NCBI GenBank assembly: GCA_043822005.1
Contig: JBDRCE010000031.1
Coordinates: 2,513-66,512 of the forward strand
DNA from: Pseudomonadota bacterium
GTDB lineage: Bacteria; Pseudomonadota; Alphaproteobacteria; Rhizobiales; Rhizobiaceae
Direction: 5' to 3'
Length of the DNA: 64,000 nucleotides
In this document: positions 1 through 64,000 of the stretch, piece by piece
How the letters are laid out: each line of letters begins with the position of its first letter
Position numbering within the stretch: position 1 is the stretch's first letter
The notes under the pieces: generated by a model
The model's input: only the letters and a program-made list of their open reading frames with translations
What the model was told of the DNA's origin: nothing
Databases searched by the model: none
Translations under genes and position numbers: made by a program

Positions 1-222
1 CGCGTCCCCTACGACTGGGCCGTCGCCACCAACAACCGCGGCGGCGCCCGCGTCGAACTTGGCACGCTCACGTCGGCGCCGGACCTCATCCGCGCGGGCA
101 TCGCGGATATCGAGACGGCCTGGGCGTATGACAGGGAGACCGGCGAGACGGGGTACGACGAGTATTACGGCAAGCGCATCGATGCGGCGAGGAAGACGCT
201 AGAGGGGGTCGAGAAGCGCTGA
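1..222 (+). CDS. 3' end of an ORF entering from the left edge (hypothetical protein)
   Basis: Frame 1 is open from base 1 to TGA at 220-222 with GC-rich third positions. No recognisable motif. Confidence 0.35.
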   Translation, partial: RVPYDWAVATNNRGGARVELGTLTSAPDLIRAGIADIETAWAYDRETGETGYDEYYGKRIDAARKTLEGVEKR

Positions 223-238
223 ACGGCGGCGCTTGGCG

Positions 239-1720
239 CTACTGCCTCGTCACGCTGATCGGCGGGAGGGAGCCGGTCTGAACCTTAAGTTTGGAGAGAA
301 GACCATTGGAGGCGATCGGGTCGATCCGCAACGTCGTCCCCGCGAACTCCTCGGGAAGAATGACCCAAATGTCCCGCTGCCCCGGCGAGTCCGCAAGCGT
401 CAGGGAGAACCCTTCGAAGTAAGGTCCGTTCTGATTCACCGCATCGCGGATCGGCAGATGGACAAAGGTTGGCTGTTTTAACGCCGTTCCGAACAAAACG
501 CGAATGCAAGGCCTGCCGTCATCGGGCAATCTCACATGGATTTGCGGATCCACCCCCGCTGCGAAGTCGCCGGACGGCGTTTCGTCCAGGGACTTGAGCG
601 TGAGGCGATCCTTGCCGATATCATGGACCGGACATCCGCGCGCAGCCTCGGCATTTGAGTCGATAAACGCCTTGCCTACCGCACCAGTCCAGGCCAGATC
701 CCCCCAGACGCGCTGCTTCAGATACCTCTCAACGGTATTGGCGAGTACAAGCTGAGGCTTTGTCGCCAGGATATCACGAATCTTCCGATCAAGATCTGGT
801 GCGCCATATGTAAGAAGTGTCGGATTGAGAAATATCCTGGAAATCAGATCTCGACTTACCCCATAGAAAGAATCGTGAATTATTACCGCCTTCGGAATCC
901 GATTCAAAGACTCGGCGGGCAGATTTTTATCAATGTAATCATTGTAGAGCTTTTTCTCTTCCTCGAAATGAACCCTCAAAAGATTGCGGGTGCTATCTGT
1001 TTCATATTTTGAAGTCGCATTCGAAATTATCTCCCCGGGAATCTCTCGTCCCGTCAATTCGCCGACAAGTTGTCGGAATGCTCTTATCTTTCCAAGCTCG
1101 TTCCAATGTGTATCGGTTTTGAAATAGAGGAGATCATCGGTCACATCGTGACCCATCACCTTGAAGTGGTCGATCACGCTCGATCCGCTGGCTTCCGCGA
1201 CTTTGCGCCATTTCCGGGAGGAGAGAATCTTGCAGCCGGCTGCGGCCTCAGCAGCTGGACCCAATTTCTCCGGATAGACGACTTCCTTGTCGGGAGAGAC
1301 GGACACGCGGTAGTCGATGCCGATAGCGCGGGCGATCACGCGCAATGCTTCGACCCGCCCCAACACGAATCCGATTTCGCGGTCTGAAAGACATTTCCCG
1401 TTTTCGAAACCAGGCTTGTAGAAAAGCCACCCAGCCTCTCCGGAAATCACCTCCGGCGTATTGGTGAAGCCGAACACTTTGAAATCGAGAGTATTCTTGG
1501 CGCTGATGGCGTCCATGCCGATCGGGGAGTTGCTGACGAGGCGCCGCGCAACATCGTTCCGGTAGTCATCGTCGGCTGCAAGAAGTTGTGGCGCGAACAG
1601 CTGCTTTGCGGTCACCAGCTTCTCGGCAAACTGATCAGGTCCGAACGACGCAAGGCTTCCGATCGGCGCCGCAAGAAACGCGGCGAAGACGGCGGCGGTG
1701 GCGAGGTTGGCGAGCTTCAT
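239..1720 (-). CDS. AlgX/AlgJ-like SGNH-type polysaccharide O-acetyltransferase, exported
   Basis: Start taken at MKLANLATAAVFAAFLAAPIGSLA (signal peptide), 2 nt after the stop of the upstream MBOAT gene. Carries the DTHWN motif typical of AlgJ/AlgX. The upstream part of track ORF 239..1963 overlaps the MBOAT gene and is rejected. Confidence 0.7.
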   Translation of the reverse strand: MKLANLATAAVFAAFLAAPIGSLASFGPDQFAEKLVTAKQLFAPQLLAADDDYRNDVARRLVSNSPIGMDAISAKNTLDFKVFGFTNTPEVISGEAGWLFYKPGFENGKCLSDREIGFVLGRVEALRVIARAIGIDYRVSVSPDKEVVYPEKLGPAAEAAAGCKILSSRKWRKVAEASGSSVIDHFKVMGHDVTDDLLYFKTDTHWNELGKIRAFRQLVGELTGREIPGEIISNATSKYETDSTRNLLRVHFEEEKKLYNDYIDKNLPAESLNRIPKAVIIHDSFYGVSRDLISRIFLNPTLLTYGAPDLDRKIRDILATKPQLVLANTVERYLKQRVWGDLAWTGAVGKAFIDSNAEAARGCPVHDIGKDRLTLKSLDETPSGDFAAGVDPQIHVRLPDDGRPCIRVLFGTALKQPTFVHLPIRDAVNQNGPYFEGFSLTLADSPGQRDIWVILPEEFAGTTLRIDPIASNGLLSKLKVQTGSLPPISVTRQ

Positions 1721-1722
1721 CC

Positions 1723-3135
1723 TCAGAACCTGAAATAGAGGAAGGGCGAGAAGGACTGCGGAATGACGTAGATCGTGCACATCGTCACCGCGGCAGCGAC
1801 GAAAGCCAGCCGGGCATATCGGCCTATCTCGCCGCTCACGCCGGCTACGACCACGCCCGCCGGCCGGAACTGGCCCTGCATGAGGATGAGCAGGCTGGCG
1901 AGCAGCATCGCGGTGGTCGCCTGGGGCGAAAGCGCGAGCGTCATCGTGCCCGGCACAGTCCATGCTCCGTCGGCGAGCGGGGAGAACATAGCGCGCAGAT
2001 GGGAAACGAACGTCGGCAGGTCATTCGCCCTGAACATCACCCAGCCGACGATCACGACGGGGAAGAAGTAGATGAGCCTGAGAGCCTGGGAGGAGACCGC
2101 TTTCCCCCCCAGCAGCAAACGCTCGGCGATCAGGAACGCGCCGTGGTAGATGCCCCACAGCACGAAGGTCCACGCCGCCCCGTGCCAGACGCCGGTGGCG
2201 AGGAAGACGATCATCAGGTTGACATAGGTCCGGATCGGCCCGGCCCGGTTGCCGCCGAGCGGAATGTAGAGATAGTCGCGGAACCAGGTCGACAGCGACA
2301 TGTGCCAGCGGCGCCAGAACTCGGTGATCGTCGCCGCCGCGTAAGGGTGGTTGAAGTTCTCGCGGAAGCGGATACCGAACATCATGGCCAGTCCGATCGC
2401 CATGTCGGAATAGCCGGAGAAGTCGAAATAAATCTGGATCGAATAGGCGATTGCGCCGAGCCACGCCGACGCGAAAGTCTGGTCGGCGCCTGCGAGCGCG
2501 AACGACGCATCCGCCACCCCCGCCACGCTGTCGGCGATCAGCACCTTCTTGCACAGGCCGACCATGAAGCGGGCGGCGCCGGCCGCGAAAATGTCGGTGT
2601 CCAGCCGCGGATGATGGAAATCCTTCTCGACATCCTTGTAGCGGACGATCGGCCCGGCGATCAGTTGCGGGAAAAAGGCCTTGTAGGCGGCGAACAGGAC
2701 CAGGCTGCGCTCGGCCTTCACCTCTCCGCGCCACACGTCGATGACGTAGGAAATGCCCTGGAAGGTGAAGAACGAGATGCCGATCGGCAGCACGATCGCC
2801 TCGGCGAAGGCCTTCAGCGGCTCCGAACCGAAGAAGCCGACGGAGCCGAGCAGGAAGCCCGTGTATTTGTAGTAGCAGAGAATGAGAACGTTGAGCCCTA
2901 TGACCGCCGCGACCACGCTCTTTCGATGCCACCGTTCGACCGCCAGCGCGCCGCCATAGTTCAGCGCGATGCTGACCAGCAGCAGGACGACGTAGAGGCC
3001 CGAAGACCAGTAGAAGAAGACCAGGCTCGACAGGAGAATGAACGGCGGGAAGAACCGCGTGCCGTTCAGGATCACTCCCAGGAGCAGCGTGATCGGCAGG
3101 TAGAGGTAGAGAAAGGCCTGGTCCGAAAATACCAT
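1723..3135 (-). CDS. MBOAT family O-acyltransferase (AlgI/DltB-like)
   Basis: 470 aa, multi-pass membrane protein. Conserved WRRWHMSLSTWFRDYLYIPLGGNR block with the catalytic His, typical of AlgI-type MBOATs. Confidence 0.9.
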   Translation of the reverse strand: MVFSDQAFLYLYLPITLLLGVILNGTRFFPPFILLSSLVFFYWSSGLYVVLLLVSIALNYGGALAVERWHRKSVVAAVIGLNVLILCYYKYTGFLLGSVGFFGSEPLKAFAEAIVLPIGISFFTFQGISYVIDVWRGEVKAERSLVLFAAYKAFFPQLIAGPIVRYKDVEKDFHHPRLDTDIFAAGAARFMVGLCKKVLIADSVAGVADASFALAGADQTFASAWLGAIAYSIQIYFDFSGYSDMAIGLAMMFGIRFRENFNHPYAAATITEFWRRWHMSLSTWFRDYLYIPLGGNRAGPIRTYVNLMIVFLATGVWHGAAWTFVLWGIYHGAFLIAERLLLGGKAVSSQALRLIYFFPVVIVGWVMFRANDLPTFVSHLRAMFSPLADGAWTVPGTMTLALSPQATTAMLLASLLILMQGQFRPAGVVVAGVSGEIGRYARLAFVAAAVTMCTIYVIPQSFSPFLYFRF

Positions 3136-3178
3136 CTAACCCGCCGCCCGGAGTCGCTGTCGCCACCGCAGATCGCAA

Positions 3179-6100
3179 ATGGAGGTGGCGAAGTCAATTC
3201 GCGCCTGCCCGGCCTTCCTGTCCGCAATCGGTTGCAAAGTCACAAGTCACACGGTTAGGCTGCCGCGCGGATTCTCCCCGCCGCATGGGGCCAATGCTTT
3301 GAGCCAGTTACTGGTCCAGCAATACCTGAACGAAATCGACCGGTTGCGGAAGTTCTCCGGCTCCGTGACCGAAGGCGTGATCTCGGAAGCGTTCAAGGAC
3401 CTGCTCAAGGCGTGGTCGCGGCAGTTGAACTGGCAGTTCGCGGCGCAGTTCGAATTCGCCTCGACGCAGAAGTCGCGCATCCGCCCCGACGGCACGATCT
3501 TCCATTCGCTCGGGCTGCCCTTCGGCTACTGGGAGGCGAAGGATACAGCCGACGACCTCGACGTCGAGATCAGGAAGAAGCTGGCGCGCGGCTATCCGCA
3601 GGACAACATCATCTTCGAGAATTCGCACACGGCCGTCCTGATCCAGGACCGGAACGAGGTGTTCCGCTGCTCGATGACCGACACGGACGAGCTGCTGAAG
3701 CTGCTCAACCTGTTCTTCAAATACGAGCGCGAGGAAATCCGCGAGTTCCGCAAGGCGATCGAGGAGTTCAAGACCTACCTGCCCTATGTGCTGGAGTCGC
3801 TGCGCGAGCGGATCGACACGGCCTACGACCAGAACGCCGATTTCCACGCCGCCGCGGAGAAGTTCCTCCGGCATGCGAAGGACACGATCAATCCCTCGGT
3901 CGGCGAGGCCGATGTACGGGAGATGCTGATCCAGCACATCCTGACCGAGGAGATTTTCGCCAACGTCTTCAACGAGAACGATTTCCACCGCGAGAACAAC
4001 ATCGCCAAGGAGCTCTACGCGCTGGAAGGAAAGTTCTTCACGGGGGCGGTGAAGAAGGAGACGCTCAAGGGGCTGGAACTCTACTACGCCGCAATCCGCG
4101 CCAACGCGGCCCAGATCTCCAGCCACGCCGAGAAGCAGCAGTTCCTCAAGCTGATCTACGAGAATTTCTACAAGGTCTACAATCCGAAGGCGGCAGATCG
4201 CCTCGGCGTCGTCTACACGCCGAACGAGATCGTGAAGTTCATGATCGAGGGCGCCGACTGGCTCACCCAGAAGCATTTCGGAAAAAGCCTGATCGACGAG
4301 CACGTCGAGATCCTCGACCCCGCGACCGGCACCGGCACCTTCATCTGCGAACTTTTGGAGCACTTTCGCGGCCAGCCGCGCAAGCTCGCGCACAAATACA
4401 AGAACGAGCTGCACGCCAACGAGGTGGCGATCCTGCCCTATTACGTGGCGAACCTGAACATCGAGGCGACCTATGCCGCGATCTCGGGCCAGTTCGCCGA
4501 GTTCCCCAACCTCTGCTTCGTCGATACGCTGGACAATGTCGCGGGGCTGGGCATCAAGGCCGGCCACCAGCACGACCTATTCGGCGCCATGTCGGAGGAA
4601 AACGTCGCCCGCGTGAAGCGCCAGAACGCGAAGAAGATATCGGTGATCATCGGCAATCCGCCGTACAATGCCTGGCAGGAGAACTTCAACAACCGCAACC
4701 CGAACCGCGCCTATCGGAAAATCGATGAGCGGATTGCGGAGACCTACGTACGTAAGGGCACCGCCCAGAACAAGAACTCGGTCTACGACATGTACACCCG
4801 GTTCTTCCGCTGGGCATCGGACCGCCTGCACGACGACGGCGTGTTGGCGCTCATCACCAATCGCAACTTCATCGAGAAGGCCGCCTTCGACGGCTTCCGC
4901 CGCTCGGTGGCGGACGAGTTCAACGAAATCTACCTCGTCGACCTCGGCGGCGATGTGCGCGCCAACCCGAAAATTTCAGGTACTAAGCACAATGTCTTCG
5001 GCATCCAGACCGGCGTAACGATCTCGCTGCTGGTGAAGCGGAAGGGCCAGAAAGGGTGCAAGATTTTCTACGTGCGACGGCCAGAATTCGACACCGCTGA
5101 CGACAAGCTCAACTTTCTGGCGAACACAGCCGCGTCTAAGATCGCGTGGCAACGGATAGAAGCCGATTCCAAGGCGGTTTGGCTCGACCAGACGGAGAAC
5201 GATTGGGATAGCTTTATTCCACTCGCCAGCAAGTCGGCCAAGGCGAACAAGACCGGCGCCAAGAATCAGGCGATCTTCCGCCTGTTCTCGAGCGGCTTGA
5301 AAACCCAGCGCGACGAGTGGGTGTATGATGTTTCGCGCGACGCGCTTGAAGCGAAGATGCGTTACTTCGTCGACGTTTACGAAGCTACAAGGAAAGATGC
5401 TAAGCATCCGGAAGGAGATACCGTCAAATGGGATCGGGAACTAAGTCGCTATCGGCTTAACAACATTCCTAAAGCATTCGAGACGTTCAAAATCCTTCCT
5501 GCTGCATTTAGACCGTTCACAAAGCGCTTCCTGTATTTTGACCAGCATTTCAATGGGATGACATACCAGCTTCCAGACATTTTTCCACCGAATGCCGAGA
5601 ATATCGTAATCAGCTTCAGCGGCATCGGCTTTCGGGCCGACTTCTGCGTTTCAAGCTGGGACGGACCGGTTGACCTTCACTACGGGGCTGCCGCTGATGG
5701 CTATCAGGTCGTTCCCCGCTATCGCTACGGCATGCCCGGCGAGCGCATCGACAACATCACCGACTGGGCGTTGAAGGAATTCCATAAGGCCTATGGCAAG
5801 GACGGGCGCGGCACGCCCGCGAAGGAGAGCGCGGCGGCGGAGCGCGCAATCTCCCCCCGTGTGGGGGAGATGGGCGGCAGCCCAGAGGGGGGCGCCACAG
5901 AGCGCGACACCTCCGGCGCGGCGGCGGCGGATGCGGTTGGAGACGCTGGCGGGACAGCGCCCCCCTCTGCCCTGCCGGGCATCTCCCCCACACGGGGGGA
6001 GATTGGCCAATCGCCTGGCGCCGCCCCCATGCAGATCGGCCAGTCGCGCAAGGCGCGCCAGCTCGGCAAGGACGACGTCTTCCACTACGTCTATGGCGTG

Positions 6101-6604
6101 CTGCACGACCCGGTCTATCGCGAGACCTATGCGCTGAACCTGAAGCGCGAGTTTCCGCGCATTCCGTTCTATCCGGACTTCTGGCGCTGGGCAGAATGGG
6201 GCGAGAGGCTGATGGCGCTGCACATCGGTTACGAGAGCGTCGAGCCCTGGCCGCTGGCGCGGCTCGACACACCGGACGAGAAGGCGCGGCAAGCCGGCGT
6301 CGCGCCCAGGGCGATGCTGAAGGCCGACCGGGACAACGGCATCATCAGGCTGGACTCGGAAACGCAATTGTCGGGCGTGCCCAAGGAGGCGTGGGACTAT
6401 CGGCTCGGCAACCGCTCGGGACTGGAGTGGATTCTCGACCAGTACAAGGAAAAGACGCCGAAAGATCCGACGATCCGCGAGAAATTCAACACCTACCGCT
6501 TCGCCGACTACAAGGAGAAGGTGGTCGACCTCCTGATGCGCGTGACGCGGGTGAGCGTCGAGACGGTGGCGATCACGGACGCGATGAAGGAGGCGAGGCA
6601 GTGA
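3179..6604 (+). CDS. Type ISP/IIG-like restriction-modification fusion: N-terminal PD-ExK nuclease motif, gamma-class N6-adenine methyltransferase, C-terminal type-ISP-like specificity region; no helicase module
   Basis: RPDG...GYWEAKD (PD-ExK). ILDPATGTGTF (SAM motif I). IIGNPPYNAW (motif IV). C-terminal block YRLGNRSGLEWILDQYKEKTPKDPTIREKFNTYRFADYKEKVVDLL. No Walker A between nuclease and methylase. Start uncertain (ATG 3179 or in-frame TTG 3299). Confidence 0.85.
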   Translation: MEVAKSIRACPAFLSAIGCKVTSHTVRLPRGFSPPHGANALSQLLVQQYLNEIDRLRKFSGSVTEGVISEAFKDLLKAWSRQLNWQFAAQFEFASTQKSRIRPDGTIFHSLGLPFGYWEAKDTADDLDVEIRKKLARGYPQDNIIFENSHTAVLIQDRNEVFRCSMTDTDELLKLLNLFFKYEREEIREFRKAIEEFKTYLPYVLESLRERIDTAYDQNADFHAAAEKFLRHAKDTINPSVGEADVREMLIQHILTEEIFANVFNENDFHRENNIAKELYALEGKFFTGAVKKETLKGLELYYAAIRANAAQISSHAEKQQFLKLIYENFYKVYNPKAADRLGVVYTPNEIVKFMIEGADWLTQKHFGKSLIDEHVEILDPATGTGTFICELLEHFRGQPRKLAHKYKNELHANEVAILPYYVANLNIEATYAAISGQFAEFPNLCFVDTLDNVAGLGIKAGHQHDLFGAMSEENVARVKRQNAKKISVIIGNPPYNAWQENFNNRNPNRAYRKIDERIAETYVRKGTAQNKNSVYDMYTRFFRWASDRLHDDGVLALITNRNFIEKAAFDGFRRSVADEFNEIYLVDLGGDVRANPKISGTKHNVFGIQTGVTISLLVKRKGQKGCKIFYVRRPEFDTADDKLNFLANTAASKIAWQRIEADSKAVWLDQTENDWDSFIPLASKSAKANKTGAKNQAIFRLFSSGLKTQRDEWVYDVSRDALEAKMRYFVDVYEATRKDAKHPEGDTVKWDRELSRYRLNNIPKAFETFKILPAAFRPFTKRFLYFDQHFNGMTYQLPDIFPPNAENIVISFSGIGFRADFCVSSWDGPVDLHYGAAADGYQVVPRYRYGMPGERIDNITDWALKEFHKAYGKDGRGTPAKESAAAERAISPRVGEMGGSPEGGATERDTSGAAAADAVGDAGGTAPPSALPGISPTRGEIGQSPGAAPMQIGQSRKARQLGKDDVFHYVYGVLHDPVYRETYALNLKREFPRIPFYPDFWRWAEWGERLMALHIGYESVEPWPLARLDTPDEKARQAGVAPRAMLKADRDNGIIRLDSETQLSGVPKEAWDYRLGNRSGLEWILDQYKEKTPKDPTIREKFNTYRFADYKEKVVDLLMRVTRVSVETVAITDAMKEARQ
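5848..6004. repeat. GC-rich palindromic (REP/MITE-like) element lying in-frame inside the methyltransferase ORF
   Basis: Arms 5848-5896 and 5957-6004 are reverse complements (44 of 48 positions by hand alignment). Each arm also contains its own ATCTCCCCC...GGGGGAGAT hairpin. Translated as ISPRVGEMGGSPEGGA / GISPTRGEIGQSP. Confidence 0.8.
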
Positions 6605-7092
6605 CGCCGCGGCGATTCAGGTTGCCGGACGCCATCGCCAACCTGATCGCGGCGCGCAACGAGCTGCGCGCCGGCTACAGCCGGTTTGGCCTGAGCTTCA
6701 CCTTGGACGGCAACCTCGTCGGGGACCTGGGCGAAGCCGTGGCGGCCGAGCTGTTTGGGCTCCGGCTGATTGAAACGAGGTCTGCGGCGGGGATCGACGG
6801 CTATGCGCCGGACGGCCGCACCGTGCAGGTGAAGGCGACCGGCACGGGACGCGGTCCCGCCTTCCGGCAAAGCGAGACCAAGGCCGATCACCTGCTTTTC
6901 TTCGACCTCGATTTCGAGGCCGCCTGCGGAGCGGTCGTGTTCAACGGGCCGGAGCACCTTGCTACCCAGACGCTGCCGCCAGTGTTCGACAAGCAGAGAA
7001 TGGTGTCCGCGTCGCAGATCCGCCGCGCCGACGCAAAGGTCGATGAGCGCGACCGGATGCGGATCGCGCGGCCGGACATGATGTTCGAATGA
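6601..7092 (+). CDS. Hypothetical protein, translationally coupled to the methyltransferase fusion; possible PD-(D/E)xK-like fold
   Basis: GTG at 6601 overlaps the upstream stop (GTGA). 163 aa. GIDGYAPDGRTVQVKATG resembles a D...(E/Q)xK nuclease core. The longer track ORF from 6196 overlaps the upstream gene and is rejected. Confidence 0.55.
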   Translation: MTPRRFRLPDAIANLIAARNELRAGYSRFGLSFTLDGNLVGDLGEAVAAELFGLRLIETRSAAGIDGYAPDGRTVQVKATGTGRGPAFRQSETKADHLLFFDLDFEAACGAVVFNGPEHLATQTLPPVFDKQRMVSASQIRRADAKVDERDRMRIARPDMMFE

Positions 7093-7134
7093 CGACCGGC
7101 GCGATCCGACAAGGCGACTGAAGGGGAAAGACCG

Positions 7135-8028
7135 ATGACGATCCCAGTTCCAAAAGTGCCCGAACTGTTCATGCCCACGCTCAGGGCGCTTGATGCGCTG
7201 GGAGGTTCGGGCGCCAATGACGAGATCCCGCCAAAGGTAGGCGAGATCATGGGGCTTTCGGAAGAGACCATGAGCTTCCGCCCGCCGGAGTGGAGCGTCA
7301 ACGTTTTCGATCATAGGTGCGGCTGGGCGCGCAGCTGGCTGAAGAACGCCGGCTATGTGCAGAACAGCGAACGCGGCGTCTGGACGCTGACGGCAGAAGG
7401 TCGCGACGCACTCACGCTGCCCGAGGCGGAGCTGATGCGGCTGGTGCGCAAGGCCGACGCCGATCTCCGCAAGGCGCGCTCGGCTGTCTCGCCCGATAGG
7501 TCGGGGGCCGCGTCGCCGACGCTCGAGGCCAGCGTGGAAGAGACTGAAGCCGCGTCGGCCTTACCACCGACGGATTGGCGCGAACAATTGCTCGATGTAC
7601 TCGTGGCGATTGAGCCGTCCGCCTTCGAAAGATTGTGTCAGCGCATCCTGCGCGAGTCCGGATTCGTCAAGGTGGAGGTGACCGGAAAGACCGGCGACGG
7701 CGGCATCGACGGGACTGGCGTTCTGAAAATGAACCTCCTGTCATTCCATGTGCTCTTCCAGAGCAAGCGTTACCGAGGTTCGGTCGGCTCCAGCGTGGTG
7801 CGCGATTTTCGCGGCGCGATGGTCGGTCGCGCCGACAAGGGCCTGATCATCACCACCGGCAATTTCACCGCCGACGCCAGGCGCGAAGCGGTGCGCGACG
7901 GGGCGCCGGCCATCGACCTGATCGACGGCGAGGCGCTGTGCGACTTGCTGAAGGATCTCGGCATAGGCGTGAAGGTAAGAATGGTGCCCGAGGTGACGGT
8001 GGACGCGGGCGCGTTCGCAAATTTCTGA
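7135..8028 (+). CDS. mrr: Mrr-family type IV (modification-dependent) restriction endonuclease
   Basis: N-terminal Mrr_N winged-helix-like region. C-terminal catalytic block FERLCQRILRESGF...GKTGDGGIDGTGVLK...FQSKRY...GLIITTGNFT. Confidence 0.9.
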   Translation: MTIPVPKVPELFMPTLRALDALGGSGANDEIPPKVGEIMGLSEETMSFRPPEWSVNVFDHRCGWARSWLKNAGYVQNSERGVWTLTAEGRDALTLPEAELMRLVRKADADLRKARSAVSPDRSGAASPTLEASVEETEAASALPPTDWREQLLDVLVAIEPSAFERLCQRILRESGFVKVEVTGKTGDGGIDGTGVLKMNLLSFHVLFQSKRYRGSVGSSVVRDFRGAMVGRADKGLIITTGNFTADARREAVRDGAPAIDLIDGEALCDLLKDLGIGVKVRMVPEVTVDAGAFANF

Positions 8029-8179
8029 TCTTGGTCGGGGACGCTTTGTCCCTCGCCCATTTCCGGGGTTCCCCCCGCCCCGCTTCTCCCCTATAGAGCC
8101 CGCCTAGCCTTACATCGGAATCGAATGGCCGCCGGCGGAAGAACCCGCACCGGCGGCTTGCGCACACGCCGGGACGCCC

Positions 8180-11686
<3,507 letters not shown>

Positions 11687-11699
11687 GCGACCAGGCGCG

Positions 11700-11825
11700 G
11701 CCCGTCCTTCTCCCCCTGCGGGAGAAGGTGCCCCGACGGGGCGGATGAGGGGTATTGCGAGGAGCGCGACGACCCAAGGGTGGTGCGTTGGTGACCCATC
11801 CTCCTCTGGCCCACTCCTCGCAGCA
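11700..11825. repeat. REP-like GC-rich palindromic elements downstream of carB
   Basis: Hairpin CCTTCTCCC-cctgc-GGGAGAAGG at 11706-11728. 9-nt inverted pair TGCGAGGAG (11755-11763) / CTCCTCGCA (11814-11822). Confidence 0.55.
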
Positions 11826-11884
11826 CCCAACATCCTTCGATCCATGGCACCGTCGTGTTGTGGGTTAAGTTAAATAGATATAAC

Positions 11885-13693
11885 TCAAACTGAAAAGTGA
11901 TTTGAGTAACGCCAAGATATACCCCCTCCCTTCAAACGTCCGTCGAGCGTTTGATCTGCAATTTTACTGGAAGTGAGTCGCAGAACCATAACGGTCTTAC
12001 CTTCCTGCAGATCCAGCTCGCGTTGCTCCCCCCGTTCATCCTTCCACAGGCCTATTGTCTGTCTGGGTATGAAGTCATGCTGAATAAGCGACATCGTCTT
12101 GTTGCTTCTTTTGATCAAGCCTAAGCTAGTGACCGTAAGCACAGCCGTGCCGGGGTCGTCAGCAAGAGTAGACGCGTACCGTGCAGGCCACCTAACCTTT
12201 AATTGAGGACCATCCATTAGGATAGCAAATAGAAGATTAGGGGCAACAGATCTTAATATATCGTGACAGGGATCACTTCGTGCAAGATCTTCACAAATCA
12301 TGCTAGTAAATACGGACGAGCCGCGGTACTGAAAGAAATGTATTTCTCGTTGGGCTATATCGTGCTTTTCCCACCATGCGGCGACTGGTCGTAGGCCGAC
12401 AAGGTCATAGGTATCTATTTGCGAATTATCTAACCTCCACCGATGATGTTTTCGCCTGCTAGTTAATAGGTACTTGTTCTGCGCACTTTCACCTACCTCC
12501 ACACTCTCGTCTGTATACCAGAAAGCCGTCAGCACAAAATTTGCCTCCTCGCTTTCACAATTTGTCGAGCTTCCGCAAATAGCAAATTCGAGTTGAGGCT
12601 CAATGCTTTTTATACTCTTGCACAATACACTGAAAATCTCTTCAGTAAGTGAGTATTCTGGAAATACAATTGCGTTAATTACCTCTCCTTCTGGAAGTTT
12701 GTTTTTTGCGGACTGAACTGACGAAATTACACTATCTATCAGCTCCTCTTGGCGACGTAGCCAAGACTGTTCTACCCTAAAGCTTCCCCAATTTGGCCTG
12801 CGCTTGATATCAGGCAGCGCTGTTGCAATCGGTTGGAAGTTGTCTGAATCGAGTTCTAAGGGCAGTGCGCAAATGAGGACGTTAAGTGTCTCGTCGTCAC
12901 TACTGTGCGTAGCGATCTTCGGTTGCTGCCAATGGCATCGCACCGAGCCCGCGTGACCAAGATAGGCAACGTTCTTGGTTAAGTTGCGAAGTGTGCATCC
13001 AACTTGCGATACCCTATTCTTTGGCTGCACGCACGCCACGTCGGACGACGCAAGCTCGCCGAATGACGAGCGCTGGCGATCCGCCCTGAATCGGTTGGCG
13101 CCTAACAAATTTTCGATACGGAATGGATTGAGGTAAACCTGATGAAAGTAGTCGACCAGCCAGCGATCCGAGTGTTCCTTCGTTGGTGGCGATCCGATCC
13201 CCACACAAGCTTCATCTGCAGTGACAGCTAGCATTAGGACAGGCTTCCACCACTTCGGAACACTGCCCAGCGCGTCCTCATACATCTCGTAGCTCGACGC
13301 TCGTATTTTCTCCCGTCTCGATCGTACGATCTTATCCCACAGTAGGTTTACGAAGATCGGAACGGATGCTCGGCGTGACCAACGCTCCCCCTCCGTCACG
13401 CATTTAGTCCGTTCCTCCATCGACAAGCAGAAATGTAGTTTCGCGGGTCCCACCGGATCCGCCGGCCTCGTATAATCGGGATCCGGATCAAAGTAGTTGA
13501 GTAGTCCTGAAAGATGAATCAAGTGAGCAGCAGCAGCAAACACGTCCGTAGGCATCGCAGGTGCCACTGCCCATTTTCGTAATCCCGCTGGAACCTTCAG
13601 GCCTGATGGCGGCACGGTTCCTGAGGGAAACAGGGTAGCCAATGCCTGCCCCACGGTCATCGCCCGCGGAGATAGTAAAGTTGTTCGTGTCAT
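11885..13693 (-). CDS. Hypothetical 602-aa protein: unknown N-terminal domain fused to a nitrilase-superfamily (C-N hydrolase)-like domain
   Basis: Long uninterrupted ORF in AT-richer DNA. NAIVFPE(346)YSL, TSRRK(415)HHRW and FTSMIC(467)EDL occur in the canonical E-K-C order, followed by APNLLFAIL. Confidence 0.7.
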   Translation of the reverse strand: MTRTTLLSPRAMTVGQALATLFPSGTVPPSGLKVPAGLRKWAVAPAMPTDVFAAAAHLIHLSGLLNYFDPDPDYTRPADPVGPAKLHFCLSMEERTKCVTEGERWSRRASVPIFVNLLWDKIVRSRREKIRASSYEMYEDALGSVPKWWKPVLMLAVTADEACVGIGSPPTKEHSDRWLVDYFHQVYLNPFRIENLLGANRFRADRQRSSFGELASSDVACVQPKNRVSQVGCTLRNLTKNVAYLGHAGSVRCHWQQPKIATHSSDDETLNVLICALPLELDSDNFQPIATALPDIKRRPNWGSFRVEQSWLRRQEELIDSVISSVQSAKNKLPEGEVINAIVFPEYSLTEEIFSVLCKSIKSIEPQLEFAICGSSTNCESEEANFVLTAFWYTDESVEVGESAQNKYLLTSRRKHHRWRLDNSQIDTYDLVGLRPVAAWWEKHDIAQREIHFFQYRGSSVFTSMICEDLARSDPCHDILRSVAPNLLFAILMDGPQLKVRWPARYASTLADDPGTAVLTVTSLGLIKRSNKTMSLIQHDFIPRQTIGLWKDERGEQRELDLQEGKTVMVLRLTSSKIADQTLDGRLKGGGISWRYSNHFSV

Positions 13694-13961
13694 TCTTTGT
13701 ATGTTCCCGCCCTTTACGGTAGTCTGCCATACAACCTTCCCATATTGTCAACCAAATAGTCATCTTTAGAACATACTCTAGGCACGAAACTCTATGATTA
13801 TTCACAACATAGATGTTGCACAGAGGCAACACACCATAGAAATTCGGTCACAATGATGCCTCTTTTCCACCACAGTCATGCTCCAAATGAACGTCGGCCC
13901 TTGGCATCTCTGCCCATAGCAGGTTCACTACCCTCACACCCATCAACGCGCGAGATGCGAA

Positions 13962-14177
13962 ATGTCTGCTGTTCTCTCTAAGAGCCTCAGGGATGAGGTC
14001 ATCGCTGAAGCTGACAAGACCAAGGATGCGACGTTAAAGCTGGTCGCAGGGATGTATGCGGAGCAGACACTTCGCGGCATGGAGCGTGCTAATAATAAAG
14101 TCGACAGGGCTACAAAAAAGCATGTGAGAACGGCTTTTCGTGCCGCTCTGCTGCGAGAGTTTTCAAGCGAGTTCTAA
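13962..14177 (+). CDS. Hypothetical 71-aa protein, probably helical
   Basis: ORF in the same AT-richer islet, divergent from the 602-aa gene across a 268-bp AT-rich spacer. No motif. Confidence 0.4.
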   Translation: MSAVLSKSLRDEVIAEADKTKDATLKLVAGMYAEQTLRGMERANNKVDRATKKHVRTAFRAALLREFSSEF

Positions 14178-14511
14178 AACCGAACTCCGGGCTGAGGCCG
14201 TCCTAAAGCGGGCTGACGCACGATCTATGGCATGGTGACGGATGCGTCACCCGGGACATTACCGCACAATCAAGGGCACCAAGGTCACGCGCAAGGCCTC
14301 GGGATCGCGCGGGGGCGCGGCGGCCACGCGCTAAAGGCCATTCGGATATGAAGAAGGCGTGACGTCTCCCGTCGCTGCGCCCCCGTCACCCGAGGACGAT
14401 GAAGGCGCTAGGCGCCAACCCCCACCACCCCGACACCCCGCCGCACCCCTTGCACTCCCCCCGCGCCCGACGCTAGAAGGCCGTGGGCGCTGGGCATGGA
14501 ATGGAGTATCG

Positions 14512-14907
14512 ATGTCGATCGCCCGATCTGTGGCCGCGCCGCGCGTCCGCCGCCTTGCATCCTTCGCGACGAAATACGCGCCGGCAGCCGCCTGCCTGCT
14601 GGCCCTTGCCGCCTGCGCCTCCGCGCCTGCCCCCACGTCCACCGCGCTGCCCCGGTTCGACCCGAAGGCCAGCTCGCCCGAATGCCAGCGGGTGCGCGCG
14701 GCCGCCGCCGCATGGGAGGCCAACAAGAAGCCGCCGATGAACCTGGCCGTCGGCGCGCTGATGGGCCCCTACGGGCTGGCGCTCGCCGCCGCCTCCAGGG
14801 AGCACCAGGCCAAGCAGCGAAAACTCCATGCCCGCGACGTCCACCTCGCCTGTTCCAGCGCGCCCCTGCCGAGCAACCTGCAGGTCACCCCCAACGGCAA
14901 CTCGTGA
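14512..14907 (+). CDS. Putative lipoprotein
   Basis: MSIARSV...CLLALAAC lipobox-like signal. Start chosen at the internal ATG 14512 of track ORF 14359..14907. Confidence 0.55.
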   Translation: MSIARSVAAPRVRRLASFATKYAPAAACLLALAACASAPAPTSTALPRFDPKASSPECQRVRAAAAAWEANKKPPMNLAVGALMGPYGLALAAASREHQAKQRKLHARDVHLACSSAPLPSNLQVTPNGNS

Positions 14908-15016
14908 GGCTCGGCGCGCCGCGCTGAGTCCTGCCGCAGCGTAAGGCGCGGCGCCGACATTGCGTCCGCCAGGCTCCCGCCCCTTTCGGCCACCCAACCC
15001 CTCCACCAGATGCGGA

Positions 15017-15144
15017 CGCCCCCTCCACCACGCTTCGCGTGGTCCCCCTCCCCCGCTTCGCAGGGGAGGATCGCGCACCACCGCCGCGCCCTATCCTCCC
15101 CCGTTTACGGGGGAGGGGAACCGCCGAAGGTGGTGGAGGGGGCG
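15017..15144. repeat. Composite REP element (nested palindromes)
   Basis: Perfect 15-nt terminal inverted repeats CGCCCCCTCCACCAC (15017-15031) / GTGGTGGAGGGGGCG (15130-15144). They enclose two hairpins, CCTCCCC..GGGGAGG and CCTCCCCCGtttaCGGGGGAGG. Confidence 0.75.
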
Positions 15145-15322
15145 CGTGCGGAGCGTGGTAATGGCTCCCTCCAAGGGCGATAACGCCACCCCCGTGCATC
15201 GATTTCCGCCCCCAATCCCGCCAACCCCCTTCCCCACTCGCCATTCGCCACTCGCCACCCGCCTTTTCGATCCACACCCTTCCACCTCTCCGCGACACTG
15301 TCCGCGATGAAAGGAGGCGCGG

Positions 15323-16315
15323 GTGAGCGGCTGGAACGGAACGAGTAACTGGGAAAGCGGGATCGACTGGAACCTCGTGATCGAGCGCAATGTCCGGCTG
15401 CTCGGCCCCATCGTCGCCACGCTGTGCATCATGGCCGGGCTCCCCGTCTCCTCGCCCCGATGGGCGAGGCGAGAAGCGGTGGCCGCAGGCTACGAAAAGC
15501 CCCAAAATGGGCTTTTCGAGCGACCGAGCGCCCGGAGCCATAGCGGAGGGCCGGGTTCGGCGCGGCTCGCCTCTTCCTCGCCCCGATGGGGAGAGGATGG
15601 TCCGGCTCGCCGAGGCGCAGCCGAGGCGTTAGCCGGACCTGGTGAGGGGGATCTGTCCCCGACGCTCCCCCGCCGCGTCCACCGCGCCGTCTATCGGCTG
15701 CTGCGCGCGGCCGAAGCGGCGGTGCGGCGGCTGATCATCGTGGTGGGCCGCGACATGGTCGCGGCGGCGCCCGCATTGCCGCCGGTCCAGCCGAAGCGCG
15801 GCCCGCTCGTCACGCACGTCCCCATCGTCGTCCCCGGCCTTGGCCTGGCACTCGGCCCCGCGGCCGCCGAAACCCCTGCCCAACCGACGGCCCAGCGCAA
15901 ACTCTCCTTCCCTCTCCTCGACCCGCTGCCAGACCCCGACGCGCCGCCGTTCCACATCCGCTCGTCTGGCGTGCCGCGCATCTCCATTCCCGGCTGGACG
16001 CCGCTCTTCGCGATCGCGCCGAAACACGACCCCTCGCCCAACGATCCGATCGATGCCGGATACCTTCGCCTGCGTCTAGAAGCCTTGAGCCGGGCGCTCG
16101 GCGACCTGCCCCGCCAGGCCATGCGGCTGGCCCGCTGGCGCGCCCGCTGCGAGGCTCTGCGCAAGACCGGCCGCGCCGGGTCCGTCTCGCCGCTGCGTCC
16201 CGGCCGCGCCTATGGCCTCCACCGTCCCGGCTCGCCAAGGCGCGAGCACGAGGTCGACGATGTCCTGAGAGACCTGCACTATTTCGCCTACGAAGCGCGG
16301 CGCGATACATCATGA
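15323..16315 (+). CDS. Hypothetical protein carrying an internal REP-derived segment
   Basis: 330-aa ORF. The segments before about 15443 and after about 15658 look protein-like to me. The middle 72 codons are made of palindromic repeat DNA. Confidence 0.5.
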   Translation: MSGWNGTSNWESGIDWNLVIERNVRLLGPIVATLCIMAGLPVSSPRWARREAVAAGYEKPQNGLFERPSARSHSGGPGSARLASSSPRWGEDGPARRGAAEALAGPGEGDLSPTLPRRVHRAVYRLLRAAEAAVRRLIIVVGRDMVAAAPALPPVQPKRGPLVTHVPIVVPGLGLALGPAAAETPAQPTAQRKLSFPLLDPLPDPDAPPFHIRSSGVPRISIPGWTPLFAIAPKHDPSPNDPIDAGYLRLRLEALSRALGDLPRQAMRLARWRARCEALRKTGRAGSVSPLRPGRAYGLHRPGSPRREHEVDDVLRDLHYFAYEARRDTS

Positions 16316-16340
16316 GGGAGCCGACGGTCCACCCCACCCG

Positions 16341-16526
16341 CGCCGTCATCCTCGGGCTTGACCCGAGGATCTGCCTTCGCTCGTCCGTACCTGAGCCGCC
16401 CTTCACATCAACGCCGGCAGATCCTCGGGGTGAGATGGCGGTTCGCCCATCGGGCGAATTGCAAGGTCCAGTGGACCTTGCAAAGCCAATCGAACGCCCG
16501 AAGGGGCCGGCCCGAGGATGACGGCG
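16341..16526. mobile_element. MITE-like element with perfect 17-nt terminal inverted repeats
   Basis: CGCCGTCATCCTCGGGC (16341-16357) and GCCCGAGGATGACGGCG (16510-16526) are exact reverse complements. Internal hairpin ATCCTCGGG..CCCGAGGAT at 16348-16370. No ORF inside. Confidence 0.6.
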
Positions 16527-16568
16527 TGCTTATTGTCCGGACGCCTGCCCTACTGCCCTACTCCCGCC

Positions 16569-17078
16569 TCAGTGCCCCTTCGGCTTCGCGTCATGCCCGC
16601 CGGCGGGCTCGCCGCCGCCCGCCTTGACCTCGGCATGGTCGATCTCGGCCAGCATGCGCTCGCAGGAGGCTTCCGTCACCGTGCCGGCGCGGCGCAGTGC
16701 GGCCTGCCACGACATCGACACCAGCATCCCGTCATGCGCCGCCTCGGCGTCGGACGCGGCCTTCAGCGCCACCACCTCGAGCCCGCCGCAGCGGGATTTG
16801 AGCAGCTGCGCCAGCGCGAAACTGTAGGTGGCCGAGGTTTCGGCGTCGGCTTCCGCCTTCAGCGCCGCGACCTTCTGCGGGTCGACCCCGCCATGGCCCT
16901 CGGCCTCGGCAGGCGCTTCCGGCGCCGGCGTCAGGAAATAGGCCCAGGCCCCGTAGCCGCCCCCGCCCAGCACGATCAGCGGCACCAGCGCGAACAGGAG
17001 GAGCTTCACCTTCGAGCGCTTCTTCGGCGCGTCGCCTGGGGTCGCGGCGGGCGCCGCCTTTGCTTTCGTCTTGGCCAT
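16569..17078 (-). CDS. Membrane-anchored hypothetical protein
   Basis: Start at MAKTKAKAAP. Lys-rich N-terminus followed by one TM helix (LLLFALVPLIVLGGGGYGAWAYF). Confidence 0.55.
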   Translation of the reverse strand: MAKTKAKAAPAATPGDAPKKRSKVKLLLFALVPLIVLGGGGYGAWAYFLTPAPEAPAEAEGHGGVDPQKVAALKAEADAETSATYSFALAQLLKSRCGGLEVVALKAASDAEAAHDGMLVSMSWQAALRRAGTVTEASCERMLAEIDHAEVKAGGGEPAGGHDAKPKGH

Positions 17079-17185
17079 GCCCCCTTGTGCGCACAAAGGC
17101 GTTAAATCGGCGTAATCGCGAACGCGCGAATGTTTGCCTTTCGGCACTGCGGGCGTATGTTTCAGGCAACGGGTGGAGGGCGCCG

Positions 17186-17887
17186 ATGGGCGTCACGCGC
17201 AGGTCGGTCCTGGGACTGGGCATCGCCGCGGCGGCGCTGCCGGGCCTGTCGCGCGCCGCGCCCGCGGCACCCGCCGCCTTCCTCGGCCAGTCGGGCGAGC
17301 CGCAGACCGGCCGCCTCGTGCTCGGCCTGCTCGTCGCCGACGACGAGACGGCGCTCCGCCAGGCGGTCTTTGACCTGCGGACAAAACTCTCCTACCGGCG
17401 CGTGCTGCGCCAGCGCTCGACCGACCGCTACAAGCTCGCCTTCGCCCGCGCGCTGATCGATGCGCTCGCCGAACGGCCCGACACGCGCTTTGCCGCCGTC
17501 GCCTTCGACCTGCCGCCCTGGCCGAAGCCCGGCGCGGCGCGCGACCGGCTGGTGCGCGAGGCATTCGCCGAGGCGCTGGCCGCAGCACCTGCGGGAGCCG
17601 CGGTCAGCCTCGTCGACAATGGCGACCGCGCCGCCATCGGCACGCTGGTCCATGCCCTCCCGTCGGCACAGTCGGCGCGCGTGCTGCGCTTTGCCCGGAT
17701 CGGCGACGACGATCTGTTGCAGGTCGCAGCCCTCCTCACCGGGCTCGCCAATCCGTCGCGGGCGCGCAGCCGCTCCACCAAGGGCGAGCTCGTGGCGCAT
17801 CTGAGGCTCTCGCTCGGCGTCGGCGAGATTTCGGCGCGGGCGCTGTCGCGCCATCCGCGGTTTTCGGTGCGGTCGGTGAAAGTGTAA
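17186..17887 (+). CDS. Hypothetical exported protein with twin-arginine signal
   Basis: MGVTRRSVLGLGIAAAALPGLSRA Tat-type signal at the internal ATG 17186. Confidence 0.55.
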   Translation: MGVTRRSVLGLGIAAAALPGLSRAAPAAPAAFLGQSGEPQTGRLVLGLLVADDETALRQAVFDLRTKLSYRRVLRQRSTDRYKLAFARALIDALAERPDTRFAAVAFDLPPWPKPGAARDRLVREAFAEALAAAPAGAAVSLVDNGDRAAIGTLVHALPSAQSARVLRFARIGDDDLLQVAALLTGLANPSRARSRSTKGELVAHLRLSLGVGEISARALSRHPRFSVRSVKV

Positions 17888-17977
17888 GGCGCGCCGGCGG
17901 AAGCCGTCCCAGTCGCAAAGCCACTAACGAGGGCAACCGCCGGCACGGCTCCATCAGGCGCCCGGCCGCAGCCCCAG

Positions 17978-18808
17978 TCAATAGCGCCGCTTGCGCACCC
18001 GGTCGCGGCCGAGCCCGGTCTCGTCCAGCAGCCCGGCCCGCTTGGCGTGGTAATAGTAGCCCGACTGGTAGAGCCGGTCTGCCTGGCGCTCGTCGCCGCC
18101 GGCCACGAGATAGGCCCCGCGCAGATACTTCACCGAATAGATCAGGTTGGTCTCGGCATCGAGCAGGCCAGAGGCCGAGCCGCGATAGCCCATGCCGCGC
18201 GCCGTCTGGTGCTTGATCTGCATCAGCCCCCAATGGCCGCGGTTATAGGCCTTCGGGTTGAAGTTGCTCTCGCGCCTGACGACCTTGCGCACGAACGCCT
18301 CGGGCAGGTCGTAGTGCCGCGCATACTTGGCGATCAGCGCATCGACCGGCGCGCCCGACGAAGGCGGCGGCGGCGGCGCGAAGGCGGCGAGCCTGACCTC
18401 GCGGGCGGCAGGCTGCTCGGGAGCCGCGGCCTCGATCGCGGCGGAGGCGGAGGTTTGCGCGGGTGCTGCCATCGCGACCTGCGACAGCCGCTCTGGCGAC
18501 GACTGCATGGCAAGCCGGTCGCCCTTCGGCGCGGCTCCCTCCGAGGTCGTGGGGGCGAGCGGCAGTCCGGCGAAATTCTCCGCAGCGGCGTCGATGTCGG
18601 CCTCGACGAGCGCGCTCGCCTGCGGCTGGAGCGAGGGCTGTGGCGCGAGCGACGCGAGATCGCCGGAGACGCAGCCCGACATCAGGCTGCCGGCGGCGGC
18701 GAGGAGAAGGAAACGGCGGACGGACAGCGCAGAGCTCCGGGTCGGTGGCGTGTGTCCCGAATGCAGCCGATTTCTGGCAGGAATGAGACGGGACCCGCGA
18801 ATCGCCAT
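17978..18808 (-). CDS. Lytic transglycosylase (SLT domain) lipoprotein
   Basis: VVRRESNFNPKAYNRGHWGLMQIK...NLIYSVKYL SLT motifs. Start at MAIRGS with LLLAAAGSLMSGC lipobox. Confidence 0.85.
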   Translation of the reverse strand: MAIRGSRLIPARNRLHSGHTPPTRSSALSVRRFLLLAAAGSLMSGCVSGDLASLAPQPSLQPQASALVEADIDAAAENFAGLPLAPTTSEGAAPKGDRLAMQSSPERLSQVAMAAPAQTSASAAIEAAAPEQPAAREVRLAAFAPPPPPSSGAPVDALIAKYARHYDLPEAFVRKVVRRESNFNPKAYNRGHWGLMQIKHQTARGMGYRGSASGLLDAETNLIYSVKYLRGAYLVAGGDERQADRLYQSGYYYHAKRAGLLDETGLGRDRVRKRRY

Positions 18809-18929
18809 CACGATGGGCCGAGACGCCGCGCTCAGCGCAATCTCCGGCTTCTTGCCGGGTAAATGTTCATGGATTGTTCGGTCGCGAGACTCGCTGTAAA
18901 ATGGTTTCCTTGTCTCGTGGAGACCGCCG

Positions 18930-19496
18930 ATGGAAGCCTCCCCGCCCCTCTTCCACACCGTCCTCGACACCGCGCTCGGGCCGGTGGGGCTCGCCTGGCG
19001 CGCCGAACCCCGGCGCCTTCCCGTGGTGCGCCTGCAACTGCCGGCCGGGGACGCGGCCGAGACCGAGAAGGCACTGACCAAAAGGCTCGCCTCGACGCGC
19101 GCGGCGAAGCTACCGCCGGAGATCGCCAGGCTGGCGGAGATGATCCAGGCCTATGCGCGGGGCGAGACGGTCGACTTCTCGGCCGTCCCCGTCGATTTCG
19201 GTCCCGTGGAGCCACTGCGCCGGACGATCTACGCGACCTTGCGGAAGCTCCGCCATGGCGAGACGCTCACCTATGGCGAGCTCGCCGAACGCGCCGGTTT
19301 CCCCGGCCAGGCGCAGGCGGTCGGCCAGGCGATGGGGCGCAATCCCGTCCCGCTCATCGTGCCCTGCCACCGGGTGCTGGCCGCCGGCGGCAAGATCGGC
19401 GGCTTCTCCGCACCCGGCGGCGTGACGACCAAGCAGAAGATGCTCAGGCTCGAGGGCGCGATCAAGGCGCCGGCGCAGGCGGATCTGTTTGGGTGA
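18930..19496 (+). CDS. ogt: Methylated-DNA--protein-cysteine methyltransferase
   Basis: PLIVPCHRVLAAGGKIGGF active-site PCHR motif. 188 aa. Confidence 0.9.
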   Translation: MEASPPLFHTVLDTALGPVGLAWRAEPRRLPVVRLQLPAGDAAETEKALTKRLASTRAAKLPPEIARLAEMIQAYARGETVDFSAVPVDFGPVEPLRRTIYATLRKLRHGETLTYGELAERAGFPGQAQAVGQAMGRNPVPLIVPCHRVLAAGGKIGGFSAPGGVTTKQKMLRLEGAIKAPAQADLFG

Positions 19497-19535
19497 GGGA
19501 GCAGAGGAGGTAGTCCTGCCTATTGCCCCGCTGCC

Positions 19536-19844
19536 CTACTCATCGAACGGATAATACGTCCTCTGCATGCATTTCAGCACGCGGCAGCGGTTGGTGTCGG
19601 CGGTCGGCACCACTTCGAGCTTCGCGTATTCGCCGGGCTGGCAGTAGCCGCCATGCGCGACATAGCGGTCGTAGAGCGGCAGCGAGGGATTGCGGGCGGA
19701 ACGGTAGCGCAGGATCACCGCCCCCTCCTCCTGGATCCGGCTCTGCGCCTCGTCACACGACATCTGCATTGAATTGTAGCGCCAAATGGCGTGCGCCGGC
19801 AGCGCCGTCGCCACCAGGGTGAGCGCGATGAGTGCGGTTCGCAT
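19536..19844 (-). CDS. Small exported Cys-containing hypothetical protein
   Basis: MRTALIALTLVATALPAHA signal peptide. 102 aa. Confidence 0.5.
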   Translation of the reverse strand: MRTALIALTLVATALPAHAIWRYNSMQMSCDEAQSRIQEEGAVILRYRSARNPSLPLYDRYVAHGGYCQPGEYAKLEVVPTADTNRCRVLKCMQRTYYPFDE

Positions 19845-20220
19845 GTTAGCCTCCTCGACCTGCGGGAACGTCAGTCAAGTCCCCCATCGTGTCGGAGATA
19901 GGGCGCCGGCAAGCCCTTGCAACGCCACCGCCCTGCACCCATATCATGCGCAGCGGCGTTCGCGGGATACTCTCCTTCCCTTCGGACGCCGGGCGCAGTC
20001 GCGGAGGCCGTAACCGGCCGGAGCGGCGCGCCGGTCTGGCGGCCTCTCCCGGCGCGCGGCGGATCACGGTCCGCACGCTTTCTGCAAGTCACGGATGTAC
20101 TGACGGCGGAGCGCAACGCGCGCCTCCTGCTGCCTCGCGATCGCTCCGGCGGTCCGGCGGCGGGTGGAGACGGCGGCCGGGCAAAGCCTTGACCGTCGAA
20201 GAAGCTTGGCTGCGCCAGGG

Positions 20221-21243
20221 TCAATCCCCTTCCGACGCGACCACCGTCTCGACGGGCGCGACGAGCTTCCATGTCACTCGGTCGGCTTCGCGCTTCATGG
20301 TCGCGTGACCGGCAAGGGCCTGTGGAGCCACCCGTTGCAGCACGACCGTGCCGAAGCCTTTGCGCGACGTGTCGAAGCGCCGTTCACCCGCCATCGGCGG
20401 AAATCGTTCGTCCCAGGTCAGGTGAAGATCGTTGAGCCCGTCCGGCCTCGCGGCAATCTTCCAGTCGATCTCCAGCCGGCCGGCATCGGACGAAAGCGCG
20501 CCATATTTAGCGGAGTTCGTGCCGAGTTCATGCAACGCCATGCCGAGGTGTTGCACGGCGTTGGCGCTCAGCCTTATTGCCGGCCCCTCGATCCTGGTCT
20601 GGTTCTCCCTGCCGAAGGGCTTCAAGTGCTCCTCGACCAGTTCGGAAAGCGACGCGCCGACCCAATCCGAATTGACCAGAAGGTCATGTGAACGCGACAG
20701 CGCCATGATGCGATCCCGGACGCGCTGCTCGAATTCCTGGGGATCCGTGGTGCGCCTGCCCGTCTCGCGCACCATGGAAAGGATGACGGCGAACTGGTTC
20801 TTCACCCGATGGTTCACCTCGCGCATCAGCAGGCGGATGCGCCGTTCGCTCTCCTTGGCGGCGGTGATGTCCCGGGCGATCTTCGAAGCCCCGACGATCT
20901 GGCCGCTCGACCCGCGTATCGGCGACACGGTCAGCGATACGGGCACCCGCGTACCGTCCTTGCGGACGCGGATCGTATCGAAGCTCGGCATCGGCTCGCC
21001 ACGGCGTATCCGGGCCATGATCTCGGTCTCCTCCGCGTGCCGGTCCTCCGGAATGAGCATCAGGACAGAGCACCCGATCGCCTCCTCGGCGGTGTAGCCG
21101 AACAAACGCTCCGCCGCGCGGTTCCAGCTGGTAATGATGCTGTTCAGATCCTTGCTGACGATGGCGTCAAACGAGGAATCGACGATCGCGGCAAGATAGG
21201 CGTCCGCCGTCGCCGAAGACATGGGAACATCAACGGTTTTCAT
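20221..21243 (-). CDS. PAS-domain HWE/HisKA_2-type sensor histidine kinase
   Basis: PAS S-box (IITSWNRAAERLFGYTAEEAIG) followed by the REVNHRVKNQFAVILSMV H-box typical of HWE kinases. Confidence 0.9.
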   Translation of the reverse strand: MKTVDVPMSSATADAYLAAIVDSSFDAIVSKDLNSIITSWNRAAERLFGYTAEEAIGCSVLMLIPEDRHAEETEIMARIRRGEPMPSFDTIRVRKDGTRVPVSLTVSPIRGSSGQIVGASKIARDITAAKESERRIRLLMREVNHRVKNQFAVILSMVRETGRRTTDPQEFEQRVRDRIMALSRSHDLLVNSDWVGASLSELVEEHLKPFGRENQTRIEGPAIRLSANAVQHLGMALHELGTNSAKYGALSSDAGRLEIDWKIAARPDGLNDLHLTWDERFPPMAGERRFDTSRKGFGTVVLQRVAPQALAGHATMKREADRVTWKLVAPVETVVASEGD

Positions 21244-21305
21244 TGCTGCTGGTTAGACCCAGTCTCGACGCCCGGCAACTAAATATGACAACGTCGCCGG
21301 GCGGC

Positions 21306-22388
<1,083 letters not shown>

Positions 22389-23237
22389 TTACTTCTCCGA
22401 CTCCACGAGGCCTCTCACGAACCAGCGCTGCATCAGCACCACCACAAGGATCGGCGGCAGGATGGCGAGAACGCAGGTCACCATGACGAGGTGCCATTCG
22501 GTGTCCGCGTCGGCAAACGAGATCATCTTCCTGAGCGCGATGACGATCGTATTCATCTGGTTGTCGTTGGTGACGAGCAGCGGCCACAGATATTGCGTCC
22601 AGCCATAGATGAAGAGGATGACGAACAGCGCGGCGATGTTGGTGCGGCTCAGCGGCAGAAGGATGTCCTTGAAGAACCGCCAGGGTCCCGCGCCATCGAC
22701 GCGCGCGGCCTCGACCAGTTCGCCCGGGATGGTCAGGAAGAACTGCCGGAACAAGAGCGTCGCCGTCGCCGACGCCATCAGCGGCAAGGTGAGGCCGGTA
22801 TAGGTGTCGATCAGGCCGAGATCGACCATGACCTTGTAAGTCGGCAGGATGCGCACCTCGACCGGCAACATCAGCGTGATGAAGATCAGCCAGAAGGCCG
22901 TCATCCGGAACGGGAACTTGAAGAACACGATCGCGTAGGCCGAGAGGATGGAGATGCAGATCTTGCCGATCGCCACGGCCAGCGCGACGATCGTCGTGTT
23001 GAGGAGCAGCCGGTCGACCCCGACTCCGCCGATCCGGCCGATGCCGCCGAACAGCGCCTGCCAGTAGTTGGTGAAGAACTCCCCACCCGGGAGAAGCGGC
23101 AGCGGCGGGCGCAGTATAGTCTGCAGCGTGTGGGTGGACGCCACGAACGTGTAGTAGATTGGAAACGCGACCACGAGGATGCCCAGCACGAGCACCACAT
23201 GCGCGATCAGCCGGCGGATGGGTGCGTTCTCGATCAT
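22389..23237 (-). CDS. ugpE: sn-glycerol-3-phosphate ABC transporter permease
   Basis: Start MIENAPIRR at 23237, ATGA-overlapping the ugpA stop. MalG-type permease. Confidence 0.9.
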
Positions 23238-24154
23238 CCGTAGTGCACCCTGCGCTCGACATAGCGGAACTGCACCGCGGTCAGCGCGATGACGATCACC
23301 ATCAGGATCACCGACTGGGCGGCGCTGTCGCCAAGGATCAGGTTCACGAACCCGTCGGAATAGACCTTGTAGACCAGCGTCTCGGTCGCCTTGCCCGGCC
23401 CGCCGCCGGTGACGGCGTGGACGATGCCGAACGTGTCGAAGAAGGCGTAGACCGTGTTGATGACCAGCAGGAAGAAGGTCGTCGGCGCGAGCAGCGGGAA
23501 GACGATCGTCCAGAACCGCTTGGTCGGCCCCGCCCCGTCGATCGCCGCCGCTTCGATCAAAGATTTCGGGATCGCCTGCAGGCCGGCGACGAAGAACAGG
23601 AAATTGTAGCTGATCTGCTTCCAGGCGGCCGCCGAGACCAGCAGAACCATCGCCTGGTTGCCGTTCAGAAGCGGATCCCAGTTGTAGCCGGTCGCGCGCA
23701 GCATGTAGGCGAAGCTGCCCATCGTCGGGTTGAACATGAACAGCCAGAGCATGCCGGCGATCGCCGGGGCCACCGCATAGGGCCAGATCAGCAGCGTCCG
23801 GTAGACGCCGCGCCCGCGCACGACCCGGTCGGCCATGACCGCCAAGATCAGCGCCACGCCCATCGAGATGATCGCGGTCGACGCGGAGAACACGACCGTC
23901 ACCTTGAGCGAATTGAGGTAGTTCGGGTCGTTCAAGACCTTGGCGAAGTTCTGGAACCAGACGAATTTCGTCTTCAGTCCGAACGGGTCCTCCCGCAGCA
24001 TCGACTGGTAGAGCGCCTGGCTGGCGGGCCAGTAGAAGAAGACGAGCGTGATGGCGAGCTGCGGCGCAAGCAGCAGGTAAGGCAGGATCTTGTTCGGGAA
24101 GGTTACGCGTGGGGACAAGGCGGATCCACCGTGCTGACGGCTGCAAAGAGGCAA
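23234..24154 (-). CDS. ugpA: sn-glycerol-3-phosphate ABC transporter permease
   Basis: MalF-type permease with the [13 protein letters not shown] loop. The exact start may lie slightly downstream of 24154. Confidence 0.88.
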
Positions 24155-24193
24155 CGGGCCGCAAGACGCGGCCCGTGCCGAAGCATCAGTTCG

Positions 24194-25510
24194 TCAGTTG
24201 CCGATCGCCTGCTGGATAGCCTCGTTGCCGCGCTTGACCGCGTTGTCGAGAGCCTGCTGGGCGGTCTGATCGCCGGCCAGCATCTTCTCGAACTCCTCGT
24301 TCTGGATGTCGCGCACCTGAGGCAGGTTGACGAGGCGGACGCCGCGCGAATTCTCGGTCGGCTCCTTGCCCATCATCTGGGTGATCGGGATCTTGCGGCC
24401 CGGGTTCTTCTCGTAGAAGCCGGAATCCTCGGTCGCCTTGAATGCTGCCATGGTCACCGGCAGATAGCCGGATACCTGGTGCAGGCGCGACTGGATCTCG
24501 GTCTGCGACAGGAAGTTGAAGAACGCCGCGACGCCCTTGTATTCCTCATCCGACTTGCCGCCGAAGACCCACAGGCTCGCACCACCGGGGATCGTGTTCT
24601 GCGGCGCGCCCTGGAGATCCGGATAATAGGGCAGCTGGCCGAGCCCGTATTTGATGCCGGACTTGATCACGTCGCCGAGGCCACCCGACGATTCCGTGAA
24701 GATCCCGCACTCCTGGCTGAGGAAGAGCTGCTTGGCCTCCGAGGTGCGGCCGCCGTAGCGGAACACGCCTTCCTTGGCGAGGTCGGCGATCGTCTGGAAG
24801 TGCTTCACGAAGGGTTCGGCGTTGATCTTCAGCTCGACGTCGGTCGAGGCGAGGCCGTTCTCATGCGTCGCGTATTGCAGGTTGTTCCAGGCCGAAAAGT
24901 TCTCCAGCCCGATCCACGTGAGCCAGGTCGACGTCAGGCCGCAGGCGGCGGCGCCGCTGGTCTTGATCTTGCGCGCGGCCTCGAACACTTCCGGCCAGGT
25001 CTTCGGCGGGTTTTCCGCGTCGAGACCGGCTTTCGCGAAGATGTCCTTGTTGTAGTAGAGGATCGGCGAGGACGAGTTGTACGGGAACGACAGCATGGTG
25101 CCGTCCGGCTTCGAATAATAGGCGACGATGCCGGGCAGGTACTGGCTCTTGTCGAAAGTGGCGCCGCCCATCGACAGGATCTCGGCGACGGGCTTCACCG
25201 CGCCTTCCGCGGCCATCATCACGCCGGTGCCGACGTCGAAGACCTGGATGATGTGGGGCGGCTGCTTGGCGCGGAACGCGGCGATGCCGGCGTTCAGCGT
25301 TTCCGGATAGGTGCCCTTGAACACGGGCGTGACCTTGTACTCGGACTGGCTCTCGTTGAACTCCTTGGAGAGCGTTTCGACGACCTCATTGTTGGCGCCG
25401 GTCATCGCGTGCCACCAGGAGATTTCGGTGACGGCGAAGGCCGAGCCGGACATGAGCGGCAGCGCGGTCAGCGCCGTAGCGAGCGAAAGCAGTGTGGGGA
25501 CTCTCATCAT
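24194..25510 (-). CDS. ugpB: sn-glycerol-3-phosphate-binding periplasmic protein
   Basis: Start MMRVPTLLSLATALTALPLMSGSAFA (signal). EISWWHAMTG...AGIAAFRAKQPPHIIQVFDVGTG resembles E. coli UgpB. Confidence 0.9.
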   Translation of the reverse strand: MMRVPTLLSLATALTALPLMSGSAFAVTEISWWHAMTGANNEVVETLSKEFNESQSEYKVTPVFKGTYPETLNAGIAAFRAKQPPHIIQVFDVGTGVMMAAEGAVKPVAEILSMGGATFDKSQYLPGIVAYYSKPDGTMLSFPYNSSSPILYYNKDIFAKAGLDAENPPKTWPEVFEAARKIKTSGAAACGLTSTWLTWIGLENFSAWNNLQYATHENGLASTDVELKINAEPFVKHFQTIADLAKEGVFRYGGRTSEAKQLFLSQECGIFTESSGGLGDVIKSGIKYGLGQLPYYPDLQGAPQNTIPGGASLWVFGGKSDEEYKGVAAFFNFLSQTEIQSRLHQVSGYLPVTMAAFKATEDSGFYEKNPGRKIPITQMMGKEPTENSRGVRLVNLPQVRDIQNEEFEKMLAGDQTAQQALDNAVKRGNEAIQQAIGN

Positions 25511-25649
25511 TTCTCTCCCGTAAGATAGCCGGTTGAAGACCGGTCGTATTTGGTCGTGCTTTGTTACGGGGGGATGACAACATGCGTGGCTACGCATGTC
25601 CATATCAAATGTTCGGTCCTGTTTCGCTCCTGCTTCGGCTAGGTTCCAA

Positions 25650-26285
25650 TCAGCCGCCGAACGCCGTGTGATGCGCCGGCTTCCAATCCATTCCGACATA
25701 GCCGGGCGCGGCCCGGACGCGATCGAGCCAGGCTGTGACATGGGGGAACTTCCCCATATCATAGCCGGCTATATGCGCGTCTTGGGTGTAGACGTAGAGC
25801 GCGATGTCGGCGACGCTGATCGAATCGTCCACGAGCCAGGGCGTTCGGGCGAGCTGAGTTTCCATGACGCCCAGCGCCTTGTTTCCGCCCTCCAGAAGCG
25901 CCGCCATGCGTTCGGGCGTCGCCTGCGCGGCCCGCTCGGGGTAGAGGATCAGCGACCGTCGCACCGCGATGAGCGGCTCGTGGCTGTACTGCTCGAAGAA
26001 GAGCCACTGATGGACGAGTGCGCGCTGGTACGGATCGGACGGAACGAAGCGCGTCCCCTCGCCCAGGTAGAGAAGGATGGCATTTGACTCGGCGAGGAAC
26101 CGCCCGTCCTCGAGTTCAAGCAGCGGCACCTTCCCGTTGGCGTTCTTCGCCAGGTAGGCAGGCGAACGGGTCGTGCCGTCGCGCGAACTCGTCTCGACAT
26201 GCTCGAACGGCCGGCCGAGCATCGCCATCAGGAGCCGCGGCTTGTAGCAGTTGCCGCTGTCGAGCATCCCGTAGATCCGCATCAT
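25650..26285 (-). CDS. Glutathione S-transferase family protein
   Basis: GNCYKPRLLM...GKVPLLELEDGRFLAESNAILLYL thioredoxin-like GST N-domain. Confidence 0.88.
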   Translation of the reverse strand: MMRIYGMLDSGNCYKPRLLMAMLGRPFEHVETSSRDGTTRSPAYLAKNANGKVPLLELEDGRFLAESNAILLYLGEGTRFVPSDPYQRALVHQWLFFEQYSHEPLIAVRRSLILYPERAAQATPERMAALLEGGNKALGVMETQLARTPWLVDDSISVADIALYVYTQDAHIAGYDMGKFPHVTAWLDRVRAAPGYVGMDWKPAHHTAFGG

Positions 26286-26380
26286 CGCACCTTCTCCTGC
26301 TTCCCGGCGAGAATGTGCACATACGCCGACGAACAGACCAACGAGAAATGCTGACGCGAGCGATCAGCCGCGCTGATGCA

Positions 26381-27328
26381 TCATCTGCCTGAGCCGGTGT
26401 AGAGGCGCACGATCCGGTCGCTCGGACCGGTGAAGCGCTCTATCGGCTTGGGCTCGTCGTCGAAGACCGTGCCGGCGAGTGCCGGCCTGCCCAGCAGATA
26501 TCCCTGCAGGTAGTCGGCCCCGGTCTCGATGGCGGCGACGAACTGGGCCGGTGTCTCGAGCCCCTCGAAGATCACCATCGCGCCGTCCGCCTTGAAGCCG
26601 TCCGAAAGCCGGCGAAGCAGCCGGAGCGCTGCCGGTTCCTCGACGACCCGGCGAAAGAAGGCGCCGTCGAACTTGACGAATTCGGGCTCGACAGTCCTCA
26701 CCCGTCCGAGATTGGAATGCCCTGCGCCGAAATCGTCGATGGCAAGGCGCATGCCCAGACGCCGGATCTCCGCCGCCAGGCGGACGAACGCATCGTGGTC
26801 AAGCACATCGGTCTCGGTGATCTCGCAGACGAGCAGCCTTATGTCGACGCCGATCTTCTCGAGCCGGTCCGCCATGTAGGCGAGCTGCCGGACCGACTGG
26901 TCCAGATTGCCGTTCAACCGCGGATCGTAGTTGAAGAACATCTGGACGCCGGGGACGCCGATATTGTGGTAGTTGTGCAGATGCAGTGCCCGGCAGAGGG
27001 ACTCGACGCGAAAAGCGTCCTCCGGCAGAACCTGCGCGAAGAATTCGAGGGGCGGGATTGCAGCACCGTCGCGAAAGACCCGCGCCAGAGCCTCCACCGC
27101 CTGCGGAAACAGCAGTCCGTCGCGATGGCGCCAGATTTGCTGGTAGGCCGATTTCACGCGGAATTCGCCAAACTTAGCCGTGCGGATCCCGACTTCGTCG
27201 GCCGTAATATCGTCTGCAAACGTCAGGGGGCGGGACAAGTCCGGCTCCGCATCTGGATTGGTCCGTCGCGGCAATTTCGGTCGCCGCGATCGGTTCTGCC
27301 GTGAAATATCGAGCGGAATTGTTTGCAA
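26381..27328 (-). CDS. Stand-alone EAL-domain protein (c-di-GMP phosphodiesterase-like)
   Basis: AVEALAR, CEITETD, AIDDFGAGHSNL, KFDG, FEGLET and LQGYL motifs. Confidence 0.85.
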   Translation of the reverse strand: MQTIPLDISRQNRSRRPKLPRRTNPDAEPDLSRPLTFADDITADEVGIRTAKFGEFRVKSAYQQIWRHRDGLLFPQAVEALARVFRDGAAIPPLEFFAQVLPEDAFRVESLCRALHLHNYHNIGVPGVQMFFNYDPRLNGNLDQSVRQLAYMADRLEKIGVDIRLLVCEITETDVLDHDAFVRLAAEIRRLGMRLAIDDFGAGHSNLGRVRTVEPEFVKFDGAFFRRVVEEPAALRLLRRLSDGFKADGAMVIFEGLETPAQFVAAIETGADYLQGYLLGRPALAGTVFDDEPKPIERFTGPSDRIVRLYTGSGR

Positions 27329-27365
27329 CAGGTGAATTCCAGCCGCCCGACCGATTTACTCAGCG

Positions 27366-29629
<2,264 letters not shown>

Positions 29630-29728
29630 GAGTTTCGGCGGGCGGCAGCTTCGGTTCTGCCGCCTGTCTCTCCGCGCCATCGGATTGCCATCAAGCCGCA
29701 ATCATGTAGCTTCCGCGGCGGCAACGGG

Positions 29729-32614
29729 ATGTGGCTGGAAATGATGGCACGCTGGAACGACGTCCTGGCGCGTTGGGCGATCCTTGCGATCGTGACGCTG
29801 CTATCGACGGCCGCGGTTGCGCAGGAAAAGGCCCTAAAGGGCGTGGCGCTGGTGATCGGCCAGTCTCAATACGCCTCGCTTGCCCCCCTCCCCAACCCGG
29901 CCAACGATGCGCGTTCGATCGCCGCCCTCCTCGAAAATCTCGGCTTCGACGTCGATACGCTGATGGATGCCGACGCCGCGCGCCTCTCGGGCGCCGTCGC
30001 GAAATTCGAGACGGACGCCGCCGGCGCGGACGTCGCGTTGGTCTACTATTCCGGTCATGGCGTCGAGGCGGGAGGCGAGAACTTCCTCGTTCCGATCGAT
30101 GCCGCGGCCTCCGAACCCAAAGGTTTCGCTTCCGCCACCAGGCTCCTGGAAAGACTCCAGAAAACCGTTCCCGTCGCGATCATCCTGCTCGATGCCTGCC
30201 GCGACAATCCATTTCCGCCGAATGCAACGCTGGTCGACGACAACGGCAGGCCGCAGCCGATCGCGGCGGCTGGCCTCGGCGCCACCCGCGGCGTGACGCG
30301 CTTTGCCTCCGACCCCGGCAAGGCGGACTCCGTCGGCGCGATCATCGGCTTCGCTGCGGAGCCGGGCAAGGTGGCGCTGGATGGCGAACCGGGCGGCGGA
30401 AGCCCCTATGCCGCTGCCCTGCTGAAGCATCTCGCCGCCGGCGGCTTCCATTTCGCCGACATCATGACCATGGTGACGGAGGAAGTGTATCTCCGGTCCG
30501 GCGGTCGCCAGGTTCCATGGACGAACGCCAGCCTGCGCCGCCAACTCTATTTCGGCCGCGTCGCCGAACCCAGCGCGGGCGACGAGACGCTGATCAAATC
30601 CGAGCGCCGCGGCCTCCTCCTCACCATCGCATCGCTCAGCCTGACAGATCGCGCGCAGGTCGCGGCCGTCGCTCGCGAGGAAGGCGTGCCGATGGACGTC
30701 CTCTTCGCCTCGCTGCGTGCGGCAGGCGATCAGGCGCGGCGTGCCCCCGACGAGTTCGACCGGATGCTGCGCGAACAGGGGCGGCACGCGAAGGAGCGTC
30801 TGCTGGGATCCGGAGCAACGCTCGGCGACCCGGAGCTTGCCCGCCTGGCGGCCCTTGCCGACGAGGCCGTGCGCGAAGGCGCGCTCGACGCGGCGACCGA
30901 GTTCCACGGCAAGGCGCGCGCCCGGATGGAGGCGCTGTCGGCCGGATTGACCGCCGTCGAGGCCGGCACGGCTGCGCTCCGCAAGGAGCGCGCGGCGGTC
31001 TACGCCGCGAGCGCGGCGACGTGGCTGCTGAAATTCGAGCACGCCAGGGCGGCGCACGACTATGCCCGCGCCTTTGCCGAGATCGAGCGCGCCGACGATC
31101 AACTTGCACTCGCCTACAAGCTCGCCCAGGCAAAAGCCCTCGCCGACCAGGGATATTATCGGGCCGACAACGCGGCGCTGGATGCCGGCATCGAGGCCTT
31201 CCGCGACGCGGCCGATCTCGCCCCACTGCGCCGCAGCCCACTGAACTGGCTCAGGGCGCAGGCGGGACTCGGCAACGCGCTCGCCACGCGAGGCGACCGG
31301 GAGGCTGACGGCGCGCGCCTGACCGAGGCGATCGAGACGCTGCGGGACGCGATCGCGGCGGCGCCCGCCGACACTCCCGTCGACGTGCTGGTCGATCTCA
31401 GGTCCGAATACGCCTACGCGCTGCTTCTCGCCGGTATGCGCGAGACGGGCATAGACCGACTCGACCAGGCCTCGATGGTGCTGGGCGAAGCGGCGACCGC
31501 CGTCCCCATGGACAAGGAGCCCGCTCGCTGGGGCCGGCTGATGCACCGCATGGCGGCCGTCCAGTATGAGATCGGCCGCCGCACCGCCGACCTGAACACG
31601 CTGGAGGCGGCGCTCGGCGCCGCCGACGCCGCGCTCCAGGTTCGCACCCGCGATGCTTTTCCCCTCGATTGGATGAGCACCCAGAACAACCGCGCGATCA
31701 TCCTGTCCGAGCTTGCCGCGCGCGGCGCCGGCAACGAGCGGATCGAGGAAGCGGTCAAGGCTTACCGTGATGTTCTCGAAGTCGGTACACGGGAGCGCGG
31801 GCCGTTGCTCTGGGCGGAGACGGTGTCGAATCTCGGCACCGCGCAGGCGCTGCTTGCGGAACGAACCGGGAGCCAGGCCGACCTCGACGCGGCGCTCTCG
31901 TCGTTCAGGCTCGCTGCCGAAGAGATGACGCGCGAACGCGCGCCGCTGCGCTGGGCGGCGCTGCAGGACAATATCGGCATCGCACTTCGCCGTCAGGGGG
32001 AGAAGAAGGCCAATCCAGCCTTCCTGAAAGCCGCGGTCGAAGCCTTCGAGCAAGCGTTGCAGGAGCGTCGGCGCGAGGTCGTCCCCGCCGAATGGGCGGC
32101 GACGAGCGGGCACCTTGCCAGCGCCTACTGGAACCTCGCGCAGGTGTCGAAGGATCCCGCGGCGTTGGAGCAGGCGATCGCAGCAGCCCGCGACGCCGCC
32201 GAGGCAACGCCGCGCGACACGCTCCCGAGCGACTGGGCGATGCTGCGCAACAATCTCGGCGGCATGCTCGCCGAGCTCGCGGCGATGAAAGGCGATGCCG
32301 CGCTCTACGTGCAGGCCGCTGACGAATACCGCAAGGCGCTCGAAGTGTTCAATCCCGACGACGCCGCCTTCGACTGGGCGCGCGCGACGGGTGCGCTGGG
32401 CGAGACGCTGCTGGAAGCCGGCAAGCTCGGCAAGGATTCCGCTCTGCTCCAGCAGGCCAAGGAGACTCTCGACGCGACAGTCGAGATCTGGAAAGTGTTC
32501 GGCGACGAGAAGCGGACCCGCGCGGCCGAACTGCTCGCCGGCGAGGCGCAACTGGCGTTGCTGTCGCTCGACGTCGACAAACGGCTGAAGGAGGCCAGCG
32601 GCGCGAAGAACTGA
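29729..32614 (+). CDS. Exported caspase-family (peptidase C14) protein with C-terminal TPR-like array
   Basis: Signal-like N-terminus ending AAVAQE. YYSGHGVEAGGENFLVPIDA (His) and AIILLDACRDNPF (Cys) dyad. Repeated P-L-x-W-A-x-x-x-N-L-G motifs. Confidence 0.85.
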   Translation: MWLEMMARWNDVLARWAILAIVTLLSTAAVAQEKALKGVALVIGQSQYASLAPLPNPANDARSIAALLENLGFDVDTLMDADAARLSGAVAKFETDAAGADVALVYYSGHGVEAGGENFLVPIDAAASEPKGFASATRLLERLQKTVPVAIILLDACRDNPFPPNATLVDDNGRPQPIAAAGLGATRGVTRFASDPGKADSVGAIIGFAAEPGKVALDGEPGGGSPYAAALLKHLAAGGFHFADIMTMVTEEVYLRSGGRQVPWTNASLRRQLYFGRVAEPSAGDETLIKSERRGLLLTIASLSLTDRAQVAAVAREEGVPMDVLFASLRAAGDQARRAPDEFDRMLREQGRHAKERLLGSGATLGDPELARLAALADEAVREGALDAATEFHGKARARMEALSAGLTAVEAGTAALRKERAAVYAASAATWLLKFEHARAAHDYARAFAEIERADDQLALAYKLAQAKALADQGYYRADNAALDAGIEAFRDAADLAPLRRSPLNWLRAQAGLGNALATRGDREADGARLTEAIETLRDAIAAAPADTPVDVLVDLRSEYAYALLLAGMRETGIDRLDQASMVLGEAATAVPMDKEPARWGRLMHRMAAVQYEIGRRTADLNTLEAALGAADAALQVRTRDAFPLDWMSTQNNRAIILSELAARGAGNERIEEAVKAYRDVLEVGTRERGPLLWAETVSNLGTAQALLAERTGSQADLDAALSSFRLAAEEMTRERAPLRWAALQDNIGIALRRQGEKKANPAFLKAAVEAFEQALQERRREVVPAEWAATSGHLASAYWNLAQVSKDPAALEQAIAAARDAAEATPRDTLPSDWAMLRNNLGGMLAELAAMKGDAALYVQAADEYRKALEVFNPDDAAFDWARATGALGETLLEAGKLGKDSALLQQAKETLDATVEIWKVFGDEKRTRAAELLAGEAQLALLSLDVDKRLKEASGAKN

Positions 32615-32704
32615 CCGGCTGACCGAGGAGTTGCCCCTTAGTCATCCGCATGCCACGATCCGCAGGGCTTATGGGTACGGGTTCTCGGGAATGCGGGCGG
32701 CAGG

Positions 32705-35278
32705 ATGGTGATGGAAGCCTCCTCATCACTGCGCATGCTGGTTCGACACGCGCTGTTGGCGCTGGCGGCGACCGTTCTCCTTTCGCTATCGGCCGCGGCC
32801 CAGGACAGGACGCTGAAGGGCGTCGCGCTCGTCGTTGGCCAATCCGACTACGCCGCCCTGCCCCGGCTCGCCAATCCGGTGAACGACGCGCGCCTCATCT
32901 CGGGCCTGCTCGGCAATCTCGGCTTCGAGGTGACGACCGTGCTGGATGCCGACGGCACGAAGCTCTCCCGAGCGCTACGCCGCTTCGCCGAGGATGCGGA
33001 GGGTGCGGACGTGGCCCTGCTCTATTTCGCCGGGCATGGCGTCGAGGCGGGCGGCGAGAACTTCCTCGTGCCGGTCGACGCGCAGCCCAGCGAGCCGAAG
33101 AACCTCGCCTCCATTTCCCCGCTCCTCGCGGAGCTGCAGGCGGCCGTGCCGGTGACGATCCTGCTGCTCGACGCCTGCCGGACCAATCCCTTTCCGGCCG
33201 GAGCCAGGATCGCCGTCGACGGATCGGATCCAGTCGAGGTGTCGTCGGCAGGCTTGGGCGCACTCCGCGGAGTGGTGCCGATGAAGGCGGCAGGCGCCGT
33301 CGATCCGGAGACGCTTGGCGCCGTGATCGGCTTCGCCGCCGAGCCGGGCAAGGCGGCGCTAGACGGCGATGCCGGCTCCAGCCCCTACGCCGCAGCTCTG
33401 GCGAAACACCTTCCCGCATCGGGCTTCGCCTTCGGCGACGTGATGACGATGGTGACCGAGGAGGTCTATCTTGCCACCGCCGCGCGGCAACTGCCGTGGA
33501 CCAACGCAAGCCTGCGCCGGCAGCTCTATTTCGGCCTCGCGCCGGAGGAAAAGGCCGGCGACGAGGCCCTGATCCGCGGCGAGCGGCGCAAGCTGCTGCT
33601 CACCATCGCCGCGACGCCGCTCCAGACCCGGCAACTGGTCGAGCAGGTCGCAAACGCCAACGGCGTGCCGATGGACGCTCTCTTCGGCATGCTGGAGGTG
33701 CTGGGCGTCGATGTCAGGGCGCGCTCGGGCAACCTGGCCGAGCAGTTGAGCCAGGGCGCGGACCGTCTGCGCCAGATCCTCGCGGAGCGCGACGTCCAGA
33801 CGCGCCAGGATCCCGACATCGTGCGCCTCGCCTCGCTGGCCGACACCGCCGAAAGGGAAGGCGCGATCCGGTTGGCGCTGTCGTTCCGCGAACGCGCAAG
33901 CCAGCGCGCCAACCAGATCGATGCCTCGCTCGACGAGGCCGAGGCGAACATCGAAACGCGCCGGCGGGAACTGGCGACAACCTTCGAGAACCACGCCGAA
34001 ACCGCGATCCTGAACTTCGAGTTCGACTTGGCGGCTCGGCGCTATGCGGACGCGTTCGAGCAGATCGAACGCTACGACATCGGCAGGTCGTACGGATTCA
34101 AGGTGTCAGAGGCCGATGCCTGGGCGGATCATGGCGACCGCGTGGGCGACAACTCGGCGCTGCAGCAGAGCTTGGTGGCCTACAGGCACGCGTTTGGCAT
34201 CGGCCGCTCCGCCCCAAACCTGCGCCGTGACGCGGCCCTGCGCGGGAACATGGCGATCGTCCTCACCAAGCTAGGCGAGCGCACCGGCGCGGAACACTGG
34301 TTCGACGAGGCTATCGCCGAGTACGACGGCCTGCTCAAGCAACTGCCGCGCAGGACCCTGCCGATGGACTGGGCCTATACGCAGCTCAACATGGGCAACC
34401 TCTACCACCTCCTCGGGTCGCGGGATCGCGGTCCAGACTACATCAAGCGCGCGATCAAGTCCTATCGCGGCGCAGCCGAAATCATGACGCGCAAGGAAAT
34501 GCCCGAACAGTGGGCTGGACTGCAGATGAATATCGGCAATGCCGAATATTCGCTCGGCCAGCGCGGCGGCGACAAAGAGAACTACCGGCGCTCGGTGAAA
34601 GCGATCCGTTCGGCCATGGCGGTGTGGACGCGGGAGAATGCGCCATCGTTGTGGGCGAACGGCCAAGCCAACCTCGCCAGTTCGCTCAGTACTCTTGGCA
34701 AGGCGACCGGCAACAACGCCATGATGCGGGAAGCTCTGGACGCGTTTGCCGCAGCGGCTGAGGTTGCGACGTTTGAGCGCGAGCCCGTTACCTGGGCCGG
34801 TATCCAGCGCAACAGCGCGTCGGTCAACATCGACCTCGCAGCGCTCGAAAAGAAGCCTGAACTCTACCGCGACGCAATCGCGGCGCTGCGACAGTCGCGG
34901 CGGGTCTACACGCCGGAGTCCTACGTGTTTGCGTTCGCATCGACTTGGCATGAGGAAGGCCGCGCACTTCTCCAGCTCGGCAAGCTGGAAGACAGCATAC
35001 CTCTGCTGCGCGAGGCGGCGGCGGCGCTCGCAACAGCCCTCTCGCATCTGAGCCGAGACACGACCCCCATCGAGTGGGCGCGCGGCTTATCCGTCCAAGG
35101 CGAAATTCTCAAGGAGATCGGCATCCGCAGCATGGACAAGCAGGCGCTGCGCGACGCCCGCCAGGCATACGAAGACGCTCGCACGACATTCCGCGACAAT
35201 CGCATGGGCGAGACCGGCCAGGGCTTCTGGGAAAAGGAAATCGCCGCAATCGACGCGCAACTGGCCGCAAAGCCTTGA
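32705..35278 (+). CDS. Exported caspase-family (peptidase C14) protein with TPR-like array (paralogue of the upstream gene)
   Basis: Signal-like N-terminus ending LSAAAQD. YFAGHGVEAGGENFLVPVDA and TILLDACRTNPF dyad. TPR-like repeats (MDWAYTQLNMGNLY, EQWAGLQMNIGNAEY and others). Confidence 0.85.
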   Translation: MVMEASSSLRMLVRHALLALAATVLLSLSAAAQDRTLKGVALVVGQSDYAALPRLANPVNDARLISGLLGNLGFEVTTVLDADGTKLSRALRRFAEDAEGADVALLYFAGHGVEAGGENFLVPVDAQPSEPKNLASISPLLAELQAAVPVTILLLDACRTNPFPAGARIAVDGSDPVEVSSAGLGALRGVVPMKAAGAVDPETLGAVIGFAAEPGKAALDGDAGSSPYAAALAKHLPASGFAFGDVMTMVTEEVYLATAARQLPWTNASLRRQLYFGLAPEEKAGDEALIRGERRKLLLTIAATPLQTRQLVEQVANANGVPMDALFGMLEVLGVDVRARSGNLAEQLSQGADRLRQILAERDVQTRQDPDIVRLASLADTAEREGAIRLALSFRERASQRANQIDASLDEAEANIETRRRELATTFENHAETAILNFEFDLAARRYADAFEQIERYDIGRSYGFKVSEADAWADHGDRVGDNSALQQSLVAYRHAFGIGRSAPNLRRDAALRGNMAIVLTKLGERTGAEHWFDEAIAEYDGLLKQLPRRTLPMDWAYTQLNMGNLYHLLGSRDRGPDYIKRAIKSYRGAAEIMTRKEMPEQWAGLQMNIGNAEYSLGQRGGDKENYRRSVKAIRSAMAVWTRENAPSLWANGQANLASSLSTLGKATGNNAMMREALDAFAAAAEVATFEREPVTWAGIQRNSASVNIDLAALEKKPELYRDAIAALRQSRRVYTPESYVFAFASTWHEEGRALLQLGKLEDSIPLLREAAAALATALSHLSRDTTPIEWARGLSVQGEILKEIGIRSMDKQALRDARQAYEDARTTFRDNRMGETGQGFWEKEIAAIDAQLAAKP

Positions 35279-35427
35279 GTCTGCGCCGCTCAAGCGGCAC
35301 TCACGACAAGTTGTTCCCCTCGCGGCCTTTTCGTCGCGTGCCCAGCGATAAATTTCCGCCTCGTATGCGTTTGTAGTCGCGTCACGGCCGCAAGGGCAGC
35401 GCCGAACACCAACCGAGGAGGACCCCC

Positions 35428-36057
35428 ATGAAACGTCTGCTGATCGCTTCGGCTGCGCTTGCCGGAGCCATGCTCGTCCCCGCTCAGGCTCAGGACACGT
35501 CCATGAGCTTCTTCATCACCAGCGTCGGCGGCGGCAAGGGCGCCGACCTAGGCGGCCTCGACGGAGCCGACACGCATTGCGGACAACTCGCCGAGGCGGC
35601 CGGCGTGACCGGCAAGACCTGGCGCGCCTACCTGTCGACCGATCAGGTCAACGCCAGGGACCGCATCGGCTCCGGCCCGTGGTTCAACGCCAAGGGCGTG
35701 AGTATCGCGGACGACGTCGCCTCGCTGCACAGCGACGCCAACGGCATCAACAAGGAGACCGGCCTGACCGAAAAGGGCGAGGTCGTGAAGGGCCGCGGCG
35801 ACCAACCGAACGAGCATGATATCCTGACCGGCACCAAGGCCGACGGCACGGTGGACGGTACGAACACCTGCTCGAACTGGACGACCAGCGGCGCCGAGGG
35901 CGCAGCCATGCTCGGCCATCACGACCGCAAGGGGCCGGAGACGCTGCCGACCGCCTCGTCCTGGAATGCGGCGCATGCCTCGCGCGGCGGCTGCGGCCAG
36001 GACGCGCTGAAGGGCACCGGCGGCGCCGGCCTGTTCTACTGCTTCGCGGCGAATTGA
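35428..36057 (+). CDS. Secreted hypothetical protein (Cys-containing)
   Basis: MKRLLIASAALAGAMLVPAQA signal peptide. 209 aa. Good RBS (GAGGAG) upstream. Confidence 0.6.
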   Translation: MKRLLIASAALAGAMLVPAQAQDTSMSFFITSVGGGKGADLGGLDGADTHCGQLAEAAGVTGKTWRAYLSTDQVNARDRIGSGPWFNAKGVSIADDVASLHSDANGINKETGLTEKGEVVKGRGDQPNEHDILTGTKADGTVDGTNTCSNWTTSGAEGAAMLGHHDRKGPETLPTASSWNAAHASRGGCGQDALKGTGGAGLFYCFAAN

Positions 36058-36079
36058 GCGAAGCGACAGCGCAAAAGAC

Positions 36080-36721
36080 CTACGCTCCGCGCAAGGCGGA
36101 TCGCGGCGTCGGCGCGAGTCGAAGAACCTGCGAGGGAGCACGGCCGTCGACCGTTGCCCCGTCTACCGTCGGTACGCGGTCGAGTATGGCCACGACAACG
36201 CTGGCATCTTCGCGGATCGGCAGGCGCGGATAGGTGTTCGGCGACGGGTCGGTGACATAGACGGCGCGCGCGTCCGGGAATCTGCGCGCGACCGCCTCGG
36301 CGAAGCGGGCGCCGCTGTCCGGTGCCACGTCCCAGACCAGAATCGCGAGCGGCTTGGCTGCCGCATCCTTCTGGCCGGGCGGCGGACGATCAGCCGCATT
36401 CACCGCAAGATCGCGCCCCTCCCCGGCCGGCTTCAGCAGAAGCACGTCGTGCCATTCGGTCATCATCGGATTGGCGGCGGCACTGTGCTCGGCCCACACC
36501 GGGCCCGAATAGAAGGCATCGAGCGACGCTTTCCGCGCCTCCATGTTCGGGAAGCGGCGTATCCAGACGTAGCGGTCAGGCTTGTCAAGGTCAGTGAACT
36601 GGGCGACCACCTCGATGCCCAAGGCTTCCTGCGTCTCGACAAATTCGCGGTCGAAGAGATCCACGAAATCCTGCCGCCGGCCCGGCACCATCGTATACTG
36701 GCGTAGTTCTACAACCGTCAT
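36080..36721 (-). CDS. NIPSNAP family protein
   Basis: MTVVELRQYTMVPGRRQDFVDLFDREFVE...WIRRFPNMEARKASLDAFYSGPVW. Confidence 0.78.
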   Translation of the reverse strand: MTVVELRQYTMVPGRRQDFVDLFDREFVETQEALGIEVVAQFTDLDKPDRYVWIRRFPNMEARKASLDAFYSGPVWAEHSAAANPMMTEWHDVLLLKPAGEGRDLAVNAADRPPPGQKDAAAKPLAILVWDVAPDSGARFAEAVARRFPDARAVYVTDPSPNTYPRLPIREDASVVVAILDRVPTVDGATVDGRAPSQVLRLAPTPRSALRGA

Positions 36722-36849
36722 CGCGCGCTCCTCGTTGCTTCGAGATAACGCCATCCTGCTGACAACCTTCTGTCAGGAGGTGCCGTCGGGCCGCCCCTGG
36801 ATTCGTCGCCACCCTTCCCTTCGCGCGGGACTCCCCCCATATTCACGAC

Positions 36850-39843
36850 ATGGCGAAATCCCCCGACCGACATGCGGCGCGCAAGCGCGGCAGCACCATG
36901 ACCGATTTTCACGATGCGTCGGAGCCGCTGACACCGGGCGGGTTCGGCGAAGCGCCTCAGGCCGCGTTCGAGGGCGCGCCGCTGTCCGGCAACGTGTCGG
37001 ACTGGGTGCGCGAACTCGAAAAGGCAGCTGAGGTCGAATCGCGTAGATCGGAGACCCGTGCCATCCGCTCGGCCGCCGGCACGCACAGAGTGAAGGCCGA
37101 GCGTGGCGACGCTGGCGTTCCCCCGAAGCCCGGCAAGAAGATTCCCGAACGCTCCTCCGCGCCCACCCGCTCCGGGCGCGGCACATCGATGGGCGGTGCC
37201 GCGAGCGCCAAGGACCGCGCAGCCGCGGGCCTGAACCCCGTCGCCGGGCTCGATATCAACCTGGAGGACGTCGGCTCACTGGCCTCGTCCAGCGTCACCG
37301 CCACCGTCGCGGCGCTGTCCGCGCTGATCGAGAGCGGCAACCCGCTGCACAAGAACGGCGAGTTGTGGGTGCCGCACCGGCCTGCCCGTCCAGACAAGTC
37401 CGAGGGTGGCATCGCCATCCAGATGGAGTCGGACTTCGAGCCGGCGGGCGACCAGCCCACCGCGATCAAGGACCTCGTCGAGGGCGTCGCCAATGCCGAC
37501 CGCACCCAGGTCCTGCTCGGCGTCACCGGCTCGGGCAAGACCTTCACCATGGCCAAGGTGATCGAGGAGACGCAGCGTCCCGCCCTCATCCTGGCGCCGA
37601 ACAAGACGCTCGCCGCCCAGCTCTACGGCGAGTTCAAGAAGTTCTTCCCGAACAATGCGGTGGAGTATTTCGTCTCCTACTACGACTACTACCAGCCGGA
37701 AGCCTACGTCCCGCGCACCGATACGTTCATCGAGAAGGAATCCTCGATCAACGAGCAGATCGACCGCATGCGCCACTCGGCGACCCGCTCGCTGTTGGAG
37801 CGCGACGACGTCATCATCGTCGCGTCCGTCTCCTGCATCTACGGTATCGGCTCGGTCGAGACCTATACGGCGATGACGTTCCAGATGACGGTGGGCGACC
37901 GGCTCGACCAGCGCCAGCTACTAGCCGATCTCGTGGCGCAGCAGTACAAGCGCCAGGAAATCAATTTCACGCGCGGCTCGTTCCGGGTGCGCGGCGACAC
38001 GATCGAGCTGTTCCCGGCCCACCTCGAGGACCGCGCGTGGCGCATCTCGATGTTCGGCGACGAGATCGATTCCATCACCGAGTTCGATCCCCTGACCGGC
38101 CAGAAGACCGGCGACCTGAAATCGGTCAAGATCTACGCCAACTCGCACTACGTGACGCCGCGCCCGACGTTGAATCAGGCCATCAAGTCGATCAAGGAAG
38201 AATTGCAGGGACGCCTGCAAGAGCTTGAAAAGGCTGGACGACTGCTGGAGGCGCAGCGCCTGGAACAGCGCACGCGCTACGACCTCGAAATGCTCGAGGC
38301 GACAGGGTCATGCGCCGGAATCGAGAACTATTCGCGCTACCTGACCGGGCGCCGGCCGGGCGATCCGCCGCCGACGCTGTTCGAATACATCCCCGACAAT
38401 GCGCTCGTCTTCGTCGACGAAAGTCACGTGACGGTGCCGCAGATCGGCGGCATGTATCGCGGCGACTTCCGTCGCAAGGCGACACTGGCCGAATACGGCT
38501 TCCGCCTGCCGTCCTGCATGGACAACCGCCCGCTGCGCTTCGAGGAATGGGACGCGATGCGCCCGACCACGATCGCCGTCTCGGCGACGCCCGGCAACTG
38601 GGAGATGGAGCAGGCCGGCGGCGTCTTCGCCGAACAGGTCATCCGCCCCACCGGCCTGATCGACCCGCCGGTGGAGATCCGCCCGGCCAAAAGCCAGGTC
38701 GACGACGTGCTGGGCGAGATCCGCGAGACGGCCGCCAAGGGTTACCGCACGCTTTGCACCGTGCTGACCAAGCGCATGGCCGAAGACTTGACCGAATACC
38801 TGCACGAGCAGGGCGTGCGCGTCCGCTACATGCACTCCGACATCGACACGCTGGAGCGCATCGAGATCCTGCGCGACCTGCGGCTCGGCGCATTCGACTG
38901 CCTCGTCGGCATCAACCTGCTGCGCGAGGGCCTCGACATTCCCGAATGCGGCTTCGTCGCGATCCTCGATGCCGACAAGGAAGGGTTCCTGCGCTCGGAG
39001 ACGTCGCTGATCCAGACGATCGGCCGCGCCGCGCGCAATGTCGACGGCAAAGTCATCCTCTATGCCGACCAGATCACCGGCTCGATGGAGCGCGCGATGG
39101 CGGAAACGGAGCGCCGCCGCGAGAAGCAGCTCGCCTACAATGCCGAGCACGGCATCACGCCGGAATCGGTGAAGTCGCACATTTCCGACATTCTCGATTC
39201 GGTTTACGAGCGGGATCATGTCCGGGCCGAGCTTCCCTCCGGCGGCAGCGGCGGCGTCAACAACCTCGTCGGCAACAACCTCAAGGCCCATCTCGAATAT
39301 CTCGAAAAGGAGATGCGCAATTCCGCGACAGACCTCGACTTCGAACGCGCGGCCCGGCTGCGCGACGAAATCAAGCGGCTGCGCGAGGCCGAACTCGCCA
39401 TCGCCGACGATCCGCTGGCGCGCGACATCGCGGTCGAGAACACCCAGGCGTCGCGCAAGGACGCCGCGCGTGGCAAGCCGGGGGCCAGGGCCGCCTCGCT
39501 CTTCGCCAAGCCGGCGCTGGACGACATGGGGACCTCGGGCGACCATGCAACGCCCGCCGGCGCGGCGGGGCGTTCGATGTTCAGGAAACAGACCGCCGAC
39601 GAAGCGCACGGTTCCGACTATGGGACGCCGGGCGAAGACCCCGGCCTGTTCCGCAAGAATTCGCTCGACGAGATGACGGTGCGCCGCACCGAGAAGCCGG
39701 TCGAAGGGTCCAGGCCGGTCAAGCCCGCCGACGAAGCGAAGCCCGTCGTGCGCGGCAAGGTGGGTGCTGGTTCCTATGAGGATCCGGCAGACGCGCAACG
39801 CCAGAAGCGCCGCCCGGGCAAGACCGGCCGCCCCGGTCGGTAG
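36850..39843 (+). CDS. uvrB: Excinuclease ABC subunit B with long N- and C-terminal extensions
   Basis: [12 protein letters not shown] Walker A, helicase motifs, beta-hairpin region and UVR domain ([15 protein letters not shown]). 997 aa. Confidence 0.97.
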
Positions 39844-39897
39844 GGGCTGTCCCGCCTTCGTCTTCCAATAGAGCCAGCCCGCTGATACATTGAAACG

Positions 39898-40098
39898 ATG
39901 ACAAAGCTGCAGCAGATCGAGAAGTCAGTCGAAGCCTTGTCCGACGAGGAAATGAAGGCATTTGCCGCGTGGTTCGAAGAACTCCGTTGGCAGCGCTGGG
40001 ACCGCCAGATCGAGGAAGACGCGAAGGCCGGCAAGCTGGACAACCTGGCCGAGGAAGCGCTGGCCGACTTCCGGGCCGGTCGCACGACGCGTCTTTGA
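39898..40098 (+). CDS. Putative type II antitoxin (66 aa)
   Basis: Small acidic helical protein directly upstream of, and overlapping, a RelE/ParE-like ORF. Confidence 0.55.
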   Translation: MTKLQQIEKSVEALSDEEMKAFAAWFEELRWQRWDRQIEEDAKAGKLDNLAEEALADFRAGRTTRL

Positions 40099-40349
40099 AC
40101 CATCACGCGAACCCCAAATTCTGGGCGGCCTACGATCGTCTCCCGCGCGAGGTGCAGCAATTGGCGGATAAGAACTTCGATCTGTTGAAGTCCAATCCGC
40201 ATCATGCATCTCTTGGCTTCAAACGTGTCAATCGCTTCTGGTCGGCTCGCATCGGACTTTCGCATCGCGCGCTGGCGATCCGTGACGGCGACGACCTGAT
40301 CTGGTTCTGGATCGGCGAGCATGGCGAGTATGATCGCTTGATCCGCTGA
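40095..40349 (+). CDS. Putative RelE/ParE-superfamily toxin (84 aa)
   Basis: TTG at 40095 overlaps the antitoxin stop (TTTGA). ...LKSNPHHASLGFKRVNRFWSARIGLSHRALAIRDGDDLIWFWIGEHGEYDRL matches the RelE/ParE fold pattern. Confidence 0.55.
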   Translation: MNHHANPKFWAAYDRLPREVQQLADKNFDLLKSNPHHASLGFKRVNRFWSARIGLSHRALAIRDGDDLIWFWIGEHGEYDRLIR

Positions 40350-40391
40350 TACTCTCTGACCTGACGCCAACCCCGCAGCGGTGCTTTCGCC

Positions 40392-40991
40392 ATGGCCCCC
40401 TTTCACGTCGATCCCGCCAATATCCGCGAATTCGCGGATGCTGCTGCCTTCTACGCCTGGCTCGGCGAGAACCACGACCGCGCCGACGAAGTGTGGATCC
40501 GTATCTTCAAGGTTGCGTCGGGCATTCCATCGATCACGCCGAAGGAGGCCATCGACGTCTGTCTCTGCTGGGGGTGGATCGACGCGATCAAGAAGAGCCT
40601 GGACGAAAAGAGCTATCTCCAGCGTTACACGCCGCGTCGCGGCAAGAGCATCTGGAGCAAGATCAATGTCGACAATGTCGCCCGCCTCGTCGAAGAAAGC
40701 CGGATGACCGAACACGGGCTCAAGCACGTCGAGGCTGCCCGGGCCGACGGCCGCTGGGACCGCGCCTATGGCGGCTCCAAGGACATGACGATCCCGCCAG
40801 ACCTGCAGGCGGCGATCGAGGCCGAGCCCGAAGCCAAGGCGATGCTCGCAATGCTCTCCGCCCAGAACCGCTTTGCCTTGGCCTTCCGCCTGCACAACAT
40901 CAAGACCGACGCAGCCCGCCAGAAACGCGTCGCCGCGTTCGTCGACATGCTGAAGCGCGGCGAAACCATCTATCCGCAGGGCAAACGATGA
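40392..40991 (+). CDS. YdeI/OmpD-associated family protein
   Basis: FYAWLGENHDRADEVWIRIFK...CLCWGWIDAIKKSLDEKSYLQRYTPRR pattern. Confidence 0.78.
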   Translation: MAPFHVDPANIREFADAAAFYAWLGENHDRADEVWIRIFKVASGIPSITPKEAIDVCLCWGWIDAIKKSLDEKSYLQRYTPRRGKSIWSKINVDNVARLVEESRMTEHGLKHVEAARADGRWDRAYGGSKDMTIPPDLQAAIEAEPEAKAMLAMLSAQNRFALAFRLHNIKTDAARQKRVAAFVDMLKRGETIYPQGKR

Positions 40992-41599
40992 CAGGCCGAC
41001 ACGCGTCAGCGGCGCACAGCCTCGCCCTCGCCACCGGACTGGCGGTCCTGCCGCTCCCCGCGATAGCCGCCGACTGGAAAGCGACCGAGGTCACCAAGAC
41101 CTATGCCGTGCGGGGCTCGACCGGCCCGGAGCTCTATGCCTCGATCGGTGAGAGCGGCCCGAAGATCGGCCCGACGCGCACGATCGCCGTGACGAACTAC
41201 GACCTCAAATGGCGGCGCAACTACGTCCCGGATGGCACGTCGTGCCGGCTCGTCTCGGCAATCCCGTTTCTGACGATCACCTACACCTTGCCGAAGCCGT
41301 CCTCGAAGCTGCCAGCGTCGACCGAGACGCTGTGGAAGACCTTCAGCGACGGCATCCGCGCGCATGAGAAGGTGCACGGCGACTACGTGCGCCAGATGAC
41401 GCAGGATATCCTGGACACGACCGTCGGCATGGTGGCCGAGAACGATCCGGGCTGCCGCAAGATCAAGGAAGAGGTGAAGACGCCGATCCTCGACGCAGGC
41501 CTTGCCTACAAGGCGAAGAACCGCGCCTTCGAGGAGGCCGAGATGGCGAAGGGCGGAAACGTCCACCAGCTTATCCTGACGCTGGTCAACGGGAGGTGA
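40988..41599 (+). CDS. DUF922-like putative secreted Zn-peptidase
   Basis: ATGA overlap with the upstream stop. Signal peptide. IRAHEKVHGDY HExxH motif. Confidence 0.65.
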   Translation: MTGRHASAAHSLALATGLAVLPLPAIAADWKATEVTKTYAVRGSTGPELYASIGESGPKIGPTRTIAVTNYDLKWRRNYVPDGTSCRLVSAIPFLTITYTLPKPSSKLPASTETLWKTFSDGIRAHEKVHGDYVRQMTQDILDTTVGMVAENDPGCRKIKEEVKTPILDAGLAYKAKNRAFEEAEMAKGGNVHQLILTLVNGR

Positions 41600-41675
41600 C
41601 GGCGGTAGGAGATGCCCCCTCTCGCTCCCCATCGGAACCGGCCGCCATGACCCCCCAACTGCACTTGGCTTTTCG

Positions 41676-42362
41676 ATGATCCCCTGGGTGCATCTCGCCA
41701 CCGCCGCCGTGCCCGGCGGAGCCGGCGAACTTCGGCTGAAGCGCCGCGGCGCCGAGTTCTCGATCATGTCGGGAACGATCGAACTGATGAATTCGCGGCT
41801 CTCCGGCTCCGAGGAAGCGCTTGCCACCCTCGTGGCGCAGCGCCTGGCCGGGCGTAAGGCTCCTTCCGTCCTGATCGGCGGCCTCGGCATGGGCTTCACC
41901 TTGCGCGCCGCACTCTCAGCCTTTGGCCCGGAGGCGCGCATGACCGTCGCGGAACTCGTGCCGGAGGTCGCCGACTGGGCGCGTGGCCCGATGGCGGACC
42001 TGTCCGCCGGGTGCCTTGACGATCCGCGCGTGACGGTGGAGATCGCCGACGTCGCGGCCCTGATCCAACCGGAAACCGGCCGCGGTTCGGCGCCTCGCTG
42101 GGACGCCATCCTGCTCGATGTCGACAACGGCCCGGAAGGCCTCACCCGACGCGTCAACGACAGGCTCTACGACCACGCGGGGCTCGCCGCCGCGCGCGCG
42201 GCGCTGAAGCCGGGCGGTGTGCTGGCAGTCTGGTCGCAAGGGCCGGACCGCGCCTTCGCGAAACGCCTGCGCGACGCCGGGTTCGCGGTCGAGGAGGTCA
42301 CCGTCCGCGCGCATCGCGGAAAGAAGGGTGCGCGCCACATCATCTGGCTGGCGACGAGATAG
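41676..42362 (+). CDS. Spermidine-synthase-like SAM-dependent transferase family protein
   Basis: VLIGGLGMGFTL glycine-rich loop and DAILLDVDNGP motif. Confidence 0.65.
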   Translation: MIPWVHLATAAVPGGAGELRLKRRGAEFSIMSGTIELMNSRLSGSEEALATLVAQRLAGRKAPSVLIGGLGMGFTLRAALSAFGPEARMTVAELVPEVADWARGPMADLSAGCLDDPRVTVEIADVAALIQPETGRGSAPRWDAILLDVDNGPEGLTRRVNDRLYDHAGLAAARAALKPGGVLAVWSQGPDRAFAKRLRDAGFAVEEVTVRAHRGKKGARHIIWLATR

Positions 42363-42380
42363 TTCGAGCCTCGCCGAATC

Positions 42381-43607
42381 GTGCGTGAGCGACTACCGTT
42401 CCGCGCAATGACCGCGCATCCGAATCTCGCCTCCGCGATCACCGCCTCCCTGGCGGCGTTCTCGGGTTTCGGCCGCCCGACGGAGATCGTCGCGCGCGAC
42501 GGTCTCACCTACTTCGTCAACGAGTTCTGGACCGCGCGCCAGCGTCAGTCGTCCAGTCTGCACGAGATCTCCTACCGCGCCTGCTTCAAGGCGGAGCTGC
42601 CGCGCTTCTTCATCGAGCGGCTGACCGAGCCCGGCGAGCTTGTCTACGACCCCTTCATGGGACGCGGGACGACGCCGCTGGAGGCGGCCCTGCTCGGCCG
42701 CCGCGCCGCCGGCAATGACGTGAACCCGCTCTCCGCGATGCTCGTCGGTCCGCGCCTTGCCCCGCCGCCGCTCGACGATGTCCGGGAAGCACTCTCCGCC
42801 ATCGACTTCGACGTCGAGGCGGAGTCCGATCCGGACCTGCTTGCCTTCTATCACCCCGACACGCTGCGCCAGATCGCGGCACTGCGCGCCTGGCTGCTCG
42901 CGCGGGCCGACCGGCTGACACCCGCCGAGCGCTGGATCCGCATGGTCGCGCTCAATCGCCTGACCGGACACTCTTCCGGGTTCTTTTCCGTCTACACCTT
43001 GCCGCCCAACCAGGCGGTTTCGGTTTCCTCGCAGCGGAGAATCAATGCACGGCGCGGCCAGACCCCGCCCCCGCGCGATGTCGCCGCGATCACCCTGCGC
43101 AAATCGGCCCGCCTGCTTGGCGAGACCGTGCCGCAACCGACGGAGCCCGCGGTTCTTACGATCGGACGAGCCTCCCGCACGCCGGCCTTTGCCGATGCCT
43201 CGGTCGCGCTCTGCGTCACCTCACCGCCCTTCCTCGACGTCGTCGACTATGCCGGCGACAATTGGCTGCGCTGCTGGTTCGCGGGCATCGACCCGAAGAC
43301 GGTCGCCATCGATCAACACCGGACCGTGGCGGAATGGACCGCATTCGTGCGCGGGGCGCTCGCGGAGCTGGCGCGCGTCGTGCGCCCGGGCGGACATATC
43401 GCCTTCGAGGTCGGGGAAGTGCGCGGCGGCAAGGTCCTGCTCGAGAGGCATGTTGCCGAGGCCGCTCAGGGCCTGCCGCTGGACCTCATCGGCGTCATCG
43501 TCAACGACCAGGCCTTCACCAAGACGGCGAACTGCTGGGGGGTCGGCAACAACTCGCGCGGCACCAACACCAACCGCATCTGCCTGTTCCGCCGCCGTGG
43601 CGCATGA
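42381..43607 (+). CDS. Solitary SAM-dependent (probably DNA N6-A/N4-C) methyltransferase
   Basis: VYDPFMGRGTTPLEAALLGRRAAGNDVNP (motif I) upstream of CVTSPPFLDVVDY (motif IV-like SPPF). No nuclease gene adjacent. Confidence 0.65.
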   Translation: MRERLPFRAMTAHPNLASAITASLAAFSGFGRPTEIVARDGLTYFVNEFWTARQRQSSSLHEISYRACFKAELPRFFIERLTEPGELVYDPFMGRGTTPLEAALLGRRAAGNDVNPLSAMLVGPRLAPPPLDDVREALSAIDFDVEAESDPDLLAFYHPDTLRQIAALRAWLLARADRLTPAERWIRMVALNRLTGHSSGFFSVYTLPPNQAVSVSSQRRINARRGQTPPPRDVAAITLRKSARLLGETVPQPTEPAVLTIGRASRTPAFADASVALCVTSPPFLDVVDYAGDNWLRCWFAGIDPKTVAIDQHRTVAEWTAFVRGALAELARVVRPGGHIAFEVGEVRGGKVLLERHVAEAAQGLPLDLIGVIVNDQAFTKTANCWGVGNNSRGTNTNRICLFRRRGA

Positions 43608-43800
43608 GCGATTCGCGATGAGCCGCGACATCTTGTCAATCTGCCAGCCTTCTGCCATATCTTGAGATGTTCGGGCACTGACTGACCCGGAGACTGGATG
43701 AGTTTTGGACCACCTTTCCCCGACATCGTGACGATCCGACGCCGCGACCCTGTGCACACCGCGCAGACGCTTATTACCCCACGGGAAAAGGAGATTCCCA

Positions 43801-44013
43801 TTGTCCCAGACCGGCACCGTTAAATTCTTCAATGCAACCAAGGGCTTCGGCTTCATCACGCCGGATGGCGGCGCGAAGGACGTCTTCGTGCACATCTCGG
43901 CGATCGAAAAGTCGGGCATGCGCACCCTGGTCGACGGCCAGAAGGTGTCGTTCGACATCGAGCCGGATCGCATGGGCAAGGGCCCGAAGGCGGTCAACCT
44001 CCGCTCGTCCTGA
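43801..44013 (+). CDS. cspA: Cold-shock protein (CspA family)
   Basis: [20 protein letters not shown]...VFVHISA RNP motifs. TTG start 6 nt after AGGAGA. Confidence 0.95.
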
Positions 44014-44046
44014 TCCGCAATCGTCGGATTGATTTCGGAAACCAGG

Positions 44047-44074
44047 GCGCGGCGTCTATGACGCCGCGCTTTTG
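44047..44074 (+). terminator. Rho-independent terminator after cspA
   Basis: GCGCGGCGTC-tat-GACGCCGCGC perfect 10-bp stem followed by TTTTGG. Confidence 0.75.
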
Positions 44075-44177
44075 GCATTTGCCGTTGCTTAACCCTCCCC
44101 CGGCATCGGCTTTGCTGCGATCTGCTTTCATGCGATGATCCATTATCCGGTATTAACCGGCAGACTGGAGGGTCATC

Positions 44178-44600
44178 ATGCGCATTCCCAGGTTCCTAGC
44201 CGCGCTCGCGCTTTTAGCCGCGTCGGCTTTGTCATTGCCGGCGAGTGCCGGCCAGCTCTCGCAGTCCCCTGCCCTGTCCGACGGCCTGATCGTCAATGTC
44301 GGCGGCTGCCATCGCGACGTCGAGCGGCACTATGTTCCCGAATACGGCCGTCGCGCCTGGCACTACCATCGCGGCAGCAGCTGCCGGCCAAGACGCGTCG
44401 AAGGCCCCGGCTTCATTCCCGGTCCCCCGCGGCCGGTGGATTGTCACCGCGACGCGCGCCGGCACTATCTGCCTGAGTACGGCGAACGGGTCGTCCACCG
44501 CCATGTCGGAGACAGCTGCCGCGTGCGCATCCTGAGACGCGCGGAGACATTCCGTCCCGGCGCCTGCGTGACCGTCGGTCCGATCACCTTCTGCGACTGA
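44178..44600 (+). CDS. Secreted Cys/His-rich protein with an internal tandem repeat
   Basis: Signal peptide MRIPRFLAALALLAASALSLPASA. Two copies of CHRDxxRHYxPEYGxRxxHxHxGxSCR. Confidence 0.6.
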   Translation: MRIPRFLAALALLAASALSLPASAGQLSQSPALSDGLIVNVGGCHRDVERHYVPEYGRRAWHYHRGSSCRPRRVEGPGFIPGPPRPVDCHRDARRHYLPEYGERVVHRHVGDSCRVRILRRAETFRPGACVTVGPITFCD

Positions 44601-44890
44601 CGGCATCGGCCTCCCGGGAGCCAGGACCGGGAGGCTGGGCCACGCCGAAAGTTTCGCTTGCTCCAGCGCTGATTTTGTTGACTATTCGGGCTTCGGGTAA
44701 TTGCCGGCCCGGAGACTGTGTCTGCTTGCCTGAGGAAAGCGCGCGCTTCCACGGGTGAATCGCCGAAAGAGTGAGCCGCAGGGGCGGCTCCGATGCGATT
44801 GCGTGAACTGCATCTCCTCCAGTGACCAACCGAGCGCGCTCGCGTCTTCGACCGGCGCGGCAAGACAGGCGACTGAAAAGGGAGCATGCA

Positions 44891-45106
44891 ATGGGCCAGA
44901 TGAGCGGCACCGTCAAATTCTTCAATCATGCCAAGGGTTTCGGATTCATCACACCCGATGGCGGGGCCAAGGACATCTTCGTGCACATTTCCGCGGTGCA
45001 GGCATCGGGCCTGGACGGATTGCAGGACGGCCAGAAGGTCTCCTTCGACACCGAACCGGACAAGCGCGGCAAGGGTCCGAAGGCGGTCAACCTGACCGTC
45101 GGCTGA
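44891..45106 (+). CDS. cspA: Cold-shock protein (CspA family), second paralogue
   Basis: [39 protein letters not shown] 6 nt upstream of ATG 44891. Confidence 0.95.
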
Positions 45107-45214
45107 CCGGCAGTGGAATGCCGTGCTGAACCGGCCATTCAGCCCCGGTTCAGACGGGCGATGCGATATCAGGGACGCGTGCAGCGATATCACCTGCATC
45201 GCGCGGAGACTGAT

Positions 45215-45511
45215 ATGACCTTGAAGTGTCGCATCTTGCTTGGCGCCGCCCTGGCGCTTGGATTGGGCGTGTCCGCCGCGAGCGCCGCGGGCAACGGCGC
45301 GATCGAGCGGCCCGCGCCTGAGCATCCTGCCGTCTCCGGAAAACCGATCCAAATGAGACCGAACCACGATCTCGCGGCGACGCTGAACGCCATCGTCGCG
45401 GCCCAGATCGCGGCGCAGAACCGCCCCCAGGCCGGGCAATCGAACCCCTATCGCCTGCCGCGGCCGCGTCCGGACCGCGAATATCTCGTCGAGATGGCCA
45501 AGGGCGAATAG
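45215..45511 (+). CDS. Small secreted hypothetical protein
   Basis: MTLKCRILLGAALALGLGVSAASA signal peptide at the internal ATG of track ORF 45113..45511. Confidence 0.5.
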   Translation: MTLKCRILLGAALALGLGVSAASAAGNGAIERPAPEHPAVSGKPIQMRPNHDLAATLNAIVAAQIAAQNRPQAGQSNPYRLPRPRPDREYLVEMAKGE

Positions 45512-45524
45512 CGTTCCCTTGGCT

Positions 45525-46163
45525 TCAGACGAGGAACGGGTTCGAGCGGCGTTGGTCGCCAAACCTGCTGCCGGGTCCGTGCCCGCAGATGAAGCCGACA
45601 TCGTCGCCGAGCGGCAGCAGCTTTTCCTTGATCGAGCGGATCAGCGCGGCGTGGTCGCCGCCCGGCAGGTCGGTCCGGCCGACCGAGCCGTTGAACAGCA
45701 CGTCGCCGACATGCGCGAAGCGCGCCTTGCGGTCGAAGTAGACCACGTGCCCGGGGGCATGGCCCGGGCAGTGGAACACTTCGAAGACATGATCGCCGAA
45801 GGATACGGTGTCGCCCTCGGCGAGGAAGCGGTCGGGTGTGCAGTTGCGCAGGCCGCCGACGCCGAAACTAGACGCCTGCTTTTCGATATTGGCGAGCAGG
45901 GGCGCGTCGGCGACATGCGGTCCGATGATCTCGACCCCGAGGCGCTCCTTCAACTCCGCCGCACCGCCAGCATGATCGAGATGGCCGTGGGTGAGCCATA
46001 TCTCGCCGATCGAAAATCCGTTGTCCTCGATCGCCTTCACCAGCACGTCGACATCGCCGCCCGGATCGACGATCACGCCGGCCTTGGTCTCGTCGTCATA
46101 GAGGATGGTGCAGTTCTGCTGGAACGGCGTGACCTGGATGATCCCGGCATTCAGTCGACCCAT
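45525..46163 (-). CDS. MBL-fold metallo-hydrolase (glyoxalase II-like)
   Basis: WLTHGHLDHAGGA HxHxDH motif. 212 aa. Confidence 0.9.
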   Translation of the reverse strand: MGRLNAGIIQVTPFQQNCTILYDDETKAGVIVDPGGDVDVLVKAIEDNGFSIGEIWLTHGHLDHAGGAAELKERLGVEIIGPHVADAPLLANIEKQASSFGVGGLRNCTPDRFLAEGDTVSFGDHVFEVFHCPGHAPGHVVYFDRKARFAHVGDVLFNGSVGRTDLPGGDHAALIRSIKEKLLPLGDDVGFICGHGPGSRFGDQRRSNPFLV

Positions 46164-46228
46164 CGGTGGCCTTCCCTATGTCTGCGACGCTGCAGCGACT
46201 TATCCGTGGGATGGCGGGACGTCCACCC

Positions 46229-46259
46229 AAAAGAAACGGGCGGCCAGCGGGCCGCCCGT
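46229..46259 (-). terminator. Rho-independent terminator downstream of the 98-aa membrane protein gene
   Basis: Minus strand: ACGGGCGGCC-cgct-GGCCGCCCGT 10-bp stem followed by TTCTTTT. Confidence 0.65.
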
Positions 46260-46285
46260 CGGCAGCGGGGCGTAGAGCTTCCGCC

Positions 46286-46582
46286 TTACTTCTTCATCGC
46301 GTTCATGACGAAGCCGACGATGGCGGTCAGGATCGCACCGCCGCCCGCGCCGCCCACGATGTTCTCGATGTTGAGCGAGCTTGCGAGACCGCCGGCCGCG
46401 GCCGGATCGACGGCACCGCCGAGGAGGCTACCCAGGATCGCCGCGCCGCCGACGCCTCCGACCGCTCCGCTGATGATTTTGGGGAGTTGACCCATCGCAG
46501 CCTGCTTGATGGCCGCGCCCACCGCCTGGCCGCCGATGATCCCCGTGATGATCTGTATGATGATCGGAAGAAGTGCATCCAT
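46286..46582 (-). CDS. Small glycine-zipper membrane protein (GlsB/YeaQ/YmgE-like)
   Basis: 98 aa with GxxxG-rich hydrophobic helices (IITGIIGGQAVGAAI, GGAGGGAILTAIVGFV). Confidence 0.6.
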   Translation of the reverse strand: MDALLPIIIQIITGIIGGQAVGAAIKQAAMGQLPKIISGAVGGVGGAAILGSLLGGAVDPAAAGGLASSLNIENIVGGAGGGAILTAIVGFVMNAMKK

Positions 46583-46680
46583 GTGTGTGTCCTTTCCCCT
46601 CGAAACGCAGACGCGACCGCCGATCGGCAGCGTCGCCCTCAGTGAGAGCGCGTATTAGACCAAAGTCAAATAACGCTGGG

Positions 46681-46713
46681 GAAAACAGGTCGGGCGGCCG
46701 ATGGCCGCCCGTC
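46681..46713 (-). terminator. Rho-independent terminator after ilvE
   Basis: Minus strand: CGGGCGGCC-atc-GGCCGCCCG stem followed by a C-interrupted T tract (CTGTTTTCC). Confidence 0.6.
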
Positions 46714-46738
46714 TTCATATATCCGCGGTAAACTGGAG

Positions 46739-47632
46739 CTATTCCGCCGCGATCGCGTGCTTGGGCTGCACTTCGGCCGAGTAGTCGTTCATCAGGTTGC
46801 GCGAGATTTCGCCGGGCGTGAACCGGTAGGGGCCGATCTCGGAGACGGGGGTGACCTCGGCCGCCGTGCCGGACAGGAAGCACTCGGAGAAGCCCGTGAG
46901 TTCCTCGGGCATGATCGCGCGCTCGACGACGCTGTAGCCGCGGCGCTTGGCGAGGTCGATCACGGTGCGGCGGGTGATGCCGTCGAGGAAGCAGTCGGGC
47001 GTCGGCGTGTGCAGCGCGCCGTCCTTGACGAAGAAGATGTTGGCACCTGTCGCCTCCGCCACCTGGCCGCGCCAGTCGAGCATCATCGCATCGGCATAGC
47101 CCTTGGCCTCCGCCGCATGCTTGGAGATGGTGCAGATCATGTAGAGACCCGCGGCCTTCGACTTCGACGGCGCGGTGCGCGGGTCGGGCCGGCAATACTC
47201 GGCGATGTCGAGCTTGATGCCCTTCAGCTTCTGCTCCGGATCGAAATAGCTCGGCCACTGCCAGATGGCGACGGCGCAATTGATGCGGTTGTGCTGCGCC
47301 GACACGCCCATCATCTCCGAGCCGCGCCAGGCGATCGGGCGGACATAGGCGTCGGAAAAGCCCTGCTTGCGCAGCAATTCGCGGCAGGCATCGTCAATCT
47401 CGGCGACCGAATAGGGGATGGTGAAGCCGAGGATCCGCCCGGATTCATGCAGACGTGTAGTGTGTTCGGTCAGCTTGAAGATCTCGCCGCCATAGGCGCG
47501 CTCGCCCTCGAAGACGGCGCTCGCATAGTGAAGGCCGTGGGTCAGCACATGGATCTTTGCATCCGCCCATTTGACGAATTCGCCGTTCATCCAGATGTAG
47601 CCATCGAGTTTGTCGAATGGAACCGATGCCAT
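46739..47632 (-). CDS. ilvE: Branched-chain amino acid aminotransferase
   Basis: Start MASVPFDKLDGYIWMNGEFV. HGLHYASAVFEGERAY and class IV aminotransferase blocks. Confidence 0.95.
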   Translation of the reverse strand: MASVPFDKLDGYIWMNGEFVKWADAKIHVLTHGLHYASAVFEGERAYGGEIFKLTEHTTRLHESGRILGFTIPYSVAEIDDACRELLRKQGFSDAYVRPIAWRGSEMMGVSAQHNRINCAVAIWQWPSYFDPEQKLKGIKLDIAEYCRPDPRTAPSKSKAAGLYMICTISKHAAEAKGYADAMMLDWRGQVAEATGANIFFVKDGALHTPTPDCFLDGITRRTVIDLAKRRGYSVVERAIMPEELTGFSECFLSGTAAEVTPVSEIGPYRFTPGEISRNLMNDYSAEVQPKHAIAAE

Positions 47633-47828
47633 GTCACTCTCCTTGGCCGTGTCGGCCTCTTTGTTCGCCGTCTTCCAATCTAGTCCCGGCGGTGGAAATC
47701 CGCCACCGTCGCCCGTCAGGTCCCGGTCGTGGGCCATCCGCAGGAAGGAAGTTACGGGAAAAGCGTTCATCCCTTGGCTTTTCGGTCGCCAAGCGCCGAA
47801 AAGCTTGCCAAAAATTACCAGCAGCCCT

Positions 47829-47857
47829 AATTTATGTCAACAAGGCTGACATAAATT
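47829..47857. promoter_or_regulatory. Perfect 11-bp inverted repeat, candidate MarR operator
   Basis: AATTTATGTCA-N7-TGACATAAATT. It ends 21 nt upstream of the MarR-family gene start, in the ilvE/marR divergent spacer. Confidence 0.45.
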
Positions 47858-47878
47858 TTCCAAGCGACACGGGAACCG

Positions 47879-48409
47879 ATGCAGGCACGCGCCAAAACGA
47901 CACCTGATCCGATTCGATCGGCGCTCAGCGGCGAGAACGGAATCGACTTCGCGATCATCGAGCTTTTCTTCTTTGCCTATCGCGACTTCACGTCCGATCC
48001 GGACCAGATCCTCGAGCAATACGGCTTCGGCCGGGCGCATCACCGCGTCGTACATTTCGTCAACCGGCGGCCTGGATTGACGGTCGCCGAACTGCTCGAC
48101 GTCTTGCAGATCACCAAGCAGAGCCTCGCGCGCGTGTTGAAACAGCTCATCGACACGGGCTATATTGTCCAGGTTCAAGGGCTCAAGGACCGTCGTCAAC
48201 GCGAGCTCTATCCGACCGCCAAGGGACGGGAACTGGCCCTCGCGCTCGCCACGCCACAGTCCCGCCGCATCGCCGAGGCAATCCGGAACTACGGCCCGGT
48301 CGAGCGGGAGGCGATCGAGGGTTTTCTGCGCGGAATGGTCAAGCCCGAACTCAGGGTCCAGGTCGATGAACTTCCGGGCTCGAAGTCCGGCGAAGGGACG
48401 AGGAGATGA
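47879..48409 (+). CDS. MarR family transcriptional regulator
   Basis: Winged HTH: LTVAELLDVLQITKQSLARVLKQLIDTGYIVQVQGLKDRRQREL. Confidence 0.9.
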   Translation: MQARAKTTPDPIRSALSGENGIDFAIIELFFFAYRDFTSDPDQILEQYGFGRAHHRVVHFVNRRPGLTVAELLDVLQITKQSLARVLKQLIDTGYIVQVQGLKDRRQRELYPTAKGRELALALATPQSRRIAEAIRNYGPVEREAIEGFLRGMVKPELRVQVDELPGSKSGEGTRR

Positions 48410-49113
48410 CCGAGGAACAACGGACGCCACCGGGAGACGACGCGCCGCATCTGCTCGTGGTCGACGACGACACGCGCATCCGCAATCTCCTGAAGCAGTT
48501 CCTGACCGGCAACGGCTTCCGTGTGACGGTGGCCGGCACGGCTGCCGAAGCGCGCCGGCACCTCGACGGACTGGATTTCGATCTTCTCGTGCTGGACGTC
48601 ATGATGCCCGGCGAATCCGGCGTGGAGCTCACAAGGGCGCTTCGCGCCGACAAGAACACGCCGATCCTGATGCTGACCGCGCTGTCGGAGACCGACAGCC
48701 GGATTGCCGGGCTTGAGGCAGGCGCGGACGACTATCTTCCGAAACCGTTCGATCCGCGCGAACTTATCCTGCGCGTCAACAATATCCTGCGCCGCGGCGG
48801 CCCGCCCGCGACGCCCAAGGTCGAGCAGATCGTCTTCGGCCCCTACACGTTCCAGATCGCACGGCGCGAGCTGAAGAAGGGCGGCGAGACGATCAGGCTC
48901 ACCGACCGCGAGCAGGACATCCTCTCCGTCTTCGCCGGCCGCATCGGCGAGACCATTCCGCGGCATGAACTCGTCGGCGGCGAAGCCGAAGTCGGCGAGC
49001 GCACCATCGACGTGCAGATCAACCGGTTGCGGCGCAAGATCGAGCGCGATCCGGCCAACCCCGTATGGCTGCAGACCGTGCGCGGGGTCGGCTACAGGCT
49101 GAGCGTCGAGTAG
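48406..49113 (+). CDS. OmpR-family response regulator
   Basis: Receiver domain (LLVVDDD, DLLVLDVMMPG, KP) plus a winged-helix output (VRGVGYRL). ATGA overlap with the marR-like gene. Confidence 0.92.
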   Translation: MTEEQRTPPGDDAPHLLVVDDDTRIRNLLKQFLTGNGFRVTVAGTAAEARRHLDGLDFDLLVLDVMMPGESGVELTRALRADKNTPILMLTALSETDSRIAGLEAGADDYLPKPFDPRELILRVNNILRRGGPPATPKVEQIVFGPYTFQIARRELKKGGETIRLTDREQDILSVFAGRIGETIPRHELVGGEAEVGERTIDVQINRLRRKIERDPANPVWLQTVRGVGYRLSVE

Positions 49114-49132
49114 GCCCGGCCGAGGGAGGGAT

Positions 49133-50545
49133 ATGGCCGCGACAGACCCCACCGACCTCCGACACGGCGGCATCGATGCTTTCGTACGCCGTTGGCGGCC
49201 GCGCGGCCCGCTGATCTGGCGCAGGACGTGGCGGCGCATCTCTCACTACATGCCCAAGGGCCTCTATGCCCGCTCGCTCATCATCGTCATTGCCCCGATG
49301 ATCCTGCTTCAGGGCGTGGTCGCCTTCGTCTTCATGGAACGCCACTGGCAGCTTGTCACACAGCGCCTGTCGACCGCGGTGGTGCGCGACATCGCCGCGA
49401 TCATCGACATGATCGAGACATATCCGCCGGGCGACAACTATGCGGACGTGATCCGCATTTCGCAGGAGCGGCTCGCGCTCAAGATCGATCTCCTGCCGCC
49501 GGACCCCCTGCCCGCTCCGGGGCCGAAGCCCTTCTTCTCGATCCTCGACGGCATTCTCTCGACCGAGATCACGACGCAGATCAACCGTCCGTTCTGGATC
49601 GACACGGTGGGCAATTCGAGCATCGTCGAGATCCGCATCCAGCTCGAGGACAAGGTTCTGCGCGTCTTTGCCAGGCGCAGCCAGGCCTACGCCTCCAACA
49701 GCCATATCTTCGTGGTCTGGATGGTCGTCACCTCGCTGGTGTTGCTGACCATCGCGATCCTGTTCCTGCGCAACCAGATCCGGCCGATCCAGAAGCTCGC
49801 CGAAGCCGCCGACCTGTTCGGCAAGGGCCGCTCGCCCCCGGCCGATTTCCAGCCGCGCGGCGCCGAGGAGGTGCGGCGCGCCGGGCTCGCCTTCATCCAG
49901 ATGCGCGAGCGCATCGAGCGCCAGATCGAGCAGCGCACGGCCATGCTGACCGGCGTCAGCCACGACCTGCGCACCATCCTGACCCGCTTCCGCCTGCAGC
50001 TCGCGCTGAGCGGCTCGAAGGCCGACGTCGCCGCGCTGGAACAGGACATCGACGACATGCAGTCGATGCTCGAGGGCTATCTCGCGTTCGCGCGCGGCGA
50101 GGCTTCCGAGGACACCGGCTCTCTCGACCTCGGCACGCTCTTCGAGCGGTTGAAGGAAGAAGCGGGCCTGCGCAAGAGAACCTTGAAGATCGCGTTGGTC
50201 GGAGAGCCGCAGGTGCATGTGCGGCCCCATGCCTTCACGCGGCTCGCCAGCAACCTCGTCGGCAATGCCTTCCGCTACGCAAAGAATGTGAACGTGACGG
50301 TCACTCATCGCCGGGGATCGCTGACGATGATCGTCGACGACGATGGACCCGGCATTCCGACCGATCGCCGCGAAGACGTCTTCAAGCCGTTCGTGCGGCT
50401 GGACGAGGCGCGCAACCAGGACGCGAGCGGCACCGGCCTCGGCCTGTCGATCGCCCGCGACATCGCCCGCAGCCATGGCGGCGACATTTCACTCGACGAC
50501 AGTCCGATGGGTGGTCTGCGCGCGGTCGTGAGGGTTCCTGCCTAG
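49133..50545 (+). CDS. EnvZ-like sensor histidine kinase
   Basis: Two TM segments, HAMP, GVSHDLRTILT H-box, and N/G1/G2 boxes (NAFRYA, DDGPGIP, GTGLGLSIA). Confidence 0.9.
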   Translation: MAATDPTDLRHGGIDAFVRRWRPRGPLIWRRTWRRISHYMPKGLYARSLIIVIAPMILLQGVVAFVFMERHWQLVTQRLSTAVVRDIAAIIDMIETYPPGDNYADVIRISQERLALKIDLLPPDPLPAPGPKPFFSILDGILSTEITTQINRPFWIDTVGNSSIVEIRIQLEDKVLRVFARRSQAYASNSHIFVVWMVVTSLVLLTIAILFLRNQIRPIQKLAEAADLFGKGRSPPADFQPRGAEEVRRAGLAFIQMRERIERQIEQRTAMLTGVSHDLRTILTRFRLQLALSGSKADVAALEQDIDDMQSMLEGYLAFARGEASEDTGSLDLGTLFERLKEEAGLRKRTLKIALVGEPQVHVRPHAFTRLASNLVGNAFRYAKNVNVTVTHRRGSLTMIVDDDGPGIPTDRREDVFKPFVRLDEARNQDASGTGLGLSIARDIARSHGGDISLDDSPMGGLRAVVRVPA

Positions 50546-51078
50546 AGCCGCCGCCTGACCCGCCACTTCGCGTGGATCGCGCCGTTGGCGAGCGGCTTGG
50601 CGAAATCGAGGTCGAGCCAGCGGTCGGGCTGCGCGCCCCCGAACGCCGGGATACCCGCGCCGAGCACGATCGGAATGATGCCGGTCTCGATCGTGTCGAG
50701 CAGTCCAGCGTCGAGAAACTGACGCGCGAGTTCCCCGCCGCCGAACATCCATATACGCCCGTCGGCGCCACGCTCGCGCAGGCGGGCAACAAGTTCCGCC
50801 GGCGTGCCTGCGAGCACCTCGGCATTGTCCGGCAAGTCCTCGACAGGGCGGCTTGTGGCGACCACGCAGGGCCATTTCGCATAGTCCCAGCGCCCGTCGC
50901 GGCGAGTAACATCATAGGTGCCACGGCCCATGACGATGCCACTGACGGAGGCGAGGAAGCTGTCGAAGTCGAAATCGGCATCGGCGGGGTAGTCGTCGAG
51001 CCAGTCGAAGCTGCCATCCTGCCGGGCGATGAACCCGTCGAGCGACATGGCGAACATGTAGATGATTTCGGGCTGCAT
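50542..51078 (-). CDS. Dihydrofolate reductase family protein (RibD C-terminal-like)
   Basis: MQPEIIYMFAMSLDGFIARQDGSFDWL...IVMGRGTY. GGAGGA RBS upstream of ATG 51078. Confidence 0.8.
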   Translation of the reverse strand: MQPEIIYMFAMSLDGFIARQDGSFDWLDDYPADADFDFDSFLASVSGIVMGRGTYDVTRRDGRWDYAKWPCVVATSRPVEDLPDNAEVLAGTPAELVARLRERGADGRIWMFGGGELARQFLDAGLLDTIETGIIPIVLGAGIPAFGGAQPDRWLDLDFAKPLANGAIHAKWRVRRRL

Positions 51079-51169
51079 GGCGGTCCTCCGTAAGGACGCC
51101 GCCGATACCACCGCGCATGCGCGGCTTGAAGCATGGCGCCGAAAGCTCCTGACGCGTCTTGTCAGGAGG

Positions 51170-51928
51170 TCATGACTTGTCGCCGAACAGCTTCTTCAGC
51201 ATCGCGGCCATGGGGCCACTTTCGGGCAGCTTGACCTGGGGTTGCTGCGGGCGCGCCTGGCGAATGTGGCTCACGCCTTTCGCCTTCGGTAATCCGTCGC
51301 CGCTGCTCCCGCTCGTGGACGGCGTTCCCCCGCCCGAGGCGCCGCCACTGCCTTTGGCGCCGCCCGGAACGGCGAGCGTCACCTTGTTCATGAAGGAGTT
51401 GTCGTCGCCATTGGCCAGCAGCGGGGCATGTTCGCCGATCGCGTCGATCAGCGGCTCCAGCCAGTCGCGGTCGGCCTTGGCGAAGTCGCCGAGCACGTAG
51501 GAATGGACCAGTTCCTTGACGCCCGGGTGGCCGATGCCGATGCGCACGCGCTTGTAGGGACTGCCGATGTGCTGGTCGAGCGAGCGGATGCCGTTGTGGC
51601 CGCCCGCGCCGCCGCCGACCTTGACCCGCACCTTGCCCGGCGCGAGATCGAGTTCGTCGTAGAGGACAACCACCTCGGCTGGGGTGAGCTTGTAGAAGCG
51701 CATGGCTTCGCCGACCGCCTGGCCGGACAGGTTCATGAACGTCTGCGGCTTGATGAGGAGGATCTTCTCGCCGCCGAGCGTGCCCTCGGCGATCAGGCCG
51801 TGGAACTTCTTCGTCCAGGGCGAAAACGAATGGCGGCGGGCAATCGCGTCCACCGCCATGAAGCCGACATTGTGCCGGTGGTTCTGGTACTGCGCGCCGG
51901 GGTTTCCGAGACCTGCGAAGATGAGCAT
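51170..51928 (-). CDS. pth: Peptidyl-tRNA hydrolase (with Gly/Ser-rich C-terminal tail)
   Basis: [27 protein letters not shown]. Confidence 0.95.
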
Positions 51929-51954
51929 GGCTTCGGCCTATCCGGCGCGAGTGA

Positions 51955-52599
51955 TCACTTGTCCTTGGCGGGAGCGGCCGCCGCGGCCGCGGCCGGAGCT
52001 TCGGCTTCCTCGTCCGCATCCGAACGGCTGGCCGACGAGCCGGCGATCGTGGCGATCGTGAAGTCGCGGTCGGAGATGACCGGCTTGACGCCCGCCGGCA
52101 GCTTCACCGCCGAGATATGGATCGAGTCGCCGATCTCGGTGCCCTCGAGGTCGACCGTGATGAAGTCCGGGATCGCATTGGCGGGAACCGTGAACTCGAC
52201 CTCGTGACGCACGACATTGAGCACGCCGCCGCGCTTGATGCCGGGCGACTTCTCTTCGTTGATGAAGTGGACCGGCACATCGACGGTCACGAGCGTGTCC
52301 TTGCCGACGCGCAGGAAGTCGACATGGATCGGAAAATCACGGACCGGATCGAGCTGATAGTCCTTCGGCAGAACCTGGATCTTCTGGCCGGCGACGTCGA
52401 TCGTGGCGATCGTGGTCATGAACCCGCCGCCGTGGATCTTGTAATACAGCTCCTTGTAAGGGAGGGCGATCGCCAGGGGAGGCTGTTTGTCGCCATAGAT
52501 GACTGCTGGCACTTTACCGTTGCGGCGAGTTTCGCGGGCGGACCCCTTACCGACCTTCTCGCGCGCATCGGCCTTGAGCTCGTACGTATCGTGGCTCAT
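51955..52599 (-). CDS. rplY: 50S ribosomal protein L25/general stress protein Ctc
   Basis: Start [36 protein letters not shown]. Ala/Glu-rich tail. Confidence 0.95.
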
Positions 52600-52656
52600 G
52601 GCTGTTCCTTTCGCGTTGTATGGAGCGCTCCCGCACCGGCAAGCCGGCTGTTGGCG

Positions 52657-52685
52657 GAAACGTCGAAAGCCGCCCTGTGGGCGGC
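52657..52685 (-). terminator. Candidate terminator downstream of the ribH2-like gene
   Basis: Minus strand: GCCGCCC-aca-GGGCGGC followed by TTTCGACGTTT. Confidence 0.5.
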
Positions 52686-52783
52686 CCTCATCCACGTTGC
52701 CTCCAAGGGTGTCTACGCGGGTGGCGGCTCTATAGCGGATGGCTCCCGATGGCGCAACCCGGCGGAACTGGCCCGGAACCCGG

Positions 52784-53225
52784 CTAGGCGGCGATTCTCA
52801 ACAGTAGCGCCCGGGTGTTAGTGATCATCAGCGCCGCGCGTGCTGCTTCCCGCCCTTTTTCGATGAAATGGCTGCTGTAGATCCGCTTGTGATGATCGGT
52901 CTCCTGGTAGTGGTGCGGAGTAAGCGACACGGACAGCACTGGTATGCCGGTATCGAGCCCGGCGCGCATCAACCCGTCGACGACCGCCTGGGCGACGAAA
53001 TCGTGGCGGTAGATGCCGCCGTCGACGACGAAGGCAGCAGCCGCCACCGCCGCATATCTGCCGCTGGCGGCAAGGTCGCGGGCAAGCAGCGGCAGCTCGA
53101 AGGCGCCCGGTACGTCGTAGACGTCGACACTGTCGGCTGGGATGAGTTCGAGAACCATCGAGCGCCCTGTCGACGATTTCAAAATGCCAGTTCGCCTTGA
53201 CGAAGGCATAGCGGGTGGGTGTCAT
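52784..53225 (-). pseudogene. ribH: 6,7-dimethyl-8-ribityllumazine synthase (RibH2-type), frameshifted in this sequence
   Basis: N-terminus MTPTRYAFVKANWHFEIVDRAL is in one frame. The rest (MVLELIPADSVDVYDVPGAFELPL...AAFVVDGGIYRHDFVAQAVV...LSVSLTPHHY) is in another. The ATG-to-stop span is 442 nt, which is not a multiple of 3. The shift lies around 53146-53170. Confidence 0.7.
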
Positions 53226-53300
53226 CGTGATCTCCTTCGGTTGTGACACGTCACCCAAGGCGATCACGCACAGCCGGTCCCCGGAGGAGACCAGCCGCCC

Positions 53301-53437
53301 GTTCTCTTTCATCCGGACTCTAACCGTCGGCTCAGGCATCACACCTGATCTGCTGACCCTTCTTTCGGAAGGCGCTCGCGGGCTCGCGACAGACGCCGCA
53401 TACCGCCGGTGGGGAATTTCGCCCCGCCCTGAGAACG
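53301..53437 (-). promoter_or_regulatory. FMN riboswitch (RFN element) in the ribH2 leader
   Basis: Minus strand reads GTTCTCAGGGCGGGGCGAAATTCCCCACCGGCGGTA...AGCCCGCGAGC...GGTCAGCAGATCAGGTGTGATGCCTGAGCCGACGGTTAGAGTCCGGATGAAAGAGAAC. This matches the conserved RFN core blocks as I recall them. The downstream TCTCCTCC could pair with the AAGGAGA RBS. Confidence 0.85.
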
Positions 53438-53499
53438 GCGCAACGATAGGCGAGCAGCCCTGTCGAGGCAACTGCTGCCGTTCGTGAGCCGCACCAGCC

Positions 53500-53532
53500 A
53501 AAAAGGACCCGCCGTCATTAGCGACGGCGGGT
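53500..53532 (-). terminator. Rho-independent terminator after the DUF1127 gene
   Basis: Minus strand: ACCCGCCGTC-gctaat-GACGGCGGGT 10-bp stem followed by CCTTTTT. Confidence 0.75.
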
Positions 53533-53581
53533 GAGTGAGGCTCGGACGGGGGCGGTGTCCGCCGCCCCCGAATTGTTGTGC

Positions 53582-53806
53582 CTACAGGTTCCAGGTATCG
53601 CGCATGCGCCGCCATTCGGCGCGGAATGTTTCCTCCGGCCCGAGAATCTCTTCCCGCGTCAGGCCGATGTCGCGCAACAGGCGGTCGTCCTTCCTGGCAA
53701 GAAGGTACCGCAGTTCGCGGCTGAGATGGGTCCGGGGGGAAGTGGGGCGGGCGCGTTCGACCGGAATGTCGGTCGCGTCGAAAAATGCGGTGGTCATGGT
53801 CGTCAT
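53582..53806 (-). CDS. DUF1127 domain-containing small protein
   Basis: 74 aa with the LARKDDRLLRDIGLTREEI motif characteristic of DUF1127. Confidence 0.8.
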   Translation of the reverse strand: MTTMTTAFFDATDIPVERARPTSPRTHLSRELRYLLARKDDRLLRDIGLTREEILGPEETFRAEWRRMRDTWNL

Positions 53807-53844
53807 GCTCTGTGTTGAAACATGCAGATAGGCTCTGCGTTGAC

Positions 53845-53859
53845 ATTCGACAAACGAAT
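53845..53859. promoter_or_regulatory. Candidate LysR-type T-N11-A box
   Basis: ATTCG-ACAAA-CGAAT dyad in the divergent DUF1127/LysR spacer. Confidence 0.4.
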
Positions 53860-53898
53860 TGCTGTGATGGCAGCCATGATGTTTCGGAATGCCTCGTC

Positions 53899-54780
53899 AT
53901 GAATCTGCATCTCGACGGCGACCTGCTCAGGACGTTCCTCGCGGTCGCCGACAGCGGCAATTTCACCCATGCCGCCGTGCGAGTGGGGCGCACCCAATCG
54001 GCGGTGTCGATGCAGATCAAGCGCCTTGAGGAATCTGTCGACGCCGTGCTCTTCGAGCGCGGCGCGCGTGGCGTGACACTGACCGACAAGGGGAGCCAGC
54101 TTCTCGGCAATGCGCGGCGCATCGTGGCGCTCTTTGAAGAAACCGCGGCACTTCTCGATCCGAGGGCTCTCGACGGCCGGGTGCGGATCGGCATTCCCGA
54201 GGAATATGGCCAATCGGTAATCTCGGCGGCGCTTAACGCATTCTCGCGCAAGCACCCGAATGTCGAGATCACGGTCCGCTTCGGCTGTTCGGCAGACAAT
54301 CTGTCCCGCGTGCAGTCCGGCGATCTCGACATCGCGGTCATCTTCGAGTGGCAGGACTTCTCGGAAGGCGAAATGCTGATGCTCGACCCGACGGTATGGG
54401 TCACGTCCGAGCAGCATTTCCAGCACGAACGCAAGCCGCTGCCGATTGCCCTCTACGGCAGTTCCGGCTGGTGCCGCGACTTCGCGCTGAAATCGCTCGA
54501 GACGCGCGGCATCGACTATCGTGTCGCCTATGCCAGCGACACAAACGGCGGCCTGAAGCTCGCCGTCACCTCGGGGCTTGCCATCGCGCCGATCTCGCGC
54601 AGCAATATCCCGCCCGGCTGCCGCGAACTCACGGCCGCCGACGGTTTCGGCGACATCGACACGTCGCATGTCGTGCTGCACGTCAACGCGAAAGCGAAGG
54701 GGCCGGCGGTCGCGGGTATGGCCGAGGCGATCCGCGAGGCGTTCTCCGCGATGAGGCCGCTGCTTTCCTCCGCCGCCTGA
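53899..54780 (+). CDS. LysR family transcriptional regulator
   Basis: MNLHLDGDLLRTFLAVADSGNFTHAAVRVGRTQSAVSMQIKRLEE HTH at the internal ATG 53899. Confidence 0.9.
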   Translation: MNLHLDGDLLRTFLAVADSGNFTHAAVRVGRTQSAVSMQIKRLEESVDAVLFERGARGVTLTDKGSQLLGNARRIVALFEETAALLDPRALDGRVRIGIPEEYGQSVISAALNAFSRKHPNVEITVRFGCSADNLSRVQSGDLDIAVIFEWQDFSEGEMLMLDPTVWVTSEQHFQHERKPLPIALYGSSGWCRDFALKSLETRGIDYRVAYASDTNGGLKLAVTSGLAIAPISRSNIPPGCRELTAADGFGDIDTSHVVLHVNAKAKGPAVAGMAEAIREAFSAMRPLLSSAA

Positions 54781-54903
54781 ACTCGATCATTTCGATTGAC
54801 GCCGGTTCGCCGCAGGGTAATCTTCCCTCCATCGGGGGCATGGGTGGACTCCCCGGAAAGGCTTCGGCCCAAGTTCCGCCTTCGCATTTTTGCGGAGGAA
54901 ACC

Positions 54904-55716
54904 ATGCCTCGAACCATCACGCCCGCAGCGCTCGCCCACCTCATCGGCTCGCCCGATTGCCCCGTCATAGTCGATGTCCGACGGGAAAACGTGTTTCAGC
55001 AAGCCGTAACCCGGATTCCGACGGCCGTCTGGCGATCGCATCTCGTGCCCGAAACCTGGCTCGCCGGGTTCGAACCCGGACGCTCCTTCGTCGTCTACTG
55101 CGTGCACGGACACAATGTCAGCGAGATCGCCGCGGCGAAGCTGCGCGCGTTGGGCGCGGAGGTGGCGGTCCTGGAAGGAGGCATCGAGGCCTATGCGGCG
55201 CTCGGCGAGCTTTTGATCTCGAATGCGCCCGGCGTCGCGAACGGGCTTGCCTCGCCCAGCGTCTGGGTGACGCGCGAACGGCCGAAGGTCGATCGTGTCG
55301 CCTGCCCTTGGCTCATCCGCCGCTTCGTCGACGCGTCTGCGATCTTTCACTACGTCGCGCCGGAATGGGTCCGCGACGTTGCCGAGGAAACCGGGGCGAT
55401 ACCCTTCGACATCGACGGCGTGGTCTATTCGCACCGCGGCGAAATGTGCAGTTTCGACACGATGCTCGACGAGTTCGGGCTCGACACGCCTCCCCTGCGG
55501 CGGATGGCGCGGATCGTTCGCGGAGCAGACACGGCACGGCTCGATCTCGAGCCGCAGGCGGCCGGGCTGCTTGCCATCCTGCTCGGACTGTCGGCAATGG
55601 AATCCGACGATCTCAGTCAACTGGAAAAGGCAATTCCCGTGTTTGACGCACTCTATGCCTGGTGCCGCTACGCGGCCGAGGAAACCCACAACTGGCCGGC
55701 ACGGGCAAGCCTCTGA
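54904..55716 (+). CDS. Rhodanese domain fused to a ChrB C-terminal-like (chromate resistance) domain
   Basis: Rhodanese-like N half (VIVDVRR...VVYCVHGHNVS). The C half (VWVTRERPKVDRVACPWLIRRFVD...) resembles ChrB_C. The stop overlaps the chrA start. Confidence 0.7.
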   Translation: MPRTITPAALAHLIGSPDCPVIVDVRRENVFQQAVTRIPTAVWRSHLVPETWLAGFEPGRSFVVYCVHGHNVSEIAAAKLRALGAEVAVLEGGIEAYAALGELLISNAPGVANGLASPSVWVTRERPKVDRVACPWLIRRFVDASAIFHYVAPEWVRDVAEETGAIPFDIDGVVYSHRGEMCSFDTMLDEFGLDTPPLRRMARIVRGADTARLDLEPQAAGLLAILLGLSAMESDDLSQLEKAIPVFDALYAWCRYAAEETHNWPARASL

Positions 55717-57049
55717 TGAGCGTTCTGTCAGGCACCGACCCGAGGCCGTCATTTGCCGAAGCCGTCCGCGTCTTCGCCCGCATCGGGCTGCTGTCCTTCG
55801 GCGGCCCTGCGGGACAGATCGCACTGATGCATCGTATCCTCGTCGACGAAAGGAAATGGCTCGACGAGGCGCGCTTCCTGCACGCCCTGAACTACTGCAT
55901 GCTCCTGCCCGGACCCGAGGCGATGCAGCTTGCCACCTATGCCGGCTGGCTGCTGCATGGGGTCAAGGGCGGGCTGATGGCCGGCCTCCTCTTCGTGCTT
56001 CCCGGCGCGCTGGTGCTGACCCTGCTCTCCAGCCTCTACCTGCTCCTCGGCGATATCGGGATCGTCCAGGGTCTGCTGTTCGGGTTGAAAGCGGCGGTGC
56101 TCGCCGTCGTGCTCGAAGCGCTCGTGAAAGTCTCGAAACGGGCGCTCAAGGGCCGGCAGATGGTCGCCATTGCGGTCCTCGCCTTCGTCGCGATCGCTTT
56201 TCTGCGACTGCCGTTCCCCCTCATCATCGCGCTGGCAGCTCTTGCCGGTGCAGGGCTTCATCTGGCGGGGCACGGCAACCGCCAGTCATCGGCCAGCGCG
56301 ACGGTGGCGCCGGCCGACATGCCCGAATGGACGCGGCCGAATCTCGGCCGTCTTGTCTCGACGCTCGCGGTCTGGCTCGCACTCTGGTTCGGCCCGCTCC
56401 TGCTGCTGCACGCCGTGCTCGGCTCGCAGCATGTCTACGCCAAGGAAGCATCCTTCTTCTCTGTCATGGCGGCGGTGACTTTCGGCGGCGCCTATGCGGT
56501 CCTCGCCTGGGTCGCCCAGCAGGCGGTGGAGGTCTATGCCTGGCTGCGGCCGGACGAGATGCTGACCGGCCTCGGGCTAGCCGAGACGACACCGGGACCG
56601 CTGATCCTCGTCCTCGTCTTCGTCGGCTTTTTGGGAGGCGCGCGCCAGTCCGGGCTGGAGCCGCTCGTCGGCGGTCTTGCAGGGGCCATGGTGACGCTCT
56701 GGTTCACCTTCGTGCCCTGCTTCCTCTGGATCTTCGTCGGCGCTCCCTATGTCGAGACGGTGCGCAGCATTGCGTGGCTGTCGACGGCGCTGGCGGCCGT
56801 CACCGCTGCTGTCGTCGGGATCATCGCCAATCTCGCACTCTGGTTTGGACTGCACGTGCTGTTCGCGACGGTCGGCGAGGTCGCTGCCGGACCGTTTTCC
56901 CTGCCGCTGCCGGACCTCGCGAGCTTCGATCCCAGGGCGGCGCTGATCGCCGTCGCCGCTGGCGTAGCGCTGCTGCGCTACCACGTCAACATGATCGTGG
57001 TGCTGACCGCGGCGGCCGCGGCCGGGATGATTCTACGCCTGGCAGGTGG

Positions 57050-57053
<4 letters not shown>
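55716..57053 (+). CDS. chrA: Chromate efflux transporter
   Basis: [19 protein letters not shown]... and a second [12 protein letters not shown] half, the duplicated CHR-family architecture. ATG 55716 shares one base with the upstream TGA. Confidence 0.9.
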
Positions 57054-57982
<929 letters not shown>

Positions 57983-58081
57983 GCAGAATCCTCGGCGCTC
58001 GCCTGATCGGATAATGCGCGCCTTTAAGCGGCAAGCCAGCGCATTTCAAGCCAATAAGGACATGTGCACATGAGAGGCGCG

Positions 58082-58111
58082 AAAAAAGTCGCAGGCCGGC
58101 GTCAGCCGGCC
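58082..58111 (-). terminator. Candidate terminator overlapping the lipoprotein gene stop
   Basis: Minus strand: GGCCGGC-tgac-GCCGGCC followed, after TGCGAC, by TTTTTT. Confidence 0.5.
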
Positions 58112-58644
58112 CGCGTCGCGAGCCAGGTGTCGAATTCGTCCGCCGTGCGGTCGGCGATCGCGCGCATGTTGGATTCGGTCACGTCGATCCAGCCCTGGTT
58201 GCGGCCCTCGACCCGTTCCTGGCCGGAGAAGCGATGCACACGATTGCCGGCAGCGTCCATGACGTCCCAGACATAGAAGACGATCGTCTCCCCATCTTCC
58301 GGCGAGGTCGAGAAGAAGCCTTTCAGTGTGTAGTTGGCAGCCGGATCGGCGGAAGCCAGCAGCGAAAAACGCTTAGAGGCTGCGCGGGCCGCGAGCCGGG
58401 CGGACAGCTGTTCGGCGGCCTGGGCCGGCGCGCCGATCACCGGGGCGAGGATCACGCGCGCCGGTTCGTTCGTCAGCGCCGCGACCTGCGGCGAGGCCGC
58501 GGCGGTCTGGGTCGGTTCGACGACGGGAAGGGGTTGCGGCGCGGAACTCGACGGAGGAATTCCCATCGTCGGGTCCACGCTGGTGCACGCCGCGCCTGAA
58601 AGCGCCGCGCCCAGGAGAACGATTGCTGTGACACAGCGACTCAT
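58102..58644 (-). CDS. Putative lipoprotein
   Basis: MSRCVTAIVLLGAALSGAAC lipobox at the internal ATG 58644. Confidence 0.6.
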   Translation of the reverse strand: MSRCVTAIVLLGAALSGAACTSVDPTMGIPPSSSAPQPLPVVEPTQTAAASPQVAALTNEPARVILAPVIGAPAQAAEQLSARLAARAASKRFSLLASADPAANYTLKGFFSTSPEDGETIVFYVWDVMDAAGNRVHRFSGQERVEGRNQGWIDVTESNMRAIADRTADEFDTWLATRAG

Positions 58645-58927
58645 CGCTCGGATATTACCCTCGTACGGGCGCGCCCCACCCAATCGGCGAAGTTTAGACC
58701 TCATCGCACGATCAAGTCGATATCGCGTACCACACAGCGAACCGACTGAATATGCATGAGAAACTCGACCATCGACGCCACGTTCCCAATTCAATTACCA
58801 ATCGTGTCCCACGCCCCAATCGAAACGCGGACGACACGCCTGGGTCGATGCGCACGATACGCCTTGATCGGAAACACGGCAATGTGCGCACAATACGGCA
58901 TGACATAACACCACACAGGATCACACC

Positions 58928-59200
58928 GTGGACATCCGTGCCGAGACGCTAACCATAACCCAACTGGCTCGCAAGCTTGGCCTATCGCGCCCATACGTCA
59001 GCCGCAATTACCGAAAGTGGGGATTCAAAACCCTGCCGCAATTCGTCAAGCCTCGGGTGTTGGTCGCCGATGCCGAGCGATACCTAGCAGGGACGCTCAA
59101 ACCCGATGCGGCACCCCTGCCCTATGACGAGGCCCACCGTCTGGCACAGGAAGCTGCTGAATACGCTGAACTTGGACTCGACTGGCCGCCAGCGGAATAG
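58928..59200 (+). CDS. Small HTH DNA-binding protein (excisionase/AlpA-like placement)
   Basis: GTG start. LTITQLARKLGLSRPYVSRNYRKWG helix-turn-helix. Confidence 0.45.
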   Translation: MDIRAETLTITQLARKLGLSRPYVSRNYRKWGFKTLPQFVKPRVLVADAERYLAGTLKPDAAPLPYDEAHRLAQEAAEYAELGLDWPPAE

Positions 59201-59282
59201 ATCCAGCCATCCTACGCCGACTGGGGCGGTGCTAGAAAGCTGCAAATGCACCTGTATACTAGGCGGAAAGCATGGAGGCTTC

Positions 59283-59558
59283 ATGTCTATCAACGATTAC
59301 GTCGATGACCTCGAAGGCGCGGCTAGATACGCACTGGCAAAAGCCGGGGCAATCGAAGTGTGCCAGTTTCACTCCGATGTCACGATCCGAATAGGCGACG
59401 AAGACGCAGAGCGTCACGCATATGCCCTAGCTACAACGATTCTTAAGAGTGACGGTACTATGTGGATGCGTGAAGATCTGATGCCGGTTATTGCTGACCA
59501 ACTGATCCAGGCAGCAGATGGCGAATGTCCGCAGTGCGCCTACTTGGCGGATTCCTGA
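59283..59558 (+). CDS. Hypothetical protein (91 aa)
   Basis: ORF with ATG 59283 inside track ORF 59106..59558. No motif. Confidence 0.4.
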   Translation: MSINDYVDDLEGAARYALAKAGAIEVCQFHSDVTIRIGDEDAERHAYALATTILKSDGTMWMREDLMPVIADQLIQAADGECPQCAYLADS

Positions 59559-59705
59559 ACATTCCAAACGTGACCAACTAGAAGCACTGCCCGCTACCTT
59601 CACGGCGTGCGCATCTAGCTGGGATGATACGGCGTAGCCGTGCACTTGGTTATCGCGCCCCGGCACCGACTCTTATATGCATAACCGGAACCAAAGGGGG
59701 AAGGC

Positions 59706-59912
59706 ATGGCGTTGATCATTGGAGACCGTGTTGATGACACTTTGGAGCGTGCTCGGTGGCGCGCAAAGGATTCGATCACGGGCGCTGACGTAGCGGTCAG
59801 AATCTCGCACGAGGCGCTCACGGATAAGGGTGAGGCGGCATGTCTCGATAAGGCATCAGAGAAGTACGATGGCTCCCGAACCTCCGTCGATGTGACAACT
59901 GGTGATTTTTGA
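59706..59912 (+). CDS. Hypothetical protein (68 aa)
   Basis: ORF preceded by GGGGGAAGG. No motif. Confidence 0.35.
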   Translation: MALIIGDRVDDTLERARWRAKDSITGADVAVRISHEALTDKGEAACLDKASEKYDGSRTSVDVTTGDF

Positions 59913-60237
59913 AATGCCCACCGGACCTAGGGGCCAATAGCCTTCCAGTTGGCAGTGGGCATTTCGCACTTAGCGCGGCTACGCCACCCGCCGCCATGAC
60001 CCGACCCACGCGATGATAAGCGTGCTATCACCGACTGAGATATGGCCTGCACCTGTTGCGCAGGATGCCCTTCTCCCGAGCGATGTCGTCAGGTTTCTGT
60101 CCAGCTGTGAAACGACGCCAAAGGGTCAGGTAGGTCATGCCGCAGGCCGTTGCGAACGCGGCCATGGATTCGAACCGCTACCCATCGGCGAGCACGATTT
60201 GCGTCTTAGTGCCGGGCGATCCGGTCGGAGTCATGGC

Positions 60238-60513
60238 TCAACCCCAGTATTCAATGATGCGCTGAAACAGGCCGCGCTTCTCAGACCGAGCTTCGCGGAC
60301 CCGATCGATCAACACTTGCAGGGGCGACACGCTGCGGCGGAACGGAATGCGCAATCGGCGTTCCTTCTCCTTCTCGACCTCGTGCGCTGCATCGCGTGCC
60401 TCCTCAATGGCGACCGCCCGCTTAAGCTTGCGCTCCAGAAGCTCGCCGAGGTTCGTCGGGTGCTTGTATTGCGGGTCCCAGTTCTCCGGGAAGTCGGACG
60501 TTTTATGCGACAT
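60238..60513 (-). CDS. Hypothetical protein (91 aa)
   Basis: Third gene of a tightly packed minus-strand trio. Charged and helical. Confidence 0.45.
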   Translation of the reverse strand: MSHKTSDFPENWDPQYKHPTNLGELLERKLKRAVAIEEARDAAHEVEKEKERRLRIPFRRSVSPLQVLIDRVREARSEKRGLFQRIIEYWG

Positions 60514-60522
60514 CGTTTGCTC

Positions 60523-61092
60523 CTACATTCTCGCCAAGGACGACCACGCGTCTAGCTGCTCCTGCACCCAGGCATTGGTGCTCGAACGCGCCTTGAGCTT
60601 CTGTTCAATCGCAGCAAGGGCCGCCGCATCGTCACGGAGGGGACTTGCGGGAGGACGCTGCGCACCCCCTGTGGCAAGCGCCTCTATCATTCCGACCGGC
60701 TGCTTGTCGGTGACCTCGACAGTCGGCATGGGCGGTTCAGGCGGAGCGTCAACTAGTACGGGCACGACAGAGATCCTGTGCCGCGTGACCTCGATCACGT
60801 CGCACTCATCATCGGCGAAGGTATGGTACGTCTCGCCTGTCGGCGCGGCTCGGTACTCGCGCTCCACATGCTCCATATTCACGTCGAGGGGTTTGAGAAA
60901 CTTGCCACAGGGGATGACGGTGATGCTGATGCGGATCGCATCGTCCGGCGTGTCGTCGTCAAAGGGAACGAGGTCGTCTCCGTCATGCGTGACGAACCTG
61001 TAGTCGCAGAAAAGCTCGTCGCCGGAGATGTGCAGCTTGGTGAGGCGGCGCTCCTGCGCATCGAGGCGTTGCAGGATGGCCGCGAGTTGCAT
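60523..61092 (-). CDS. Hypothetical protein (189 aa)
   Basis: ATGA overlap with the upstream gene. No motif. Confidence 0.5.
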   Translation of the reverse strand: MQLAAILQRLDAQERRLTKLHISGDELFCDYRFVTHDGDDLVPFDDDTPDDAIRISITVIPCGKFLKPLDVNMEHVEREYRAAPTGETYHTFADDECDVIEVTRHRISVVPVLVDAPPEPPMPTVEVTDKQPVGMIEALATGGAQRPPASPLRDDAAALAAIEQKLKARSSTNAWVQEQLDAWSSLARM

Positions 61093-61628
61093 CAGTTCAT
61101 GCCCGCCGATGGCGATGCCTGATAGACCGCTAGCTTGGTGAGGTCCTTCGCCTTGGTCGGACGGGCGCTCGTGTCGCCTTCGATCACCCCCCGCTCGCTC
61201 GCGTCAATCAGCGCTTTCTCAAGCTTCTGGTTCTGCGCTAGCAGGGTCGCAAGCTGTGCCGTCTGATCGCTGTCGAGCACCTTGAGCACCACGTCGAGGT
61301 CGCGCTTTGTAAGATCGCCATTCGCAAACAGCTTGAGCGCGACAACGCGCTTCTGCTCGTTCGGTGCGTCGAGCAACCCTTGCAACGCTTCCGGGTCGCC
61401 GCCGAACTCCTCATTGGGATCGACCTTCGCGAGTTCGATCATTGTCTTGCTCGCGGCCAGTCGAACCTCGGGCAACGGGCACTGTGTCGCCAGCGATTTG
61501 ATCTGCTCGACAATCGCCACCTGATGCTCACGCGCTAGATCGCCCAGAGACTTGACCTCGGGCATTCCTGCCGCCTCGCGGGCCAGCTTGTCGAACCTGC
61601 GCAGCTGCGCTTTGGTGTAATTCGCCAT
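61092..61628 (-). CDS. Hypothetical protein (178 aa, helical)
   Basis: Start MANYTKAQLRRFDKLAREAAG at the internal ATG 61628. First gene after the AT-rich divergent spacer. Confidence 0.5.
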   Translation of the reverse strand: MANYTKAQLRRFDKLAREAAGMPEVKSLGDLAREHQVAIVEQIKSLATQCPLPEVRLAASKTMIELAKVDPNEEFGGDPEALQGLLDAPNEQKRVVALKLFANGDLTKRDLDVVLKVLDSDQTAQLATLLAQNQKLEKALIDASERGVIEGDTSARPTKAKDLTKLAVYQASPSAGMN

Positions 61629-61879
61629 AGTATACTCACTATTCGAGGGGCGTATAACCCATACGTCAAAGTGCTGTATTCGTAAATACATCGCAATTCG
61701 AATTAACACAACAAGATATATCGATTTTACTTGACGTGTAATATTACAATACTTTCACGTTGTAATCGCACTGTCACCTGCTGTGCGCCTTCTAGGGCCG
61801 GACGCGTCTCGTTCCATGGGCGTGCCCGGCCCACCCGCACAAAGGTGACCGCGCCGGGGCATTTGGAAGGAACAGCACT

Positions 61880-62071
61880 GTGACAGACGATCCCACGCCA
61901 ATCCCACCCACAAGCGGCAACGCCGAGAAGCGACTGATGCTCAAGAAGCATCTCGCCGACTTGGCCGCTGGTTACATGATTACGTCCACCACCGGATGCG
62001 TGACGCATATCGCGGTCGAAGGTGAACTGGAACTCGTTCCGCAACCCCCGCACAAGACAGCAAGGAACTGA
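61880..62071 (+). CDS. Hypothetical protein (63 aa)
   Basis: GTG-start ORF ending 3 nt before the protease gene. Confidence 0.35.
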   Translation: MTDDPTPIPPTSGNAEKRLMLKKHLADLAAGYMITSTTGCVTHIAVEGELELVPQPPHKTARN

Positions 62072-62074
62072 CCG

Positions 62075-62776
62075 ATGTCAGCATTTGATGGCCTCGCGAG
62101 GATTCAGGCCAAGCTGATCGGCATGCGTGCTCTGCTCATGAAATATCAGGCCATAAACACGGGTGATGTGGCGACCATTGCAGGGGCCGACAAGCTTCTG
62201 GCGCAGTCAAAGTTCGCACTTGTCGAGGACGGCCGCATCCTCGGCAAGGACGCCTCGGCATCGATCAGTGCAGGCGGCAATGACGGCATCGTTTCCGGCC
62301 TCGCCTCGACGGATGACATGGACCTGTATCGCCATGTCGTCATGGCCGGCGCCTTCACCGAAAGCATCCGCAAGCGCGGCCTGACCGGCCCCTCGGCGAT
62401 CAAGCTTCTGCTGGACCACGATTGGACGAGACCCGCAGGCCTTATCCGCAGGTTGGAATATCGCGGCGGCAGGCTGGAGATCGACGCGAAGCTGAACCTA
62501 GACATCGAATACGTGCGCGACCGTCACTCGGCCATGAAGATGCTCGGCGGATTCAATTTCAGCGTCGGATTCATGCTGCAAGATTACGAAATCAAAACCG
62601 ACCGGAACAAGATCGAGTACCTCCAGATCAATCGCGGCGATCTGTTTGAGGTCTCGCTCGTGGCCTTCCCCGGAAACGAGTCCGCGACCCTGACATCGAT
62701 CAAATCGCAACCCGACAGCGACCCTGCTGTCGCCAGCATCGACCGCATCCAAGCAATGATCTCTCTTCTCAAATAA
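62075..62776 (+). CDS. HK97-family phage prohead protease
   Basis: GLASTDDMDLYRHVVMAGAF...KLLLDHD...GGFNFSVGF...LFEVSLVAFPGNESA matches the S78/U35 prohead protease pattern. Confidence 0.8.
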   Translation: MSAFDGLARIQAKLIGMRALLMKYQAINTGDVATIAGADKLLAQSKFALVEDGRILGKDASASISAGGNDGIVSGLASTDDMDLYRHVVMAGAFTESIRKRGLTGPSAIKLLLDHDWTRPAGLIRRLEYRGGRLEIDAKLNLDIEYVRDRHSAMKMLGGFNFSVGFMLQDYEIKTDRNKIEYLQINRGDLFEVSLVAFPGNESATLTSIKSQPDSDPAVASIDRIQAMISLLK

Positions 62777-62787
62777 GGAACAGCACC

Positions 62788-63210
62788 ATGCTCAACGGAA
62801 AAGAAACTGCCGCCCTGATGCTCGCCGCAGGTTGGACGGCGGCTGCATTCGCAACGTCGCTCAACGCGACGATCCGCGGCGAACTCGCGCGCCCGTCCAA
62901 CAAGGCCGAACCCGAGGAAATCACCGTCGAGCAGGCCGAGCGGTTCCTCGCCAAGGGTGAAGGGATCAACGGCGACACCGCCGACGTTCTCGAACGCTGG
63001 GCCGAGCGCCGCATGGGCCTCAGTGGCGCAAGCGGCAAGGTGTTCTCGAAACCGCAGGAGATGCAGACGCTGTCGATGGTCAGTCCGCCGGTCATCATCG
63101 CCGATGATGTCGCGCTGTCGCAGGACAACGCCGACATCGCTTTCCGCGACGAAACCAACCAGCGCGCCCGCAAGAAGATGCTCGCTGACGGCATCACCCA
63201 TTCTGCCTGA
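62788..63210 (+). CDS. Hypothetical phage-region protein (140 aa)
   Basis: ORF 12 nt after the protease gene. No motif, and not recognisable as a capsid protein. Confidence 0.45.
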   Translation: MLNGKETAALMLAAGWTAAAFATSLNATIRGELARPSNKAEPEEITVEQAERFLAKGEGINGDTADVLERWAERRMGLSGASGKVFSKPQEMQTLSMVSPPVIIADDVALSQDNADIAFRDETNQRARKKMLADGITHSA

Positions 63211-63212
63211 TC

Positions 63213-63428
63213 ATGACGCGCAACGTTCGCCAGCTTCTCGATGATGCAGAGCGCGAGCAGGAGCAAAACCTGCACAACGCCGCTTCGGATTGGAAGCTGG
63301 AGAAGCGCCGGCGTGACCTCGACGCAGCGATGCCGACCTTGCCTGACCGGGCGCGTCCTATTATCGAGATGAACATCGGCGACGGCCAATTCTTCCGCAC
63401 ATTCGACATGGGGAACGCGACAAGATGA
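63213..63428 (+). CDS. Hypothetical phage-region protein (71 aa)
   Basis: ORF 2 nt after the previous stop. Confidence 0.4.
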   Translation: MTRNVRQLLDDAEREQEQNLHNAASDWKLEKRRRDLDAAMPTLPDRARPIIEMNIGDGQFFRTFDMGNATR

Positions 63429-63558
63429 CCGTCCAGAGCCGCGCCCGAAACGGGAACGGATTCCAATGACGCCTACGTATTCTCCGGGGTACAGCAGGGA
63501 CGGGTCCGGAACGAAGCAGACGACGACCGTTGTTGATGGCGAGAACCGAGCCAGAGGG

Positions 63559-63741
63559 CATGGAGTTAGTTCGTCGTTCCGCGACTGAGCCGCTGAGATG
63601 AGCGACTTCGATGCGTCACTGTTCGAAAGGTGTCTGGCTCACGCAGTCTTGACAGGAACCATAGCAGTTCATGGACGGACGGACCTTATCGAGCGCCGTC
63701 GCCCGATCATGGAGGCCTGGGCTGGATTCGTGACAGGGTGA
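63559..63741 (+). pseudogene. 3' remnant of a P4-type tyrosine integrase gene
   Basis: Reads HGVSSSFRD-stop-AAEMSDFDASLFERCLAHAV...TDLIERRRPIMEAWAGFVTG. This resembles the HGFRSSFRDWA...E.ALAH...AAY.R.D..E.RR.LM..W integrase C-terminus. TGA replaces the expected Trp codon, the catalytic Tyr position is not preserved, and there is no N-terminal part upstream. Confidence 0.6.
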
Positions 63742-64000
63742 GACACGGATTGAGCATCGACGCGGAGACCGAAGGGATACCTGGTCAGCGTTCGCCGCGA
63801 GCTAATGCAGTTTGTGGGAGGAAGCACCTAAGGGTAGGGCGCAAGATCGAAATAAGCGCCCGAGAGTTGTCTTCTACCGCTGTCCTAAACTAGAGTACCG
63901 GACGGGTACAGGGTAGAAAATCCAACACGCTCATGGCTAAGGTTGTTCTTGCTGACCGCGAGGTCGCACTCATCAAAGGACTGATCCAGCACAAAGGCCT

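Follow-up and report, generated by a model that had tools for sequence, protein, structure and literature searches.

Enzymes of the nitrilase superfamily use a thiol to hydrolyse non-peptide C-N bonds or to carry out transfer at them, an activity that depends on oligomerisation, and the protein N-terminus is the site of action of some members, namely Nta1 and Lnt. A link between domains of this superfamily and bacterial immunity has emerged only recently, and so far the domains appear only as appendages of reverse transcriptases (RTs; DRT1 and UG5) or of NACHT proteins. In DRT1 and UG5, the gene is mobile and serves immunity, and its presumed effector is a nitrilase-superfamily domain whose triad is intact (PMC13275509, PMC13436386). 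The initial annotation of the locus described here had cited DRT1 as a case of a nitrilase-type domain fused to a defence-associated RT and had placed it in class 1, whereas DRT1 belongs to the class 3 UG/Abi RTs (PMC13275509). In bacterial NACHT (NLR-related) anti-phage proteins, a C-N hydrolase is among several swappable effector domains (bioRxiv 10.1101/2022.07.19.500537).

The locus is a two-gene islet located after carB in the window, by which we mean the whole 64-kb stretch of DNA that was analysed. Its parts are as follows.

11687..11860, plus strand: GC-rich hairpin spacer from the carB stop codon to the islet, forming the left border (MFE -86 kcal/mol, z = -2.9)
11855..14200, no strand: low-G+C islet, corresponding to the two-gene module (49.9% G+C, against 67-71% in the flanks)
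11885..13693, minus strand: large gene, 602 aa, with a novel N-terminal region and a nitrilase-superfamily domain (from homologues and an AlphaFold2 model)
13694..13961, no strand: divergent AT-rich intergenic region of 268 bp, presumed site of both promoters (46% G+C)
13962..14177, plus strand: small partner gene, 71 aa, helical, pI 9.8, a member of the family found by a pooled HMM

Both reading frames and the AT-rich spacer between them are present as first described, and the sharp drop in composition between carB and about position 14200 is borne out by computation. The G+C content of 11860-14200 is 49.9%, compared with 67.0% for carB and 70.9% for the right flank (14201-17000), and a line counted by hand as about 42% (12241-12300) has 41.7%. 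For segments of 2.3 kb, the islet is the G+C minimum of the window (mean 64.5%, s.d. 3.6%) and lies about 4 s.d. lower. The spacer after carB had been described as a REP cluster; it is indeed rich in GC and in hairpins, but its core motif occurs only once in the window and so gives no sign of repetition. Searches of the islet borders for direct repeats, inverted repeats, an integrase or a tRNA found none. In exact-protein look-ups for an empty site, every contig found has the islet; one locus with a seemingly different context (L086) has DNA identical to that of the window, and the nearest metagenome relative of carB (84% identity) lacks flanking synteny with the window. The window also encodes a Type ISP-like restriction-modification (RM) enzyme, DUF6998 and Mrr, across carB from the islet.

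The large reading frame is a real gene, because a 90%-identity database contains 575 homologues of its product and clustering at 50% identity yields 1,661 clusters, almost all of them about 600 aa long; an alternative start at M12 would give 591 aa. The homologues are mostly found in Alphaproteobacteria and are annotated as hypothetical proteins. Searches of the large protein against Pfam, NCBIfam, PADLOC and PHROGs, and against PDB sequences with phmmer and hmmsearch, assigned no family. With the PADLOC-DB v2 HMMs, a check proposed at the outset, the large protein had a chance match only (Cas56g, E = 0.03) and the small protein had none, so that neither matches a described or candidate defence component. 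We propose that the large protein is cytoplasmic.

An AlphaFold2 model of the large protein (pLDDT 88.6, pTM 0.90) was compared with the PDB by structure search, which gave 64 matches at E < 1e-3. The top 50 all belong to the nitrilase superfamily (best E = 6e-8), with target-normalised TM-scores of 0.45-0.57 over about 340 columns for matches of single-domain amidases to the predicted model. Residues from about 266 to 602 of the large protein are thus predicted with high confidence to adopt the four-layer alpha-beta-beta-alpha sandwich of the nitrilase fold. The two regions of the protein and the relevant codons are these.

12899..13693, minus strand: residues 1-265, a helical domain (about 1-190) followed by a beta-rich linker (about 191-265), from a domain-only model
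11888..12898, minus strand: residues 266-602, nitrilase / C-N hydrolase superfamily domain (top 50 PDB matches, about 340 aligned columns)
12656..12658, minus strand: codon of E346, predicted catalytic Glu of the FPE motif, invariant in 259/259 homologues
12449..12451, minus strand: codon of K415, predicted catalytic Lys of the KHHRW motif, invariant in 259/259
12368..12370, minus strand: codon of E442, candidate second catalytic Glu of the WWE motif, 25 residues N-terminal of the Cys, invariant in 259/259
12293..12295, minus strand: codon of C467, putative nucleophile of the ICEDLAR motif, invariant in 259/259 (ACA on the plus strand, TGT in the coding sense)

The motifs that had been read from the translation (NAIVFPE(346)YSL, TSRRK(415)HHRW, FTSMIC(467)EDL, and APNLLFAIL at residues 484-492) lie exactly where they had been placed. 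The proposed E346-K415-C467 triad and E442, together with the motifs around them, are invariant in all 259 homologues, whose overall identity is only 30-50%, and the catalytic residues are kept even in a distant homologue carried by a prophage. Judging from its spacing, and from AmiF and DCase, we take E442 to be the fourth residue of a tetrad. The four invariant residues would then act as the Glu-Lys-Glu-Cys tetrad of an amidase-type enzyme.

At the level of sequence, the link to known members of the superfamily is not significant. The window protein does not match the Pfam CN_hydrolase model (PF00795) at E <= 1, and one of 40 homologues does so at E = 0.17; our family profile (A1) has no match among PDB sequences. 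In hhalign comparisons with YafV, using either the single sequence or an alignment of orthologues, the score was not significant, while the extended alignment places E346, K415 and C467 in register with the catalytic PE, K and C of YafV. The search for YafV homologues yielded close orthologues only and hence no diverse nitrilase profile, and no CN_hydrolase genes that might have broadened this profile were found in the fetched loci. The superfamily assignment therefore rests on the predicted structure and the order of the motifs, by which the family is a very divergent branch of the nitrilase superfamily.

The first 265 or so residues, which the initial annotation could not place, have no Pfam match. 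A model of the N-terminal domain alone (pLDDT 81) has no structural relative in the PDB by Foldseek (best E = 4), and no viral structural relatives were found when sought. D160 and K225, both in this region, are nearly invariant among the homologues. Residues 1-265 are thus a candidate for a new protein fold.

The islet had been described as a one- or two-gene module, and it has two genes. As a divergent reading frame by itself says nothing in high-GC DNA, where 70% is the background, we used decoy-controlled profile searches. A pooled HMM finds the small protein in 26 entries, namely the window and 25 of 77 fetched homologous loci, and matches none of 1,850 decoy reading frames; the next eight matches, below threshold, likewise adjoin the large gene. 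Since the profile finds this family beside the large gene and not among decoys, the unit is a two-gene module. In all loci of the small family, the small gene is divergent from the large gene and lies 160-370 bp upstream of it, and gene callers predict it in GCA_043826205.1, L092, L094, L095, L100 and L101. The 71-aa frame had appeared not to be conserved by tblastn, a view rejected by the profile and positional analysis, which reveals a fast-evolving family. Conservation is confined to the N-terminus, with S, T or P at position 2 (39/39) and S or D at position 6 (33/39), where start sites were partly chosen by eye. The remaining sequence is highly variable, as is net charge (-13 to +17), as would be expected of a co-evolving protein-protein partner and not of a DNA binder. 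A role as a ribbon-helix-helix (RHH) repressor was considered and gained no support: profile searches against the PDB and Pfam for a helix-turn-helix (HTH) or RHH signal returned only chance-level matches, and the charge varies as stated. In the intergenic region, a TTG(A/T)CAA motif is shared with five related loci; a search for a sigma-70 consensus promoter gave no match, and a scan with Rfam matched no RNA family.

Homologues of the large gene are patchily distributed, with 106 matches among about 185,000 species genomes. Their loci are usually lower in G+C than the flanks (median -4.4 points), their neighbours are heterogeneous, no single one recurring in over 7 of the 80 loci, and one strain has identical copies on a plasmid and the chromosome. 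The large gene is therefore not a syntenic core gene of native composition, an outcome that would have spoken against the initial proposal of horizontal acquisition, which low G+C, patchiness and the lack of synteny among homologues support. The two computational refutations suggested at the outset, by fold and triad and by synteny, thus both left the initial proposal standing. Of 76 loci, 21 have hallmarks of mobile elements or RM systems no more than 8 kb away, compared with one of 80 carB-anchored controls (OR 30, p = 8e-7); the set of hallmarks searched is small, and the housekeeping anchor carB may understate the genomic background. The enrichment anticipated for RM and defence genes is thus present, although it comes mainly from mobile-element genes and not from defence genes specifically. 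Seven of eight contexts that we inspected are mobile-element or defence regions. Among all the loci examined in detail are an integrase-AlpA-PrimPol island carrying a Type I RM system, a Tn7-like element, conjugative elements with AbiE and Bil-like systems, an island with HerA-like, MTase and IetA-like genes, and a lambdoid prophage. Immediate neighbours are mostly housekeeping genes, about 10 of 145 matching defence HMMs. No RT gene conserved near the homologues was found.

The reading we prefer, to which we give slightly less than an even chance, is that the islet carries a mobile module, spread horizontally and serving conflict or defence, in which an amidase is the effector and a small inhibitor or regulator its partner. 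The large protein would be a C-N hydrolase using the Glu-Lys-Glu-Cys tetrad, the family-specific N-terminal region probably controls access to the active site or its activation, and the small divergent protein would serve this enzyme alone, most likely inhibiting or regulating it and so keeping it silent. Upon a trigger, which could be a phage, foreign DNA or loss of the partner, the enzyme might hydrolyse an essential metabolite that bears an amide, or it might deamidate a protein, and so bring the cell or the invader to a halt. The predicted fold with its invariant residues, the fast-evolving family seen only beside the large gene, the signs of mobility, the hallmark context and the use of nitrilase domains as effectors in DRT1 and UG5 count in favour of this reading. 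The lack of a PADLOC model match, the divergent gene order, which is unusual for toxin-inhibitor pairs, the mostly housekeeping neighbours and a stable site in seven Rhodobacterales genera count against it. We thus consider the module a credible, though unproven, candidate for a conflict or anti-phage system not described before, and the words 'sensor', 'effector' and 'defence' are applied to it by inference.

A more far-reaching form of this reading, which we hold to be possible but doubtful, is that the module founds an RT-independent class of nitrilase immune systems. Here, two parts would guard a stand-alone amidase effector: a new sensor fold at its N-terminus, and a hyper-variable mini-protein that would plug the active site with its own conserved N-terminus or have this end processed there. 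Infection would release the enzyme, and destruction of an essential amide metabolite would lead to abortive infection. The target would possibly be a nucleotide or NAD-type molecule, as suggested by the many invariant Arg and His residues that surround the tetrad.

The strongest competitor, though in our view an unlikely one, is an addiction (toxin-antitoxin-like) module, in which an amidase toxin and a labile small antidote stabilise carrier islands, conjugative elements and plasmids, with no role in phage defence. A large gene paired with a small, fast-evolving one would fit, as would the fact that copies are often found on conjugative elements and integrase islands, on a plasmid or on a Tn7-like element, and the TacAT-type toxin-antitoxin (TA) genes and AbiE near the large gene in L102 demonstrate that such cargo co-occurs. 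However, the two genes are divergent and not co-transcribed, profile searches against the PDB and Pfam detected no antitoxin-type DNA-binding fold in the partner, and 602 aa is very big for a toxin. Many copies, moreover, stand alone in the chromosome as islets, where there is no element for them to stabilise.

It is quite unlikely, we think, that the large gene is instead a horizontally acquired niche-adaptation gene, encoding an accessory amidase that metabolises or detoxifies some amide, nitrile or carbamoyl compound from the environment, the small protein being its regulator or chaperone. The nearest structural relatives are metabolic enzymes (formamidase AmiF, the omega-amidase Nit2, beta-ureidopropionase and carbamoylases), and several loci sit among metabolic genes, for example adjoining a hydantoinase gene or asd. 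The site beside asd is the same in seven Rhodobacterales genera, which could reflect long vertical residence. Yet even there the large protein diverges fast (48% identity, against 82% for asd), and the large gene has no conserved association with a transporter, a regulator or a pathway gene. The rarity and patchiness of the family and its enrichment near mobile-element and RM genes are also hard to reconcile with this role, and an extra 265-aa domain and a hyper-variable partner are atypical of catabolic amidases.

We assign little probability to a factor for establishment or anti-defence, with which an incoming element would alter a component of the host, for example a defence signal or a protein, or put it out of action. 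ArdC, ParB-like, relaxase and T4CP genes do lie near the large gene in conjugative elements, but most copies are outside recognisable elements of this kind, only 4 of 2.9 million viral contigs carry a homologue, and in L100, L102 and L095 the large gene is inside a cluster of defence genes. Finally, it is very improbable that the two proteins are an enzyme and its substrate, the conserved N-terminus of the small protein being amidated, deamidated or acylated to give a modified peptide or protein, since, although conservation is confined to that N-terminus and Nt-amidase is among the fold matches, no gene for an exporter, a protease or another maturation step recurs in the neighbourhood, the start sites were partly chosen by eye and the genes are divergently transcribed.

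If the conflict-module reading is correct and the module acts in immunity, this unannotated family of about 1,660 clusters would offer a much simpler two-gene system for studying the substrate and silencing of a defence nitrilase. Even if it serves addiction or metabolism, the family comprises a deeply divergent new nitrilase branch, a fold candidate (residues 1-265) and a small-protein family, all absent from Pfam, NCBIfam and PADLOC models. With the nitrilase amidases (AmiF, 5g3p/2e2k; Nit2, 2w1v/4hg3; beta-ureidopropionase, 2vhh; YafV), it has in common the fold, as predicted here, the order Glu-Lys-(Glu)-Cys with its secondary-structure positions, and the logic of the FPE, K-x-H and I-C-x-D/E motifs. 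It differs from them in lying beyond the reach of Pfam CN_hydrolase and PDB profile searches, in motifs of its own (KHHRW, ICEDLARSDPCH and DGPQL..RWPARYA), and in adding the 265-aa N-terminal region, the small partner gene and carriage on mobile elements. Unlike bacterial NACHT proteins, the window protein has neither a Walker A motif nor a Pfam NACHT match. As with TA pairs and the controller (C) proteins of RM systems, a small, fast-evolving partner stands beside a potentially harmful enzyme on mobile DNA; unlike them, the partner is divergent, has no HTH or RHH signal and is not consistently basic, and window-type pairs, being divergent across 160-370 bp in all loci, do not form the operon of type II TA systems. 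Compared with DRT1 and UG5, the window protein has no RT or alpha-repeat domain and no DRT match in Pfam and PADLOC scans, and the module has a different N-terminal region and a divergent two-gene architecture; what it shares with them is a nitrilase-superfamily domain with an intact triad, as the presumed effector of a mobile gene.

The islet, a low-G+C stretch after carB, holds a real, well-defined and previously unannotated pair of genes, whose coordinates and catalytic motifs, together with the numbering of E346, K415 and C467, agreed exactly with the initial annotation. They diverge from a 268-bp spacer with 46% G+C:

11885..13693, minus strand: large gene, encoding a protein of 602 aa
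13962..14177, plus strand: small ORF, encoding a mini-protein of 71 aa

The reported sharp drop in composition was likewise confirmed. From the carB stop codon (11686) to about 14200, sliding-window G+C falls to 0.42-0.55, versus 0.65-0.75 on either side, and by interval it is 49.9% in the islet (11860-14200), 67.0% in carB and 70.9% in the following 2.8 kb. A hand count of about 42% for the line 12241-12300 compares with a computed 41.7%. The islet is the G+C minimum for its size across the 64-kb window, about 4 s.d. under the mean, and coincides exactly with the divergent two-gene module. Neither direct or inverted repeats nor a tRNA or integrase were found at its borders. Neither a sigma-70 consensus promoter nor an Rfam match was found in the intergenic region between the two genes, where the only element common to related loci is a TTG(A/T)CAA motif. 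The GC-rich spacer after carB (11687-11860) forms strong hairpins (z = -2.9), but with the 33-nt core and the 13-nt sub-motif each occurring only once in the window, the repetition implied by its description as a REP cluster was not demonstrated here. An empty site was not found in any sister genome, every contig encoding the flanking lipoprotein also bearing the islet, and the most similar carB from the metagenome collection (84% identity) is not flanked by genes syntenic with the window. Downstream of the islet, positions 14512-17887 have a very high G+C content (~70-75%) and encode the 131-aa lipoprotein and proteins of 330, 192 and 233 aa, all without a Pfam match.

Searches of the large protein against Pfam, NCBIfam, PADLOC, PHROGs and PDB sequences recognised nothing, and the Pfam CN_hydrolase model was unmatched even at E <= 1. 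Its 575 homologues in a 90%-clustered database are all labelled 'hypothetical protein', none with a Pfam domain; at 50% identity the family comprises 1,661 clusters, and the median length of 259 retrieved members is 609 aa. An AlphaFold2 model built from an alignment of 40 sequences (pLDDT 88.6, pTM 0.90) gave 64 Foldseek matches in the PDB at E < 1e-3, of which the best 50 all belong to the nitrilase superfamily. These matches include AmiF formamidase, Nit2/Nit3, beta-ureidopropionase, the glutaminase domain of NAD synthetase, vanin, N-terminal amidase and carbamoylases, and the nitrilase-superfamily alignments span about 340 columns, a length consistent with residues ~266-602. The proposed nitrilase-superfamily domain with its E-K-C triad is thus supported both by the fold of the predicted model and by the invariance of E346, K415 and C467, together with E442, in 259/259 members. 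By predicted fold and by this tetrad, the large protein is a member of the superfamily that is too divergent for the Pfam model. E442 lies 25 residues N-terminal of C467, which we take to be the spacing of the second catalytic Glu in AmiF and DCase. H416, W419, E468, D494, Q497, R501 and W502 are also invariant. Since overall identity within the family is only 30-50%, this conservation of the tetrad and surrounding residues argues for an active enzyme. Comparison with E. coli YafV, a bona fide superfamily member, did not reach statistical significance at the sequence level; the best, non-significant alignment places FPE346 on PE, K415 on the catalytic Lys and C467 (ICEDL) on the YafV Cys (VCYDL). 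Lacking both a Walker A motif and any hydrophobic segment, the protein is probably soluble and cytoplasmic.

The first ~265 residues had been reported as unassignable to any family, and they remained so: modelled alone (pLDDT 81), residues 1-265 matched no related structure in the PDB (best E = 4), and comparison of the full-length model with viral predicted structures revealed none either. The nitrilase half of the window's large gene (11885-13693) has 46.4% G+C versus 55.2% in the N-terminal half, while the family-wide median difference between halves is only 1.7 points; this copy could be of mosaic origin.

With tblastn, the 71-aa sequence matched only copies of the same genome, and the ORF at first appeared unconserved. 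That view was overturned by gene calls, which place a 61-65-aa ORF at the same divergent position in other loci, and by profile searches. Against a 70% background in GC-rich DNA, the bare presence of an ORF is meaningless as evidence of conservation, so the 101 upstream candidates were searched together with 1,850 decoys, ORFs sampled at random positions in those loci. Jackhmmer searches from nine seeds matched exclusively target-adjacent ORFs and connected the window ORF with a subgroup from Rhodobacterales. With a pooled profile, the search settled on 26 entries, namely the window and 25/77 loci, with no decoys, and the next eight sub-threshold matches were all target-adjacent too. Judged by eye, about 40 loci bear such a gene. 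The restriction of this family to target-adjacent ORFs indicates, from sequence comparison, that the unit is a divergent two-gene module with the 71-aa ORF as a conserved partner; of the 'one- or two-gene module' originally suggested, the two-gene version stands and the single-gene version falls. The small proteins (median 69 aa) look helical from sequence and are conserved mostly at the N-terminus, with S, T or P at position 2 in 39/39 and S or D at position 6 in 33/39; their net charge spans -13 to +17. Searches gave no support for ribbon-helix-helix repressors.

Scanning about 185,000 species, each represented by a single genome, yielded 106 loci, nearly all in Alphaproteobacteria (Hyphomicrobiales, Rhodobacterales, Sphingomonadales, Caulobacterales and Rhodospirillales), the others being in one Verrucomicrobia MAG and a small number of Gammaproteobacteria. 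In most, the large gene lies below its flanks in G+C (median -4.4 points). Among 2.9 million viral contigs, four have a homologue. One, in a lambdoid prophage or satellite from IMG/VR (L185:9401-11457), is a distant 577-aa protein with the tetrad, KHHRW and ICEDLAR intact and an unrelated N-terminal ~200 aa; an overlapping 108-aa ORF follows in place of the divergent mini-gene, which may represent an alternative family architecture. In Bradyrhizobium sp. BWA-3-5, a module segment of at least 21.7 kb occurs on both plasmid and chromosome (L048 and L057, 99.995% identical); inside this segment the module is flanked by direct repeats of 207 bp (94% identical; 8699-8905 and 12779-12984). In seven Rhodobacterales genera (L005, L012, L016, L017, L018, L022 and L036) the module lies beside asd (aspartate-semialdehyde dehydrogenase), which is ~82% identical between genomes versus only ~48% for the enzyme, a disparity that suggests an insertion hotspot with repeated replacement or unusually fast evolution of the enzyme.

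As the initial annotation implied, the large gene is not a syntenic core gene, since neighbouring gene families each recur in at most 7/80 loci. Pfam assigns the 145 closest neighbours to 127 families, most of them housekeeping, and about 10 of these neighbours match defence HMMs. Contexts varied widely.

Contexts of homologous loci, inspected through gene calls and Pfam labels
L100: island with integrase, small ORF, enzyme, AlpA-like HTH, Prim-Pol and HsdM/S/R
L101: Tn7-like element (TniQ, TniQ, TniB)
L094: conjugative element; upstream neighbour matches the PADLOC candidate-system model PDC-M34B
L102: conjugative element; adjoins integrase, AbiE, UvrD-PDDEXK protein and a Bil-like E1/E2/JAB set
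L095: island with two DNA methyltransferases, PIN, and HerA-like and IetA-like ATPases
L092/L093: prophage-like block, R. leguminosarum
L096: lone insertion amid metabolic genes

At L102 (Jannaschia; 12836-21851), AbiEii/DUF6088, the 1,137-aa UvrD-PDDEXK protein and the Bil-like set, which comprises Multi_ubiq/E2 and JAB/ThiF with BubE, directly follow the module, forming a dense defence island. With about 30 hallmark proteins drawn from the inspected contexts themselves, mobile-element or restriction-modification (RM) hallmarks lay within 8 kb of 21/76 module loci versus 1/80 carB-anchored controls (odds ratio 30, Fisher p = 8e-7). The gene pair is carried as mobile-element cargo, and because the enrichment consists mainly of integrases, T4SS coupling proteins, ParB/ArdC and Type I RM, this status is demonstrated more firmly than a role in defence. 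In the window (genome GCA_043826205.1), native-like G+C characterises three genes just upstream of carB (3179-8028), encoding a 1,141-aa Type ISP-like RM enzyme (coupler, N6 MTase, Eco57I and Type_ISP_C domains), a DUF6998 protein and an Mrr-like endonuclease, so that carB is bracketed by defence-type genes. In an unrelated alphaproteobacterial MAG (L058:3092-8880) the module is found immediately upstream of a carB with 69% identity to that of the window, on the opposite side of the gene; chance may explain this (rough p ~0.04), or else a weak preference for the site. In 25/80 controls (L103-L182), a query with an FtsH-like AAA protease matched an ORF no more than 8 kb from carB, which may reflect conserved synteny with an AAA+ gene or generic AAA similarity.

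The best-supported reading, which we advance tentatively, is a mobile conflict module in which the effector would be an active nitrilase-superfamily amidase under the control of both its N-terminal region and the co-evolving mini-protein. The pair might instead be an addiction module, which we consider unlikely; that the large protein is an accessory catabolic amidase is a little less likely again, and a factor for mobile-element establishment is improbable. That the two proteins are enzyme and substrate is the least likely of these readings.

Apart from the number of genes (two) and the class of DRT1, the overall interpretation of the initial annotation, a candidate conflict module, is upheld. 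New here are a deeply divergent branch of the nitrilase superfamily, a predicted N-terminal fold and a mini-protein family. A precedent for a nitrilase effector exists in the defence-associated reverse transcriptases (RTs) DRT1 and UG5, whose authors suspect essential amide or amine-bearing metabolites as the nitrilase substrate (PMC13275509, PMC13436386); DRT1, previously cited as a class 1 UG RT, is a class 3 UG/Abi RT (PMC13275509). Whereas DRT1 and UG5 carry an RT, the module family has neither an RT nor a PADLOC match, and it therefore stands outside both systems.
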